This document shows, piece after piece, positions 1-64,000 of a DNA stretch of 64,000 bases (its first letter is position 1; each line of letters begins with the position of its first letter). This DNA is from a virus. Below the pieces are notes generated by a model. The model saw only the letters and a list, made by a program, of their open reading frames with translations. It did not search any database and was not told the origin of the DNA. The stretch is from positions 32,001 to 96,000 of the IMG/VR virus record IMGVR_UViG_3300043449_002191, one strand, 5' to 3'. Both the position numbers and the translations under genes were made by a program.

Positions 1-326
1 TCCCCTTCATACCCATCTACTGAAATAGCTGGATAGCCAAAACCAGACAAAAGTTCAGGAAGCATATTCAATTGAGTTTTAAGGTCTTCAGGCAACTCCT
101 GTCTGTTGGCTTTATAGGCAGAGCTTTTTTGCTTTCTTAAATTTTTGGTTTTAGACTCCAAAGCAAATATTACTAGGTCAGGTTTATGGTCATCTAAAAT
201 CATGTACACCATCTTGCAAAAACCATAAAGACCTTGGACTGGCAATCCATAAGAAGTTTTTAAAGGCTCGTTGCCCCAAAAAGCTCTGTGGAATAAATTC
301 ATAGTATCTATCAAATATACCTTCAT
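1..326 (-). CDS. 5'-3' exonuclease (Pol I N-terminal/FEN family), partial, runs off the window start
   Basis: Not in the ORF track. Manual translation from the ATG at 326 gives MKVYLIDTMNLFHRAFWGNEPLKTSYGLPVQGLYGFCKM...HKPDLVIFALES...RKQKSSAYKANRQELPEDLKTQL...VDGYEG, which contains the LID..N...RAF, YKANR and GYE motifs of 5'-3' exonucleases. Confidence 0.9.
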   Translation of the reverse strand, partial: MKVYLIDTMNLFHRAFWGNEPLKTSYGLPVQGLYGFCKMVYMILDDHKPDLVIFALESKTKNLRKQKSSAYKANRQELPEDLKTQLNMLPELLSGFGYPAISVDGYEG

Positions 327-778
327 GAAAGCACTTCTCTTTGAATCTTTTCAATTTCTTCAGATGTATACAAATACTTCGAGGTCTTTTCAATATATTC
401 TTTGATTTCTTTAAGATATCTTTCAACCAAATCTCTATCGTCACTTGATAAATAGTTAGAAGAAGAGTGATATTCTTCAACTGCAGTTTTAATTATACCC
501 ATCATTGGGGCCTTAGCAAGAAACATCTTAGTTTTACTGCCTTTTCTGTACCAATTATCTCTTGTGCATAATAGGTCTAAAAAATCATTATATCTATTAA
601 ACATACGCAGCACTATATCTGACTTAGAAGTATAATTCTTTTCAATGTCTTCGCCAAGCTCAAGCCTAGTAATAGTGCGGTCAATATAGCCACTCATAGT
701 GTTAAACAGTAAGCATCTAAGCACGACTTGATGTATAGGACGTAAGACTAGGCAATGTGTATCTAATTCTTCTTGCAT
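323..778 (-). CDS. hypothetical protein
   Basis: 151-aa ORF with a GAGG RBS and GGTATAAT upstream; its stop overlaps the exonuclease start (ATGA). Confidence 0.7.
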   Translation of the reverse strand: MQEELDTHCLVLRPIHQVVLRCLLFNTMSGYIDRTITRLELGEDIEKNYTSKSDIVLRMFNRYNDFLDLLCTRDNWYRKGSKTKMFLAKAPMMGIIKTAVEEYHSSSNYLSSDDRDLVERYLKEIKEYIEKTSKYLYTSEEIEKIQREVLS

Positions 779-809
779 TCTGCACCTCTATCGAATTATA
801 CCACTTTTA

Positions 810-820
810 CCTAATCTTAT
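810..820 (+). promoter_or_regulatory. putative late promoter CCTAATCTTAT
   Basis: One of 9 copies, all on the + strand upstream of + strand genes, mostly virion/lysis genes. Confidence 0.7.
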
Positions 821-909
821 TATTATCCCACCTTAAAAAATCAAAAAAATGCTATAATAACATTGAAGCATTCAAAAATATGCTTAATAATACATATAGG
901 AGTTAAGCA

Positions 910-1299
910 ATGGAAACTACTGTAAAAGTTGATTTTCACGAAATTGGGTCTGACACAGGACAAGTTTATGAAGGCCAGTTTGTAATTAAAACCTTGCTTT
1001 CACGCAGAGATCTTTTTATGGCTGATGAACGCCGCCGCCTAGTTATCGGATCTCTTGGTGAATCAGCGCCATCAATGATTAATGGCGAAGCATACATGAT
1101 CGGACAGCTTGCCGTAAGAATTGTGGATGCACCTAAATGGTTTAAAGAGTCGGACTTAGGTCTTGAGCTTAAAGATGAAAACATCATTCCAATGCTTTTT
1201 AAACTATGTATGGATAAAGAACAAGAGCGTAAGGATGAAATTAAAAAGAAATCTGAGGAAAGCTTAAAAAAGCTGTCTAAAAAGATCGAAAAAGCCTAG
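910..1299 (+). CDS. putative tail assembly chaperone
   Basis: 129 aa, two genes upstream of the tape measure; the ...LAVRIVDAPKWF... segment resembles myophage chaperones; synteny. Confidence 0.55.
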   Translation: METTVKVDFHEIGSDTGQVYEGQFVIKTLLSRRDLFMADERRRLVIGSLGESAPSMINGEAYMIGQLAVRIVDAPKWFKESDLGLELKDENIIPMLFKLCMDKEQERKDEIKKKSEESLKKLSKKIEKA

Positions 1300-1310
1300 T
1301 AGAGTTTAAT

Positions 1311-1796
1311 ATGATGGACTTTGAGTTGTTGAGTGCTATTCGTATGATAGCACTCCATGATGCAATTGAAGGGAATTATGAGGCTTTCTACAGAAAAACC
1401 TGTAGATGGTACTCTAAGACATTTTATACCCCTCTAAAAGAAGTCATGGAAATGGCCGATGAAGAAGTTTTAAGGGTATATTTCGAGGAAACCATTCAAA
1501 CTATGAAGTCTCTAGGTGACGAAAAATTTGATGAATATGTCAAAGAAGTAGTCCAGCAAGAGCTAAATAAAAACAAAGATGAAGAAGAATTGGCAGCAGA
1601 AACTGCAGATGATGACGACTGGTACAAAGAAGAGCTTGAAAGGCTTAAAAAAGAAGATAGCAAGAAATCAAAGACTAAAAAATCCAAATCTACTAAAAAA
1701 GCCAATAAAAACGAAGATATAGATGAAAAGCCTAATCTTTTAGGTACAGACGATAGTGGCACATTTTATTTTAATGGCGAAGATAATATTGAATAG
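1311..1796 (+). CDS. hypothetical protein, possible second tail chaperone
   Basis: 161 aa with a charged C-terminus, immediately before the tape measure. Confidence 0.5.
   Translation: MMDFELLSAIRMIALHDAIEGNYEAFYRKTCRWYSKTFYTPLKEVMEMADEEVLRVYFEETIQTMKSLGDEKFDEYVKEVVQQELNKNKDEEELAAETADDDDWYKEELERLKKEDSKKSKTKKSKSTKKANKNEDIDEKPNLLGTDDSGTFYFNGEDNIE
1731..1741 (+). promoter_or_regulatory. putative late promoter CCTAATCTTTT
   Basis: Motif copy inside the preceding CDS, about 70 nt upstream of the tape measure gene. Confidence 0.45.
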
Positions 1797-1807
1797 CAAG
1801 GTATATA

Positions 1808-4000
1808 ATGGCTAAGCTTACTTTTGAAGCCCAGATGAAGGGCTTTGAACAACTTAATGATATGTTCAAAAAAATCGAAGAAAGTCTTTACGATGTTTCT
1901 CATGCAGGAAACAAAGGCTTCGATGAAATGAACAGCAAAGTAAAAGCTTTGCATGATACCCTCGGCAATCTAACAAAATCTCAAGATTCAATTGGAAGAA
2001 TACTAAAAGAGTACACTAACGTAGGTGATGATACTATTGGTATCGTTAGAGATATGAACAAAGGTATTGTAAGTGCCATGAAAGAAGGCACAGCAGCCCT
2101 TAAAAACGAAATTTCTAATATTAGATCAATGATTAGAGATGAGCAGAACAATTTAGCCACATTAAAAGCTAATTCTAAGCTATTCACAGAAGAAGAGCGC
2201 CAACAAATGCATGGCGAAATCTCTAAAAGAATTACCACTTTACAGGGAATGCAAGTCACAGCAGCAACTTCAGTTGCTGATGCAGAACGCCAACAAGCTT
2301 ACAAAGCGTCTTTTGTTGGTAAAATGGGCGATTATTTGGGCACAAAAGTAAATTTGCCTTTTGGCGCTCAAATGACTAGAGGTGCATTGATAGGTGGAGC
2401 GGCTGCACTTCCTGGAGCTGTACTTGGAATATCTAGCTATGCAGTAACTGAACAGATGAATCCCCAAAGAACTTTTATGGCTCAAAGAGATTTAGCAATG
2501 CAAACTGCCGGAAGAGCTATGGAAGGCGACCCTACGTTATACATGATGCAGCAAATGGGTTTAGGGGCGGCTAATGCTACTGAACAGTCTATGGCATTTA
2601 AAGCTAAAACTTCTATGCAATTCTTAATGCAAAATCCTCTTGGCGGAGCCGTTATGGGAGGATTGGCAGGCTTTAAACTTGGTGGTCCATGGGGTGCGCT
2701 TGCAGGTGCTGCAGCAGGTGCTTTTGCTGCTCCGAATAAAACTTACGATACCGTATTAGCGGAAGCAAAAATGCAACTAAGAGAAGAAGATCAAAGAATG
2801 GGTGAAACGGTTTTTAAAACCGCAAGCGAAGGTTATAGAAGTGAATCCAGAAACTTAGACCTTGCACAAAGATCTATGGGTCGTGAAGAAGCCCAGCGTC
2901 TTACTAGAATTGGGTACAGAGCAGGTCTTTTATCTGAAGAAACCGCAGATGAAATAAATGCTATAGCAGGACTTGGCGCTTCTCCTTATATGTCAGCAAA
3001 TTATCTTAAATTAAGAAGACGTTACGGTGTATCTGGTGCTATGATGGATAGATTAAACCAGACAACAGCTCTTTCTGGAAATTCTGAAGTTGCAAGACAA
3101 GATATACTGCAAATGTATGCAAATGCTGGTATGTATGGATCAGAATCATATGGCTCTAGAATGGAGCTTTCTAACTTCATGGCCAGCATGATGCAAGGTC
3201 GTGGACCTGGAACTTCTGCAGCAGATGTTGGCGGCACAGTATCAACATTGATATCCCAAGGAACTGGGAATATCGGTCTTAGAACTAAATCTGCAATTCA
3301 AGCAGTTTCAACTCTTAATGAAATGAAAAAAGGCCCTACGGCTTTAAATGCCCTTGAAACATCTACCTTAATGAGCATGGGTATTACAGACCCATTTATT
3401 ATTCAGAGCCTTATTCGAAGAGGCTTAGGCACAAAAGAAGTCCAGCAAGATATAGCTAATGCTACAGGAATTCCTTTACCAGATGTTCAAGCAAAAATTG
3501 GCGGCATTAATACTACCATGTTAGAACAAGCTAAGAATTTTGGAACAGAGACATCTAGACAGCAAGCAGCTAAAATGAAAAGAGACTATGACACCATGGT
3601 ATTTATGGGGGATGAAGCTGCAGAAAGAGCGGCTCAAGGAGTAGGATATACCTATAAACAAACCCTTGCAGCAGAATATGGGACCAAAAGCGCAGGTAAA
3701 TTTAATTTAGTCCAAGAAACTTATAGTCAAGCAGATGTCCAAGCTGCCGGAAAAGCTTCGGAAATCGAAGCGTCTTATAAAAATATGGAAAAAATGATTA
3801 GCGAAGTTGGTGGAGATTTATCAAAAACTGTTATTCAAGCTATAAACGAATCAATTTCTTTTGGGTTTAATCAAGCAGTTATGCAGATGGATTTAACTAC
3901 AAAACAACTTTTAAGCGAAAAGAAAAGAGATCAGGCTAGTAAGAGTAAAGTTGAAGCTGAAGAAATCAAATATAATGCTCTTGATAAAACTCGATATTAA
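1808..4000 (+). CDS. tape measure protein
   Basis: 730 aa, Ala/Gly/Gln/Met-rich and helical, with a GLAGFKLGGPWGALAGAAAG hydrophobic stretch; lies between chaperone and baseplate genes. Confidence 0.75.
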   Translation: MAKLTFEAQMKGFEQLNDMFKKIEESLYDVSHAGNKGFDEMNSKVKALHDTLGNLTKSQDSIGRILKEYTNVGDDTIGIVRDMNKGIVSAMKEGTAALKNEISNIRSMIRDEQNNLATLKANSKLFTEEERQQMHGEISKRITTLQGMQVTAATSVADAERQQAYKASFVGKMGDYLGTKVNLPFGAQMTRGALIGGAAALPGAVLGISSYAVTEQMNPQRTFMAQRDLAMQTAGRAMEGDPTLYMMQQMGLGAANATEQSMAFKAKTSMQFLMQNPLGGAVMGGLAGFKLGGPWGALAGAAAGAFAAPNKTYDTVLAEAKMQLREEDQRMGETVFKTASEGYRSESRNLDLAQRSMGREEAQRLTRIGYRAGLLSEETADEINAIAGLGASPYMSANYLKLRRRYGVSGAMMDRLNQTTALSGNSEVARQDILQMYANAGMYGSESYGSRMELSNFMASMMQGRGPGTSAADVGGTVSTLISQGTGNIGLRTKSAIQAVSTLNEMKKGPTALNALETSTLMSMGITDPFIIQSLIRRGLGTKEVQQDIANATGIPLPDVQAKIGGINTTMLEQAKNFGTETSRQQAAKMKRDYDTMVFMGDEAAERAAQGVGYTYKQTLAAEYGTKSAGKFNLVQETYSQADVQAAGKASEIEASYKNMEKMISEVGGDLSKTVIQAINESISFGFNQAVMQMDLTTKQLLSEKKRDQASKSKVEAEEIKYNALDKTRY

Positions 4001-4046
4001 TAATTAATTATCTAAAATTATAGCTCATTGAGGTATAATATAACGT

Positions 4047-6275
4047 ATGAGCGCTAAAAAAACAGGTAAAAAACCTACTAAAACTCAAGATAAACCTAAA
4101 GGATCTCCTGGTCATCCATCGGTTTATTTAACACAAAATCAGTCTGATTCTCATCAAAGAAATCCTAGCTGGTGCGTTGCTTTTATTAGATTTAATGAAG
4201 TATCTGCGATGCATACGACTTCTTCAGATTTATTTGCTGAAAAAAAAGCGCTTATTATAGAAAACGATTGTGTAGGAGTTTCAATAAATAATCCAAAAGG
4301 ATCATTTGCAAAGACCTGCTCTTTAAGCATGAAAGTCGGTGAAATCTGGTATCAAAATGCAGTTTCTTGCGGTGATTGGGTTTTTGTTTGGATGTCTGAC
4401 AGTCAAGACCATATTGATAGAATTGTAGAAGCTTTATACGGTTCTGGGAAGGAGTCTTTGAATGGTTTTAATTCTGGCCTTAAATTTATAGGGAGAGTGA
4501 TTAGCACCGATAACTCTGATGTTATTGACTCAACTGGACATAGAACCATTTATCAAAATGTACATTGCCAAGCCTTTTTAGAAATGAATACTTCTATTTA
4601 TTACACATTCTTATCTCAATCTGTAATCGAAGCAAACAACAAAGAAAACCAAGTATCAGGTAATATTAATTTTGTAAAAAAATCTATTTCAGATATACAG
4701 AAAAGCAATGGAATGGGGGCAGCATTAACAAAACTTGGCGAAATTTTTGACAACTATTATAAAAATAGTGCGGATACAGCACCAGAAACAATCATAGGGA
4801 TGCTTTTTACTCTTATAATGGGCATCGAAAAAGAAAAAAATCTAGCAAATTCACTTGGAGATATAAAAGGATCTTTTTCTGATGCTATTGGAATACCAAA
4901 AACCGTAGCTAATATAATGGGTATTCCAGAAGCAACTAAACTTTGGGAACTTTATACTTTATACCTTGGTCTGCAAAAATATTCTAGTAAAAGAAATACG
5001 CTTGCTGGTAATTTAAGTCCAGATTTTTCATCAGAAACTGATCAAGCACCAAATTCAGTTTTTTATAGAACACCTTATCCTACAAAAGGATACGTGCCTT
5101 TTTATATGCCCCCAATCTGGGATAATAATACATTTTGGGGAGTTTTAAGCCAATTTGTGCATCCAATTGTAAACGAAATGTACACAGCACTTAGAATTAA
5201 TAAAGATGGTCAAATAAGACCTACCCTTATAGTTAGGGAACAACCTTTTAGTACTGGACTATATAATTATCTATACCAAAAGGCCCCAGAAATAATAAAA
5301 GTAGACTCTCTAAGTAGCGCACCTCCAAACGCAAAAGCTGGAGAAACAAACCAAAAACAAAGCGCTCAAAGTGCAATAAAAGAAAAAATTCAAAAAGCTC
5401 AATCATCAGGTAATAAAACAGAAAGTATTGTTTCATATGACGAAAAATCATCCTTAAAAAAAGATACGATTCCATCTGCGCCAGGTCCAAAGTATGATAA
5501 TGATAGAAGAACTTTTTTTCATAATTTACCTAGATGGGTAGTAGACGAAAGCGCTCTACACTCCATAAATGTTAGCACTGATGAAGGTGCCCGTGTAAAT
5601 TTTGTCCAAGTTTGGGGTAGATCTCAGGGTTTAGAGTTTAATCAAGCAAAAATTGATCAAGAGCAGTGGAAGATAATCCAGTTTATGTCACCAAACTATG
5701 TTTCTGATGATAGAGATATTAAAAGACACGGACTTAGGGCTGATATATCTGAATCACAATTTGATATGCCTTCAAATGATGCAGGTACATTGACACATCT
5801 GTTTTGCAGAATGAGAGCAGATTGGCTTTTTAATGGGCATTTAAAATTAAATGGTACAGCCAGTCTTCATGGTATTGTGGAACCTATAGTTGAGGGAGAC
5901 AATGCTCAAATCCGTGGGGTCCTTTATCATATTGAAGGCGTATCTCATAATGGTGTTTTAGGTGTTAATGGGCAAAAAACCTTCACAACCACATTGCAAT
6001 TATCTAGAGGGGTTCTTGCAAACGAATTTGATAAAGATTCTAGTCTTCCACGGTATGCCAAAGATTTGCCAGAAAGCCGAGCTGGTATGGATACTCAAAA
6101 AGGATTCAATCTACCAGGAAGCACAGATTTACAGGCAACTTCTTCTAGAAAAGGCCGTGACGTTGCTACTGGTGAAAAAATAAAAGCTCCAGAGAATACT
6201 GGTAAAAAGAAAAAGAAGAACCCTTTAGAAAAACTAAAAAAAGCATTACCTAAAGCTAAAAGGAAGGGCAAATAA
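4047..6275 (+). CDS. putative baseplate hub protein
   Basis: 742 aa after the tape measure; the C-terminal 'LNGTASLHG...YHIEGVSH...FTTTLQLSRG' is typical of gp27/gpD-like hubs. Confidence 0.65.
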   Translation: MSAKKTGKKPTKTQDKPKGSPGHPSVYLTQNQSDSHQRNPSWCVAFIRFNEVSAMHTTSSDLFAEKKALIIENDCVGVSINNPKGSFAKTCSLSMKVGEIWYQNAVSCGDWVFVWMSDSQDHIDRIVEALYGSGKESLNGFNSGLKFIGRVISTDNSDVIDSTGHRTIYQNVHCQAFLEMNTSIYYTFLSQSVIEANNKENQVSGNINFVKKSISDIQKSNGMGAALTKLGEIFDNYYKNSADTAPETIIGMLFTLIMGIEKEKNLANSLGDIKGSFSDAIGIPKTVANIMGIPEATKLWELYTLYLGLQKYSSKRNTLAGNLSPDFSSETDQAPNSVFYRTPYPTKGYVPFYMPPIWDNNTFWGVLSQFVHPIVNEMYTALRINKDGQIRPTLIVREQPFSTGLYNYLYQKAPEIIKVDSLSSAPPNAKAGETNQKQSAQSAIKEKIQKAQSSGNKTESIVSYDEKSSLKKDTIPSAPGPKYDNDRRTFFHNLPRWVVDESALHSINVSTDEGARVNFVQVWGRSQGLEFNQAKIDQEQWKIIQFMSPNYVSDDRDIKRHGLRADISESQFDMPSNDAGTLTHLFCRMRADWLFNGHLKLNGTASLHGIVEPIVEGDNAQIRGVLYHIEGVSHNGVLGVNGQKTFTTTLQLSRGVLANEFDKDSSLPRYAKDLPESRAGMDTQKGFNLPGSTDLQATSSRKGRDVATGEKIKAPENTGKKKKKNPLEKLKKALPKAKRKGK

Positions 6276-6994
6276 TGACTAATTTTAATCAAACTTTTTT
6301 TGGTCAAATCAAAGAAATTATAGCTCCTGACCATCCCAAAAATCCAACTAAATATCAATACTTATATCTAGTTGTAATTTCTGCTGGTGGATATTCACAA
6401 ATTACGGCACCGTGCATTAGAAATGACCCTTTTGGTGAAATTGATAACTACCAAGATTCAATTTTAAATGTAGGCGATAAAGTGTTTATATTATTCCCTA
6501 AAGGCGATAAGTCTATGGGTCTGATCATTGGCGGTGGTAGATACTATTCTAAGCCACAAGATAAGGCAAAAGGTAAATACTTTTTAAGACGTTTCAATAA
6601 AGTAGAGACATATATTGATTCTGCGTTTAATTACAGTGTTAAGTCTGATTCTGGACCTAACTTCCAATTAATGGTAGATAAAATCATTTTAGACGATTCA
6701 GTTGGTGAAAAGATTGTTTTAGATAAAAACGCTAAATCTATTACTATTGGGACTAAAGACCTGACAATTGATGCCAAAGGTAAAGCGAATATTACTGTAA
6801 AAGGTAATTTGACTATAAATGTGTCTGGCAATGCTGATATAAAAGTATCCAAAAATGCTAACATTAAGGCTAAAAAGATAGCCCTTAACGGTGAAAAGTC
6901 TGGTATTACAACTGAAATGTCCCATCAAGGTGTAATAGATTTGATCACAGGTGTACCAGTTAAAGCAAGTAAAACGGTTTTAGGTGACGTGTAA
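6275..6994 (+). CDS. baseplate spike (gpV/gp5-like)
   Basis: N-terminal OB-fold-like 'VGDKVFILF..GD..GLIIGG' followed by beta-helix-like repeats (ITVKGNLTINVSGNADIKV); translationally coupled to the hub gene. Confidence 0.7.
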   Translation: MTNFNQTFFGQIKEIIAPDHPKNPTKYQYLYLVVISAGGYSQITAPCIRNDPFGEIDNYQDSILNVGDKVFILFPKGDKSMGLIIGGGRYYSKPQDKAKGKYFLRRFNKVETYIDSAFNYSVKSDSGPNFQLMVDKIILDDSVGEKIVLDKNAKSITIGTKDLTIDAKGKANITVKGNLTINVSGNADIKVSKNANIKAKKIALNGEKSGITTEMSHQGVIDLITGVPVKASKTVLGDV

Positions 6995-7707
6995 TGCCAG
7001 CAGTTCCAGCGGCTTTAATTTCAATGATAACTAAAAATGTTTCTGATAACATCAAAAAGTTATCTGGAAAATCACCATTGGAAACAAAAGCTGCTCCATA
7101 TTTTACTCAAATGTGTAAAGCCATAGGAATGGGTATCGCAAGTGGAACCCAAACATTAACTTTTGAAACTAAAGATCAAGGGTTTAAAGGTGAGCCCCCA
7201 GTTCCTGGGGTTGGTATGGGTATGGGGTTAGAAGTTGATGCAGATTATATGTCAGAAAAGATATATACAAACATTAGAAAAAGCATACTAAAAAGGTATA
7301 AAAAAACATCGCATAATCCATGGCCCCCAGAAAGCGAAAATTCTGGGGAATTCCTAAAGGCTTTCTCGGACGGAATAGCTAAAGCTGTAAAAGAGCATTA
7401 TAAGACTAGTTGGGTTTTAAACTCTAATCACCCATTGATCTATAGTGGAAGTGCCAAATGCGATAAGTTTAAAGGGGTACAAGCCCCTGCAGTTAAAAGT
7501 ATTATACTTGCAAATAAAGGCTCATTAAAAGGGCCATTTTTTGCGGATTTTGCAGAAGGTGTAGCTAAAGGCTATCAAGATACTATTGAAAAAAAGACCA
7601 CTGGAAAAGTAACAATTACGGGCATTTGTATAATTATTGTGCCTCCAGCAGGTTTCCAAATGTGTGGTATACCAGCAACTGGTAAAAGTACTGGCATAGC
7701 ATCCTAA
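6994..7707 (+). CDS. virion/baseplate-associated hypothetical protein
   Basis: 237 aa, TAATG-coupled to the spike gene. Confidence 0.55.
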   Translation: MPAVPAALISMITKNVSDNIKKLSGKSPLETKAAPYFTQMCKAIGMGIASGTQTLTFETKDQGFKGEPPVPGVGMGMGLEVDADYMSEKIYTNIRKSILKRYKKTSHNPWPPESENSGEFLKAFSDGIAKAVKEHYKTSWVLNSNHPLIYSGSAKCDKFKGVQAPAVKSIILANKGSLKGPFFADFAEGVAKGYQDTIEKKTTGKVTITGICIIIVPPAGFQMCGIPATGKSTGIAS

Positions 7708-7713
7708 TCTTAT
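7703..7713 (+). promoter_or_regulatory. putative late promoter CCTAATCTTAT
   Basis: Exact motif copy 40 nt upstream of 7753. Confidence 0.7.
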
Positions 7714-7752
7714 TAGTATCTATATATCTGCCGATTCAGGAGCATATTGTAA

Positions 7753-10368
7753 ATGTCTATTCCAAAAAAGTCTATTCCAAAATCAGTATCTGACAAGATG
7801 CCATCTTCTGTTACTGAAAGTTTAAATAAAGCCCAAAAAGCAGTGACTTCTTCTATAGTAGATATATTAAAAGCTCAGACACAAGCTGCTATTGACTCAA
7901 ACTTAATGTCTAATTTTTCTCGATTAAAAAACACTGATTTTAATGCAAGTGTTAATGAAGATTTTTTTGTCAGATGGGAAGCTTTAGATAAAATTGATTA
8001 TAACGCCTCTTATTCTTATGATCTTCTTATTGTAGATAATGATACAAGCAAAATTAAGCATTCCTATACTTTCCCCATAAATCCTTCGTCAATAAGTATT
8101 AATGTACCAAGTGCGTCAAGTATTGAAACAACAATGAAGGGTATCGTGGTAACTGAAAATGGAGCGCCTCTCAGACAGATATCAATTAGCGGAACTACAG
8201 GTACAGCACCAGTTAGAAACTTTGGTACAACAGGGGCTGATAAAAGTGAAACAGAAAAAACATTAAATTATCTGTTTAAAAATACTATTAAAGCGGTAGA
8301 TACACTTAAAGAAACCTATAAAAAAGCTCAATCTGTCGGAAGTCAACCAAATGGAGGGTTTGAAGGCCCCTTAAATTTAGAATTCTCAGAAACTTATAAA
8401 ATATCTGTTACTGGATATGAAAGTATACACGATTTAGCCAGATTTTTAGATATTTATATGGCTCTTAAAAAACAATCTCAATACAGATCTTATAGGCTTA
8501 TTTTGGCCATGCATAAAGATCAAATGTATTATAAATGTAAATTAGACAATTATTCTATTACCAAACAGGCCGGAACATTAGAATATAGCTATAACATTAA
8601 TTTCACAGCTTTCCAAAGATTGCCAAATATAAATGAGTATATTGGTAAAAATGGAAGAAAGCCAAAGAATGGTTTAGGGGATTCAAGAAATGCATTAAGC
8701 GCAATAAGTCAGGCATTTGCTTCAATTAAAAAAACTAGACAAATACTTGCAGACGCTCGAAATGTTTTAAAAGGTATAAGAGGCGATATCAATGATAGTA
8801 TTATACAGCCAATGAGTGATATGAATTTAGCCTTAAAAGACATACTAGGGATTGCAATGGATGCATCTGATTTCTATAATCACGGTACAGCTCAGTTTAA
8901 TAATGCTATAATTCACGCCTTAGCTACAAATCAGGCTTTTACAGCAGAAGGTGTTCAAGGTGAGGATACTATCGGTGGAACTCCTAGTATGATAGGTTCT
9001 GCAAAAGAAGATTTAGATAATAAAAGAGCTGAAAATACCCCAGATGTGGAAGAATCCAGAACACCAAATGCAAGTCCGACTCAAATCATAAAACAAGACC
9101 CACTGGCATTTCAAAGGCTTCTAGAAAAGATTGATTTAGACACATTAGAGCTAACCGAAGAAACTAAAGATTTAATAGACCAAAGGCTGGATGAAGTTAG
9201 AGCATTAACTTCTGTTGATTTCATGCAAAGGCGTGAATTAGTAGCCGATTGCGTTAGATCTATATCTGAAGCTTTTGGCGGTGGTTCTACTACATATAAT
9301 AGAATCATGGGCGTAGAAGAGCCTAAATTTACATATAAAAAACTTACAGTTGATGACATTATCCTATTAAAATCCTTAAATGACGCTGTACTGGCATTTG
9401 ATTCTTTTTGTGCCCATCTAGAAGAAGCTGAAAATGAAGTACAGGAAGACTATTATAGTTTTTACCAAGACTATGCTATTTCTGCAGGAATTCCATTTGA
9501 AACTAACTCATCCAGATTCTTTGTGCCGTTTCCATATGAAGCCACATTAGAGCAAGTAGCCTCACAATATTTGGGTGACCCTGAAAGATGGATTGAAATT
9601 GCAGCAGTGAATGGATTGAAGGCACCATATATAGACGAAATTGGTATAGAAATACCAGTCACAGCTAGTTCGGGCGGCAATACCTTAACAGTCTCTTCAG
9701 ATTTAGGGTTTTACGTAGGACAAGTTGTACAAATATTCTCTGATACTCAAAAGACTATTAGACGAAAAGTCAGGTCATTAGATGTGTTTTCTGCAATAGA
9801 AACCATTATAACTTTTGAAGAATCAGACGATAGCGTTAATTTAAGCCTTTATAAACCTTCTCAAAACGCTAAAATCAGGCGATATGCACCTAATACGGTT
9901 AATTCTAATATGCTAATTGCTATTCCATCAAATACACCTGCTACATTTAAGAACATTAAAACTTCACCTGAAATATCTCAATTAAATGGGCTAGCTCGGA
10001 TGGCCGGAATAGATATGATGTTAAGCAGCTCAGGAGATATCATTTTAATGGGTGGTGGTGAAGTCAAAATGGCAACTGGACTAACTAATATAATTCAAGC
10101 GGCTATGCTGAAATTAAACACAAAGCTTGGTTCCATGATTCAGCATCCAGACTATGGTAATGGCATAGAAGCAGGCAACCCTACATCGGAAGTTGACTTA
10201 AATAGCGTTATTCAAGATATTAATAACTCATTTGGCGATGATGAAAGATTTAGCGATATAATAGGCGTAGAGGTTAAAAAAGAAGGCCCAAGTCTATCAG
10301 TCTCGATCTTAGTAGGGCTTAGTGAAACTGATGTAGTTTTACCTATTTCAGCACAAGTTCCGATTTAA
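7753..10368 (+). CDS. multidomain baseplate protein (tube-initiator-like, LysM-like and gp25-like regions)
   Basis: N-terminal 'FPINPSSISI...ISISGTTG'; central 'TLEQVASQYLGDPERWIEIAAVNGL' (LysM-like); C-terminal 'LKLNTKLGSMIQHPDYG...DERFSDI' (gp25/GpW-like). Confidence 0.7.
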   Translation: MSIPKKSIPKSVSDKMPSSVTESLNKAQKAVTSSIVDILKAQTQAAIDSNLMSNFSRLKNTDFNASVNEDFFVRWEALDKIDYNASYSYDLLIVDNDTSKIKHSYTFPINPSSISINVPSASSIETTMKGIVVTENGAPLRQISISGTTGTAPVRNFGTTGADKSETEKTLNYLFKNTIKAVDTLKETYKKAQSVGSQPNGGFEGPLNLEFSETYKISVTGYESIHDLARFLDIYMALKKQSQYRSYRLILAMHKDQMYYKCKLDNYSITKQAGTLEYSYNINFTAFQRLPNINEYIGKNGRKPKNGLGDSRNALSAISQAFASIKKTRQILADARNVLKGIRGDINDSIIQPMSDMNLALKDILGIAMDASDFYNHGTAQFNNAIIHALATNQAFTAEGVQGEDTIGGTPSMIGSAKEDLDNKRAENTPDVEESRTPNASPTQIIKQDPLAFQRLLEKIDLDTLELTEETKDLIDQRLDEVRALTSVDFMQRRELVADCVRSISEAFGGGSTTYNRIMGVEEPKFTYKKLTVDDIILLKSLNDAVLAFDSFCAHLEEAENEVQEDYYSFYQDYAISAGIPFETNSSRFFVPFPYEATLEQVASQYLGDPERWIEIAAVNGLKAPYIDEIGIEIPVTASSGGNTLTVSSDLGFYVGQVVQIFSDTQKTIRRKVRSLDVFSAIETIITFEESDDSVNLSLYKPSQNAKIRRYAPNTVNSNMLIAIPSNTPATFKNIKTSPEISQLNGLARMAGIDMMLSSSGDIILMGGGEVKMATGLTNIIQAAMLKLNTKLGSMIQHPDYGNGIEAGNPTSEVDLNSVIQDINNSFGDDERFSDIIGVEVKKEGPSLSVSILVGLSETDVVLPISAQVPI

Positions 10369-10369
10369 T

Positions 10370-10380
10370 CCTAATCTTAT
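10370..10380 (+). promoter_or_regulatory. putative late promoter CCTAATCTTAT
   Basis: Exact motif copy in the gap before 10407. Confidence 0.7.
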
Positions 10381-10406
10381 AACTATATAAACCAAGAGAT
10401 TAAAGC

Positions 10407-13400
10407 ATGGCAAATACACCTGATTTACGTTCACAAGAACAGATTACGGCTCAAATTGTAGACTCATTCTTAGCTCGTTTAGGAAAAGACATTGATCTTA
10501 ACAAAGGTTCAGTCATTTCTCAATTAATCGAAGCTTTTGGTCGTAATATGTTTACATCTACTGCAGATATTATCATGATGATTGATGCATTGTCTGTAGA
10601 TAGAGCTGAAGGTGAATCACTCCAAAGATTAGCAAGAGATAAGAATGTACCAATCTTACCAGCTTTATCTTCTACTGGAAAAGTAACAGTAACTGATACT
10701 TCTTTCCAGAAAATCTCTAGTAGCGTATATGCTGGTCAACCAGCTCCAGTTGCAGGCAGCTTAAAGATCTATGTTTCAGATGCTTCTAAAATGCCAGATG
10801 CTGGTTCTATTTACTTAGGTCGTGGAACTAAAAACATTGAAGGTCCACTCGAATACACATCTAAGACTTCTGAAGCAAGCGGTGCATACTGGTCATTAAC
10901 TTTAGCTCCAACTTCCCCAACCACAAAGTTCCATAACATTGGTGAGCTAGTTATTTTAGCTCAAGGTGGTAACAGGGAAATTGCAATCGGTACAACTGTA
11001 CAAACTCCACAAGGTTCTGCTGCATCGGCTGTTGTTTTTACTACTACTTCAAAAGCTGTTATATTAGATGGTGAAACTACAGTCACCAACATCCCAGTCA
11101 AGTGTAAACAGCTTGGCTCAGTTGGTAACGTACCTAAAGGCGCAATTAAAGACGTAGTTGGTCTACCTTTCGAAGCATCTGTTACTAACGACTTTGCCTT
11201 TTCTAATGGTAGAGAAGCTGATACAGATGATGACATCAGAACACGTATTAAATTATATGAACAAGCTAAAGCAAAAGGTACTGAACTTGCTATTCAATAT
11301 GCAACTATCGGTGCATTTGCTAAAGACGAACTTAAAAAAGTTAAATCATCCTCGATAGTTCGTTATACTGATAACTCTACTGCCATTGTTTTTGATGATG
11401 GTAGCGGATATGAGCCTAATTATCAAGGTTCTACTTACGAAGTTATTATTGATTCCGCAGTAGGCGGAGAACGTGAAGTCCAGTTAAGACAAAAGCCATT
11501 AGCTCAGGCTAGAACTAAGTCTATCAATGCTGGACCTTATCCGATGACTGAAGGTTCATACATTGCCTGCGTCATTAATAATGTATACTCTGAGCATTTG
11601 TTTCAATTATCAGATTTCAAAGTCCCAAGCTCAGCTACAGTTGAAGAGATTGCTGCATCTATTAATGGTGACGTTAATTGTAACTTTCTCTGTTCTACAG
11701 CAGAAAACAGAACCAAGCTAGTTCTTTACCCTAAAGACAGAGATGCCAATAATATTAAAGTTGTTGTGCCATCTGACAGTAAACCAAATGCAAATGAAGT
11801 CTTAGGATTCTCAGCTGCAGAAGAAGTTACTATTAGACTATATATCAATGATGTGCCATTATTTCAAGATGGTCTATACGCTAAAGTTACTACTTTACCT
11901 AAGTCTGAGTGGGGAGTTATCATTGAAGGCGAAACACTTTCATACATTGTTGATGGAACTACTGAAGTTTCTGTTACATTTATGGATTCGCATTTCCAAG
12001 CAGTAGACTCAAATGCTACGGCAAGTTCTTTGACTGATATTGAAACATGGGCTCAAGTTATGACTAACTTGATGCCTGGGGTTACTGCAAACGTGGTAGG
12101 GGATAAGATTGACCTTATTTCCAACAAAGCCAATGATGATTCTGCGGCTATTGAAATCACAGGCGGAACTCTTAGGAATCTTGTGTTCTCAGTAGATGAA
12201 ACACTATACCAAACTGGTAGAACTCCTGACTTCACATTAAATAAACAAACTGGCCAAATTGCTTTCAAGAATCCCTTGTCAACAAAAGATAAGCTTACTG
12301 CAGGTTCACAGTTCACTAGAGCAAACGTATTTACTTCATCGCTTCCAGTAGGTGCTGGTTCTGATGGAAGATTCTGGGCAGTAATTGATGGCGATGCTAA
12401 ATCTATCAATAACACTTTAAAGCCCACTACTCAGTTAACCTTTGGAAAAATTGGCACTAAACTTACACTTACAGCCACTACACCTGGCCTTGATCCAGAA
12501 GGTTTTGATGATGTGCAAAAAGGCGACTGGCTACTTGTTTGGGCCAATTCTACTGATAACTCAGCCCTTATTGCTAACCAAGGTTTTTGGCGAGTAGAGT
12601 CTACTCAAGTTGGCGAGATCATTGTTGATGATGGCATCACACCTAGATCATCTTTGCTTACTTCTTTCAATTCTATTTCTAGCCGCATTGTTATTGTTAG
12701 ATCTACTGCACCTATGCAGAAAGTGACATATACTTCAGGCATGACTTTACCACAACTTAGAGCCCATATTGAAGATACTTTAATTGGGTCTGAAGTTGAT
12801 ATCGTAGGGTCTAAGCTTAGAATTAGCACTAAATCATATGACTCAAACGGCGAAGTGTTTATTGTTGCTGCAGATCTTGGTGGAGAAGCTTTAGGTCTAA
12901 CTCTTTCAACAGCATATAAAAACGTAACTTCGCATTATGCTTATATCACTCAATCTGCCGAAGCTAACGTAAATACATTTACCCATGGCGCATTTGGTCC
13001 AGCTATTTCTTATACTGAATTTAAAGATCTTAATTATGAGAATATTGGCGGAACTGCTGATGACATTATAACTATCCTACCTAAGCATGATTTAGCAAAC
13101 GATACCTTTTTACCTGAAACTAATGAAAAACGTAGAGCATTTGTTACAAGTTTTGAGAAACAATCTCTTACAGACTATCGTCTAAGCTTAAAGGTTCCTA
13201 ACTTTCTAAACAGTGAAGGAAGCGTAATCCAAGAGGACGACAGGTATTATCTAAGATCTGCATATAAATTTGATTCAAGGGACAATACAACTATAGTAAT
13301 TGACGGAGACAATGTAACTAAAGCTTACTCCTTACCAGTTTCTAGAAAGTTATATGTATCTGACCACTCAACTCCTACACCTAATGACTTCAGTGCCGCT

Positions 13401-16400
13401 GACCTAGAATCCAGTCTAGACCTTAATGATCAAGCTTCATTTTATGATTTTGATTTCTCTAACTTTAAAGTTCATAGACAAGCTTCTCAGATTTTAACTG
13501 ACGGTACATACTCTATTAAGTTTAAATCAGCTGAGTTTGGACCTGTTGGTAACTCGATGAGAGTTGGATTCGTCTATCCATCATCTACAGCACAGCAAGA
13601 ACTTTCCCACTCATTCAGCGTAAGTGATGCGATTGATACCTCGATTGTTTTGCCTGTTACCGAAGATAAAACAGCTACATGGGATTCAACCAGTTCTTTC
13701 ACTGTAGAAGTATTATCCACTTCAGGTGGTAAAGATGCTGTTAAATTTACATGGAGAGCAGGCACCGAGCCAGACTTTTCTTCAACAGGAACAGCTGCAC
13801 AAGAAGGCGATATTCTTATTATTACAGACCTTGCCAACTTTTTAGAAGCCAATAAAGGTATCACCGCTAAGATTACTGAAGTTAATCCTACGTCATTAAC
13901 TATTGAAATGCCTACAGGAAAAGCCCAGACTGATAATATGTCTGCTTCAAGTATGGTAAACTATAATGGCAAAATCACTATTACTTTCGCATCTGCCCAT
14001 AATATAATAGATGGCCAAAGAGTAGGACTTTGGAACACTTCTTCGCCAAACGGTGCTACATTTCCATTTAATCAAAGCTATGTAGCTAAAGTTTTAAACG
14101 CTACACAAATTGAACTTCAGACTCCATTGTCAACTCCAGGTGGTTCAATTGCAACTATTTCTAGAACTAGCAATATTGTTACAGTTAAAACAAACCAAGA
14201 TCATGGTCTAGCTGCTGGCAATATTATTAATATCAGCGGATTAAGCGATAACTCATTAAATGGAACTGTATCTGTATTTTCAGTTTCAATTACCGACCCA
14301 CAGGTATTCAAGTATATCAAATCTGGCTCTAATACAGCTTTCACTAACACTGGACGCTTTGATTATCAGTCTTATGTAGACGGAACTACTTCTGCAGTTA
14401 TCAGTACAGTATCTAAGTCTGGAACTACAGTCACAGCAACTACCGCAGCAAATCATGGCTTTCAAATCGGTGATTTAGTTAAAATTCAGAATATCACTAT
14501 TGGTGCATGGAACAATGCAACGTCTTATGCTATTGATGATGTCGTGTCTACAGCTGGAAATAATTATATAGCTAGGGCCGCAAATACAAACTCTGACCCA
14601 TTATCAAATCCAGCAATCTGGGATATTACAACAATAGACCTAACTGGTACATTTATTGTTGAAACTACTCCAGCATTAAATCAATTTACATATTTCTATG
14701 GATATAGTGGAGCCGCAACTGGTACAGGAGGCTCGGCTACTGAACAAGTATCTTCTGCTTCTGTGGCTAGATCATTAGGCGCTGCAGTTACTTCTAATAT
14801 GCAAATTGGTGCAGTAGGAACTACGGTTCAAGAAGTTATTGATTATTGTGCATCTAATATCAGTGATAAGCTTTTGGCAGAACTTGGTTCAGGGTCTGCT
14901 TTAGCTACAATCAGTGAGTCTACTGCAGATACCTTGGGACTTGCTAGTGACTATATTTCTACTACTATTTCAAAGATTAAAACTGTCCAAAATAGCCGTA
15001 AAGCAAGTTTTGTTACAGCAGATCTTATCCTAAAAGGTTCGTCTATCACAGTGACTGGTCTAGCTACTTCAAGCTACAACAATACTTATACTGTACTAGA
15101 TTCGTATATTGATCCATTGACTTCTGAAAAAATTGCAGTAGTTCAAACAACTGTTACTGGAGCATTAACTCAAACTATTACTGATGTAGGCTCTGTAGGT
15201 GGAACGACTCCGATGCTGATGCTTGAGGATGGTGAGAATTCAATCGAATCTAATAATCTCACTACTTTATCCGGCATCCCAATGTTTTACGTTAAAACTC
15301 CTTGGAAGTCTGCTCCTACTATTAGTGATGAAATTAGGCTTGTAGCTAAAACTAATGACCATATCAATAGACTTTGGAACAAGCTTATTGTAACTGGATT
15401 AAGCAATATCGCTAAAGTTGATCAGTCTAAGTATGATGAAAGCTTACAGCTAACCACTAAACTTTTTGGTGGTGCAGGTAGCATTGAAATGGTTGGCGGT
15501 ACAGCAAACACTTTGAATCTGGCTCTTTCATCTGCAGGTAAAGAGTATAATGGCAAATTCGGTCAAATCCAAGTTCCTTACGAGATCCGCAGAGGTCTAG
15601 TCAATGGCCAATGGATTAATATCAATAATACCGTTAAAAATAATAAGAGTCTTGGTCTTAGCACAAATACGGCTATTACATTGACTGGCTCTACCGCTGC
15701 TATCGCATCAGGCACTGGCACTTTCCAAACTATTAGAGCTTCTACTCACACTGCTGCAACTAAAGTTAAGTTTGAAAAGCAAGGCGACTTTGTTGCTATC
15801 ATTGCAGTCGATGGACCTACTTTTGGTTTTAGCTCTGCTGGCATCAAAGAGGGTGACTGGCTCAGAATTGATAATGAGGCTGGTTTAAATACTTCAGGAG
15901 ATTCTACTGGACTTTGGTCTTCCAGCACTACTTATCCATTAAGCGCAAGAATTAAGTACAACAATACTTATTACATCAGCCTTCAGAATGGTAACCTTAA
16001 TAAAAATCCTGCAGCATTTCCTGCTTATTGGGAAGTCAATGAAGTCAGCGCTAATAATGAGGGTATCTTCCAAGTCGTAAGAGTTTTTGGTGATGACACT
16101 GTATATATTCAGATAAGCAATCCTGTTGAAGAAATAGTTGAGCTTGGCCACGTAGATGCATTGACTTTTTACAGCTATGACTCTGTAATGCCTGGAGATA
16201 AACTGATCATAAGTACTAATGCTTTTGGTGTACAAAATACTGGCACTTATACTGTAGCGGATTTTAATATCCAATCAAGCAACTTGACTTCAACCGTAAT
16301 TACCTTGGACGATGTTGTCCCTAATCCTCCTACAGGTTCAGTTGGGTTAGCTGGAGACTTTGGTCAATTCAACGTGGAGGCTAAGAGCTTTGTTTCCTTG

Positions 16401-16979
16401 TGGAAGCGTATCGCAGCTATGGGGCCATCGCTTAACAATGAGCTTATTATTTTACTTGATAGCCCTGAGTTAACTGATCGTGTTGGTGAAAACTTCGGTT
16501 CATACTTGTCAGGTAAGTCTAAGCTTGAGTTCCCTGAGTCTATCGCAGTTGGTGTTGACGCTTATAACTACTACAAAGGTCTAATCAAAGAATTGAATAA
16601 AATCATTTACGGAGATTCTACCGATTCAGTCAACTATCCAGGCGTTCGTGCTGCAGGAACTTACATCGACATCAAGCAAGCAATCTTGAAGCGTATCAAA
16701 GTATCCTTCTCAGTAAGACTTAAAACTGGTATCCCATTTGTGGAAGTCCGTGAGCGTATTAAAGCAGCCGTTGCAGGATATGTAAATAACTTAGACGTTG
16801 GTGAATCTGTATCTATTTCTAGAATGATTTCAGCAGCTAATACAGTTGTAGGCGTTATCGCAGTTGCCGTAACTTACCCTACTTACGATGCATCAAATGA
16901 TTTGATCACTGTATCACCGGACGAAAGAGCGTATATTCTTGATACAACGTCCGACATTACCGTATCTGTTATCGAATAA
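10407..16979 (+). CDS. giant baseplate J/gp6-like wedge protein with inserted adhesin-like domains
   Basis: Baseplate-J-type N-terminus (GSVISQLIEA, AEGESLQRLA, GSVGNVPKGAI, NGREADTDDDIRTRI) and C-terminus (YVNNLDVGESVSISRMI); the long beta-rich middle has HG.-type repeats and two CBM5/12-like motifs. Confidence 0.8.
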   Translation: MANTPDLRSQEQITAQIVDSFLARLGKDIDLNKGSVISQLIEAFGRNMFTSTADIIMMIDALSVDRAEGESLQRLARDKNVPILPALSSTGKVTVTDTSFQKISSSVYAGQPAPVAGSLKIYVSDASKMPDAGSIYLGRGTKNIEGPLEYTSKTSEASGAYWSLTLAPTSPTTKFHNIGELVILAQGGNREIAIGTTVQTPQGSAASAVVFTTTSKAVILDGETTVTNIPVKCKQLGSVGNVPKGAIKDVVGLPFEASVTNDFAFSNGREADTDDDIRTRIKLYEQAKAKGTELAIQYATIGAFAKDELKKVKSSSIVRYTDNSTAIVFDDGSGYEPNYQGSTYEVIIDSAVGGEREVQLRQKPLAQARTKSINAGPYPMTEGSYIACVINNVYSEHLFQLSDFKVPSSATVEEIAASINGDVNCNFLCSTAENRTKLVLYPKDRDANNIKVVVPSDSKPNANEVLGFSAAEEVTIRLYINDVPLFQDGLYAKVTTLPKSEWGVIIEGETLSYIVDGTTEVSVTFMDSHFQAVDSNATASSLTDIETWAQVMTNLMPGVTANVVGDKIDLISNKANDDSAAIEITGGTLRNLVFSVDETLYQTGRTPDFTLNKQTGQIAFKNPLSTKDKLTAGSQFTRANVFTSSLPVGAGSDGRFWAVIDGDAKSINNTLKPTTQLTFGKIGTKLTLTATTPGLDPEGFDDVQKGDWLLVWANSTDNSALIANQGFWRVESTQVGEIIVDDGITPRSSLLTSFNSISSRIVIVRSTAPMQKVTYTSGMTLPQLRAHIEDTLIGSEVDIVGSKLRISTKSYDSNGEVFIVAADLGGEALGLTLSTAYKNVTSHYAYITQSAEANVNTFTHGAFGPAISYTEFKDLNYENIGGTADDIITILPKHDLANDTFLPETNEKRRAFVTSFEKQSLTDYRLSLKVPNFLNSEGSVIQEDDRYYLRSAYKFDSRDNTTIVIDGDNVTKAYSLPVSRKLYVSDHSTPTPNDFSAADLESSLDLNDQASFYDFDFSNFKVHRQASQILTDGTYSIKFKSAEFGPVGNSMRVGFVYPSSTAQQELSHSFSVSDAIDTSIVLPVTEDKTATWDSTSSFTVEVLSTSGGKDAVKFTWRAGTEPDFSSTGTAAQEGDILIITDLANFLEANKGITAKITEVNPTSLTIEMPTGKAQTDNMSASSMVNYNGKITITFASAHNIIDGQRVGLWNTSSPNGATFPFNQSYVAKVLNATQIELQTPLSTPGGSIATISRTSNIVTVKTNQDHGLAAGNIINISGLSDNSLNGTVSVFSVSITDPQVFKYIKSGSNTAFTNTGRFDYQSYVDGTTSAVISTVSKSGTTVTATTAANHGFQIGDLVKIQNITIGAWNNATSYAIDDVVSTAGNNYIARAANTNSDPLSNPAIWDITTIDLTGTFIVETTPALNQFTYFYGYSGAATGTGGSATEQVSSASVARSLGAAVTSNMQIGAVGTTVQEVIDYCASNISDKLLAELGSGSALATISESTADTLGLASDYISTTISKIKTVQNSRKASFVTADLILKGSSITVTGLATSSYNNTYTVLDSYIDPLTSEKIAVVQTTVTGALTQTITDVGSVGGTTPMLMLEDGENSIESNNLTTLSGIPMFYVKTPWKSAPTISDEIRLVAKTNDHINRLWNKLIVTGLSNIAKVDQSKYDESLQLTTKLFGGAGSIEMVGGTANTLNLALSSAGKEYNGKFGQIQVPYEIRRGLVNGQWININNTVKNNKSLGLSTNTAITLTGSTAAIASGTGTFQTIRASTHTAATKVKFEKQGDFVAIIAVDGPTFGFSSAGIKEGDWLRIDNEAGLNTSGDSTGLWSSSTTYPLSARIKYNNTYYISLQNGNLNKNPAAFPAYWEVNEVSANNEGIFQVVRVFGDDTVYIQISNPVEEIVELGHVDALTFYSYDSVMPGDKLIISTNAFGVQNTGTYTVADFNIQSSNLTSTVITLDDVVPNPPTGSVGLAGDFGQFNVEAKSFVSLWKRIAAMGPSLNNELIILLDSPELTDRVGENFGSYLSGKSKLEFPESIAVGVDAYNYYKGLIKELNKIIYGDSTDSVNYPGVRAAGTYIDIKQAILKRIKVSFSVRLKTGIPFVEVRERIKAAVAGYVNNLDVGESVSISRMISAANTVVGVIAVAVTYPTYDASNDLITVSPDERAYILDTTSDITVSVIE

Positions 16980-17058
16980 AGCGGAGTGGACTGGAAGTAG
17001 TGCCAGCTCAGGCTCATAACCTGAATTCATGGAGGTGCAAGTCCTCCCTCCGCAACCA
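16980..17058 (+). tRNA. tRNA-Met (CAT), initiator-like
   Basis: Cloverleaf: acceptor (A)GCGGAG/CTCCGC(A) with a 1:72 mismatch, D-stem CTGG/CCAG, anticodon arm TCAGG-CTCATAA-CCTGA, T-arm GGAGG-TGCAAGT-CCTCC, encoded ACCA. Confidence 0.92.
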
Positions 17059-17069
17059 ATTTATGGCCT

Positions 17070-17228
17070 TTACCCTCGTAGACCTGAAATGTAAGAAATT
17101 GATACATTATCATAGCCTAATTTTTTTAATTCTTTTCTGATTTTACTTACAGACCAAGTATTTGTTGCAAAAAACTTTACTGAAACGGGGGAATACTTTT
17201 TTGAATAAAACTCTACATAAAAATTCAT
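17070..17228 (-). CDS. small hypothetical protein (52 aa)
   Basis: Below the ORF-track cutoff: MNFYVEFYSKKYSPVSVKFF...ISGLRG, with an AGGAGG RBS and its own sigma70-like promoter. Confidence 0.65.
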   Translation of the reverse strand: MNFYVEFYSKKYSPVSVKFFATNTWSVSKIRKELKKLGYDNVSISYISGLRG

Positions 17229-17248
17229 AAAAGCCTCCTGATATATAA

Positions 17249-17277
17249 ATCTTACTAAATAATGCTGTATAAGTCAA
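17249..17277 (-). promoter_or_regulatory. sigma70-like early promoter
   Basis: TTGACT-17 nt-TAAGAT on the - strand. Confidence 0.6.
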
Positions 17278-17295
17278 TAGTCTAGGTTAATTTTG

Positions 17296-17304
17296 TGCTA
17301 TAAT
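17296..17304 (+). promoter_or_regulatory. extended -10 promoter for the ncRNA cluster
   Basis: TGcTATAAT; the predicted TSS at ~17310-17311 coincides with the first RNA hairpin. Confidence 0.6.
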
Positions 17305-17309
17305 ACTTC

Positions 17310-17385
17310 TATCAGGATGATACTTGACTTAGGATGAGTCCCCAGGGAAGAGTGTTCTCCAAGCTTATGGAAGAGCTTATTTTTG
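17310..17385 (+). ncRNA. candidate GGA-hairpin small RNA (CsrA/RsmA-sponge-like)
   Basis: TATCA-GGA-TGATA, GACTTA-GGA-TGAGTC, CAGGGA and AAGCTT-ATGGAA-GAGCTT, followed by a T-tract. Confidence 0.5.
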
Positions 17386-17397
17386 TTTGTATTATTT

Positions 17398-17637
17398 TGA
17401 GACCAAGGCGTGAAGTCGCTGTGGACGTAAAGATCGGTATAGCCATTAAAATTCGTGACAGGCACAATACCCCACTGGGACACGCAGAGAGAAGACAATA
17501 CTCGGAGCCGAATGCGAGGGTAATCGGTGGTGCCTCTTTCGTAAGGTTAACTTTTGCGTCCGGTGCGTAATAGCATAGGATAGCAGCCACTTGAACCTCA
17601 GTACGCTCATAGCCGTGGTAGCGTACGGCTGGTCTCG
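17398..17637 (+). ncRNA. tRNA-shaped structured ncRNA, copy 1 of 3 (family not recognised)
   Basis: Terminal stem TGAGACCA/TGGTCTCG; motifs GGCGTG..GCTGTGGA and CCACTGGGACACGCA; T-arm-like GCCGT-GGTAGCGT-ACGGC. Confidence 0.75.
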
Positions 17638-17653
17638 CTTTGTTTATTTTATA

Positions 17654-17856
17654 TGTGGTAGCGGCATGGAGAGCTGTGGACGATAGTGAAGTTGAAATAT
17701 GACCCAAACGAAATCCACTGGAGACACGCATGGAGAATACGGAAGCAGCGATTTACACTAACAGTGCAGGTATCTGAGGTGTATTTTTAGCGGAAGCAGA
17801 CCGACAGTCCGTAGGGGATACGACTATGGAGCCAGAGTAGCGACTGGCCTACCACG
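17654..17856 (+). ncRNA. tRNA-shaped structured ncRNA, copy 2 of 3
   Basis: Terminal stem TGTGGTAG/CTACCACG; GGCATGGAGAGCTGTGGA and CCACTGGAGACACGCA; GCCAG-AGTAGCGA-CTGGC. Confidence 0.75.
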
Positions 17857-17873
17857 CTTTTTTAGGAGGATTT

Positions 17874-18179
17874 ATGACTGAACGAGAATATGAAATTGTA
17901 GAAGAAACCGTTGTCCATTTTGAAGAAGAAGGCGGTTGGGCTATAGCTGTCACAAAACAAGAAGCGATTGTTCTCTATAAATACCTTAAAACTTACCTTA
18001 AGTTCACTGAAACAAATAAGCACAAAGGCCGACCAGTCCTAATCAGTAAGAAGAAAAACGCCGTATTACCTAAAAAAGTTGGCGTTAAAGTCTATAATTG
18101 CTTATATAATGATTATAAAGACCTTGCTGATAGCACCTATGTTAAATTAAATGGATTTATTAGTGAATGGGAAAACTAA
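17874..18179 (+). CDS. hypothetical protein
   Basis: 101 aa; AGGAGG RBS directly after ncRNA copy 2. Confidence 0.75.
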   Translation: MTEREYEIVEETVVHFEEEGGWAIAVTKQEAIVLYKYLKTYLKFTETNKHKGRPVLISKKKNAVLPKKVGVKVYNCLYNDYKDLADSTYVKLNGFISEWEN

Positions 18180-18321
18180 TAGTAGGACTTTTATTGTTAC
18201 ACTGGTTAATTATTGTGTTTAAATGGAGCCCATTTGAATACTGCTCTGCTATAAATCCCGACAACATGAACGCAGCAGTAAGCTGCATGGAAAGCCCATT
18301 CTGGCTTTGGAGGAGGTACTA

Positions 18322-18633
18322 ATGAAAATCGTTATTGGAGATTTTATTAAACATAAAAGCTTTATGGACGTTTGTCTAGAAGTTAAAAAAGTATATGATT
18401 ATGGCCATGGAATCGAAGTGTCAGGCATTTGGTGGAATTTAGCTTATGTTAACAGCTTTTGTATTAATGAAAGGCAAAAAATTAATATAGCTAAAACAAA
18501 AGAAAGCATTAAACCAGAGAGCCAAAGGACCACAGACTTAAGCGAATGGGAAGTTTTGAGCAAAGAATGCCGTACAGACAATTGCTTTAGATACTCTTCT
18601 TGGTTCCCAATTAAAAGTGAGCCACTATTATAG
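18322..18633 (+). CDS. hypothetical protein
   Basis: GGAGGAGG RBS before the ATG at 18322 (MKIVIGDF...). Confidence 0.7.
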   Translation: MKIVIGDFIKHKSFMDVCLEVKKVYDYGHGIEVSGIWWNLAYVNSFCINERQKINIAKTKESIKPESQRTTDLSEWEVLSKECRTDNCFRYSSWFPIKSEPLL

Positions 18634-18671
18634 TAGCCTAAAAATGACAAAAACCTTCACATTGGACTAAT

Positions 18672-18848
18672 ATGTTACCTCAAAAAAGAAATACTCAAGC
18701 CCCAGCTGCTAAAATAAAAGAAGTGTACATTTTAGAAGACTATGATTTTACTCCTGAAAACTCTACCAAAACAGTAGAAGATGATTCTTGGGTAGGGTTT
18801 GAGGTCATTCCTTTCCTGAAAGAATTGGCCAAAAATACAGAGAAATAA
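18672..18848 (+). CDS. small hypothetical protein (58 aa)
   Basis: Manual ORF MLPQKRNTQAPAAKIKEVYILEDY... that fills the gap; weak RBS. Confidence 0.4.
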   Translation: MLPQKRNTQAPAAKIKEVYILEDYDFTPENSTKTVEDDSWVGFEVIPFLKELAKNTEK

Positions 18849-18851
18849 GAG

Positions 18852-18862
18852 CCTAATCTTAT
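18852..18862 (+). promoter_or_regulatory. putative late promoter CCTAATCTTAT
   Basis: Exact copy where the structural genes resume after the RNA island. Confidence 0.7.
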
Positions 18863-18891
18863 TAATATCTAAAATATTCCCATAGGTATCA

Positions 18892-21114
18892 ATGGACAAG
18901 GTTAAAGCACTCAGACAATATATATCAAATTTTGTAAAAGGTGAAAACGTAGATGCCCTTTTAGGTGCATTAGGGGATTCATTACAATCTTTAGAAGATT
19001 TGTCTATTGCCGTTAACGATCAGCTAACAATTTCAACAGCTTCCGGCGTTTATTTAGATAAAAGATTGTCTGAACTTGGCATCACTAGACCTGCAGAACT
19101 TGGTATGGATGACCTTGCCTTCAGAAAAATGGGTATCCAAATCAATGCTCAAAAGCAAGTAACTGAGGCAATTCATACTGTACTCGGTACATTTTATGGT
19201 GAAGAGACTGTTAGAGCTTTCACTACATCTAGCATTGCTGGACCATACTTTCTGGAAGATGGCGACGACTTAATTTTTGAACTTGAAGACGGCGTACAGC
19301 AAACTATCGTAATCAATGAAGCAGATTTTTTAAACGTACAAGAAGCTACTGCAGAAGAATTAGCTGATGTAATTACTCGATCAATTAGAGCAGTCGGATA
19401 TGACAGCTATGCGCTAGTATATTTAGATATGGATACAGGTTTAAAGTATATTAGATTTTTTGGTGGAGCCAAAGGTCCGTATTCATTTATTAAGATCTTA
19501 GGCGGTAAACTTCAGTCTAAGTTAGAGTTCCCAGATATGCGTGGAACTTTTGTGCCAAATCTTATCAATACTCCAATCATTTGGCAAATCACTAGAACTA
19601 CTGGTTCAACTCACAGATTCAGATGGGTAGGTGGACCACAACCTGCATTGGATAAAGTTTCCCCTGAAGATTCAGTTCTAATCTATGGCCAACAATTGGC
19701 ATCAATCGGTATTGAAGGTACATTTACTGTGACAGGTGTTAGGCCTGCTCAACCGTTTGTTAGTCCTGATGCTGGTTATTTTGAAATAGAACTTGAAGGT
19801 TACGGCGCACTTAAATCTAGCACTCCAGACCTTATTCCACCAACTAATACCCCCACTGACACTTTCAGTATTGATATTAGTCAAGCTTACCATGATGACC
19901 TAAAATTCTTTTTGCCTAAGAAAAATACTCCTTATTCAAATACTAGGTATGCGCTTGCTTGGGAACCAGCTATAAATCTTTTGAGAGTTTATATGCCAGC
20001 TACAACTAAAGTTGTTCGCAGGGAAATCATTGGCGCTGCTCACTTACATTTGCTTTATTTGAATAATGAACTTAATGGCTCTTTCACAGATATTGAGATT
20101 CTTTCTGATAGATCATTCAGATACCCACAAAATGGCTACGATGTTATTGCAAGCGGTGGAACTGTTACGCATGGCTCTAATACCTATGATATAGAGTACA
20201 TTTTCAGGGAAAACTTCATGACTACAGTAGTATTAACCCCTGAGACTACACATAGTCTAACTGGAACGCTAGATGAATTCGGTAGACTAATGTCAACTGA
20301 AGTTGTAAGTATTTCTGTGCCTGATATGCCACAAGATGACTACTCTAATCCTTACAAAGGTCCTTACATCCTAGATCCGGCAGCAGAATATACGCTTACT
20401 GATAAGTTTGTAAAATTGAGAGAAGATGTCATTGGCGGCCAAACTAAAAACACAATTGTAGTAGAAGGCGTATTGCCAAACGAAGCTGGAATACTATTAT
20501 TCTCCTTAAACAAAGACGATCAAGAAGGTCCTGTCAGGTATTTAGCCACACAAACTGCCTCTGATGCTTTACCAAATCCAATCGTAAGTATTTCACAGTT
20601 TGGCACTACTGTAACAGTTACCACAACCACACCACATGGCGCAGCTGTAGGCGAAATGGTCGTAATTGCTGGCACTGCTAATTTCGATGGCTCATGGGAA
20701 GTTACTAGTACTCCTAGTTCAACAGTTTATAAGTTTATTAAAACTCCTGCTGCTACATTGTTTGAAAATACTGGTACATCAACTACTGTTGTCAATGGAG
20801 TTCTAAGCACACTTGTACTAGACCCTAGCTATGTTTTCCAGAATACCCACAGAATAAATGACGATGTTACCCTTATTTCTGATGATAAAGTTTATGAGCC
20901 TAGAGCAGATGGCTCAGACTATGGTCCATATGTTACAGGGACTGCAGAAGGCCAAGCTTTTGCTGAAAAATTGATTAAACAAATCACAGCTCTTGGAATT
21001 AACCTTGAAATAGTCATAGTATATCCAGATGATATCGGCTTAGGAAATGAGGGCGGTTCAGCTTCATTATCCGAACCACCGACTTCTGATAAGCTATTTG
21101 TTTGGGGCGTATAA
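18892..21114 (+). CDS. baseplate wedge-like structural protein
   Basis: The N-terminal 'TISTASGVYLDKR...GITRP...DDLAFR' resembles gpI/gp7-type wedge subunits; follows baseplate J. Confidence 0.65.
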   Translation: MDKVKALRQYISNFVKGENVDALLGALGDSLQSLEDLSIAVNDQLTISTASGVYLDKRLSELGITRPAELGMDDLAFRKMGIQINAQKQVTEAIHTVLGTFYGEETVRAFTTSSIAGPYFLEDGDDLIFELEDGVQQTIVINEADFLNVQEATAEELADVITRSIRAVGYDSYALVYLDMDTGLKYIRFFGGAKGPYSFIKILGGKLQSKLEFPDMRGTFVPNLINTPIIWQITRTTGSTHRFRWVGGPQPALDKVSPEDSVLIYGQQLASIGIEGTFTVTGVRPAQPFVSPDAGYFEIELEGYGALKSSTPDLIPPTNTPTDTFSIDISQAYHDDLKFFLPKKNTPYSNTRYALAWEPAINLLRVYMPATTKVVRREIIGAAHLHLLYLNNELNGSFTDIEILSDRSFRYPQNGYDVIASGGTVTHGSNTYDIEYIFRENFMTTVVLTPETTHSLTGTLDEFGRLMSTEVVSISVPDMPQDDYSNPYKGPYILDPAAEYTLTDKFVKLREDVIGGQTKNTIVVEGVLPNEAGILLFSLNKDDQEGPVRYLATQTASDALPNPIVSISQFGTTVTVTTTTPHGAAVGEMVVIAGTANFDGSWEVTSTPSSTVYKFIKTPAATLFENTGTSTTVVNGVLSTLVLDPSYVFQNTHRINDDVTLISDDKVYEPRADGSDYGPYVTGTAEGQAFAEKLIKQITALGINLEIVIVYPDDIGLGNEGGSASLSEPPTSDKLFVWGV

Positions 21115-21569
21115 TGAGATCAATTGCTTTAACTAGTGCAAGTTTATTGTTAAAAGTAGCTTACGAAGACGGTAAAGAGAAAGTCATCGGGTTCGCCAAA
21201 GGTCTAAGTGTTGCAGTCTCCCAAGGCCATAAAAACACTTTTGTAGTAGATAGCCCGTTTCCAGCTGAAATGGCTCAAGGCACCCAACCGATGATCGTAA
21301 AAGGCTCACTTACCACTTATTTACCTAAAGGTTCTACGCCAGAATCATCAGGTCTAGTTCCATATAGACTAAGCTTGAGGAATGATGAAAATGCCTCAAC
21401 TTCTAAATTTATGCATCTTCGGGTATACGATAGAACGACAGATACCTTAGTTTTTTCTGCCGATTATTGTAAAGTAACGAGCTATAATATAAATATGATG
21501 GCCAGAGGCATAGTCGAGGTCCAGTTCCAATTTGACGGGATGTACCTGACCCCTGGAAATACTGTTTAA
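21114..21569 (+). CDS. tail-tube-like structural protein
   Basis: TAATG-coupled start at 21114; ~150 aa with 'VIGFAKGLSV..SQG....VDSPFPAE...VKGSL', a tube-fold-like pattern. Confidence 0.5.
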   Translation: MRSIALTSASLLLKVAYEDGKEKVIGFAKGLSVAVSQGHKNTFVVDSPFPAEMAQGTQPMIVKGSLTTYLPKGSTPESSGLVPYRLSLRNDENASTSKFMHLRVYDRTTDTLVFSADYCKVTSYNINMMARGIVEVQFQFDGMYLTPGNTV

Positions 21570-21570
21570 A

Positions 21571-21581
21571 CCTAATCTTAT
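21571..21581 (+). promoter_or_regulatory. putative late promoter CCTAATCTTAT
   Basis: Exact motif copy upstream of 21601. Confidence 0.7.
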
Positions 21582-21600
21582 TAGTACAACGGAGTATTAA

Positions 21601-24600
21601 ATGTCAGTCAAAAGACGCTTAAGTTTTTATAGTGGAATGCGTATAGATATCCCACACATAAGATCATTAGAATCTTCTGTGTCACATGACTTTGATATGA
21701 TGGCCAGAGGTTTAATTACAGGCCTAAATAATCCGTATTTAATCAGAGGTTTCAAAATCTCTATCCCTACCGCAGCCGTTAATGCTTCCTCACTTAGTAT
21801 TGAAGTTGCTGACTCCGCACTTTTACATTCTTCCGCAACTGAGTCCGGCACTATCCTTTTGATTGATCCTACAGAGCCATTACAGGTTTTAGATAGCACC
21901 AATACAAAAGTTATTGGTTCATTCCAGCCTAATACAGTTAACTATATCGGCTTGGATTACCGCAGAGTTTCCGACACTACCACGCTTGATCAAACGGCAG
22001 GGTGGTCTGCATCCCAAAATCTAGAATACCAAAGGTCAGTCCCAATCGGGAGAATCTTAGACTACAGATTTGTAGTATCTACTAACGGATTCGGGAAGAA
22101 TCTGCCTTTATATTTAGTAAAAACGACCTCAACTAATGCGGTAGAATGGATATCGAAAGCTTCCCCAAATTTGTTCAGGCTGGGTAGTGGCGGAGCTAAT
22201 CCTGATCCTTATCATTCATTTAATTTTGGTGTAGAGCCACTTTCAGGCGAACGCTCTGAATATTTATCTACTAATCCTAATCATCCAAATCCAGTAACAA
22301 CTGGACCTAATCCAGATTCGAATGTTTTTGAGTATGGCGATTTTGCTATCAAGAATTTGAAAGAGTGGATGGATGCCGTAATGACCAGATTCAAAGAAAT
22401 TGGTAACTCCACTTTCTGGTACAAGTCTAGTCTTTTACCTGATTCGGCTGCAAATACTTCTGATATCTGGAATGATGCCCTTGGTTCAGTTTTAACTGGT
22501 GTTGGTAACTTATCGTACAATCTTATTTTAGAATCTTCATTGCCATCAACTGGTGCCTTTCAGTCAAGAGTTAAATACCCAGATATTTCTGCTGGAGATG
22601 TCTTTGTTAAAGGGTTAACTTCTAGTGCCAAGGCAACTCTATCATCTTACTCTAACGGCAAGCTTGTTGTAAATAGCTTGACTGGCGGCACATTTATCTA
22701 CAATGAAGATCTTAAAACATACAGATCATTGAATCCTGATAAGAATTTGTTTGAAATCATGGATGCTAACTGGAATGGTAGTAAATTTGCCCACATGAGA
22801 ATGCTTGAGCCTACGCCTTCCACTTTAAGCAATATTGTATCTTGGTCATATGAAAATATGACAGATTCTGATGAATTCAGCTTTTCTGTTATTAAAGCTA
22901 TTGTAACTGATGCATCAGCTATGCAAGCTGGTGACCTGATGTTTGTAACTGGGCTATTACTTCCAGACCCTGAATATCATATCGAAAACGTAGTACAGCT
23001 ACAGGAAGTCAATACTTCTACAAATGAAGTTACATTTATTTGGGGTGAGCATTTATACTTAAGTTCAGGTGTCCCCACTGTTGAGTCTGGAAACTCATTA
23101 GGACCAGCATCCCATTCAAGTGTTTACCCTTTTATGCCTAGATTCTTAGTAGATTCTTGGGAACTTGATGGAACTAATGCTAAAATTACCACCAATGGTC
23201 AGCACAATATCAGACCTATCAGAACATATGTCTGTGACACTAACTTAGGCTCAAACATTATCACTACAGTTTCTACAGCAGAGTTGGTTCCTGGTGATGT
23301 CATCGTAGGTGCAGGTATTGCTGATTACTCAGTTGTAGCAACAGTTGATAGTTTGACTCAATTTACTATCAACAAAAATGCTACTGCTACAGCTTCAGGC
23401 GTTACTTTAGAGGCTCGTCACAGAATTTTAGTTTCTGGACTTGAGACTAGCAATAGCGATTTCCCTAAAACATCCTGGTTTGACGCTGATGTTGACTCAG
23501 AAAACTATGTTATTATTGATGTAGGTAGTGCTAGCGGTACACCACAAGTTGCTTCAGGCGCTCACATTAAATCTGTTTTCCATAAGTCTGAGATCTCTGT
23601 TTTTGAGGCAACTCCGTCTGAATACTCAGTTGGCTCCCAAGCATTGTACTTAATGGGTGAGACTGCTGGTGTTTACTACGTAGGTCCAGATACATTACCT
23701 GTACTTAACCAAGCTTCTGGTCCATACTATATGGAAGTTGTGGTAGCTGAATCAATCGTACAAGATCCAGCTAAAGTTTCTACTATTTCTAACGCAGCTT
23801 CTGGTTGGTGGTCTTCTACCTATGCTAATCCTGAGTATATTAAAGTAGAAATAGAGCCTGGGCATTCACATAACTTGTCCACTAGCGGCAGCGGATTTAC
23901 CTCCTCTGTTACAATTTACGGTGATAGCACTAAGTCTGTATTTATTAAATCTTACAGCAACGTAAATATTATTGTTATAGATTCTGAGCATTTTATCATT
24001 CAAGATCAGGCTGTTACTTCAGTTCAAGCCGATTACACTAATTCTGGCTTAGCTGATTCTACTTTCGTGAATTTTGCTGATAACCCATACTCTGGTCCTA
24101 TTGCTTGGGATGCAGACATGGTAATCAAGTCTATTGTAGGCGATAAGCGTGTAGTTATCCCTGCTACTGCAACTTGTTATGATTCTACAGTTGAAAACCA
24201 AAGTTCTGCAGCTAACCAGTTCAATATCAATGGTATCACAGGAACTGCTTACCTACAAGATGGCGAAGTTGCTTACATTATTCTCGATAGAAATAAAGTG
24301 GTCAGTAGCGGAGCTTATTGGTCTGTAAACGAAGCTAGCAATACCATTATCGGCTCTACTTTGGCTTTAGATAAAGATAATTTGCCACTTGAAGAAGGCG
24401 ACTTCGTTAAATTTGAAGATGAAGATGACTCTAAATGGATTAGAATTTCTAGTGTTGGCGCAACTAGCATCAGTATAACTACCGACGATAATCAAACTCC
24501 TACAGCCTTGCAACGTCCAGCTAAGAGCGGCAGACTTGTTTATGCTAAGGGAACTTACAACAAGCTTTATGTTAAGCCTCACCATGCAGTAGAACCATCA

Positions 24601-26397
24601 GCTGATGTTTATTGGCTAGCCGTTCGTCGTGATAACTATGGGTATAAATCTAAAGTTTATTTCCGTGGTCTTGAGCTTACTATCGGGGAAGTCCGTGAGA
24701 TCAGTGCCCCTACATCTAGCAATATCCTATTATACATTGGTGCGGAGTCAGAAGCTTCTGTTAATCCGACTTATACAGCTATCGACAGCTCTGGTGATTA
24801 CAAGTATTCTGAAGACTTCTTGATCACACAGATTGATAATGCTACTAAAATGGTTACATTGAATAACCCAGTTCCGCTTGGACCTCAAGTTCAAGATAGA
24901 ATTGTTAAAATTACTGGTACAACTGAGCAAGTCTGGACAATCAAACATTTAGTGACCTCTAAGACTTTTATTGTAACTGAGGATACAGCCGATCTTTCTG
25001 CTGGAGATGCAGTTAAGTACAGACAAATGAACCAAAACATTCAAGATTCTGACAACCTTACTTTGGCTATCAGAAAAGAAGATCGTAATCTTGGTTCAGT
25101 ACAAACAGCCTTATCTAAGCCTGTTTATGATGAAAGCGTTTATATACAACAGATCATTTTAACTTCAGGTGATAACGTAAAATCTGGCAGCTATATCTAT
25201 CAAGGCCCACAATATAATCCTACTGCTCTTGCATGGGTGTTACATGGAAACCAAACTGGACAAACAGATACAGTTGAGGGAGCAAGCTTAGCACTTCCAG
25301 GCGGACATCCTAGTCTTCCTACCGATGCAGCTTTAATCCATGTTTATTCTGGCACATTTTCTAGCGGAGATGTAGTTTACCAAAATAGTTCTGCTGTAGG
25401 TACAATTACTGGCTCAATTACTGCCCCTGCCCTTTACGGCAACACGACTGCTGGTGGAGTAGAGCTTATTTTACCTCCTAATAGAAGAACAGAAGTCAAA
25501 GGCTCTGGCGGATACGTGACTTTCGGTACTCATTCTTTCTATAAAGCTAGCGAAGAGGAGACTTTAGCTGGCGAAGAATTGATGGTATTTGTTAATGATA
25601 CTGCTCGCCAAGCTGCTGTTGATTACGATGAAACTTTCGGTGGTCCTAAAGCTAAGATCAGACTCAGAAGAACTACCCCTCCAAACACTAGAATGCGTTT
25701 CCGTGTAATGTCATCTTTTGGTAGCGTAGTTGCTGCTAAAGCTGGTGATGTCACTCTGCAATCTGCTTATAACTCAGGTGCCACTATTGGCACATCTGCT
25801 GGAAGACCTGTAACTATTACTTCTAATGATACTGCTTCAGGTGCTGTTGGACAATTGATTAGAGGCTCCCTGCAAATTAACGGCGGTGTCAATCAACTTG
25901 GTGGTATCTATAATGAAACAGGCGCAGGTGATCAGACTTTTGTCGTAGGTAATGAAAACGATAAGCCTAAAGAAGTTTGGTCTGGCTTAGAGGCAGTTAA
26001 AACCCACACTTCGCACCCAGGTTCTGCTTGGATTCGTAAGACTGCAGCTCAGATCGTTATTGGTGACGCTGCTACTGCTATTACTGGCTCAGCTATTACT
26101 CTTGAAGATAATACAACCTACAGAATTAAAATTAGTGCTGTAGGCCGTAGGTCGGATGGAACTTTTGGTGCTGGATCTTTCAGCATCGAAGGTACATTCT
26201 ACAGAAGTCTAGGCGGTTCAGCTCAAGCTGCTGGAATGCCAGTCTCTTACATTATCGGTGCTGATGGCGATGGCCAAAACTGGGCTATTGTTTTCGGTGT
26301 AAGCGGTAACGATGTGACTATGATGGTTTACGGCTCAGCAGGTGCAACAATCCAATGGGTTTGCTCTATTGATTACCAAGCCGTAGCTTCGACTTAA
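21601..26397 (+). CDS. large baseplate/tail fibre structural protein
   Basis: 1598 aa, Ser/Thr/Gly beta-rich, late motif upstream, last gene of the tail module. Confidence 0.65.
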   Translation: MSVKRRLSFYSGMRIDIPHIRSLESSVSHDFDMMARGLITGLNNPYLIRGFKISIPTAAVNASSLSIEVADSALLHSSATESGTILLIDPTEPLQVLDSTNTKVIGSFQPNTVNYIGLDYRRVSDTTTLDQTAGWSASQNLEYQRSVPIGRILDYRFVVSTNGFGKNLPLYLVKTTSTNAVEWISKASPNLFRLGSGGANPDPYHSFNFGVEPLSGERSEYLSTNPNHPNPVTTGPNPDSNVFEYGDFAIKNLKEWMDAVMTRFKEIGNSTFWYKSSLLPDSAANTSDIWNDALGSVLTGVGNLSYNLILESSLPSTGAFQSRVKYPDISAGDVFVKGLTSSAKATLSSYSNGKLVVNSLTGGTFIYNEDLKTYRSLNPDKNLFEIMDANWNGSKFAHMRMLEPTPSTLSNIVSWSYENMTDSDEFSFSVIKAIVTDASAMQAGDLMFVTGLLLPDPEYHIENVVQLQEVNTSTNEVTFIWGEHLYLSSGVPTVESGNSLGPASHSSVYPFMPRFLVDSWELDGTNAKITTNGQHNIRPIRTYVCDTNLGSNIITTVSTAELVPGDVIVGAGIADYSVVATVDSLTQFTINKNATATASGVTLEARHRILVSGLETSNSDFPKTSWFDADVDSENYVIIDVGSASGTPQVASGAHIKSVFHKSEISVFEATPSEYSVGSQALYLMGETAGVYYVGPDTLPVLNQASGPYYMEVVVAESIVQDPAKVSTISNAASGWWSSTYANPEYIKVEIEPGHSHNLSTSGSGFTSSVTIYGDSTKSVFIKSYSNVNIIVIDSEHFIIQDQAVTSVQADYTNSGLADSTFVNFADNPYSGPIAWDADMVIKSIVGDKRVVIPATATCYDSTVENQSSAANQFNINGITGTAYLQDGEVAYIILDRNKVVSSGAYWSVNEASNTIIGSTLALDKDNLPLEEGDFVKFEDEDDSKWIRISSVGATSISITTDDNQTPTALQRPAKSGRLVYAKGTYNKLYVKPHHAVEPSADVYWLAVRRDNYGYKSKVYFRGLELTIGEVREISAPTSSNILLYIGAESEASVNPTYTAIDSSGDYKYSEDFLITQIDNATKMVTLNNPVPLGPQVQDRIVKITGTTEQVWTIKHLVTSKTFIVTEDTADLSAGDAVKYRQMNQNIQDSDNLTLAIRKEDRNLGSVQTALSKPVYDESVYIQQIILTSGDNVKSGSYIYQGPQYNPTALAWVLHGNQTGQTDTVEGASLALPGGHPSLPTDAALIHVYSGTFSSGDVVYQNSSAVGTITGSITAPALYGNTTAGGVELILPPNRRTEVKGSGGYVTFGTHSFYKASEEETLAGEELMVFVNDTARQAAVDYDETFGGPKAKIRLRRTTPPNTRMRFRVMSSFGSVVAAKAGDVTLQSAYNSGATIGTSAGRPVTITSNDTASGAVGQLIRGSLQINGGVNQLGGIYNETGAGDQTFVVGNENDKPKEVWSGLEAVKTHTSHPGSAWIRKTAAQIVIGDAATAITGSAITLEDNTTYRIKISAVGRRSDGTFGAGSFSIEGTFYRSLGGSAQAAGMPVSYIIGADGDGQNWAIVFGVSGNDVTMMVYGSAGATIQWVCSIDYQAVAST

Positions 26398-26993
26398 CGG
26401 GTCATTGATTCGTAAGTTTCTGTAGCCCATACACTTGAGGGCAAGGCAGTTTTCTTATCAAGGTATGTCTGATATGAGAACCAAACTTGAGCCTTGCCCG
26501 TGAACATATTTTCAACCAACCCATCCCAATACTTAGCGTAAATTCTCTGATAATAAGTACTTGATACTAAGTATGAGTATGTTGACATAATCTTTTCAAT
26601 TTCATTGCCTTCAATAAGTACCCCACTATCGTCATGATCAGCATTACGTACACAATGATCTAACTCATGATATATTAAAGTATATTTACCGATCTCCTTA
26701 AATCTATCCCAATAGTCAGTACTGATAGTGACAGTCTTTATAACTTTAGAAGTAGCTGTAATTCCTTCCATAGATCGTTCTTCACCGAGTACACATTGAC
26801 CTAAACGGTTTTCAGGCAACTTACCACTTTTAATTATAAGGTTTTCGGTATCAATACGTTTGCCGTAAGATGCAGCATCAGTGAAGTAAGCCTTAGCGTA
26901 TTTTTTGTACTTTTCTTCCATTTTAGGGTTGAAAGTAACTTCTTTAGAGCAGGCTGAGAGTAAAAGCAATAAAACAACAAATAAAAGTCTCAT
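26394..26993 (-). CDS. lipoprotein, putative zinc metallopeptidase
   Basis: Lipobox LLLSAC; HELDH (HExxH) with a downstream His and Met (IMS). Confidence 0.65.
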   Translation of the reverse strand: MRLLFVVLLLLLSACSKEVTFNPKMEEKYKKYAKAYFTDAASYGKRIDTENLIIKSGKLPENRLGQCVLGEERSMEGITATSKVIKTVTISTDYWDRFKEIGKYTLIYHELDHCVRNADHDDSGVLIEGNEIEKIMSTYSYLVSSTYYQRIYAKYWDGLVENMFTGKAQVWFSYQTYLDKKTALPSSVWATETYESMTR

Positions 26994-27002
26994 AATTACT
27001 CC

Positions 27003-27161
27003 TTACGACAAAATAAAAGTTAAGATTGCAGGTAAAATTACAGTTGAGATAACCATAATTAAGCCCATAGCGAACATGACATTGCCTTGGGGCGTAGAGA
27101 TATAAGTATTGCCGTTTTCGTCCGTGAACACGTAATCTTCGGGTTTACATTCTTTAAACAT
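27003..27161 (-). CDS. small membrane protein (52 aa)
   Basis: Manual ORF MFKECKPEDY...FAMGLIMVISTVILPAILTFILS; GGAGG RBS. Confidence 0.65.
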   Translation of the reverse strand: MFKECKPEDYVFTDENGNTYISTPQGNVMFAMGLIMVISTVILPAILTFILS

Positions 27162-27181
27162 AAAAGCCTCCATACACATAC

Positions 27182-27210
27182 AGATTAACGTGCTTAGAGG
27201 CTATTGTCAA
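27182..27210 (-). promoter_or_regulatory. sigma70-like early promoter
   Basis: TTGACA-17 nt-TAATCT. Confidence 0.65.
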
Positions 27211-27240
27211 TAATAAATATAACAATGTATCGGTTTGATA

Positions 27241-27483
27241 CTATTCTTCGTGGTAATCGGTTCTAAAAGTGGTTTTTACTCTTGTTAAGAGTTCTTTTGA
27301 TTCTAGGTAAAATTCGTCTTTCCATTCAACTTGATAGCTATCTGCTGTTTTTTGAGACACAGGTCTAGTATGAGTCACCATTCTGAGCATGGATAATATT
27401 TGCCCAAATCTTCCATCAGGAAATTTTTCCACTGCTTCAGTCAGGATTTTAAGTAGCTCTCTATTTGCTTCTAACCTAGTCAT
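27241..27483 (-). CDS. hypothetical protein
   Basis: 80-aa ORF in a coupled operon. Confidence 0.65.
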   Translation of the reverse strand: MTRLEANRELLKILTEAVEKFPDGRFGQILSMLRMVTHTRPVSQKTADSYQVEWKDEFYLESKELLTRVKTTFRTDYHEE

Positions 27484-27713
27484 TAAAATCGCCCACTGTT
27501 AAGTTTTAGCAAAGCTTCCATAGTCCTGATTTCTTTCTTGATGGGCTCGTAATACCCTACGAAATAAGGTTTGCTGTTAAAGTAATAATACGGGCCAGGG
27601 ATCTCAACCACATTGATCTTTGCGTACAATGCGTAATAATTTCTAAAACCCAGGTCAGCCAAAAGCTTTTCTCGTACCTCTTCATTGCAAAATATATCGT
27701 AAGGCTTACTCAT
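27483..27713 (-). CDS. hypothetical protein
   Basis: 76-aa ORF in a coupled operon. Confidence 0.6.
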   Translation of the reverse strand: MSKPYDIFCNEEVREKLLADLGFRNYYALYAKINVVEIPGPYYYFNSKPYFVGYYEPIKKEIRTMEALLKLNSGRF

Positions 27714-27714
27714 A

Positions 27715-27939
27715 TTACTGTCCTTGTGTTACTGTATATACAATAAACTGAGAACGACTTTTAGTGTTAGTCTTTTTAAAGATATTAGTCAAATGAAATT
27801 TAACTGTTTTCTCCGAGACATAGAGCTGACTGGCAACTTCCTTGTTAGAAAGCCCAGTTGCAACTAGTTGTGCAACTTCCAATTCACGTCCACTTAGTCC
27901 TGCCGTCCTTAAAAGATCTGTAGCTTTTTGTGTTAGCAT
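27715..27939 (-). CDS. stand-alone LuxR-family HTH regulator
   Basis: LSGRELEVAQLVATGLSNKEVASQLYVSEKTVKFHLTNIFKK is a canonical LuxR/GerE HTH. Confidence 0.92.
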   Translation of the reverse strand: MLTQKATDLLRTAGLSGRELEVAQLVATGLSNKEVASQLYVSEKTVKFHLTNIFKKTNTKSRSQFIVYTVTQGQ

Positions 27940-27990
27940 AATTTCCTCCTATATTAGTATTATACCTCAAAAACTAAACTTTAATCTAGA

Positions 27991-28203
27991 TTAATCACCA
28001 TTTCCATGGATTTCTTCCAAAACTTCATCACCAATTTCTGTAACGCTAATTATTCTTTCGTAAATCGGTGGATACATAAGCTTTTTTACACCGTCACCGA
28101 TTCTTGGTGCATAGCGTTTATCACCAACTGAAACTGTTAAACTCTTAGTATATGCCTCTTGGCCTTCTTGGGTCACTTCTATTGTTATATGATACTTTGC
28201 CAT
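27991..28203 (-). CDS. hypothetical protein
   Basis: Likely start MAKYHITIEV at 28203, just after the ATPase stop. Confidence 0.6.
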   Translation of the reverse strand: MAKYHITIEVTQEGQEAYTKSLTVSVGDKRYAPRIGDGVKKLMYPPIYERIISVTEIGDEVLEEIHGNGD

Positions 28204-28204
28204 A

Positions 28205-29116
28205 TTATCTACGCCTTCTGCCAATCTTTTTGTATGAAAAGTTGTTACCATTATAGTCGTCGTCATCTTTAGGTGGAGCTTCAACTCTAGTATTCAAAAG
28301 GCGTTCGATAGTTTCCTCTAAATCTTCGTTTAAAATAAACACGGCCTGGATAATTTCCTTTAATTCATCTACAGTCAAGCCTTCGGTGCGGTCTGACCAT
28401 AAGTCCAAATCCTTGAATTTTTCGCCAAGTTTTTGTTTGAAATAGCTATACCTAACATCTCTTGATGGATAAGTGACACATACCACTGAGGACATACGTC
28501 CAGGTCTCACTAAGCGTTTGGGGATTTCTTCAAAATAGTTAGTAGTAGCTAAAAAGATCACGTTATTGCGTTGTATTTGGCCATCTAGCAACAACAGTAA
28601 ATCTTCCTCATCTTCTTGCGCCAATCTGTCAAACTCTTCGAAAACCACTACCAGCAATTGGTCTGGCTGACTTTGATTCAAGTGTTCATACGCTTTCTTT
28701 AAAGCAGAGATATTATCCACAAATAAGCAGATGGCCTTATTTTTAGTTACGGCGTGTTCAACAATCCTATTTACTAGAATAGTCTTACCTGAGCCTGGAG
28801 GTCCATACAAAAGAACCCCACGTTTATATAGGAAATCTAAATCATCAAACTTTTTTCTTGTCTCATCTGACATAAAGAGTTCCATTTGATTGATAATAGT
28901 CATGTACTCTTTTGAGGGAAGGGATAGGATTTTATCGTTTTTAAAAGTAACTTCATCAAAAAGAAGGATGTCCTTCATTCCGTCATAAAAAAGTTTATAA
29001 ATACCGGAAGCAAGAGTATCTGTAGCAATAGCTGGCGATGTTTCTACGATAACTTTGGAGCCAATTTTAATGTAAGATAGTTTAGTTTTCACTTTTCTTC
29101 TCCAATTCTTCCACAC
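28205..29116 (-). CDS. AAA+ ATPase
   Basis: RGVLLYGPPGSGKT Walker A, VVVFEEFD Walker B, ATTN sensor 1 and RPGR arginine finger; the true start may be slightly downstream. Confidence 0.9.
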   Translation of the reverse strand: MWKNWRRKVKTKLSYIKIGSKVIVETSPAIATDTLASGIYKLFYDGMKDILLFDEVTFKNDKILSLPSKEYMTIINQMELFMSDETRKKFDDLDFLYKRGVLLYGPPGSGKTILVNRIVEHAVTKNKAICLFVDNISALKKAYEHLNQSQPDQLLVVVFEEFDRLAQEDEEDLLLLLDGQIQRNNVIFLATTNYFEEIPKRLVRPGRMSSVVCVTYPSRDVRYSYFKQKLGEKFKDLDLWSDRTEGLTVDELKEIIQAVFILNEDLEETIERLLNTRVEAPPKDDDDYNGNNFSYKKIGRRRR

Positions 29117-30200
29117 GTCTTTTTACTTGCATTAACTCCTCAATTAGCGCAGGAATAAGCAGTGATTCCATTTGCGTGAGTAATTCTGGCTTCATTCTAC
29201 TGATAGCAAGCTGGAATGGTGTATTTTCTGCTAACAAAACATCGTCGTATTTTTGATTTTCGTCCAACATAGCTGCCCTCCTTAAAGTAAATCAGTCTTT
29301 TTAATCTTAGGCATCATGCTGCCATTTTCATACAAAACGATTTCTACTTGGGCTTCATATTTATCCAGAGTAGAAACAGTTAACTTATTGTCACCCATGT
29401 ACAAGTTAACGGACTCAGAGTGAGTATTTGCTTCAAGCCACTGCAATGCCTTTTTAAGATCTTTTATATCAATTTTCATACGTTTGCCCTTTATTTTTTA
29501 GATATTTAAAAGTCCAATCCCATAGCCGATAGCCCCACCAACAAGTCCAGCTATTAAATGTCTAGAAATGGCAGGAATATTGAATTCTTTGCCTAGTTGG
29601 TGGATTGCCTGCCCTGTAACAAACGCTAAAAATAATGCTAAAGCCAGTTTCATACATCCTCCGAGCCTTTAATCTATTATATCGCAAAACCTTAGTCCTG
29701 ATTTAGCTTTTCTAAATCTTTTTTAGCTTCATTTAATTCTGCGATAATTTTGTCGATACTCAGAATAACGCCGTTTAAAACGTCTTCTTTGCTGAATCCA
29801 TAAACGTAATCTTTAATAAGTATGTGCCCATCCAGTGATGTATCTTTACCTTTGCCATCATCTTCTATGCGTACACTAACAGGACTATTGTATTGTTTTT
29901 TATTTTCCCAGACTTTCATCTTGGCCTCCTATTCATTTTAATCTACTATTCATTATAAAGTGAATAGACCAATTAATATGCTTTTTAGTAATAATACACC
30001 TCAGAACTAGTAGACTCCCCTTCAGGCTTTTCAAACAAATCTAAGCAATCCAAAAAGCACTGATGTATGCTCATATGTTTTTGCTTAGTTTCTTTGTTTA
30101 ACTTTTTGACAGTTGCACTAATATGATCTATAGATGTGTAAATTTGCTTATCTTTTTGCTTCCATTCCCCATTATCGAATACTATCACGACCCATTTCAT
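29082..30200 (-). other. cluster of small hypothetical ORFs (29082-29270, 29282-29479, 29498-29653 membrane protein, 29692-29919, 29985-30200)
   Basis: Co-oriented ORFs with GGAG/GAGG RBSs; no recognisable domains. Confidence 0.6.
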
Positions 30201-30394
30201 TCAGGCTCCCAGTCATTTGCCCATTCCAGCCACGAAAATTCATGGACTGCTTTCCTAATTTGACGTTTAGGTGCTTCCATCTTAACATTTTGCTCCATAA
30301 AGTCAAGGATATTTTCTAATACCTCTTCTCTTACGTCTACATTATTATTACTAAGATGCGCTTTTAGCTGTTTAATTGCTTCACTTCGTTTCAT
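30197..30394 (-). CDS. MKRSE...WEPE family mini-protein
   Basis: Starts MKRSEA and ends WEPE; flanked by both junction repeats (the 3' one truncated). Confidence 0.75.
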   Translation of the reverse strand: MKRSEAIKQLKAHLSNNNVDVREEVLENILDFMEQNVKMEAPKRQIRKAVHEFSWLEWANDWEPE

Positions 30395-32112
30395 CGTTGA
30401 CCCCTCATTTCTTTAATTTGATCTTCTAATTCGCTAATGGTATTTAATAAAACCGAAATAATTCTGTAATTTGAAGGAGGTGTATCTAGCCATTCAAATT
30501 CATAGCCCTTACACTTAGATTGTAAATCAATTTTTAGCCATGTATAATTTGAACTTGCGCGGCACCCTAAAAATTTGCCATCCTCACTTATAACCATGCC
30601 AAAACAATTATCATGGTCTGGTGTCATCGGAAATCCATATGCTTTCATTTTAATCTCCTGACAAAATAATAAGTTAGCCCAAACCAGCGAACGGATGGTT
30701 TATCTGCATTAAGGATAATAATTTTACCGCTGGGGGTTTTGTATAGTGATCTGGCGGCCTTTAGGTCATTCATGAACAATCCTCCTGATAGCCTTCCAGC
30801 AGATATACCCAGCCTCACCATTCACATCATCGGTATTATGGTATTCAGATGCTTCCTCCAGTGCCTCAATAGCAAGGTCTAGTTTTTTCTGTAATTCTTC
30901 ATAGGCGGAATATTCAATAACGTGAATAGCATTGCCACGGAACTTTTCAGTATCTTGTTCGTAAATATATGCAGATTTAACAGAGGGGTTGTCTACATTT
31001 AAAATGCTGTCAATCCAAAACTGTTCAGGCTTTTGATTGCTCATCTTCAGATTCTCCTCTATTGGCTGTTAATATTTTAAGGAAATTGTCTGCTGCGGTA
31101 TTTGCTAAGTCATACTGGTCTGGGAGCTTATAGCCTCTTTTAGACAACTCATCAACAAATGCCACGGCAATATTTGACTGCCAAGCAAACCAATACCCAA
31201 TATCTTTTTTCAATTCAGCAGATAAATGATCTATAGCTTCTTTAGTTTCCATCTTTAAGCTCCTTTAAAACAATTCTAGCTAATTTTCCACCATACATCA
31301 TGTAGCTATCATGGGGCTCAAGGTCTCTATTTGTGATGTTTTTGTACACGTCTTTCCAGTTAGGGGTAAGACCACCCTCAGCAACTAGCTCCCCTCGGTC
31401 ATTGTACATTCCATTATAGTTCCAATTGTTTTTGTCTGCATAGAATTCTAACGCTTCAATAGCTTTTCGTAGTTTAAATTTAAGATCTTTAGTAGAATCG
31501 GGCATTATCTACCTGCCTTTTTAAGGATTTCTCGTAAATCATGCTGTAAGTCCTTGTATTTACTGTAAACTTCCTTATATTGAGCAATAAATGTATCATC
31601 CAATTCGATGCCATATTCTTCTAAATAGTCTTCGCCAAACATTTCAATAACTTCTTCTTGATCTTTTAGGTACAGCTTAAACCTATCTTCTTCATTTATA
31701 ACGACTTTACGTTTCATCTTTATACTCTCCACCAGTCATTAAAAAGCCAATTTGATTGGCAAGTTTAGTATTGCCAGCTCTAATTAATGAGTTAATTAGA
31801 GCCACTGAACTATACTCTCGTCCAGTTCTCTCGGCATCATATCTATCTAAAACAGATTGTGCCTCCTCATCAGTGTAGCTTTTTTGAATAACATAGTCAA
31901 GTAAAATTTGTTCAGGTGTTTTCACGGTCTAGCTCCTGTAAATAAAAACTAATAAACGAAAATGCGAGAAGAGGTGACATTATCGCAAGGATTCCTAAAT
32001 AACCATTTATTTCTATTGCGGATAACACCATAAAGGTATATCCCACTACAAGGACGGCAAGCGATATTAGCAAGATGGAAGCTTTCAAAAATGCTTTAAT
32101 AATCTTATTCAT
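30391..32112 (-). other. run of coupled small hypothetical ORFs (30391-30648, 30766-31044, 31025-31252, 31242-31505, 31505-~31717, 31707-31925, 31912-32112)
   Basis: Overlapping stop/start codons; 31912-32112 has two hydrophobic helices; 30766 and 31242 share AIEALE. Confidence 0.65.
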
Positions 32113-32314
32113 CTTCAGGCTCCCAAGCGTTTACGCCTTCTAGGTCCGATCCTAGCGCTTTAACTTCTGGTGGTAACATTCCTAAATCTTCCATAGCCAA
32201 TAATAATTCACTAGCAACCATTTCCCAGTATTCTTTTGGGTCTCTCTCAGTATAGTCCATTCTCGGTGTCATAATAACTTGAGCCATATATTTCACCATT
32301 TCACTTCGTTTCAT
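32105..32314 (-). CDS. MKRSE...GMLPP...WEPEDE family mini-protein
   Basis: All three family motifs present. Confidence 0.8.
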   Translation of the reverse strand: MKRSEMVKYMAQVIMTPRMDYTERDPKEYWEMVASELLLAMEDLGMLPPEVKALGSDLEGVNAWEPEDE

Positions 32315-32561
32315 CTTCAACCTCTTTTAAAGAATCCAAAAACTTCCAGAATATATGTAAGTGAAATTTACTAGGGCTCACTGGAGAGTATTCACCACAG
32401 TCTGGGCATCTATAGGCCACAATTCCATCATATATGCCAAGAAAGCCGCCGTCAATGCCTATTTCGCGTTTCCAGACATATGGGGGACTATAGTTGTGTT
32501 TAAGATCATCTGGAATTTCCTCACCAATCCAATTTGAATTACATATAGGACAGTTACTCAT
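32301..32561 (-). CDS. zinc-ribbon-like small protein (copy A)
   Basis: CPIC...CPDC; near-identical to 33229-33489. Confidence 0.75.
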   Translation of the reverse strand: MSNCPICNSNWIGEEIPDDLKHNYSPPYVWKREIGIDGGFLGIYDGIVAYRCPDCGEYSPVSPSKFHLHIFWKFLDSLKEVEDETK

Positions 32562-32775
32562 CTTCAGGCTCCCATAAGCATTCGCTAGATACTAAAGTAT
32601 TACCGTTATCTTGATCTATATACCTAATTGTTTCTGGGGGTAGCATGCCAGCTTTTTCTATTTCTAATAATAAGCCACTAGACATGGTAATTCTATCCTG
32701 TTCAGTAGAACAAGTGCTAGTATCATTATCTTTTATCCAGTCTGCTAGGATTTTAAGGATCTCACTTCGTTTCAT
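32554..32775 (-). CDS. MKRSE...GMLPP...WEPEDE family mini-protein
   Basis: C-terminal half identical in protein sequence to 33482-33691. Confidence 0.8.
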   Translation of the reverse strand: MKRSEILKILADWIKDNDTSTCSTEQDRITMSSGLLLEIEKAGMLPPETIRYIDQDNGNTLVSSECLWEPEDE

Positions 32776-33007
32776 CTTCAATCCCTTCGTTTAAAGCCGC
32801 AATCAATGCATCTGCATATTTTAGCGCTGCTGCTGCTGTTAGTTTACCAGTGTCTTGATAGTCAGGAAAAAAGCTTGCGTTATGTGATATTAGCCCTTGC
32901 ATCGCCAAAGCTGCAAAATGCTCACGTTTAGTTAAGCCAACGCATTGACCTACACCGCCATTATCAGCAAATGTTACTCCTATTGGTTCATGTGGGTTAG
33001 TTTTCAT
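32762..33007 (-). CDS. hypothetical protein (GLTKREHFAALAMQGL...ADALIA type)
   Basis: Start ATG lies inside the 17-bp repeat; this motif type is common in phage small proteins. Confidence 0.7.
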   Translation of the reverse strand: MKTNPHEPIGVTFADNGGVGQCVGLTKREHFAALAMQGLISHNASFFPDYQDTGKLTAAAALKYADALIAALNEGIEDETK

Positions 33008-33242
33008 CTTCAGGCTCCCACTCATACACATCTGGCAATTCCCCTAGAGACTTTCCATCCATGCTGGTCACTTGGTAAGTTTCCAATGGAGGCGGCAACA
33101 TACCGAACCCCTCAATCATATCTAGTAATCTAGATGCTCTACGCTTAAAGGTAGCCTCTTCTGTCTCATTACCGTGTTTACCATTCACTTCAGGGTCGGC
33201 CAGTTCATCAGCCATTAAATCTATCATCTCACTTCGTTTCAT
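32997..33242 (-). CDS. MKRSE...GMLPP...WEPEDE family mini-protein
   Basis: All motifs present; N-terminus MKRSEMIDLMAD is nearly identical to that of 33691. Confidence 0.8.
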   Translation of the reverse strand: MKRSEMIDLMADELADPEVNGKHGNETEEATFKRRASRLLDMIEGFGMLPPPLETYQVTSMDGKSLGELPDVYEWEPEDEN

Positions 33243-33489
33243 CGTTGACCTCTTTTAAAAAATCCAAAAACTTCCAGAATATATGTAAGTGAAATTTACT
33301 AGGGCTCACTGGAGAGTACTCGCCGCAATCTGGGCATTTCAAAGCCACAATACCATCATATATGCCAAGATAGCCGCCGTCAATACCTATTTCGCGTTTC
33401 CAGACATATGGGGGACTATAGTGATGTTTAAGATCATCTGGGATTTCTCCACCAATCCAATTTGAATTACAATTAGGACAGTTATTCAT
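33229..33489 (-). CDS. zinc-ribbon-like small protein (copy B)
   Basis: CPNC...CPDC. Confidence 0.75.
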   Translation of the reverse strand: MNNCPNCNSNWIGGEIPDDLKHHYSPPYVWKREIGIDGGYLGIYDGIVALKCPDCGEYSPVSPSKFHLHIFWKFLDFLKEVNDETK

Positions 33490-33691
33490 CTTCAGGCTCC
33501 CATAAGCATTCGCTAGATACTAAAGTATTGCCGTTATCTTGATCTATATACCTAATTGTTTCAGGGGGCAGCATACCAGCCTTCTCCATCTCCTTTAAGA
33601 CAAGGACCATTCTATCTCTAGTGGTATAACTATTCGTTGTGAACTTAATATAGGTATCAGCCATTAAATCTAACATCTCACTTCGTTTCAT
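33482..33691 (-). CDS. MKRSE...GMLPP...WEPEDE family mini-protein
   Basis: All motifs present; apparently chimeric. Confidence 0.8.
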   Translation of the reverse strand: MKRSEMLDLMADTYIKFTTNSYTTRDRMVLVLKEMEKAGMLPPETIRYIDQDNGNTLVSSECLWEPEDE

Positions 33692-34226
33692 CTTCAGACT
33701 CCTTCTCATTGGCTATCTCCACAGCAAATAATAGATTTAGTTCTTGTTGGGCAGCAACATAAGCAGCATCAGCAGCAGCGGCAGCAGCATAAGCAGCAGT
33801 AGCAGCGGCATCAGCAGCATAAGCAGCAGTAGCAGCAGCGGCAGCAGCGGCAGCAGCATAAGCAGCATAAGCAGCAGCATAAGCAGCATAAGCAGCAGTA
33901 GCATAATAAACAAGTTGCTTATTATTTTCTTTAATTATTTTTAGATAGAGTTCGGCAGCGTTAATTGCTTTTCTTGGTCTTTTGTCATTAGGATACTTTT
34001 CTTCAAAGACATGTAAAACAGATGATGCACATTTTAATGCAAATTTAACATTCTGTTGTTTTGTAAACAAGTTTGTAATTACCCAAATTTTGTCTGAATA
34101 ACTAATATTTTCTAATAATACAAAATCTTCAATATTATTATCAAAATCTTTGTAATGTTCTAAAAAATTATCAAATCTATTTTTGCAAGGATTTAACTTT
34201 TCTATAATTTCTTTATTAATTTTCAT
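33678..34226 (-). CDS. hypothetical protein with an Ala/Tyr low-complexity tract (Imm5-like region)
   Basis: FALKCASSVLHVFEEKYPNDKRPRKAINAA followed by AYAA repeats. Confidence 0.7.
   Translation of the reverse strand: MKINKEIIEKLNPCKNRFDNFLEHYKDFDNNIEDFVLLENISYSDKIWVITNLFTKQQNVKFALKCASSVLHVFEEKYPNDKRPRKAINAAELYLKIIKENNKQLVYYATAAYAAYAAAYAAYAAAAAAAAATAAYAADAAATAAYAAAAAADAAYVAAQQELNLLFAVEIANEKESEDETK
33750..33905. repeat. triplet-based microsatellite (GCA/TAA units) encoding a poly-Ala/Tyr tract
   Basis: Iterated gcagcagcataa / gcagcagta units. Confidence 0.9.
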
Positions 34227-34443
34227 CTTCAGGCTCCCAGTCAACTGCTACTCTAAATGTATAATGCTTTCCTTGGCCATCCTCAATTGTGGGCTTCATG
34301 CCTCTATTCTCAAATTCACCAAGAATAAAGTCAACCATTTTTCTTGGGCTAGACGATATATTGCTGTCAATGTACTCTGCAAAGATATTAGCCACAGCCT
34401 CCACCATCTCACTACGTTTAATTTTTCCTACTCCTCGATACAT
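34216..34443 (-). CDS. MKRSE-family mini-protein (IKRSEM...GMKPT...WEPEDEN), start uncertain
   Basis: Family motifs present; the codon at the usual start position is ATT. Confidence 0.7.
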   Translation of the reverse strand: MYRGVGKIKRSEMVEAVANIFAEYIDSNISSSPRKMVDFILGEFENRGMKPTIEDGQGKHYTFRVAVDWEPEDEN

Positions 34444-34637
34444 GATACCCCCAAAGAGCTTTTAATTCTGTAGCAGATCTTTCCTGATTCTTTATCAAAA
34501 TACCGCTCTACATCATCCCAAATAGGTCTTTCATCTTCTATTATATCTTTTTTCTTGTCTAAGTTCAGGTGTATTGGCCCAGACTCAATACAACCCGAAG
34601 TCAAAAGCGCTGCTAAGACTATCACTTCCTTAAGCAT
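34428..34637 (-). CDS. small lipoprotein
   Basis: Lipobox LTSGC; paralog of 34622-34828. Confidence 0.7.
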   Translation of the reverse strand: MLKEVIVLAALLTSGCIESGPIHLNLDKKKDIIEDERPIWDDVERYFDKESGKICYRIKSSLGVSCIEE

Positions 34638-34828
34638 GAAATTCCTCTAGCGTTTCTAACAGTATAGCAAACCACGCCGTATTCCTCGTCAATATAACGC
34701 TCAAGGTCAGATGTTCCTCTGCTTTCTTGTTTAATTCTTTTGTCTAGGTTTAAATGTTTACGGCTAAACTTTTTGCCACAACCAGAAAACAGCATAAGCC
34801 CAATAATTACCATTACAATTTTTTTCAT
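34622..34828 (-). CDS. small lipoprotein
   Basis: Lipobox LFSGC; ERYID...CY...GISC shared with its neighbour. Confidence 0.7.
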   Translation of the reverse strand: MKKIVMVIIGLMLFSGCGKKFSRKHLNLDKRIKQESRGTSDLERYIDEEYGVVCYTVRNARGISCLRK

Positions 34829-35319
34829 GGCCGCACTCCTTTAACCAAAGTCAAAAATGAAAGCTTTTCATTCAGGCACATTTTTGTAGTATCTGCTAGA
34901 ACAAACTCTTTTGGAGTCTGGGGATAATATACATCACCTTCGATAACTTTATCAATTACAGTCATGTAAATCTTATCAGTCATAGGGAGAGTCTTTTCAT
35001 AGATAGCAGCCCCACCGATAACAAAAACTTCACCTGTTTTATCTAGACCTTTAGCCAACTCAATGGCACTTTCAATGGAATCCACAAACTTAAGATTCTC
35101 GGTCTCTTTTATAGCTTTGGGTTTAGAGGTGATGACAATGTTCATGCGATTCTTTAGGGGTGATTTAATAGACTGGAAGGTCTTTCTGCCCATAATAACT
35201 ACATGGCCCGTAGTCCTAGCTTTAAAGTAAGCCAGCTCTTCAGGGATATACCATGGGATAATTCCGCCACGTCCGATAACACCATTTTTAGCCATGCAAA
35301 CAATATGAGAAAGCGTCAT
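34825..35319 (-). CDS. folA: dihydrofolate reductase
   Basis: NGVIG...IPW.IPEELAYFK.RT.GHVVIMGRKTFQSI..PL.NR.NIVIT and FVIGGA.IY motifs. Confidence 0.95.
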   Translation of the reverse strand: MTLSHIVCMAKNGVIGRGGIIPWYIPEELAYFKARTTGHVVIMGRKTFQSIKSPLKNRMNIVITSKPKAIKETENLKFVDSIESAIELAKGLDKTGEVFVIGGAAIYEKTLPMTDKIYMTVIDKVIEGDVYYPQTPKEFVLADTTKMCLNEKLSFLTLVKGVRP

Positions 35320-35735
35320 TTTGTGTCGCCTTTCTCTAACGAATTTAATTGCATTACTCGAACAAACATTCCGTCATAATAAGCTCGCAATTTAACATCG
35401 AAAAGCGTATTTGTCCAGGTATCTTCAGAGGTTAGACTAAGTGTAATGTATTTTTTTTCAATATCTATCGAGTACAAATTAAACCCAAGAACAGTTAGGC
35501 GCTCCATTGCTATTTCTCTACCCACTTTTTTATTAAACTGATCTCCTGGGTGGAGAAACGCTGCCCCTACTTCCAAAGGAAAAGCTGCTGCATAGTAGTT
35601 ATCTTTAATTGCATTTGATGCAAACTCTACTAAGTCAGAAAACTGAGGTACTTCAATTACAAATGTACCGCAATTTCTCCGGCCATTGTAGCGTGGCTTC
35701 TCTGGACGGTTGTGGATAGTTGCATACCGATTCAT
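35316..35735 (-). CDS. hypothetical protein
   Basis: 139 aa, GGAGG RBS, DQFNKKVGREIA motif. Confidence 0.7.
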   Translation of the reverse strand: MNRYATIHNRPEKPRYNGRRNCGTFVIEVPQFSDLVEFASNAIKDNYYAAAFPLEVGAAFLHPGDQFNKKVGREIAMERLTVLGFNLYSIDIEKKYITLSLTSEDTWTNTLFDVKLRAYYDGMFVRVMQLNSLEKGDTK

Positions 35736-35846
35736 TACGACCTCCGTATTGATTTATTATACCTTAATTCCAAAAGTCGTTGTAATACCACCAATCCAAA
35801 GTCATACCAGAAAAAAGTACAATCATTAGTATAATTGCGTATTCCA

Positions 35847-36497
35847 TTATTTCTCCAAAGACTTTCTCAGGTTATCTGTTTCCAATATTACTCTTTCTTT
35901 ACTAAAGTCTAACTTTAATATTTGACAATTTTCATATCTAGGAAAGCTATCGTATTGACTTGCATCAGAATCAAGCAAAGCACATAAAAGCATAGTTATG
36001 TGTACTTGATGAGAAAAAACCATGATGTTGCCTTTAATACGACCCATCATGTAGTCCAGCTTCAATTTATTAACAAAAGTGACTGCTCTAGTGTAAGTGT
36101 CGGCTACGCTTTCGCCATTTTTAAAGCGGTAATAGAATTTGCCGTATCTGTCACGCTTTTCCAAGGTATCTTCAATATCAAGCTTATCTTTAAAATTTTT
36201 CCACTCCTGCTCTCGTATAAGAGCCTCCACATTAACAGTCTTAGCTTTAAGACCTTGAGTAGCAAGTTCATAAGTTTCCATTGCTCTTTTATAAGGGGAC
36301 ACGTAAATATGCACCTCAGAGTCATTCACCTTTCCCAAATCTCTCATAAGGTAATAGCCAGCCTCAATGCTCTGAATTCTACCTTCTTGGGTCAACGAGA
36401 TGTTTTGATCTAGCTCAGGGTAATGCTCATTATTTTTTTGCCTAACATTTCCTTCGGATTCACCGTGTCTAATTAAATAAATTTTCATAATACCCAA
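35847..36497 (-). CDS. histidine phosphatase (phosphoglycerate mutase family)
   Basis: IYLIRHGES, SPYKRA.ET, REQ.W, GES and VFSH motifs. Confidence 0.9.
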   Translation of the reverse strand: MGIMKIYLIRHGESEGNVRQKNNEHYPELDQNISLTQEGRIQSIEAGYYLMRDLGKVNDSEVHIYVSPYKRAMETYELATQGLKAKTVNVEALIREQEWKNFKDKLDIEDTLEKRDRYGKFYYRFKNGESVADTYTRAVTFVNKLKLDYMMGRIKGNIMVFSHQVHITMLLCALLDSDASQYDSFPRYENCQILKLDFSKERVILETDNLRKSLEK

Positions 36498-36690
36498 ACC
36501 TCTTTTACAATTTTAAATTAATAAATATAACAGGTATGTATTAAACCTTTTCCGTAGCAATATTCAGAGTTTATCTTGTGTATTTTATCAAGATTGTGGC
36601 TACTACAGACTATTTTGCCATTATACTCTAATTTATAGAGCGCCAATCGATTCATATATACCTCACAGTAAAAGCATCCAATGCAATTAG

Positions 36691-36800
36691 TCGCCCATCC
36701 GTGGGCAACATTTTTAGGAAACAGTCGAACAGCAAGTGGGGCACGACTTTCGAGTTAACCGTATGGGCTCCCCAGCCCACCACCTTTCCTCGTCCTAACA
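36691..36800 (-). ncRNA. candidate structured small RNA or leader
   Basis: GC-rich intergenic stretch starting at the TSS of TTTACT-16 nt-TATACT; nested stems TTAGGA/TCCTAA, AGGTGG/CCACTT, TGGGCT-GGGG-AGCCCA and TACGGTT/AGTCGTG, then TTGCCCA-CGGA-TGGGCGA. Confidence 0.45.
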
Positions 36801-36864
36801 AAACCAGTATATCAAAGATTAATTAAAAGTAAAGAATTATTTTTAGTAGGTATCAAACTGAGAA

Positions 36865-37080
36865 TCAGTCTTCTTCGATCTCGCCATAAACCTTGAGGTC
36901 AAAAACGCCTTCTTCTTCTGTAGGCGAATAAGTGTAAACCCAGTCAGGGCACCACCGTTGATACTCAGATTCTTTCATGAGTGCTTCTTCCAAGTATGAT
37001 AAAGACATTTCCATGTCATCCATGTCCGGTTTCCACTCAGCCTCATAAATAAGCCTTTTGGCTGGGCCATGGTCCATCAT
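36865..37080 (-). CDS. hypothetical acidic protein
   Basis: 71 aa, coupled to the aldolase gene. Confidence 0.6.
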   Translation of the reverse strand: MMDHGPAKRLIYEAEWKPDMDDMEMSLSYLEEALMKESEYQRWCPDWVYTYSPTEEEGVFDLKVYGEIEED

Positions 37081-37658
37081 CGCTTAACTCCTGATTTGAG
37101 TACGATTTCGCAAACATGGTCTGCTCGTTCAATATGCTCATAGCATTCCCAAGGATTACTTCCTACTACGCATACGCCATGTAAGGCCTGAGCAACGATA
37201 TCGCTACCTGTTAGCATTAAGTTCCTATAAGTGGACTCACCAAGTTCCTCTGAAACTGCAGGAATAATAGGTACATCTGGCCCTACTTTAGTATATCGTG
37301 ACAATTCAATGAATTGAGCAGCAATTTCCTGTAAAGACCATCCAGCATATAATGCCGCAATAATGTGAGTAGGATGAGCATGAACTACAACTCTGGTTGA
37401 GCTATTATCATGCAATTGGATTAACTTGTGCATATGCAGTTCACCGGAAGGTTTTGAACCATCTGGAATTACCAGATTGTTGCCATCTACCTTCATCTTG
37501 ATGATATCTTCAACTCGTAGCACGTTTTTTCTGACACCACTTGGAGTTATATATATGATATTGCTGCCTTTACGTCTTAGGGATGCATTGCCATCTCTGG
37601 TTGTAATCCAGCCTCGTTCATATAGTCTTTTCATCACATCGCACATTGCCGTGATCAT
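37077..37658 (-). CDS. class II aldolase/adducin family protein
   Basis: DGNAS.R, ITPSG..K, KPSGEL.MH, VVHAHP and HG metal-binding motifs. Confidence 0.9.
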   Translation of the reverse strand: MITAMCDVMKRLYERGWITTRDGNASLRRKGSNIIYITPSGVRKNVLRVEDIIKMKVDGNNLVIPDGSKPSGELHMHKLIQLHDNSSTRVVVHAHPTHIIAALYAGWSLQEIAAQFIELSRYTKVGPDVPIIPAVSEELGESTYRNLMLTGSDIVAQALHGVCVVGSNPWECYEHIERADHVCEIVLKSGVKR

Positions 37659-38108
37659 TGCTTCTCCGGTCTAAAATACAAGTCTAACTCTCTGGATTGG
37701 ATATCATAAGACGTATCTGAACCAAGAAGCCCTACGGTGTAGATGTGGACATTTGTTTGACTGCTTAGCGATAGATTTAGAGTAATTGTTCTGATGGCAG
37801 ATGGGTTTAAGAACATGGGCGTTTCTGATACAGCTGGACCCTTAATCGTAGCGTCATATTGAATTCGATAACCTTTAATGAAATCTGATATATCCATTTT
37901 ATTTCCCCTTTACTTTTACAGATTTAGCCAAACGCTCTTGCTTTTCGCAAAACTCTGAGGCTTCTTTGTTAAATTTAGCGGTACTAACCTGACGCTTCAA
38001 TTTGATATACGAGTGCATACAACCAATCCAAAAATCGCTTTTTTTAGCCCTCTTTGGTGCAGATTGGCATCCAATTGCAAAAATAATTGACAATAATAGA
38101 TATCTCAT
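37655..38108 (-). other. two small ORFs (37655-37897; 37899-38108 lipoprotein)
   Basis: The second has the lipobox FAIGC. Confidence 0.6.
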
Positions 38109-38304
38109 ATTAGCGCATCTCCCTTAACATAGCAGCAATAAAGATACCGCTAGCAATTGCAGAAATTAAACCTGGAATACTGAAGGTTAAAATACCACTT
38201 AACATCCATAAACTACAGGCGATTAGCCTTAATCTAGGAAGCTTTTTTAGACGTGCAATAAATAAAATCATTTTACCTCCACAGAAGAATTATAGTGTTT
38301 TTTC

Positions 38305-38334
38305 TTGCATTATTATACTTTTTTGTGGTAGAAT
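38305..38334 (+). promoter_or_regulatory. sigma70-like promoter
   Basis: TTGCAT-18 nt-TAGAAT with an extended TG. Confidence 0.5.
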
Positions 38335-38355
38335 TATAGAGTAATAGGAGGATAT

Positions 38356-38868
38356 ATGAAAAAGCTTATTTTGATAGGGCTGTTAGCTTTTTGCTCAAAC
38401 GGTGTAGCCGATGAGGGATCAGTTTATTATGAACGAATTAATGCAGCGTTTACTTGGGATGGAGTTTTTAGTTTAGATGAGTATAAGCGTTATACGTTTG
38501 AGGGTCACGGGGTTGGCTTACAAACAGATGTATTGCAGTATGAAGAATTTCGTATTAGGACTAACACTCATTTAGTTCAAGGTAATTACGGTGTTATGTA
38601 TGGCGCTGGAGTGTCAGCCTTTCCTTTATGGTCGATTACTCGTAATCTTAAACTTGCCCCTGAATATAACTTAGGCTTTGACCTTTTTTCTACAAATAGC
38701 TTTTCTCCTTATAAGTCAACTCAATTAAATTTTAGCTCAAAGATTGGGCCTAAGTTAAAATATAAGGATCTTGAAGTTGGGGCTTATGTCTTTTACTCAG
38801 ACTCACTGAGCGGTGTAAATCTTTCAGGCACAAGCCTTCAGGTGAACTATACAATTTGGGGGTATTGA
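38356..38868 (+). CDS. putative outer-membrane beta-barrel protein
   Basis: Sec signal peptide, alternating amphipathic strands, aromatic C-terminus LQVNYTIWGY. Confidence 0.6.
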   Translation: MKKLILIGLLAFCSNGVADEGSVYYERINAAFTWDGVFSLDEYKRYTFEGHGVGLQTDVLQYEEFRIRTNTHLVQGNYGVMYGAGVSAFPLWSITRNLKLAPEYNLGFDLFSTNSFSPYKSTQLNFSSKIGPKLKYKDLEVGAYVFYSDSLSGVNLSGTSLQVNYTIWGY

Positions 38869-38893
38869 TTCAAAGTTGATATCATATGATAAC

Positions 38894-38923
38894 AAAAAGA
38901 CCCACAGGAAACTGTGGGTTTTT
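38894..38923. terminator. bidirectional intrinsic terminator
   Basis: AAAAAG-ACCCACAG-GAAA-CTGTGGGT-TTTT between convergent genes. Confidence 0.8.
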
Positions 38924-39085
38924 ACTTTAAAAATAGGATTAAATATAGAGTGTAGATCTAGTTATAGGCACAAAATTAAAGAGATTATTCGCTTTTAGGT
39001 CCTTTTGCGTCAAATAAAAGGACCATCATAATTATGACAAAAGGCCAGAAAAAGACTCCCAGCAAAAAGACTAGACTGAAGGAGG

Positions 39086-39346
39086 TCACTTCCATTTAGG
39101 TGCCCCTGAAACTTCTTTTAAAAGGTCTTTGCCTTCGTTCACGCATTTATTCATAAGCTCTTCGTTTTCAGTAGGCGAGCTATCTTTTTCAATGACGCAA
39201 TTAGCTATAGAAACGGCACATTCTTCTTTGCTATCTTTTGTGATATATGGACTGTTAAATTGACACAACATGGCAATCACAGTTACTACTTTATCTAGCG
39301 AAACCATTTTAATCCTCCCACTTATATTTATTTTCAATCCAAGCAA
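39086..39346 (-). CDS. hypothetical Cys-containing protein
   Basis: Likely start MVSLDK near 39307. Confidence 0.55.
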   Translation of the reverse strand: MLGLKINISGRIKMVSLDKVVTVIAMLCQFNSPYITKDSKEECAVSIANCVIEKDSSPTENEELMNKCVNEGKDLLKEVSGAPKWK

Positions 39347-39527
39347 ATGCTTCTACCCCATGAGGTATTACTTTAGTCCGAATGGGCGGCGGAACCATCC
39401 CCACCATAGATTCACAATGAGTCAATACAATTTCAGCCAATTCGTCAGAGTTAATATCATCACCTTGTCCTTCAAGGTATGTATCAATTGCCATTTTAAG
39501 CACCTTTAAAGCCTCGTCCCTTTTCAT
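39309..39527 (-). CDS. divergent MKRSE-family mini-protein
   Basis: MKRDEAL...GMVPPP...WED. Confidence 0.65.
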   Translation of the reverse strand: MKRDEALKVLKMAIDTYLEGQGDDINSDELAEIVLTHCESMVGMVPPPIRTKVIPHGVEAFAWIENKYKWED

Positions 39528-39621
39528 ATTTGCTCCTTAATTAGGTAAATTATAGACCCAAGCAAGAAAAAAAGCAAAACTATCGTAATTAATAAGCCTG
39601 TTTCAATATTCCTGTCATTTT

Positions 39622-40026
39622 TCATTTTTTAGACTTCTTTTTTAAGGGCTTTCTTGTGTACATTTTCTTTTTAGAGAAAAGGCCAATATCATCAAATTTA
39701 GAAACTGCCCATAATAATGTATTGAGATCAGCAATTGTACAAAGAGGTAATTCAATCTTTTTCTTTTCATCAAAAAACTTTATTACGCAGCCGCCATCAA
39801 AATTCTCAAAAGATACAATAGGCTTATTTCTCAGGCGCTCAGTCCACTGGTCGCCTTTAGCAATAAGAACAAATTTTGTGTACCAGCCCTTTTTGTCCTT
39901 AACGCCCTTGACCTTAAAAGTTGTAGAGTATTTTAATCCTGCTAAATCTTGAGACTCATCAATCATAGCCTCAAAAAACTTTTTATCAAGCTTTTCATGA
40001 CGAGCTTTAATTAAATTTTTTTCCAT
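39622..40026 (-). CDS. hypothetical protein downstream of ncRNA copy 3
   Basis: The AGGAG RBS supports a start at MEKNLIK (40026). Confidence 0.7.
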   Translation of the reverse strand: MEKNLIKARHEKLDKKFFEAMIDESQDLAGLKYSTTFKVKGVKDKKGWYTKFVLIAKGDQWTERLRNKPIVSFENFDGGCVIKFFDEKKKIELPLCTIADLNTLLWAVSKFDDIGLFSKKKMYTRKPLKKKSKK

Positions 40027-40043
40027 ATATTCTCCTAAAAAAG

Positions 40044-40234
40044 TGAGAGGGCCGGACGCTACTCCGACTATGCCGTTCATTGTGCTTGTGCGACCACAAC
40101 TATCGCTTTGATGTTATCGCTACTTCGTAGCGGCGAGGCCCCAGCCGCTATTAGTGCGTGTCTCCAGTGGCCCTTGTTTCAGGTCTTTCTAATCGGAACT
40201 ACCGACTTCCACAGCTTTCCACGCCGCTCTCTCA
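40044..40234 (-). ncRNA. tRNA-shaped structured ncRNA, copy 3 of 3
   Basis: Terminal stem TGAGAG(A)G/CCTCTCA; GGCGTGGAAAGCTGTGGA; CCACTGGAGACACGCA (identical to copy 2); GTCGG-AGTAGCGT-CCGGC. Confidence 0.75.
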
Positions 40235-40247
40235 ATAATATAATATC

Positions 40248-40478
40248 TTAAAATTCTTTGCTAAGATAATACTCAGTATATGCAATTTCTCGGTCTAAAG
40301 CCTCTTTACACTTGTTAGATCCACAAGTTAAACTAAATAAAACAGCAGCTTGACCAGCAATAAAGGATTCTCCAATAACTCGTTCTACGGTTTTATTGCA
40401 ATAGGCGCAATTCATATTTGTTACGGGGTTAATGCCAACGGGTAGTATTACTAGTTTATTGTCCATAAAATCCTCCAT
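40248..40478 (-). CDS. hypothetical Zn-binding-like protein
   Basis: CAYC...CGSNKC; TTGACT-type promoter upstream (~40490-40513). Confidence 0.6.
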   Translation of the reverse strand: MEDFMDNKLVILPVGINPVTNMNCAYCNKTVERVIGESFIAGQAAVLFSLTCGSNKCKEALDREIAYTEYYLSKEF

Positions 40479-40547
40479 AATCCATAAATACCATAAGTTT
40501 TATGTAAAGTCAATAAAATATTTCGACTAAAGTCCATATAATTGAAT

Positions 40548-40582
40548 AAAAAAAGCCCCCTGGGGCTAAGGGGGCTAAAAAA
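40548..40582. terminator. GC hairpin, terminator-like (T-tract on the - strand)
   Basis: AGCCCCCT-GGGGCTA-AGGGGGCT flanked by A-runs. Confidence 0.55.
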
Positions 40583-40644
40583 GGAGGGGCAAGACCTTTT
40601 ATATTATTAGGGGGTATTTCCTAAACAAATTATACCTCAAAAAC

Positions 40645-40655
40645 CCTAATCTTTT
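40645..40655 (+). promoter_or_regulatory. putative late promoter CCTAATCTTTT
   Basis: Motif ends 4 nt before the ATG at 40660. Confidence 0.6.
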
Positions 40656-40659
40656 CAGT

Positions 40660-41010
40660 ATGAACGATAAAAAACTTTTAGATATTGCAAAAAGAATTTT
40701 AGAATTGGCCAAGAATACGCCTGAAGTACTTGAAAGCACTGAGCTTTCTAAAATGGACCCTTCTAAAAAATATTTGCGTATCCGCCAAGATTGGAATACT
40801 GAGTATAAGCAAGGTGGTAAGCACTATAAGCTTCCGTTTAATACTTTGACTCATATCAATCAGTTGCCTCAAATTGATGCACATCACCAAGGCAAAAAAG
40901 TTTGGCAAGAATCTAGTACTCCCGACAAGAAGTGGGGAGAAGAAACTTATGAGATGCTACCGGAAGGCTCTTTAAAACTTGTTGGCGCTAACTACGACAC
41001 TAGTGGTTAA
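40660..41010 (+). CDS. hypothetical late protein
   Basis: 116 aa, no SD. Confidence 0.65.
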   Translation: MNDKKLLDIAKRILELAKNTPEVLESTELSKMDPSKKYLRIRQDWNTEYKQGGKHYKLPFNTLTHINQLPQIDAHHQGKKVWQESSTPDKKWGEETYEMLPEGSLKLVGANYDTSG

Positions 41011-41012
41011 TA

Positions 41013-41023
41013 CCTAATCTTAT
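41013..41023 (+). promoter_or_regulatory. putative late promoter CCTAATCTTAT
   Basis: Exact copy heading the fibre/RBP operon. Confidence 0.7.
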
Positions 41024-41089
41024 TATTGAGTTCCTGCTGTCAGAAATGCCAGTAGCTTTCGGCCAAATGTCCGTAAGGTAGGAGAAAAA

Positions 41090-41740
41090 ATGGCTTTAAA
41101 TAAGATAGACGTTCTAAGTCTAGGTCGTGGTAGTTTAAAGGATAATAGTAATTCTATTATTGCCTTTTCATCCAACAGTGAAGTTCAAACTTGGTCCAAT
41201 ACTACTACGTATGCCCAATACAATGTTGTTGAGCATTCAAGCAAAATCTACAGATCTAAAGTTGCATCCAATTTAAGCAATACTCCTGACGCATCCCCAA
41301 ATCAGTGGGAAACTCTTTATTCAGACCCAAAAGACGGTGACATCTGTTTCGTGATCAACGGAGCAAATTCTAATATTATGCAACGTGCTAATAGCGTTTG
41401 GGTTAAATATAGAGAAACAAAAATTCAAATCACTTTAAATGATGGTCAAATTTTACCTGCCGCTATTTTTACATACATTGGCAGTACTAACTATTTTTCT
41501 ACATTAGAATATACAATTAAAAGAGGTGCTGGCCACAATAGAAAAAGGGCTGGCACTATGAAGATCTTAAATGATGGCTCTAGTGATGTGGCCTATGATC
41601 ATGAGTTCACAGAAATCGGCGACGATGTTGATACTTGGATTACTCCAGTTATCTCTGGCGGAACAGTCCAGTTACAATACACATCAGGCTTTGAAGGCAG
41701 CTCAATCCAACTTGAATATAAACTTACAGGATGGCAATAA
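41090..41740 (+). CDS. virion structural protein with a CBM5/12-like module
   Basis: WSNTTTYAQYNVVEHSSKIYRS...PDASPNQW; beta-rich C-domain. Confidence 0.6.
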   Translation: MALNKIDVLSLGRGSLKDNSNSIIAFSSNSEVQTWSNTTTYAQYNVVEHSSKIYRSKVASNLSNTPDASPNQWETLYSDPKDGDICFVINGANSNIMQRANSVWVKYRETKIQITLNDGQILPAAIFTYIGSTNYFSTLEYTIKRGAGHNRKRAGTMKILNDGSSDVAYDHEFTEIGDDVDTWITPVISGGTVQLQYTSGFEGSSIQLEYKLTGWQ

Positions 41741-41955
41741 TGAACGAGCAAATCCTTAGAGAGCAGATTATTGAACTTACAAAGCTTTTAGAGCTTAAAG
41801 ATGCTAGAATCAAAGAATTAGAGGTCTTAATGACAATGCCTTTTTCTTTAGTTCCTACGGTTTCTAGCAATACAGTTATTATAACCGATGCAAATCAAAC
41901 ACAAAACTCATGTGATTGTTATAAAAAACAGGGAGTAACTAATGACGGACTATAA
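41731..41955 (+). CDS. small coiled-coil protein
   Basis: 74 aa, coupled to its neighbours. Confidence 0.5.
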   Translation: MAIMNEQILREQIIELTKLLELKDARIKELEVLMTMPFSLVPTVSSNTVIITDANQTQNSCDCYKKQGVTNDGL

Positions 41956-44900
41956 AACTCCACAACCATTAAATCAAGGTAGCGTAAAGCTATCTGAAGT
42001 ATCAATGGATACAGCTAGTGATCTATTGCAATCTCCTATCCACGATTCAGCCCTAAAAGTTACCGAGCAATTACTCAAAGTAACTGCTGACCTTTTAAGA
42101 CGACAGAGTTTTTTCTTGAGATCTGAAGGTCAAATGAAATGGGACGGTAACACTCTATTTTTTGACGAAAGCTCTATTGCTAATAATATCGCATTAGATA
42201 TTCTTCAAACAGAAAACAGTTCTCAACCAATTATCTCTATTAAAATGAATGGAGCTACTTCTGCTCCAGCTGTTGAGACAGAATTTAACTCAATTGCATT
42301 AGCTGATGGCGAAATGCTTTACCTTGAATTGGACCCAGCTATTGTAGCTGCTGCAGGTACATTACTTACTATTGAAAACAGTGTAGATTTTCCTTTGAGT
42401 GCCGCTGCTGGCAAAAGATTAGTTAGAACTACTATTGCTGCTGGTTTACCTACAGCCACAAGTCCAGTTGATCAGACTCCAGATCCAACTCCTGCCTCTA
42501 CTACTTATTATTTGCCGCTTGTAGCTAGAAGAGGTTCATACTTACAGTGGATTCCACACGGTATTTCTTGGCCAGCAGGTACATCTTCTCCTTTGGGTGC
42601 AGTTATCGTTGAAGGTTTCCAGGCTTATCCAGACCTTTTTGCAGATTCTTTTTTACAATTTACTTCTAAACTTATAGCGTTAGATGCTTTAGGCGGAGGG
42701 GTTCTTCTTTTAACTAACTCATTCGGTATAAGCGCATCAGTCACTATCCCCTCAAATGTCACTGTCTTAGGGCGTGGCGCTAAAACAGTTCTTACTGTAG
42801 CTGCTGGCGCTCAGATCATTATGAGCGAAAACTCTACTTTAGAAAATCTTAAAGTTGCAGTTGCATCAGATTTTAGTGGCGATGCTATTCATATGCTTGG
42901 AAGTAAAAGAGCTAAGCTTAAAAATGTCGTGGTAGACGTTTCTGCTGCAGTAGATCAGCCGCTTGAAGAAACTATTACATATAACGCTGCAGCATCGGTA
43001 TCAAATAAATTTGGCAGTACAGTTCTTGCTTTACTTGCTCTTTCTGATGGTAGTGTAATTTTAGGCGGTCATTTTACCAATTATAATGGTACAGCTGGAT
43101 TAAATTACTTAGTTAAACTTAACTCAGACGGAACACCTAATACAACTTTTAATACAAATGCTTCTTTAGGCTCTAAGTTTAATAATAGCGTATATGCTTT
43201 GTCTGCTTTATCTGATGGAAGCATTTTAGTTGGTGGATCTTTTACCAATTATAACGGGCAAAATGGTTGGAATAATTTAATTAAATTGTCGTCTACAGGA
43301 ATTGTAAATTCCACATTTAGTTCAAATACTTATCAAAAAATTCAACCAGTATCAGACTCAATTTCCTCTTCTATAAGATCAATTGCAGTAGACTCGTCTA
43401 ATAATATTTACACCTCTGGACAATTTAGTTTTATAAACAATAGCGATCAAGGCAGCACTACAACAGGCCCAATTACAAAAGATTCTTTTGGTAATTTTTA
43501 TTTTATAGGTAATAGTGGTATTACAATATATAAAACAGATGTGAATCGTGTAACTACTGTTTTTGCTTCTGGATTTACTGCCGCCATGGGTATTACTATT
43601 GATTCATCTGATAACCTTTACGTTTCTGATGCTGGAGCCCACGTAATTAAAAAAATTACCTCTGCTGGAGTTGTTTCTATTTTTGCAGGTGCTTCTGGGG
43701 TATCTGGATATGTAAATAATGCAAACCCTTTACTTGCTAGATTTAATGGTCCAAGGGGACTGTATGCTGTTGGTGTTGATGACGTATATGTGGCAGATAC
43801 TAGTAATCATGTTATTAGACGTGTCACTTCTGTCGGAGTAGGCACTGCTGTTGGTGCTGCTGCACCTACAGTAGCTTCTGGATATGTAAATAGTTCTACA
43901 AGTACTTCGGTTAGGTTTAATAATCCAAGCGGTGTAGTGGTTATTCCTGGTATGACTACGTATATGTACGTAACAGATACTAGTAATCACGTTATTAGAC
44001 GTACAAGCACATATATGGGATCTTCAATTACAACAACTGTTGCAGGTGCTGCTGCACCTACAGTAGCTTCTGGATATGTAAATAATGCCACAAGCACTAA
44101 CGTAAGATTTAACACTCCTCTTGGTATTGTTTTGGATTCTTCTGTTTCTCCTTACCAACTATATATTACTGATTCTAATAATTATGTTGTTAGAAAAATT
44201 GATCTTAGTACAGGAGCAACAACAACTCTTGCAGGTGCCGCTGCATCTACAGTAGCTTCTGGATATGTAAATAGTTCTATAAGTACTAATGTAAGATTTA
44301 GCTACCCATATGGAATTACGCTTTCTTCTGGCAGCCTTTATGTTTCAGATGGATCTGGTGTAATTAGACAAATTTCTACATCTACAGGAAGTACTATTAC
44401 TTATTCGGGGAATTTAAATGGGTATGTTTACAGAAATCTTGTAAAATTAAGCTCTGCAGGGGTAACAGACGCTACATACTCTACAAATACATCTTCGGGC
44501 GTATCATTTAATGAGTATATCAATGCATCTGCACTAGACTCATCAAATAATCTTTATATAGCCGGAAATTTTTCTGATTACAAAGGTGTGTCTGGAAGAA
44601 GCAAGCTTATAAAAGTAAATTCCAGTGGCGTTTTAGATACCTCATTTTGTGCAAATGCTTCAGATTCAAATAAATTTAACGGATCATTGCAATCAGTGGC
44701 AGTTCAAGCAGATGGAAAATTATTAGTCGGTGGATATTTTAGCGACTATGATGCAGCAACTGTAGATAATTTAGTTAGATTAAATGTCGATGGAACCGCT
44801 GACACATCTTTTTATACAAATGCTTCTATTGGTTCTAAATTTACAGGATATGTTAATGCGATTAAAGTCCAATCTGACGGCAAGATCTTAATTGGCGGAG

Positions 44901-45319
44901 CATTTTTAAATTATGATACAACTACGGGAAGAGACTTTCTTTTGAGACTTAATTCTAGTGGCTCATTAGATTTAAGTACATCTAATCCAACTAGCCAAAA
45001 TTTTTACACTAACGCAGTTGATGGCGGAAAATTAAATAATGCAATTTATTCTATAGGACTAAGTTCCAGCAATAATATTTTATTAGGCGGAGATTTTACT
45101 AATTATTCAGTAGCCGGACTTAATAGATATGCTTCAATACTGCCTTATGGAACTACCCTTGTAAATGCTGTTAATGTTACTGGGATAAGAGTTGAGTCTA
45201 ATAATTGCAGAATGTATGAATGTTGGTTTAAAGGTGTTTCTAGTGCCGTTCAAAGGCTTGGTATTAACTATGTGGCTGGATATACAGATAATGCTGATGT
45301 TGACAGCTTATTTGAATAA
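41942..45319 (+). CDS. receptor-binding/tail fibre protein with delta-60-like and NHL beta-propeller repeats
   Basis: Repeated 'QADGKLLVGGYF...LVRLN.DG..D.SF' (delta-60-like) units flank 'RFN.P.G...YVADT.NHVIR' (NHL) units. Confidence 0.8.
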   Translation: MTDYKTPQPLNQGSVKLSEVSMDTASDLLQSPIHDSALKVTEQLLKVTADLLRRQSFFLRSEGQMKWDGNTLFFDESSIANNIALDILQTENSSQPIISIKMNGATSAPAVETEFNSIALADGEMLYLELDPAIVAAAGTLLTIENSVDFPLSAAAGKRLVRTTIAAGLPTATSPVDQTPDPTPASTTYYLPLVARRGSYLQWIPHGISWPAGTSSPLGAVIVEGFQAYPDLFADSFLQFTSKLIALDALGGGVLLLTNSFGISASVTIPSNVTVLGRGAKTVLTVAAGAQIIMSENSTLENLKVAVASDFSGDAIHMLGSKRAKLKNVVVDVSAAVDQPLEETITYNAAASVSNKFGSTVLALLALSDGSVILGGHFTNYNGTAGLNYLVKLNSDGTPNTTFNTNASLGSKFNNSVYALSALSDGSILVGGSFTNYNGQNGWNNLIKLSSTGIVNSTFSSNTYQKIQPVSDSISSSIRSIAVDSSNNIYTSGQFSFINNSDQGSTTTGPITKDSFGNFYFIGNSGITIYKTDVNRVTTVFASGFTAAMGITIDSSDNLYVSDAGAHVIKKITSAGVVSIFAGASGVSGYVNNANPLLARFNGPRGLYAVGVDDVYVADTSNHVIRRVTSVGVGTAVGAAAPTVASGYVNSSTSTSVRFNNPSGVVVIPGMTTYMYVTDTSNHVIRRTSTYMGSSITTTVAGAAAPTVASGYVNNATSTNVRFNTPLGIVLDSSVSPYQLYITDSNNYVVRKIDLSTGATTTLAGAAASTVASGYVNSSISTNVRFSYPYGITLSSGSLYVSDGSGVIRQISTSTGSTITYSGNLNGYVYRNLVKLSSAGVTDATYSTNTSSGVSFNEYINASALDSSNNLYIAGNFSDYKGVSGRSKLIKVNSSGVLDTSFCANASDSNKFNGSLQSVAVQADGKLLVGGYFSDYDAATVDNLVRLNVDGTADTSFYTNASIGSKFTGYVNAIKVQSDGKILIGGAFLNYDTTTGRDFLLRLNSSGSLDLSTSNPTSQNFYTNAVDGGKLNNAIYSIGLSSSNNILLGGDFTNYSVAGLNRYASILPYGTTLVNAVNVTGIRVESNNCRMYECWFKGVSSAVQRLGINYVAGYTDNADVDSLFE
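43853..44273 (+). repeat. three near-identical 40-bp repeats within the NHL blades
   Basis: GGTGCTGCTGCACCTACAGTAGCTTCTGGATATGTAAATA at 43853, 44045 and 44234 (the last has 2 substitutions). Confidence 0.85.
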
Positions 45320-45328
45320 GGAGATTTT

Positions 45329-45673
45329 ATGCCAAAATTAGGTGGAGATTCAAACGCAATAGGTAAGGATCTGAATCATGCGTATAAAGCGCCTACAGAT
45401 TTAAGTTCTTCTACCGTTATTGATTGGGATGAAAACTCAATATTTTTTAATACTATTAGCGCAAATAAGACTTACACTTTTTCAAATATGGTGGAAGGTC
45501 AAACAATAGTTTTTATAGTAAAAAATACTGGAGCTTCAGCTATAACTTTGACATTCCCGACTTTAGTCAGTATTTACTTTGTTAATACAGTTCAGCCTGG
45601 AAAAGAAAATATTTACACATTTCTTAGATGCAATAGTAAAACTTATGTTACCGTAATTGATGGGATGGCCTAA
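45329..45673 (+). CDS. small fibre-associated structural protein
   Basis: 114 aa, beta-rich, in the late operon. Confidence 0.6.
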   Translation: MPKLGGDSNAIGKDLNHAYKAPTDLSSSTVIDWDENSIFFNTISANKTYTFSNMVEGQTIVFIVKNTGASAITLTFPTLVSIYFVNTVQPGKENIYTFLRCNSKTYVTVIDGMA

Positions 45674-45675
45674 TA

Positions 45676-46713
45676 ATGATGATTCCGTTTTCTAATATGG
45701 CTAGATTTTATCAAACTAATGGATCTGATGGTAATCTTGTCGTCAGTTCTGGGACAACTATTATAGCAGCTGGTAGTATAAAAAAATACTTATCTATTAA
45801 TATAGCTGCAGGTGCAACATTAGAAATTACAGGGTCTGGCTCAGAATTAACCCAAATTGGCTGCAGAAGAGAGTTCATAAACAACGGGACTATAAAAGTT
45901 AGGAATACTACTACAGGATATTCTTCTACTACTGTTACTCCAACTGTAGCTCATGCTTATAACATTACTCATAGTTTAGTTCAAAGTAGTGGCGGTTCTG
46001 GCGGTCAAGGTGGTTCTAGTTACGATAGTGGTAATGCTGGTGGTGGTAGTCAATCGAATGGCAATGGCGGTGGCGGTGGCGGAGGCGGTGCTTACAGACT
46101 TGAGAAAGCTTGCGGTGTTTGCCCTTGCGATTCTCATGCTGCATCTATTGGTGGCGGTGGCGGAGCTGGTGGTAACGATGGTGGTACTGGCGGAAATAAT
46201 GGTTATGCAGGAGGAATTTCGAATGCCCTTTCCCACTCTTCTGCTGGTGGTGCAGGCGGCGGTCCTGGTGCAGGAGGGGCTTCTCCTGGCGGAGGCGGAG
46301 GCGGTGGTGGTGCTATAAGAAGCGGCAACTGTAAATCCGGCAATGGCGGAGGCGGAGGCGGTGGTGGTGCCCGTGGTAAACATGGTGGAGCAATACTTTT
46401 ATTTCTAGAAAGCTCTATTTCTGGTACTGGCATCATAAATGCAGACGGCGATGCTGGTGGTGCAGGCGGTAATGGAGGCAGTCAATCGAGCTATGCTGGC
46501 AGAGGCGGAGGCGGAGGCGGCGGAGCAGGTGGATCTGGTGGAACGGTTGTTATTTATAAGCAATCATTAGAATCTGCTCCAAACTATTCAGTATCTGGTG
46601 GATCTGGTGGATCTGGTGGAGTTAGTAGTGGAACTTATGCTACAAACGGCGGTGCTGGTGGAGTCGGATCAACAGGAGCTGCTTATATAATTAATATCTT
46701 AAATGGAATTTAA
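45676..46713 (+). CDS. glycine-rich fibre-tip adhesin-like protein
   Basis: Multiple GGGGG runs separated by variable loops, as in gp38-like polyglycine adhesins. Confidence 0.6.
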   Translation: MMIPFSNMARFYQTNGSDGNLVVSSGTTIIAAGSIKKYLSINIAAGATLEITGSGSELTQIGCRREFINNGTIKVRNTTTGYSSTTVTPTVAHAYNITHSLVQSSGGSGGQGGSSYDSGNAGGGSQSNGNGGGGGGGGAYRLEKACGVCPCDSHAASIGGGGGAGGNDGGTGGNNGYAGGISNALSHSSAGGAGGGPGAGGASPGGGGGGGGAIRSGNCKSGNGGGGGGGGARGKHGGAILLFLESSISGTGIINADGDAGGAGGNGGSQSSYAGRGGGGGGGAGGSGGTVVIYKQSLESAPNYSVSGGSGGSGGVSSGTYATNGGAGGVGSTGAAYIINILNGI

Positions 46714-46731
46714 GTAGGTAAGAGGTAAAAA

Positions 46732-48918
46732 ATGTCAAACCCATCTAAACAATTTGAAATGATTAGGCTGTATCCTCGCCTTAGTTCTGACCCAACGTCT
46801 GGACGAGTTGGTGAAATATACTATAATACTACGTTAAATTCTTTAAGATTATGCACAAGCTCTCTTCCTACTTGGACTAATGTAGGTGAAAATTCTTCTA
46901 CATTTCAAGATAAAAATGCGCTATTAATAGAAGGGGGCGTGTGGTCAAATTCTTTTACTTCACCTGATAATACAATATCATTTGATCAAAGTGCTTTTAT
47001 TCAATTACCTGGGTTTGATAAAGAATCTAACGAAATAGCAGCAGGATCTTATATTTTAAATGATCAGGAAGTTCTATATGTTGATATCAATAGAACAGTT
47101 GTTTCTTCTACATTAACTCCGTTAACTGCAAATATAAATGCCATTACTTCAAATAGCGATAGGCTTATAATTGCAAGAAATATTGGAGGAACTATTATTG
47201 TAGGGGATAGGCTATGCTTACCTACAAATTCACTGGGATCTTTAACGGAAAACCAAACAAGCCTAGATACGCAAAATTCTAACTTAAGACTTATAGACGG
47301 CGGAATTTGGTCTTTTTCTTCTAGCAACTCTTTATCGCTTTCATCAGACGCTTATATACAAGTTCCTGGACTTTTGTCAGCAGCTAATACTATAAGCTCT
47401 GGACCCTACACTGTACTTCCTGGAAACATTCTTTATTGTGAATTAAATAAAGAAGACGTAGTGTCTACACTATTTGTACAGGAAGTTTCTGTTAATACAT
47501 TACTTCCATTAAACTCATTTGTTTTAGCTTACAATGATGGATTAAAAGTTTGGATTTCAGATAATTTTGTTTTAAATTATGGTGAATCTAAAGAAGCAGG
47601 GCAAAATGTGTCTTCTGATCTTTTATCTTCAATTGGGGCCTCTAATTGGACTGATAAAGAGGGGCAATTAAGAATCCTTAAAGATGCTACACCATCTTCG
47701 ATTACATACATTACTCCTTTAAATAAAACTATTATTGATGGAACAATAAAATCTTTATCCATTAAAAATTCAAATGCTATTTTTGATGGAGCAAAAATTG
47801 ACTGGGAAGCTGGGGAAATTTACGACTATTCAGGGGCAACTTTATTATCTACATTTACTCCTCCTAATACTGAAATTTCTGATGGATATTTTAAATGGTA
47901 TTCAATTGCTTTAATTGCAGGAGCAATTGACATAAATAATGAAATAGAATTAATTTTAACTATAACAGCTTCTTCTGGGGAAAGTTTATTTAGTGCTAAT
48001 GCCCCTAAAGCTTTATACCCGTCTAGCTCTATTCACGTAGGGCAAGTTTCATTAGGTAACATTGGTGGAACTATTGAACCTATATTTCAGTCCGATATTA
48101 TTCAAAATACTTTGGGCGCAGGCGCTGGTGGAGCCAACGTAAATCTATCAAACCTTGAAACTACAGCAATTAACCAAGACTTACTGCCTGCAACAACAAA
48201 TAGTAAAGATATTGGCTCTGAGCTACTTGCATTTCAAGACGTATTTTCTTATGCGATTAGAACTAATGCAATTACTACTTTAAACGGATTAGGCTCTGTT
48301 ACGGTAGGTAATCCACTTACAATGGCAAACAATGGTATTAGTAACCTTGCCGATCCTCTTTTGGCACAGGATGCTGCAACTAAGTTTTACGTAGATGCCG
48401 CTGATTCTGCTTTAGACGCACGTCTAAGTGATCTAGAGGTTGATCCTGTAACTAAAACTTATGTGGATAATCAAGATGCGTTAAAGCTTGATCTTGCTGG
48501 TGGAACTATGTCAGGTAATATTGACATGGGGAACAATACTATCACTAACGTATTAAATCCAACTGCCCCACAAGATGTGGCTACTAAAGATTACGTCGAT
48601 AACCTTGCTGGATCTGGAACTAGCACTTTTGCCGCAGCTCAAAGCCAATTAGCCTATACAAATGTGACAGGTTTTTCTTTTAGTGCTAGCGGTAAAGGGT
48701 TAATTGAGGTTGTAATAGACGCAACTAGTGATTTATATGAAGTTTTTGATTTAATCGTAGTTAAAAAGGGTAGCACCTACGCTGTTGATTATATTAGTGC
48801 CGGAGATGCCAGTGGAGTTGACTTCAATATAACATCATCTGGACAAATCCAATACATTTCAGATACTTACGCTGGTTTTAATTCTTTGACTATCAAATTT
48901 AAAAAGACTGAGATCTAA
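46732..48918 (+). CDS. tail fibre-like structural protein
   Basis: Internal duplication (LI.GG.WS...A.IQ.PG...I..G.Y) and DAATKFYVD/DVATKDYVD fibre repeats. Confidence 0.7.
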   Translation: MSNPSKQFEMIRLYPRLSSDPTSGRVGEIYYNTTLNSLRLCTSSLPTWTNVGENSSTFQDKNALLIEGGVWSNSFTSPDNTISFDQSAFIQLPGFDKESNEIAAGSYILNDQEVLYVDINRTVVSSTLTPLTANINAITSNSDRLIIARNIGGTIIVGDRLCLPTNSLGSLTENQTSLDTQNSNLRLIDGGIWSFSSSNSLSLSSDAYIQVPGLLSAANTISSGPYTVLPGNILYCELNKEDVVSTLFVQEVSVNTLLPLNSFVLAYNDGLKVWISDNFVLNYGESKEAGQNVSSDLLSSIGASNWTDKEGQLRILKDATPSSITYITPLNKTIIDGTIKSLSIKNSNAIFDGAKIDWEAGEIYDYSGATLLSTFTPPNTEISDGYFKWYSIALIAGAIDINNEIELILTITASSGESLFSANAPKALYPSSSIHVGQVSLGNIGGTIEPIFQSDIIQNTLGAGAGGANVNLSNLETTAINQDLLPATTNSKDIGSELLAFQDVFSYAIRTNAITTLNGLGSVTVGNPLTMANNGISNLADPLLAQDAATKFYVDAADSALDARLSDLEVDPVTKTYVDNQDALKLDLAGGTMSGNIDMGNNTITNVLNPTAPQDVATKDYVDNLAGSGTSTFAAAQSQLAYTNVTGFSFSASGKGLIEVVIDATSDLYEVFDLIVVKKGSTYAVDYISAGDASGVDFNITSSGQIQYISDTYAGFNSLTIKFKKTEI

Positions 48919-48947
48919 GGTCTAGTAAAACGGGGTATAATAGTAGT

Positions 48948-49622
48948 ATGAGAAAACTACTATTTACCCTAGCTCTTCTTATATCCTGCCTTTCGCAGGC
49001 AAAACTTAAAATTGCCATATTAGATACTGGGATAAAGCCTGATAAGATAAAAGATCTTAAGCTTTGTCCAAATGAAAGTATTGATTTTACCAATTCCAAT
49101 TTAAATGATGACCATGGCCATGGCACCAACATAGCTGGTCTTATCTCCCAACAAATACCAAAAAATCTAGATTATTGCTTAGTTATTATTAAGGTCTTTG
49201 ATATTAATAACTTAGATAGTGCTATCGAGTCTACAATTAAAGGATTTAGATATGCACAGATGATTAGAGCTAATATCATTAATTATTCTGGCGGTGGAGC
49301 ATCTTCAGATAAAGAAGAAAAAGCCACTATAATAAACGCCTTAAATAAGGGTATTAAAATATTTGTTGCTGCAGGAAATCAAGGCAAAGATTTAGATGGT
49401 AATTGCGACTATTTTCCTGCCTGTTATGACAAAAGATTGGTTATTGTTGGGTCAAAAACTTCTAAAAATAAAATTTCTGAAAATTCTAATAGAGGAAAAG
49501 TGGTTTCTGTTTGGGAAATAGGCAAAGATAGAGAGGCGCTTGATATAGTACTATCTGGTACATCTCAAGCAACTGCAGTTGCCACGGGGAGATATGCATA
49601 TGAAAAACTTACTGGTAAATAA
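48948..49622 (+). CDS. secreted subtilisin-like (S8) serine protease
   Basis: Signal peptide; ILDTG, HGHGT, AAGN and SGTSQA catalytic motifs. Confidence 0.92.
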   Translation: MRKLLFTLALLISCLSQAKLKIAILDTGIKPDKIKDLKLCPNESIDFTNSNLNDDHGHGTNIAGLISQQIPKNLDYCLVIIKVFDINNLDSAIESTIKGFRYAQMIRANIINYSGGGASSDKEEKATIINALNKGIKIFVAAGNQGKDLDGNCDYFPACYDKRLVIVGSKTSKNKISENSNRGKVVSVWEIGKDREALDIVLSGTSQATAVATGRYAYEKLTGK

Positions 49623-49884
49623 AATGATTGCTACAGCAGCTTCAACTCTTCTTATTGCAATTTCATCGACGACTTCTGCCAATGATGTTTATGTACAGAA
49701 TAATTATAAGAGGGCCACTAATGTATTAAGCCAAATAGCATACAAAGAGCTTGGTATTGAAGGTTACTTGACTGATATGGAAAAAAGATATGTCCCAAAA
49801 GAGATAAAAGAGGATCTATCCGTGACCCTCGCTGTAAGCCGAATTATAGTAGAAAAAAAAGTAGTTTATATCTGGAGATTTTAA
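49579..49884 (+). CDS. hypothetical exported protein
   Basis: Signal-like segment; the start is probably 49600 or 49624. Confidence 0.5.
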   Translation: MPRGDMHMKNLLVNKMIATAASTLLIAISSTTSANDVYVQNNYKRATNVLSQIAYKELGIEGYLTDMEKRYVPKEIKEDLSVTLAVSRIIVEKKVVYIWRF

Positions 49885-50495
49885 CCACGTTTTCTTACTG
49901 AACACCAATGAGCATGACCAAAGTCTGAGTCATCAGTATACCCAAGCTTTTGAGCGCCGCAGTCACACAGGCTTTTCTTTTCAATAGTTTCAGAAACAGC
50001 ATTAAAGGAATTTGAAATAGAGTTATCGTTGACGGACCCAGTAATCAAAGAGTTTTGCCTCCATCCACCTTTTACCATTGTACTCATAGACTTTAATGAC
50101 AGCGTTAAGTTAGTAGAAAAACAGTCTGAAACAAGTGCTGTAATGTCTGACTTTACTGTATCTAATAAAAAAACTTCATAAAAATTATCGATAATAGCTG
50201 ATGCAAATAGAGACTTTTCAACAAAATCATTTTTATCTTTAAAAAAGTTATTTATTCGGCTAATGTGATGCCCATGAAGATTTTTATCATACACTACAAT
50301 TAGAATGGAATCAGTATTCCAAGGATTATAGGTACTGTTTGCAGTTCCTGTAAAATGTCCTGGGGTACTTCCAATATAATTTACACTAGGTTGAAGCTTA
50401 AATACTTCAATCTCAATTCCAGCCTGATAGCCCCAACGTCTTATCATGTAGCCATTTAACTCAGTTAAAAACTCACCATAATCCCAATAAAGCAT
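49881..50495 (-). CDS. hypothetical protein with a C-terminal CDCG...HAHWC Zn motif
   Basis: 204 aa, GGAGG RBS. Confidence 0.65.
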   Translation of the reverse strand: MLYWDYGEFLTELNGYMIRRWGYQAGIEIEVFKLQPSVNYIGSTPGHFTGTANSTYNPWNTDSILIVVYDKNLHGHHISRINNFFKDKNDFVEKSLFASAIIDNFYEVFLLDTVKSDITALVSDCFSTNLTLSLKSMSTMVKGGWRQNSLITGSVNDNSISNSFNAVSETIEKKSLCDCGAQKLGYTDDSDFGHAHWCSVRKRG

Positions 50496-50538
50496 AATAG
50501 CCTCCGCATAATGATTGTGTCATATTATAGTAAATATG

Positions 50539-51291
50539 TCAATCTATTTTTGTTAAAATTTCATACCCAGAATTGGTTATCAAAACGGTATGCTCAAATT
50601 GAGCCGATCTTTTGCCATTGTCACATTTTCCTACAATAATTTGTGACTCAGGTATCCTAGACCAAGATATTGCTGATCCTTTTTGTATCAAAATGGGCTC
50701 AACCGTTATACACGTCCAAGGTCTAAGTAAGGCTCCAGTTCCAGGAATTCCATAGCTTAGTATATTTGGTTCCATATGGTACTTTTTGCCTACGCCATGG
50801 CCAGTACATTCCTTAACCACGTCCAAATTATTACTTTTAGCTATCTGTTCTATGACAAATCCTATGTCACCAGTAGTGCCGTTGGGGTATATCATTGCTA
50901 TTCCGGCCATCATAGCGTTTTCTGCAGCAGCCATTAAGTTTATGTCCTTAAGCGATGTGCTACTTACAGAGACGGTTTTAGACGTATCCCCGATGTATTC
51001 GCCCAGAAGCACTGCAACGTCTATGTTAAGAATGTCACCCTCTTTTAGAGGTGTATCATCAGGTACACCGTGGCATACTACTTCGTTGACTGAAGTGCAA
51101 AGAGTATGCTTGTAGCCTTTGTACCCTACGTTAATCGGAGTTCCGCCTTTTGAAACAATGTAGTCGTGAGTGGCTTTATCAATTTCAGCTGTAGTTACAC
51201 CTTCCATGACCATATCTGACGCATACTTTAGCGCTTGGGCTGCCAATTTACCTGCTTTTGCCATTCCATTAGCAAAGTCTATATGCTTCAT
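50539..51291 (-). CDS. map: methionine aminopeptidase (type I)
   Basis: CTSVNEVVCHGVP, GDILNIDV, GDTS.T, GHGVG..YH.EP, TVEP and SAQFEHTVLIT..G.EILT motifs. Confidence 0.95.
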   Translation of the reverse strand: MKHIDFANGMAKAGKLAAQALKYASDMVMEGVTTAEIDKATHDYIVSKGGTPINVGYKGYKHTLCTSVNEVVCHGVPDDTPLKEGDILNIDVAVLLGEYIGDTSKTVSVSSTSLKDINLMAAAENAMMAGIAMIYPNGTTGDIGFVIEQIAKSNNLDVVKECTGHGVGKKYHMEPNILSYGIPGTGALLRPWTCITVEPILIQKGSAISWSRIPESQIIVGKCDNGKRSAQFEHTVLITNSGYEILTKID

Positions 51292-51343
51292 GTCTAGACC
51301 TTAGTTTAGTGTTTTAATAAATTTTTCTACAAAAGTATTATAC

Positions 51344-51354
51344 CCTAATCTTAT
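51344..51354 (+). promoter_or_regulatory. putative late promoter CCTAATCTTAT
   Basis: Exact copy upstream of the endolysin. Confidence 0.7.
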
Positions 51355-51370
51355 ATAGATGGGAGATTAA

Positions 51371-51775
51371 ATGATTGATTTAAGGGAGATCCTTAAAAGT
51401 TTGAGTTTTGATGACCAGACCCCAGAGGTTAAGGAGAATCTTTTGATTTTGCTTCAGCGCATCAATGTTATTAGGGAGGCTTACGGCAAACCTATGACTA
51501 TTACCTCTGGACTTAGGAGCATGGCTGATCATTTAAGAATTTATGCCGAAAAAGGCATTACTGACAAAAATAAGATTCCCATGAAATCAAAGCATCTTTA
51601 TGGTCAGGCGGTTGATATATCCGACCCAAAGAAAAAGCTACAAAAGTGGATTCTAGAAAACTTATCCGTAGTTGAAGAAGCTGGACTGTGGATGGAGGAT
51701 TTCTCTGCTACCCCTAATTGGGTCCATTTTCAAACAGTTCCGCCAGCAAGTGGAAAAAGGTTTTTTAAGCCATGA
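51371..51775 (+). CDS. peptidase M15-family endolysin
   Basis: ITSGLRS, S.HLYGQAVD and WVHF zinc motifs. Confidence 0.85.
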   Translation: MIDLREILKSLSFDDQTPEVKENLLILLQRINVIREAYGKPMTITSGLRSMADHLRIYAEKGITDKNKIPMKSKHLYGQAVDISDPKKKLQKWILENLSVVEEAGLWMEDFSATPNWVHFQTVPPASGKRFFKP

Positions 51776-52038
51776 TTTGGGATGATGACGACAAAGCAAT
51801 AAATCAATGGGATATAGCCAAAAAATCTGACGATTTAATAAATAAGATATCTAAGCTAAAGCAAAAAAGCTCTTTAACTATAAGCGAAAACGAACTGCTA
51901 CAGGAATACACTAAAGAGCTGCATGAGATGCAAGAAAAATGCTACCATAATTATAAAGTTGTTCTTTTATTCCACTGGCATAGAAAATATTGTGAAAGAT
52001 GCCATAAAGAAGATACTTCATACAGGCATGACGGCTAG
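51772..52038 (+). CDS. hypothetical protein
   Basis: 88 aa, coupled to the endolysin; C.H...C..C motif. Confidence 0.6.
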   Translation: MIWDDDDKAINQWDIAKKSDDLINKISKLKQKSSLTISENELLQEYTKELHEMQEKCYHNYKVVLLFHWHRKYCERCHKEDTSYRHDG

Positions 52039-52470
52039 CTGTTTTGCGTATAATTAATCAGGGCCTTTAAATCAGTAATTGCTTTTGCCATCTCTTTATT
52101 TAAATTAGTCACGGTTTGCATTTTTTTGCTGGCAGTATCCTGATCACTATTATTTCCAGCCATAAGCATTTCAAAAGATTCTTTTCGCAATAAATCAGAT
52201 ATCCTGTAAAGCTCTTCCACTTTAATTAAAACCTGAGTAGATAAAATCATTTTATTTACCTTCCATGTTTAAAATTACATCACTGATATCTTCCATGCCT
52301 CTTTTATGCAAAAATTTGATAAGATCATTTTTAATTGTTTCAACATTTGTCACATCTTTCAGATATTCACTAGTAAAAGTATAAGAATCCAGAGGTGTGA
52401 CTCCTTCGTAAATAGTTAGCTCATAAGCACTGTCGATTCTTGGGTGTAAATTTACAACAACTGTTTTCAT
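52035..52470 (-). other. two small hypothetical ORFs (52035-52250, 52252-52470)
   Basis: Tail end of the replication operon. Confidence 0.6.
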
Positions 52471-53171
52471 AAAATCTCCTCCAATATAGCCTTTTCTGCA
52501 TTTTCTAAGAATTCTTGAAGTGCAACGGTTTTATTATCAATAACTACATCAAAATTATAGTCATCCAAGTCTCGTTCAGATGGATCTTCGGATACAGAAG
52601 TTGCAAACCTATTGATTCGAACGGTTAACAGTATATCGTATTTATCCATAAAACGCCGTAAACACTCTACCTCACTTTTATACCTTAAATCAGAGATAAT
52701 GTAAATACCGTCTGGGTCAATATTTTTTGCTTCTAATATAGCCTGAAAAGCCCAATAATCTGGGTCAACAGACCTTTTTGTGGAGCCTTCTAGGATACAT
52801 AGTGCCCTGGGTGTCCAATATAACTTCTCAAAGCGGCCAGAATACTCAGGGTTTCCTAATGCTTGTTTTGTAATAGGATGGACAAGATAATCTTTGGGTG
52901 ATTTTCCTTCTGAAGTCCTAAGCTCTTTGTATAAATGTTTTACAATCATTTCAGTAAATGAATCTTTTACATAAACTGGTTTATCTAACAGAGGCCATTC
53001 TTTTGTTTGCCTATCATCAATTGATGACCTATCAACCCTATACTGAGATGCAACATTGTCTTTTAATGGTTTTGCAAAACTCAATTGCACATATCCATAT
53101 TTTTTTGACAAATGTTCTGCTAACGTGTCTTTACCAGAACCCTTCCAACCACTTATAGCTATAATTTTCAT
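52467..53171 (-). CDS. deoxynucleoside monophosphate kinase
   Basis: IAISGWKGSGKDT, SFAKPLK, TPR, ISDLRY..E and SERDLD motifs of T4 gp1-like dNMP kinases. Confidence 0.85.
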   Translation of the reverse strand: MKIIAISGWKGSGKDTLAEHLSKKYGYVQLSFAKPLKDNVASQYRVDRSSIDDRQTKEWPLLDKPVYVKDSFTEMIVKHLYKELRTSEGKSPKDYLVHPITKQALGNPEYSGRFEKLYWTPRALCILEGSTKRSVDPDYWAFQAILEAKNIDPDGIYIISDLRYKSEVECLRRFMDKYDILLTVRINRFATSVSEDPSERDLDDYNFDVVIDNKTVALQEFLENAEKAILEEIL

Positions 53172-53936
53172 TTATTGCCCCTTTATGAATTTTTTAATAT
53201 CCTTTATAATTATTGCATTTGCCCATGAACTTTTTACTTCTACTGAAAAAACTACACCTACAACATTCCCAAAAAAGTTAACTATTGGGCTTCCAGATGA
53301 GCCAGGATGAGCAGTAACTGTAGTTAATATGGCATTAAAAGATGCGATGCATATCCATGTTACTCCTATTGTATTATCTGGTTGAGGATATTCGATTTGA
53401 TATAATGATTGATTTTTAACCGTTTGACACATAACTTGATCCATATCATTTGTTATATTGTATAAGGGCATATAGATTATGGATTGGGCCACAGCCTCAC
53501 CCATTGTCATGGTTCTTGGATTTAAATTTGGGTGACCTATTGCAGCTATAGTCTCCCCTTCGGCTACAGATCTAGCGAGAGTTAACCCCTCTACGCCATT
53601 TAATGGCTGAAGTAAGCATAAGTCAGTCTCGTCGGATATTTTAAGTATCTTAACTTGACTGCTAAATTCTTCGCTTTCGGCTACCATATACCCATTTTTA
53701 GATAAACCGCAAACGTGTTTATTTGTAATTATTCCAGTTTTCCCACTTGGGAGTTTTACGTGAAAACCTGTTCCTCCAGCTCTAGATGTATCTGTGCGAG
53801 TTAGTTTAACAACTTTAGAAGACACGTAACTTCTTAGGGCTGTTTTGTGGACTTGTGGGGCAAAGACGGATAAAAAGATAAAGGATGTCAAGATAAGAAT
53901 GGCCTCTAAAAGCGAATTTAACATTAATTTTACCAT
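53172..53936 (-). CDS. membrane-anchored trypsin-like serine protease
   Basis: GTGF, TNKHVC, DLCLL and PGSSGSP catalytic motifs; N-terminal hydrophobic helix. Confidence 0.9.
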   Translation of the reverse strand: MVKLMLNSLLEAILILTSFIFLSVFAPQVHKTALRSYVSSKVVKLTRTDTSRAGGTGFHVKLPSGKTGIITNKHVCGLSKNGYMVAESEEFSSQVKILKISDETDLCLLQPLNGVEGLTLARSVAEGETIAAIGHPNLNPRTMTMGEAVAQSIIYMPLYNITNDMDQVMCQTVKNQSLYQIEYPQPDNTIGVTWICIASFNAILTTVTAHPGSSGSPIVNFFGNVVGVVFSVEVKSSWANAIIIKDIKKFIKGQ

Positions 53937-54436
53937 GAGATACCTACACTTAATCCATAAGTTTGATTAGTTAATCCAAAGGCCCCTACTGAAAAAGGCC
54001 CAGCTACCTTTCTTTCTATTGAGGCTCCATAACTAAGATCACTTCTCAAGAGATTGCTATCTTTATGCGAAGATGAGATCAGGGCAGATGCTTTCCATTG
54101 AGATTCATACCCACTATCTTTTCTAATAAATAAGTCAGTCTTTCTGTCAGAAATTTTTTCGCCTTGTTTAGTCTGATCAATAACAATTCGACCTTTGTCT
54201 ACAGTTCTAGTTTCAGTCTTAATCGTTCCATCTGGAAACTTAGTTTCAATCACAATAGTCTCTATATTTTTTTGTTCATCAGTTTTTTTAGACTCTTTCC
54301 ATTTAATAACTTCTTTTTCCACAATACGTTCTTCTATTCTTACGGACTCTTTTTTGGGAGCGGTGTATCGACCTATGGCTAATGACGCAACAACAAGTGC
54401 GGCAATGCCTAAGATGCTTTTTAGATTAAAAGTCAT
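53930..54436 (-). CDS. membrane-anchored hypothetical protein
   Basis: N-terminal TM segment, charged middle, amphipathic beta C-terminus ending in W. Confidence 0.65.
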   Translation of the reverse strand: MTFNLKSILGIAALVVASLAIGRYTAPKKESVRIEERIVEKEVIKWKESKKTDEQKNIETIVIETKFPDGTIKTETRTVDKGRIVIDQTKQGEKISDRKTDLFIRKDSGYESQWKASALISSSHKDSNLLRSDLSYGASIERKVAGPFSVGAFGLTNQTYGLSVGISW

Positions 54437-54444
54437 AAATGCTC

Positions 54445-56169
54445 CTATCTTTTCCCATGCAAAACATCTTTTACAGCTTCTTGGGCCTTTTCAATGGCAG
54501 TCCTTGGGACTTGGACAAATTCACCTTTTGCCATCATTTCAGCAGCTTTTCCAAACTGGCTGCCAATATTCATAGAGGCTAATGTTTCCATAGTTATTTC
54601 ACCTAAATCTGTTACTTTTTGCGATATAGCTTCAGTCATAGCAACGTGAGTTTGCATATAGCCAAGCATTGTTTCATCGTCAGGCTCTGTTTCACATAAA
54701 AATCTATTCAGCGTTTGTACACTTAATCTTGCGCTATGATTTACAGTAATTGACGGGAGGTCTAGCCCATAAACTTTAGATCTACCATAATCAGATTTTG
54801 AGATAAACACAGATTCAGTTACGTTTGATCTAGACTTACCAACATAAAACTTTACACGACCACCGATCTTATCATTTTTGTTACGATTGATTGTAATAAA
54901 ATTATCTGAAATTTGATAAATGGCAAAGGAGTCGCCTACAGCGTCACCGCTAAGGTAGTTATTACTATCATTTTGAGCGTTATAGGCAAAACCAGATCTA
55001 TTTGTTTGAGCAAATGCAATAATATGGCAGTCTAACTTTTTAGCCAAGCTTTTAACGCTTCTAAAGATGTGTGCGAGCCTGTCTGGTTTCTTTTCCATCT
55101 TTTTTTCACGGCTATCAAGTGCAGAAGGGTAATCCCAAATAATGAGATCAAATGTTTTACCGTAAGTACGCTTGTACTGCTCATTTTTTTGAATAATCCA
55201 AGGAATAACATCCTCAATATACATTCCAAGCGGATCAGAGATCTCTTTAATAACTAGACCTTCGTTTTGATCTTTTTCGGAACCCATGATAATTTTTTTA
55301 AACGCCTCGATTTTATTCTGAATTAATGGAATTTTTCTATCATGAATAAGTTGAGTAGTCGTAAGTTTAGCTGTCACCTGAAGGCATTTGATCGCTACCT
55401 TAGATTCTTTTTCTTCATGAGAAACTATCAGCACGTTCTTTCCTAGTAAACGATTAGCTACAGCAATTGTGGCAGATGTAGTTGTCTTACCGGAGTTTGA
55501 TGGACCCATGATAGTAGTCAATTCGCCTCTGACTAAAGAACCTCTTGTTGAATCTTTAATAGAAAATGGATTTGATGGAGTTTGAATTCGTGCTGTAGCA
55601 AAAAGGAGTTCGTCAAAGTCTGGGTGACCAATAGTGCAATTCTCTAAAGATGAGGTATCTAATTTGTCTAGATCTAAGTCTATAAGAGACTGATCATACC
55701 CCTTTAGAGGATCTTCTACTGTGACTTTAGAGTTAACGGCTTGATTTAACACCTCTAAAGTCTTATTGACATCGCCACGGTTAATATGCTTTTCTGCAGA
55801 CTTAAGATTAGCCTTAACCCTTTCCATTGAAATAAAATCGTTTAACTTTGATTTTAACGGATGAAGGGAGGTAGTTTTGGCGTCCAAAAGAGACATATCT
55901 AATGTTTTGGTATATGGGGCAAGGTCTTGTTCTTTTGGGAACTTTTCAAATAAAACTTGAATAATATCGTTCTTTTTAGGTAATACAGTATGCCTACTGT
56001 AAAAATCTACAGCAATACTAAAAATTTCGCCCTGGTAGATATTTTGAAAATTGTTCTTCTTAAGATACATACTGCATGACAGTAGTACCTCGACATCTTC
56101 AACTAAATACCCGATCAGGGCTGACTGATACTTATCCGATAGCGATAATGTGCTTTCTATTTCGTTCAT
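54445..56169 (-). CDS. replicative DnaB-like (SF4) helicase
   Basis: IMGPSNSGKTT, SHEE, IIWDY, AQTNR and KSR motifs. Confidence 0.85.
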   Translation of the reverse strand: MNEIESTLSLSDKYQSALIGYLVEDVEVLLSCSMYLKKNNFQNIYQGEIFSIAVDFYSRHTVLPKKNDIIQVLFEKFPKEQDLAPYTKTLDMSLLDAKTTSLHPLKSKLNDFISMERVKANLKSAEKHINRGDVNKTLEVLNQAVNSKVTVEDPLKGYDQSLIDLDLDKLDTSSLENCTIGHPDFDELLFATARIQTPSNPFSIKDSTRGSLVRGELTTIMGPSNSGKTTTSATIAVANRLLGKNVLIVSHEEKESKVAIKCLQVTAKLTTTQLIHDRKIPLIQNKIEAFKKIIMGSEKDQNEGLVIKEISDPLGMYIEDVIPWIIQKNEQYKRTYGKTFDLIIWDYPSALDSREKKMEKKPDRLAHIFRSVKSLAKKLDCHIIAFAQTNRSGFAYNAQNDSNNYLSGDAVGDSFAIYQISDNFITINRNKNDKIGGRVKFYVGKSRSNVTESVFISKSDYGRSKVYGLDLPSITVNHSARLSVQTLNRFLCETEPDDETMLGYMQTHVAMTEAISQKVTDLGEITMETLASMNIGSQFGKAAEMMAKGEFVQVPRTAIEKAQEAVKDVLHGKR

Positions 56170-56172
56170 TGA

Positions 56173-56991
56173 TTATCCAAAAGTATAGTCTACTCTGTTG
56201 AGGTTTCTGCTCTCTATGAGTTTATTCATGATCTCTGTATAGTTTATACCGCTTTTTTTACATAAAAGTCTAGCCTTTTTACGAACCGAATGTTCGACTT
56301 TTTTGTAAGTAGCTAAATAAGCTAATTTTTCTGAGTAGTTATGAACATTCTCGTTAAGCTCTTTCTTATAATTATTTAGTTTTTGTTTAGACATTTTGCT
56401 TATACTTTGCTTAGTGTATTCCAGCTTGTCTATATCTGTTTTCTTTCTTGCTAATTCTTTAGCTAATCGTTTTTTATCCAATCCTTCTGATTTTTCAAAA
56501 AGAATATAGAGCTTATCATACTCAGTGTTCATTATTTCCATTTCATCAGAATTGTCATTTGAGCTAGGACCAAGATTTAAGTCTAGATTATTCATGCCAA
56601 TGCTCTCAATAGAAACGTCTGTATAAGATTCTTTGTAGTGAAACTTTCTATCTAAGGTAATAAGGAACGACTCAAGACGCTGATTTACATAACGCATCAA
56701 CACGTAGTAAAGATCCTTATCGGTCTTAAAGTTGCTGAGATCTTCTGTAGCAAATGCTAACCCAAAGGTTAAGCAGATATTATACATATCATCGTAATCA
56801 AACCCTAAATTCAAAAGGTCCGACCTATTTTTAATGAATACGTTTTTAGATAAAAATTTAATACAGCGATTAAAGTCTTTTCGTGTACGCAATGCCTCAA
56901 TTTTCTCTTTATTTTCATTAGCAAAAGCTTTTTTCAAAGAGTTGTTCTTTAAATAAACCGCCTCAAAATTGTCTTTACTCTTAAATGCCAT
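56173..56991 (-). CDS. hypothetical protein, possibly sigma-factor-like
   Basis: 272 aa; GFDYDDMYNICLTFGL...YVLMRYVNQRL loosely recalls sigma region 2. Confidence 0.35.
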   Translation of the reverse strand: MAFKSKDNFEAVYLKNNSLKKAFANENKEKIEALRTRKDFNRCIKFLSKNVFIKNRSDLLNLGFDYDDMYNICLTFGLAFATEDLSNFKTDKDLYYVLMRYVNQRLESFLITLDRKFHYKESYTDVSIESIGMNNLDLNLGPSSNDNSDEMEIMNTEYDKLYILFEKSEGLDKKRLAKELARKKTDIDKLEYTKQSISKMSKQKLNNYKKELNENVHNYSEKLAYLATYKKVEHSVRKKARLLCKKSGINYTEIMNKLIESRNLNRVDYTFG

Positions 56992-56999
56992 ATACCCTC

Positions 57000-57977
57000 C
57001 TAAAAGTTAAACTTAAAAACACTCTTCGGCATCAAGGTTGCCCCCTCAATAGCCGTTTTAATTTCATCTTCAGTACACTCACCAAAGTCAGCTTTTTTAC
57101 CGATTAATTCGCATCGGTCTTTGCAAGACTTCGGTACTCTTACTCTATAGCAATCCACAGGGATATCCCTATTAAGCTCTTCCATTTTTCTTTCAGCTTC
57201 GGCATCTTCATCAAGTGCCAAATAAACCTTATCAGGGTTTCCTTTTAAAATCAAGCTTAATTGTTTTTTAGATACGTTTAAACCCATAGTAGCTACATAT
57301 CCACCAATTTTATTGAATTTTAATGCGTCAAACGGACCTTCGCAGATAATTCTATGTTTATAAAGTGATGCAGTATCAACAAACATTACTAAAAGCTCAC
57401 GCCTAAACCCCTTGTTATTTCTCATTCTTTGAGATTTAGGGCAGTCAGGGGAAATATGACGCCCTTGGTATCCATAACACATACCGTTAACGTATATAGG
57501 TATGAGTACTCGCTGCATGAAAGGCGAATACCTGATCCCGTGTTTTTTAGCTAAATCCTTAGAAATACCACGACCTTCTAGATACTTAAGACCTTCCGCA
57601 GAAGACTCCGAATCTATATCAAATGAGCCAAATTCAGGCCATTCATATTGAGTCATTTCTGATTGCTCTTCTTCGCCATCAAAATTAAACTTAAACTCTG
57701 ACTCACTTTGATATTGAGGCTTAAAAAATTTACCTTTAAACAGCTTTTGCTTAGCTTCTTCTTCGGGTATTCCAAGTACGGCTGATACATATCCTACGAA
57801 AGATCTCTTGCCATATGAGCATTTAGCTCTATAGCAAATAGAATAACCATTATCTTTCAGTATAGAAAAATCGGATTCAACGCCACACATAGGGCATTTT
57901 GTATGAATAGTCCTATCTTTTTGCTTAAAAGATATACCATTTTCTGATAAAAAATTGATAATTCTATTATATAACAT
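57000..57977 (-). CDS. DNA primase
   Basis: CPMC...CYRAKC zinc domain, YLEGRGI, GYQGR, and TOPRIM ICEGPFDA plus LALDED. Confidence 0.9.
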   Translation of the reverse strand: MLYNRIINFLSENGISFKQKDRTIHTKCPMCGVESDFSILKDNGYSICYRAKCSYGKRSFVGYVSAVLGIPEEEAKQKLFKGKFFKPQYQSESEFKFNFDGEEEQSEMTQYEWPEFGSFDIDSESSAEGLKYLEGRGISKDLAKKHGIRYSPFMQRVLIPIYVNGMCYGYQGRHISPDCPKSQRMRNNKGFRRELLVMFVDTASLYKHRIICEGPFDALKFNKIGGYVATMGLNVSKKQLSLILKGNPDKVYLALDEDAEAERKMEELNRDIPVDCYRVRVPKSCKDRCELIGKKADFGECTEDEIKTAIEGATLMPKSVFKFNF

Positions 57978-58051
57978 AAACCTCTAGGGGGCAATGCCCC
58001 CTATCCTTACTATTTACAGGTTATCACTATATTTCTGTAAAAGCAAGGGGT

Positions 58052-59116
58052 TTATGATAATGCTTTTTCTTCAATCTTTTTGAGGAGTTCTTGCTGGAGA
58101 CCTTCGTCATCACGAATTGCCGTCAAACAAGCAACAAGACCACGGTAGCTGTTTTCGCCAATTTTGTAGGTTACGTTATTTGGTCGCTCAATGATACCCA
58201 TGTTTTTAGCCAATGTAAAGATCTCTTCATACTGATTGATGATACCTTTGTTGTAGTCCAGAGTAAACTCAGCAGTTCGGCCAGAGAACCCAACCGATGA
58301 CTCTTCAATCCTAAAACGAATTTTATGGCCAGTTTTTTGCGCTTTGTTCATAAAGTCTACTACAGATTCATCAGAAAACTCTTCGCCATCCAATGTAACT
58401 TTACCTTCTTTTGATTTATTAGGCTCAGTATAAGCAAAGAACTCAAACATATGTTTTGTAGCCCAAGAAGCAGCCATCTTAACCGTTTTACCACGCATCT
58501 GTTCTTTCATATCCATTTCTGCACGGATATGGGCAGTACAAACAAGCGCAATGTTATACTTACGGATAACTGGCAAGATCATCATTAACCCGTCTTTTAA
58601 TGTAAGGGCTTGGTCACCAATCTGTTGAGTAAGAATTGTGTCAGCGTTCTGAGTCCTGCGACCAACAATATTAGAAAGAGAGTCGATGATGACTAATTTA
58701 ATTGGAGCGCCTTCTTGACACATAGCTGCAATCTCGCCAGCAATACGGTCAAAAATATGCTCAGGCTGATTCACATCATAAGTCAAAAAGCGATCTTCAT
58801 CAATTCCCCATTTAGCCAGTGAAGAGCTGTTAGATTGGAACTTACTACGCATTTCCGTATCAAACTTAATAGCAATAGCTTCTGGGTCTGATTTATGTAA
58901 CCCTCCAATTAAGGCATTCATCATGATTGATTTACCTCCTTTTGGTGGACCATATAAAAGCATGGACATACCAAAAGGGAGTCCGTTTCCTGCTGTAGCA
59001 AAAGTCCAGTTTACGGATGGACTCGGAGTTTTGAGGCAATTTTTCATTGCATCATCACCTTTGCTAACATCCACAGCACCTTCTAAATTTCTAAGTTTTG
59101 TAAGCCATTTACTCAT
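58052..59116 (-). CDS. recA: RecA/UvsX-like recombinase
   Basis: LYGPPKGGKS, FDTE and VIIDSL motifs; C-terminal LDYNKGI...E.F.LA...GII. Confidence 0.85.
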   Translation of the reverse strand: MSKWLTKLRNLEGAVDVSKGDDAMKNCLKTPSPSVNWTFATAGNGLPFGMSMLLYGPPKGGKSIMMNALIGGLHKSDPEAIAIKFDTEMRSKFQSNSSSLAKWGIDEDRFLTYDVNQPEHIFDRIAGEIAAMCQEGAPIKLVIIDSLSNIVGRRTQNADTILTQQIGDQALTLKDGLMMILPVIRKYNIALVCTAHIRAEMDMKEQMRGKTVKMAASWATKHMFEFFAYTEPNKSKEGKVTLDGEEFSDESVVDFMNKAQKTGHKIRFRIEESSVGFSGRTAEFTLDYNKGIINQYEEIFTLAKNMGIIERPNNVTYKIGENSYRGLVACLTAIRDDEGLQQELLKKIEEKALS

Positions 59117-59118
59117 AA

Positions 59119-59697
59119 TTATCTCCCGTTAGTTTTACCCATAAAGTTTTGTTGATCAACTAAATATGTTTGGCCTTCAAATCCATTATGGGCTGGACTT
59201 GGAGCTACCATTTTTTGAGCGGCTACTGATCTAGCCGTATAATGAGCCCTAATAAATGTAGAAATCTTAGCTTCTATAAGAGTTTTTGCTGCCTGAAGCG
59301 CATTCATAGTATCTAACGATCTTTGGCAATCTTCATCTCTAGCTATTAAAGCTTGTCGGAAATCTTCATTAAATTTAATCCCCAATTCCTTAAACTTTTC
59401 TTTATTCTGTGAAAAGTATTCTGGAGCTTTTTCTAAAAGCACGGTCGCTTTATCTAGATCAAATTGCTTTTCAGCATGAAGAATCTCATACTCAATCCAA
59501 GCAAGATATTTAGACGCAAGGTTTGCAGCTTCATTAAAAAAGGCTTCCAATTCTAAGGCTGTACCCTGATTGGCAATCTTAACTTCAGGCAATCGTTTTT
59601 CGGCCTGATAAATAGTTGCCATATCAAGAGTGATCGGCGCAGAATTTGGCCGACCACTGGGAATAGTTAATATTTGTGTATTAACTTCGCTATTCAT
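59119..59697 (-). CDS. helical protein, possible UvsY-like recombination mediator
   Basis: Coiled-coil; located between the SSB and RecA genes. Confidence 0.45.
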   Translation of the reverse strand: MNSEVNTQILTIPSGRPNSAPITLDMATIYQAEKRLPEVKIANQGTALELEAFFNEAANLASKYLAWIEYEILHAEKQFDLDKATVLLEKAPEYFSQNKEKFKELGIKFNEDFRQALIARDEDCQRSLDTMNALQAAKTLIEAKISTFIRAHYTARSVAAQKMVAPSPAHNGFEGQTYLVDQQNFMGKTNGR

Positions 59698-59700
59698 AGA

Positions 59701-60753
59701 TTACTTCTTTGGTCTAGTGAATGCTAAGAAATCTTCATCAGACATAACTGCTGCAGGTTTAATAGCCTGAGCCGCTGCTCCTTGAGGTGCGCTTCCTGAC
59801 AAAGGATTGGCGTAAGCCTCTTGAACAGCTTGTCGCTGTTGGACCTGATGAGCCATCATAGGAGCTGCAACATCTACACCTTGAAGCTCTAGGCCATTGG
59901 CTGTCTCTTTAGGAGTAAGAGTAGCACTAGCCGATGTGCCAGGGATTCTGACATTTAAAGAAGATTCTTCTTTTTCAGGGGCAGCAAACAAGGTGTCCAT
60001 TAAACGGGCTCGCTCTTCACCTTCAAGATTTAAAAGCATAGCCATTTCTTCTGTAGAAATCCCTTTAAATAAAGTTCCTAGATCTGCGGCTTCCTTATCG
60101 AGTCGTTCAATGATGTCAGGAGTCAATGTGTGAGGAATGTAACGGAAAGACCCGTCTTGTTGCGGAACCATATGGACATTAGCTGTATGGATAGCATCTT
60201 TATCACCTTTAAACTTTTTGTTAATCTTAAAGTTTAAAAACACGCCATTTAATCCAGCCAAATTGATGCCTTTTTGCTGCCATTCTTTACCCTTTGATTC
60301 AAGGTCGTTAAACATTTTTTGACCAATGGCCAAAACACCTAATTGATTCTCTTGATTGATAACATTGATGTAATATTTCTTTTCAACTTGAAGAGGGAAG
60401 ATATACTGATAGCGGAATTTTTTCAATTGCTCATCAGAGGCTCCTCCTAAGCGAAGCTCTTCAAGGCGTGATTCTAATTCACGTACTCGGTCACAAAAAG
60501 GACAATGTTTTACAATAACTCCATCTTTATTCTTTTCTTCGACACACAGGAAGGGCTTTTGTTTACCATCAGTTCCACGGACACCTCTGTGTACTTTATA
60601 ATATTTAGCTACACGTCCAGAGTTTGCCATACTCTTAATAGGTGGAATAATACGATAAATATTATCTTTGGTGTCATCAACGTAAAACCATTTTACACCA
60701 CCGCTAAAGTTTTTGTTTCCAGAAAAGTCTGCGCTACCGATTTGAACTGACAT
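59701..60753 (-). CDS. single-stranded DNA-binding protein (gp32-like)
   Basis: YRIIPP, C...CPFC and KKYYINVI motifs; flexible tail ending SDEDFLAF. Confidence 0.75.
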   Translation of the reverse strand: MSVQIGSADFSGNKNFSGGVKWFYVDDTKDNIYRIIPPIKSMANSGRVAKYYKVHRGVRGTDGKQKPFLCVEEKNKDGVIVKHCPFCDRVRELESRLEELRLGGASDEQLKKFRYQYIFPLQVEKKYYINVINQENQLGVLAIGQKMFNDLESKGKEWQQKGINLAGLNGVFLNFKINKKFKGDKDAIHTANVHMVPQQDGSFRYIPHTLTPDIIERLDKEAADLGTLFKGISTEEMAMLLNLEGEERARLMDTLFAAPEKEESSLNVRIPGTSASATLTPKETANGLELQGVDVAAPMMAHQVQQRQAVQEAYANPLSGSAPQGAAAQAIKPAAVMSDEDFLAFTRPKK

Positions 60754-60766
60754 ATGTCCTCCTGTT

Positions 60767-61492
60767 TTAGCCTACAATTTGGCCTTTGTTTTTAGACTTA
60801 ATCATAGCTCTTACTTCTCCTAAGAGCTTTTTAATATTATTATCATTTAAATCAATTGAGCTTGGCACTTCTGTAGCCAAAATTTGGCGTGGAAGCATTT
60901 GCTCACTCAATCCATCAATAGCATTATACACCAAAACCACATTTTTCTTACCAGAAAATTTAGCCTTAAGTGCAGCTTCACCGATTTGTCGTTTTACAAT
61001 AGCCGATTCCAATTCATTTCCATAGTTTTTTCTAAGCATATTTTCAACGGCTTCTTCTACAGGAACATCATAAACCCTATCTGAAGGGCTTACTACTGGT
61101 GTAGGCAATTGGGAAATATTAAACTCAGTGCGGATTTGAGCAAATACGTTAAGAAGAACAAAGTGCGAGTTAGATGTATACAAAGGTCCAGATTGACTCT
61201 TAACCAATGTCGATACAAGCCTGCTTCTTAGATATGAGGCGTCTACAGATGGGACCCCATATGCTTCAGCTTTTTTACAGAAATCCTCTGCATTTTCTCC
61301 TGTAACAAGTACAATGTCTGTCAAATCTGATGCTAAGCTTTTGTACTGATCTTCTAGTACTTTTAATTCTGTTGCGGCATTGTTTTTCAATGCTTCTGCC
61401 TGGGCTCTAATCCTGTGATCAACATCTTCTACGTTAATTGAGGCTTCGGCTTTTTTATCTGCAATTTTTTCTAATAACTCTTTTAAATCCAT
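60767..61492 (-). CDS. hypothetical protein
   Basis: 241 aa, AGGAG RBS. Confidence 0.7.
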   Translation of the reverse strand: MDLKELLEKIADKKAEASINVEDVDHRIRAQAEALKNNAATELKVLEDQYKSLASDLTDIVLVTGENAEDFCKKAEAYGVPSVDASYLRSRLVSTLVKSQSGPLYTSNSHFVLLNVFAQIRTEFNISQLPTPVVSPSDRVYDVPVEEAVENMLRKNYGNELESAIVKRQIGEAALKAKFSGKKNVVLVYNAIDGLSEQMLPRQILATEVPSSIDLNDNNIKKLLGEVRAMIKSKNKGQIVG

Positions 61493-61523
61493 ATTGATCT
61501 CCTTAAATACTATTATAGCTCTT

Positions 61524-64000
61524 TTACGACATATTATACTTTTCTAAATCTTCCTGCTTAATATAAGTATCTAGCTTTCTTAATGAAATGCCTCTGTGTG
61601 AAATTTTGTAAGTAGCTAAGGCAATAAGACCTTTATACCCCATTGGAGCTAAAGATGTTCCATAAGCTGGCCACAAAACTTCTTCGGAAAAGGTTCCGTT
61701 ACAATCTAGTACTACTTTGGTTGCTTGTTTTGATTTATTTTGATAACTAAAAGCTTTTTCCTCAATAACATATGAGATAGTATTGATATCTACATCTTGT
61801 CCACCAGGAATTAAAGCTAAATCCCAGTTAATGCTAGCGTCTTTTGGAAGTAGTTTTTGAAGGAAAACTTTCATCTTAGTCATGTCGTTTTCTGCAGCCC
61901 ACTCTTTTAGTTTTTCTAAATGAAACCCATCAATAATAGGTCTTTTATCCTGAGACATCCAGATATATACACCATGACCTGCAGCAGATTCCACTTTTAA
62001 GCCACCACGTTTAGGTAAAACTATATCTCTCAAGTCGTCAGAGTGAATTGTAATAAGCTGCTTTTTAATCATGTACTTACCCAAAGAAGTCATGCCAATA
62101 TATTCTTCAGGGACTTTTTTAGGCTTTTCTTTACGAATTTCACCTTTAATCTTTTCAAACATCATGAGCTTTTCCTCTGTCGGCATTCCTTCAGGAAACA
62201 GGGAGTCTAGGACGCCAGCGGCAATAAGTTTTAAGCTTATGCCAGTATTTACTGCAGATCTACCTTCCTCAGAGTCTTTGGCTCTTTTAGAGTGATGAGT
62301 AGAGATGTACTGATGAATAGACGTATACGGCTTGCCTTTCATTAAAGCGTGGTAAGCTTTTTCACCAACCCCGTTAAGGATAGAGAATGGGGCAATGATC
62401 TTATCATTCTTAAGCTCATATGTATCTGTCGAGGAGTTAATGTCTGGGAGCAATGTAAACTCGGAGACGTGCCTCCAGAACTTTGATGCAAGCTCATCTT
62501 TTGATGAGTTAGATAAGATTGCTTTCCACCAGTCAAGAGGATAGCGAGTTTTAAGATACATACAGGCATAGGCTACATATGCGTATGATACAGCGTGGGA
62601 TTTATTAAACGCATAGTTTGCAGAAGCCATGATCTGCTTGATTAGCAGGTTAACCTGATCTTCAGTCCAGCCTTTTTTTAAGGCAGCTTCTTTAAGTTTA
62701 TTTGAAGCATCGTTTAGGACCTTCATATTCTTTTTGCCGATACCACGACGAACTTCATCGGCTTCCGCATCATCCATTTCAGCTATTTTTTTGAAGATTT
62801 CAATCGTCTGCTCTTGATATAACTGTACCCCATTAGTTTCGCCTAAAATAGGCTCTAAGTCGTTATTTACGTAAACAGTAGCTTCGCCCTTACTTCGTGC
62901 CACAAACACTTCTGATAGAGTTCTAGAGCTTGTTTCATTTTCAGGAGCATCTAATGTACCAGGACGGCAAAGTGCGGTTATAGCGGCAATCTGGTCTATA
63001 GTCTTGGGTTTAGTAGCTATCAAGTAAGGTCTAACTGTGGGAGTATCGAACTGGAATACAGATTCTGTATATCCAAGTCCAAAGTTTTCCCAGCATTCTG
63101 AGTCATCGGGAAGATTCCATGGGTCCAAGATTACCCCTGTACGCTCTTTAATTGACCTTAAGGCGGCCTGAATATCCTTGAGGGTATTTACACCCAGTAA
63201 GTCGAATTTAACGCCCCCAGCGGCTTCTGCCCACTTAGGAGAGAAGGCGGTAACCCATTCATTTTTAGCTTGAATGATAGGCATATAGTCCGTAACAGGA
63301 TTATCGGTAATTAAATAGCCACAAGCATGACTTCCCTTGTTTCTCTGTACGCCCATCATTTCGGTAACTACCGCCCATACCTCTGGGTTAGCATCTGCAT
63401 ATTTTTGTAATTTTTCGTTACTTTCAAGTAAACCCTGATTGTGAACACCACTTTCGTCTGTGTACCCAAAAACAAAGTCATAATCCTCGACCCCTTGTGG
63501 AGTCTGAGGCAAGGCTTTAGTAAGATCTTCGGTTTCTTTTCGGACTGAGCCAAGAATAGTTCTTTCCGCATCTTTAATTGAAGACTTTAACTTTAGTAAT
63601 ACGTTTGTCGATAATCTACAAACTGAATCGCCATACTTGTCATTTAAATACTGAATAACCTTACCTTGATCAGAAACGTCCATATCAACGTCAGGCAAAG
63701 TATTTGCTTTAATGCGGCCTTCAGTCAAGAATCGACCGAATGATAATCCATGTTTTAAGGGATTAATACCAGACACGCCGATTAAATAAAGCAGTAAGCT
63801 GCCTCCAGCGGAACCACGGACATTGAGAAGAACGTCATTCTCTTTGCAGAAGTTAGCAATATCTTCAATAGTTTCAAAATACGCTAATAAATTGATTTTA
63901 GAATTATAAGCAAGAACCTCTATCTCCATTTTAAGTCTATCCATCATTTCTTGGTTTGACCAATCCATACGGCCATACTTATCAATAGTAGACTTAAGTC
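61524..64000 (-). CDS. dnaE: DNA polymerase III alpha subunit, partial (N-terminal PHP region outside the window)
   Basis: RGSAGGSL, F.RFL, PDVDMD, HACG, VKFDLLG, VFQF, RPG, YQEQ and FNKSHAVSY motifs. Confidence 0.95.
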   Translation of the reverse strand, partial: LKSTIDKYGRMDWSNQEMMDRLKMEIEVLAYNSKINLLAYFETIEDIANFCKENDVLLNVRGSAGGSLLLYLIGVSGINPLKHGLSFGRFLTEGRIKANTLPDVDMDVSDQGKVIQYLNDKYGDSVCRLSTNVLLKLKSSIKDAERTILGSVRKETEDLTKALPQTPQGVEDYDFVFGYTDESGVHNQGLLESNEKLQKYADANPEVWAVVTEMMGVQRNKGSHACGYLITDNPVTDYMPIIQAKNEWVTAFSPKWAEAAGGVKFDLLGVNTLKDIQAALRSIKERTGVILDPWNLPDDSECWENFGLGYTESVFQFDTPTVRPYLIATKPKTIDQIAAITALCRPGTLDAPENETSSRTLSEVFVARSKGEATVYVNNDLEPILGETNGVQLYQEQTIEIFKKIAEMDDAEADEVRRGIGKKNMKVLNDASNKLKEAALKKGWTEDQVNLLIKQIMASANYAFNKSHAVSYAYVAYACMYLKTRYPLDWWKAILSNSSKDELASKFWRHVSEFTLLPDINSSTDTYELKNDKIIAPFSILNGVGEKAYHALMKGKPYTSIHQYISTHHSKRAKDSEEGRSAVNTGISLKLIAAGVLDSLFPEGMPTEEKLMMFEKIKGEIRKEKPKKVPEEYIGMTSLGKYMIKKQLITIHSDDLRDIVLPKRGGLKVESAAGHGVYIWMSQDKRPIIDGFHLEKLKEWAAENDMTKMKVFLQKLLPKDASINWDLALIPGGQDVDINTISYVIEEKAFSYQNKSKQATKVVLDCNGTFSEEVLWPAYGTSLAPMGYKGLIALATYKISHRGISLRKLDTYIKQEDLEKYNMS

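Follow-up and report, generated by a model that had tools for sequence, protein, structure and literature searches.

Organization of the linker array

On balance, an array of small genes in an uncultured phage genome (~157 kb, 100% complete) may well be a coding, translation-level analogue of the promoter-early stem-loop (PeSL) cassettes of T4-type phages, with crossover at three conserved patches of a repeated 'linker' gene. The array lies within a hyperplastic region, at positions 31912–34443 of the window (the 64,000-nucleotide stretch that was analysed), where five linker genes encoding ~70 amino acids alternate with five unrelated cargo genes. All are co-directional on the minus strand, as are all genes given below, and every array boundary is a gene overlap of 4, 8, 11 or 14 nt.

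Linker A (34216–34443, 75 residues) is an atypical edge copy ending in WEPEDEN; it has ATT at the position of the family's ATG, CGT instead of CGA at Arg3, GMKPT for GMLPP and an N-terminal extension of 7 residues. The ATG of cargo 1 (33678–34226) sits inside linker A's GAAGATGA. This cargo is an Ala/Tyr-repeat protein with a 9/12-nt repeat; it scores above the gathering threshold of the Pfam model PF21805 Imm5_like (26.5 bits, threshold 25, E 6.3e-6) and just below the cut-off of 25 for PF14423 Imm5 (24.3 bits), matches phrog_38757, and ends in SEDETK and a stop codon that overlap linker B by 14 nt. Linker B (33482–33691, 69 residues) precedes cargo 2 (33229–33489), a Zn-ribbon protein (CPNC...CPDC) with homologues in related loci L001, L044 and L045. 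Linker C (32997–33242, 81 residues) represents an EGFGMLPP subfamily common to a sister phage and distant contigs, and is followed by cargo 3 (32762–33007), a GLTKREHFAA protein matching phrog_2201 (1.4e-10) with a weak homologue in L045. Linker D (32554–32775, 73 residues) and linker B have identical C-halves, and cargo 4 (32301–32561) is a second Zn-ribbon copy. Linker E (32105–32314, 69 residues), whose sequence was used for structure modelling, precedes cargo 5 (31912–32112), a hydrophobic protein of 66 residues with about two transmembrane segments.

A sixth unit comprises linker F (30197–30394, 65 residues), which ends in WEPE and the stop codon with an ATGA overlap with the next gene, and cargo 6 (29985–30200), a 71-residue ORFan; the gene upstream of linker F stops at its ATGA. 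These six units, their open reading frames and their overlaps are as an earlier sequence-only reading had described them. That inventory missed a seventh, divergent member outside the array (39309–39527, MKRDEA...KWED, E 1.5e-7), and its treatment of the linkers as paralogues holds, with the qualification that linker A departs from the family pattern. In the alignment of the six linkers, the KRSE, L, E, M and WEPE columns are invariant.

Two exact repeats mark the junctions. TGGGAGCCTGAAGATGA occurs in five copies, all on the minus strand, at 32109, 32558, 33004, 33486 and 34223 (spacings of 449, 446, 482 and 737 bp; expected copy number 0.02), and GATGAAACGAAGTGA in five copies at 30381, 32301, 32762, 33229 and 33678 (expected 0.15), so that the copy numbers and spacings claimed for them are correct. 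The exact junction 17-mer is not specific to linkers: 19 other viral contigs carry it, in 5 of which it belongs to linkers and in 9 to the C terminus of the terminase large subunit.

The linker protein family

Judged from sequence, the linkers are a real protein family of ~70-residue members, with 4,511 cluster representatives. Their layout comprises an MKRSEM start, helix 1, helix 2 ending in IEKAGMLPP, a variable hairpin and a terminal WEPEDE. The PP of GMLPP is invariant and is often followed by E or P. The family is acidic (median pI 4.6), and linker E is confidently predicted to fold as a two-helix hairpin (pLDDT 82.6), with conserved helix residues. Searches with the linker gave no matches in Pfam, PHROGs or deposited phage genomes; the best hit among PDB profiles was a designed repeat protein (E 0.019). 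Foldseek with the linker model retrieved no solved fold at E≤0.001, and the best VIA Z score, 4.7, was against generic helical hairpins.

Strict alternation does not hold across the family. Singletons occur in ~14 of 24 related loci, direct linker–linker tandems are as frequent as linker–gene–linker arrangements, and ~10% of members directly precede another linker; alternation is therefore not required. Single genes bracketed by linkers recur in loci L001, L014, L020 and L024. In-frame fusions directly after WEPED are also common, joining the linker to NADAR, to a sigma70-r4-like helix-turn-helix or to one of three unannotated domains. The cargo is very heterogeneous, from 66-residue membrane proteins to 395-residue metallopeptidase/VWA proteins. 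Because its amino acids are kept through synonymous change, the linker protein appears to have a function of its own, seemingly not tied to any particular cargo.

Dual-coded gene ends

The 5' end of the linker gene, ATGAAAMGNAGTGA, places TGA stops in both alternative frames, and across the family the pattern ATGA...AGTGA does the same, so an upstream open reading frame stops at, or no more than 14 nt from, the linker ATG. The 3' end, TGGGAGCCNGAAGATGA, holds GGAG and ATG: in TGG GAG CCN GAA GAT GA, the ATG 7 nt after GGAG starts the next gene. In the array, GAGG or GGAG also lies 6–7 nt upstream of each linker ATG.

This architecture was scored family-wide on 45–49 DNA copies from unrelated contigs. 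ATGA is present at the linker start in 44/45 copies and TGA at +11 in 41/45; of the long open reading frames upstream of linkers, 13 stop at +1 and 17 at +11. In other phages the codons of GMLPP change freely, whereas AGT encodes Ser4 in 28/31 (background 18%), the D/N codon is GAT in nine copies, AAT in four and GAC in none, and GAG encodes E65 in 7/13 (background 29%). Variant tails retain a start codon, WEPENE containing AATG and WEPESE containing GTG. Among 201 proteins, residue W+4 falls in the -AT codon class in 174/192, with E in just 13, and W+5 in the G-initial class in 179/184.

K2, R3, E(W+1), P(W+2) and E(W+3) are near-invariant despite synonymous variation, and much of the end conservation thus has a protein-level explanation. 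On these codon counts, the synonymous sites that make TGA and ATG are frozen and GMLPP codons drift freely; the four GMLPP codon strings quoted earlier are all present as written. The window and the diverged sister genome have CGA at Arg3 in 11/12 and CCT at Pro66 in 7/7, with GMLPP saturated, and these frozen codons fit RNA-level selection no worse than gene conversion. The junction RNA is unstructured, folding no better than shuffled sequences (z −0.85 to +1.64). The codon control bears out the proposal that the protein is under selection and its ends under additional DNA-level constraint, and codon statistics across unrelated phages agree with the linker 3' end providing the Shine–Dalgarno (SD) sequence and ATG of the next gene.

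Recombination within the linkers

The identities of linker N-halves and C-halves are uncorrelated (Spearman −0.01), amounting to complete reassortment: 31 of 33 pairs that share an N-half have unrelated C-halves, and 13 of 18 that share a C-half have unrelated N-halves. The two Zn-ribbon units, previously reported as two gene copies, are one internal duplication of ~355 bp that spans a linker C-half and the Zn-ribbon gene (33235–33590 and 32307–32662, 928 bp apart, ~93% identical). Its endpoints are EKAGMLPP on one side and the MKRSEM/MKRSE start of the next linker on the other. In three comparisons the C-half travels with the downstream gene, and further comparisons place breakpoints at the 5' and 3' junctions. 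A sister phage has the same flanks with different cargo in a different order between them, the difference expected by the sequence-only reading; orthologues in available relatives are ~55–60% identical, too diverged to reveal recent shuffling. Recombination in the repeats, as originally suggested, is supported by each of these observations. Breakpoints at the linker ends had been foreseen; the third and most active one, inside the linker at GMLPP, had not.

Each linker gene would be a complete translational junction in itself: the 5' end would close an upstream open reading frame in either frame, and the 3' end would start the next gene. The 5' end, GMLPP and the 3' end are the sole DNA identity between otherwise saturated paralogues, which makes them the likely places for homologous recombination to cross over. 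Exchange at any one of the three is predicted to leave the hybrid linker intact and its neighbour correctly coupled, so that cassettes of C-half plus cargo could be duplicated, swapped or lost with expression intact. At 15–20 nt, the conserved patches are short for RecA-type exchange. The RecA that the phage had been said to carry was found as a RecA/UvsX-like match (58511–59059, in a 358-residue open reading frame; PF00154, 32.4 bits, above the cut-off), and its product is a candidate recombinase for homology-driven exchange; annealing might serve instead. The sequence fits gene capture as a selected function and as a by-product alike.

Alternative explanations

Phages in general often have tight overlaps of the ATGA type, which counts against the analogy with PeSL cassettes. 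The linkers could be ordinary multi-copy small acidic early proteins, for example of host takeover or counter-defence, in which a constant scaffold carries a variable hairpin, the overlaps are normal packing and recombination between paralogues is incidental. We take this possibility seriously while judging it unlikely. It accords with termini kept through synonymous change (AGA or CGN for R3; CCT, CCA or CCG for P66), with the confident fold, acidity and common singletons of the family, and with neighbours that include candidate counter-defence types (the Imm5-like protein and the NADAR fusion). It leaves unexplained the use of AGT over AGC/TCN at Ser4, the avoidance of GAC, the acceptance of N but not E at W+4, the start codons in variant tails, the decoupled halves and the placement of duplication endpoints exactly at conserved patches. 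It is quite improbable that the linker is an adaptor or chaperone, with a variable C-half that binds the downstream-encoded protein during co-translational assembly and a conserved pole that docks a common partner. The natural fusions after WEPED would suit such a role, as would the co-variation of C-half and downstream gene in three comparisons, but physical linkage predicts identical co-variation. Moreover, linkers of L020 and L007 share a C-half (0.93) yet precede unrelated genes, cargo homologues occur without linkers in L001, L044 and L045, cargo types are heterogeneous, and linker–linker tandems have no cargo.

Pausing at the Pro-Pro of GMLPP, or at the acidic Pro-containing tail, might make the linker a regulatory leader that tunes downstream translation. 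Polyproline pausing is EF-P-dependent, the PP motif is invariant and the overlap with the next start is obligatory. The PP lies ~60–70 nt upstream of that start, too distant for direct action by a stalled ribosome; there is no RNA structure to unmask, and the protein is predicted to be well folded with conserved helix residues, all of which makes a leader function very improbable. A dedicated, strictly integron-like system for site-specific gene capture is scarcely credible and largely refuted, the repeated junctions and cassette-like layout being all that speaks for it. The complete 157-kb genome has no match to the tyrosine recombinase family PF00589 (controls positive in 14/14), no recurrent attC-like inverted repeats or hairpins occur at the junctions, the breakpoints fall at three different patches, one of them internal, and the repeats belong to the ordinary coding sequence of an ancient protein family. 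The earlier label 'integron-like but integrase-free' is thus apt in its second half and not in its first, there being neither attC sites nor signs of site-specific chemistry.

Comparison with known systems

It has long been asked how phages take up the small accessory genes of their hyperplastic regions, maintain their expression and exchange them; the only well-documented vehicle is the PeSL of T4-type phages, which is non-coding. The linker family, with more than 4,500 clusters, bears sequence signatures of a translation-level equivalent. We consider it rather unlikely, although conceivable, that the MKRSEM...GMLPP...WEPEDE genes are a previously overlooked kind of genetic element in phages, a protein-coding 'universal joint' that would end an upstream open reading frame in either frame, restart translation and offer three safe crossover points. 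Such an element would spread and persist by making its flanking genes expressible and exchangeable, and would promote gene capture and cassette shuffling in thousands of lineages of uncultured phages with no need of a dedicated recombinase. A translation-level equivalent of the PeSL, if borne out, would offer annotators a marker of mosaic joints in metagenomic phages and experimenters a compact natural module with which to couple the expression of arbitrary genes, and it would supply a concrete, testable case of the recombination 'linkers' of Botstein's modular theory. Even on the most conservative view, the linkers are a very large, newly defined family of small phage proteins that evolves in an unusual way.

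Integrons likewise hold co-directional, unrelated small genes, separated by a repeated element through which expression from upstream is secured, but the phage array has no IntI, attC, attI or site-specific chemistry, and its recurring element is translated. In the modular theory, short conserved homology at the module joints of lambdoid phages is proposed to guide exchange, and the linkers similarly place homology between otherwise unrelated segments. Lambdoid boundary sequences are short and lie at gene boundaries, whereas the linker joint is itself a gene family, and crossovers inside it are predicted to regenerate a functional hybrid gene. As in translational coupling (ATGA, TAATG), stop and start codons overlap or abut, with the SD sequence in the upstream coding sequence; in contrast to ordinary coupling, the signals are a family-defining part of both termini, their synonymous sites are conserved across unrelated phages, and they serve either upstream frame.

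PeSLs are conserved short elements between small non-essential genes of hyperplastic regions (PMC2839356, PMC4122927), and excised mini-circles, arising by exchange between adjacent copies, have been demonstrated experimentally (PMC2839356, PMC4122927). In both systems the repeats hold expression signals for the genes they flank, and recombination between copies produces indels, replacements and duplications of open reading frames; the linkers, too, lie in a hyperplastic region and have breakpoints in the repeats, as seen in the duplication endpoints, mosaic halves and sister-phage difference. The PeSL is non-coding and acts on transcription through a strong sigma70-like early promoter and a terminator stem-loop (Arbiol et al. 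2010, PMC2839356; Comeau et al. 2014, PMC4122927). Against the sigma70-type consensus, 29 promoter-like sites were found here (26.6 expected), none recurring at junctions, and 31912–34443 contains no terminator-like sites or stable junction structure. The linker, by comparison, is a ~210-bp protein-coding gene with an additional internal breakpoint, and it would act on translation through stops in both other frames, an SD sequence and an ATG.

Architecture of the linker array

The source record is a complete IMG/VR virus of 157,341 bp with direct terminal repeats, of which the window covers bases 32001–96000. ORF listing and direct reading located five paralogous linkers (A–E, 69–81 residues) between positions 34443 and 32105 of the minus strand, alternating with five other genes, termed cargo, which encode an Ala/Tyr-repeat protein, a Zn-ribbon protein, a GLTKREHFAA protein, a second copy of the Zn-ribbon protein and a 66-residue hydrophobic protein. 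The junctions carry exact repeats on the same strand: TGGGAGCCTGAAGATGA occurs in five copies, at 32109, 32558, 33004, 33486 and 34223 (0.02 expected), and GATGAAACGAAGTGA also in five, at 30381, 32301, 32762, 33229 and 33678 (0.15 expected). The exact junction copies and the alternation described in the sequence-only reading were confirmed by the ORF listing, direct reading and copy counts; the sixth unit that it had placed at 29985–30394 is present, as are its four GMLPP codon strings. A whole-genome profile search added a seventh, divergent linker copy at 39309–39527. Linker N termini read MKRSEM(L/I/V), for example at 33691 and 33242. Linker A is atypical: the family start position holds ATT, Arg3 is encoded by CGT, GMLPP is replaced by GMKPT, and there is a seven-residue extension.

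No terminators or recurrent promoters were found inside the array, and no RNA structure at the junctions rose above that of shuffled sequences; a junctional RNA element was rejected because folding was no better than in the shuffles.

Cargo 1, the Imm5-like Ala/Tyr-repeat protein (33678–34226, minus strand), contains at 33740–33925 a long imperfect GCTGCT(TAT) repeat of 9/12-nt periodicity encoding AAYAAAA tracts. The repeat looks length-variable among relatives, as judged from the orthologue in the sister phage L001 (L001:7412–8014), whose tract is longer and differently patterned (AARAAAYAADD). Between the array and a DHFR gene (34825–35319; PF00186, 2.6e-47) are two adjoining paralogous genes of ~68 codons on the minus strand (34428–34637 and 34622–34828), with lipoprotein-like N termini (..LFSGC and ..LTSGC), alike C termini (..GVSCIEE and ..GISCLRK) and no Pfam match for either. 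Just downstream of the array, non-linker genes have similar junctions on the minus strand (31041–31050, 31242–31252 and 31707–31720), reading ggagaatCTGAAGATGAgc and also aaagATGAAACGTAA; the latter produces a ..KDET* tail, after which the next gene begins MKRK... Such sites may be left over from linker junctions, or may show how the phage couples its genes in general.

The linker protein family

A word-indexed search returned 511 linker homologues, and an exhaustive profile search returned 4,511 cluster representatives at E ≤ 1e-3, with 482 at E ≤ 1e-10. The linkers form a genuine protein family of very large size. Its members are acidic proteins of ~74 residues (median pI 4.6, net charge −7) with near-invariant K2, R3, S4, E5 and M6, a central L, E, G, M, P and P, and a terminal W-E-P-E. 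An AlphaFold2 model built from a 65-sequence alignment was confident (pLDDT 82.6) and predicted helices at residues 3–15 and 26–43, followed by a small β-hairpin and an acidic tail.

No name was found for any family member, and neither Pfam nor PHROGs gave a match; for function, these two databases, a PDB profile search, ESM Atlas, Foldseek against the PDB and VIA wide yielded nothing meaningful, nor was 'WEPEDE' found in the literature. Searches of 50,697 deposited phage genomes with three family members (tblastn) gave no match at E ≤ 1e-3 and only chance matches at E ≤ 10, and megablast of the region against deposited phages detected no close DNA relative. A structured DNA pattern gave only four matches in 185,579 prokaryotic species genomes, all of them on MAG contigs, and so gives no indication that the family resides in prophages and points to no host. 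Viral contigs were scanned with a canonical linker as the lead sequence, the atypical linker A having confirmed none. A degenerate DNA pattern of a shared C-half (the C-terminal half of the linker) had no match in metagenome contigs, and a protein-based metagenome scan with P0031, one of the most informative mosaic partners, returned a single relative, at 37%.

An exact 17-mer from the linker tail was rejected as a family marker: 9 of its 19 matches were terminase C termini, and by our own estimate chance alone predicts several exact matches. Through this 17-mer, a terminase large subunit (Terminase_6N/6C; L025:2243–3493, minus strand) was seen to end in ..DWEPEDEVAGY, with the same tail on eight further viral contigs (L027–L029, L033, L035, L037, L038 and L042). 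An acidic Trp tail could have arisen by convergence, or the two proteins could share a motif for partner binding.

Dual coding at the linker termini

Comparison of 45–49 distinct copies of linker DNA, taken from the window and unrelated viral contigs, showed that the 5′ end reads ATGAARMGNAGTGAR, with ATGA in 44 of 45 copies and TGA at +11 in 41 of 45, so that both alternative frames meet a stop codon within the first 14 nt. Among long ORFs upstream of linkers, 13 stop at +1 and 17 at +11, which accounts for the upstream genes having ..DETK*, ..DEKK* and ..DEEK* tails. The 3′ end, TGG GAR CCN GAA GAT GA, contains GGAG and, 7 nt later, the ATG that opens the downstream ORF.

The invariant internal GMLPP served as a within-gene control for codon choice. 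Its Gly, Leu and Pro codons drift freely in other phages, as do those of Lys2 and Pro66, and Arg3 is encoded by AGA (19), CGA (5), CGC (4) or CGT (3). In the same phages, Ser4 is AGT in 28 of 31 copies (background 18%), E65 is GAG in 7 of 13 (background 29%) and the D/N codon is GAT in nine, AAT in four and GAC in none. Variant tails retain a start codon in the same place: WEPENE is encoded by GAAAATGAG, and WEPESE by GAGAGTGAA, giving GTG. Among 201 proteins, the fourth residue after the Trp (W+4) belongs to the -AT codon classes (D, N, Y or H) in 174 of 192 and is E, chemically the nearer residue, in only 13; W+5 falls in the G-initial codon class in 179 of 184. At K2, R3, E(W+1), P(W+2) and E(W+3) the amino acid is kept despite synonymous change, which argues for selection on the protein at the termini as well. 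Judged from these codon patterns, the termini are under selection at both the protein and the nucleotide level. The earlier proposal of a selected protein with ends fixed as DNA thus holds for the codon-frozen ends and drifting GMLPP, but protein-level selection acts on the ends too.

In the window and the sister genome, further synonymous sites are frozen (Arg3 CGA in 11 of 12, Pro66 CCT in 7 of 7 and E65 GAG in 7 of 7), and GMLPP codons are saturated. Junction exchange or gene conversion, or selection on RNA, could account for this. Orthologues of the two phages are ~55–60% identical; because such diverged genomes share the same frozen codons, the comparison points rather to selection or ongoing exchange than to separate conversion events in the two.

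Linkers in related loci

In the 154.8-kb sister phage L001, the comparison of cargo order proposed in the sequence-only reading shows a different arrangement inside shared flanks, which are the Imm5-like gene and the ..QILLDYVIQKSY.. gene. There, the Zn-ribbon gene lies directly upstream of the Imm5-like gene without a linker, followed by a linker, a different 151-residue cargo, a linker, a linker fused to a sigma70-region-4-like HTH (L001:8892–9329, plus strand; PF04545, 2.8e-5) and a final linker. Zn-ribbon homologues in the viral contigs L044 and L045 have no flanking linkers, and the gene following that in L045 weakly matches the GLTKREHFAA cargo along its full length.

Strict alternation, whose recurrence the sequence-only reading proposed to test, does not hold across the family. 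A single linker within ±8 kb is all that about 14 of 24 related loci have, and direct linker–linker tandems (L001, L015, L017, L019, L020 and L036) are as common as linker–gene–linker arrangements (L001, L014, L020 and L024); ~10% of family proteins have a tail marking a following linker. Cargo functions are heterogeneous, comprising endonuclease VII, 2OG-Fe(II) oxygenase, UDG-like, RlaP nucleotidyltransferase, SLOG and DUF2201 metallopeptidase/VWA proteins, together with many ORFans. In-frame fusions immediately after WEPED join linkers to HTH, NADAR (P0123; PF08719, 1.9e-39) and three unannotated domains. Because NADAR domains remove ADP-ribose, some cargo may be counter-defence genes.

Recombination at three conserved patches

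The two Zn-ribbon units form one ~355-bp duplication, in which identity climbs to at least 90% at EKAGMLPP in the upstream linker (~33590/32662) and falls away where the next linker begins with MKRSE (~33235/32307); the copied unit is thus a linker C-half plus its cargo. Family-wide, identities of the N-half and the C-half are uncorrelated (Spearman −0.01, 16,290 pairs). Repeating the analysis on a 90%-clustered subset, which removed the bias of 50% clustering, gave −0.014. In this subset the C-halves are unrelated in 31 of 33 pairs that share an N-half, the N-halves are unrelated in 13 of 18 pairs that share a C-half, and only two pairs are high in both. Such discordance in both directions requires recombination at GMLPP.

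C-halves travel with the downstream gene in linkers B and D of the window, in L013 and L021, and in L004 and L021. At DNA loci that share an N-half the upstream genes are unrelated, indicating a breakpoint at the 5′ junction, and L020 and L007 have an entire linker in common but differ in the gene downstream of it, indicating another at the 3′ junction. Two-linker fusions occur in the family; one, P0162 (99 residues), has a linker N-half (to ..LEGAE) joined directly to a complete second linker, as if formed by unequal crossing over of a GMLPP patch with an MKRSE patch.

Proposed portable junctions and alternative readings

The reading to which we incline, by a little over even chances, is that linkers act as portable translational junctions, each with three crossover patches allowing cassette exchange. 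A linker would end the preceding gene in either frame and provide the SD sequence and start codon for the following one. Crossovers at the three patches would restore intact hybrid linkers, so that copying or exchanging a cassette would leave expression intact. The coupling, the identity of the recombinase and the selective value of shuffling are what we infer; a RecA-like gene is present in the genome.

That the linkers are an ordinary small-protein family in which recombination is incidental seems unlikely, though it deserves serious weight. An adaptor role, with the linker serving the protein encoded downstream, is improbable, and a pausing leader ORF is more improbable still. A true integron-like system has the least to recommend it: neither an integrase nor an attC-like structure was found, which excludes it in practice. 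Of the sequence-only interpretation, partly supported overall, the lack of an integrase stands and the integron-like character does not.

The closest comparison is with PeSL, the promoter/terminator cassettes of T4-type phages (PMC2839356, PMC4122927). The linker junctions rest on a protein family of very large size that had not been described before. They would represent a coding analogue of PeSL acting at the level of translation, and would belong with the conserved junction elements that mediate modular shuffling.
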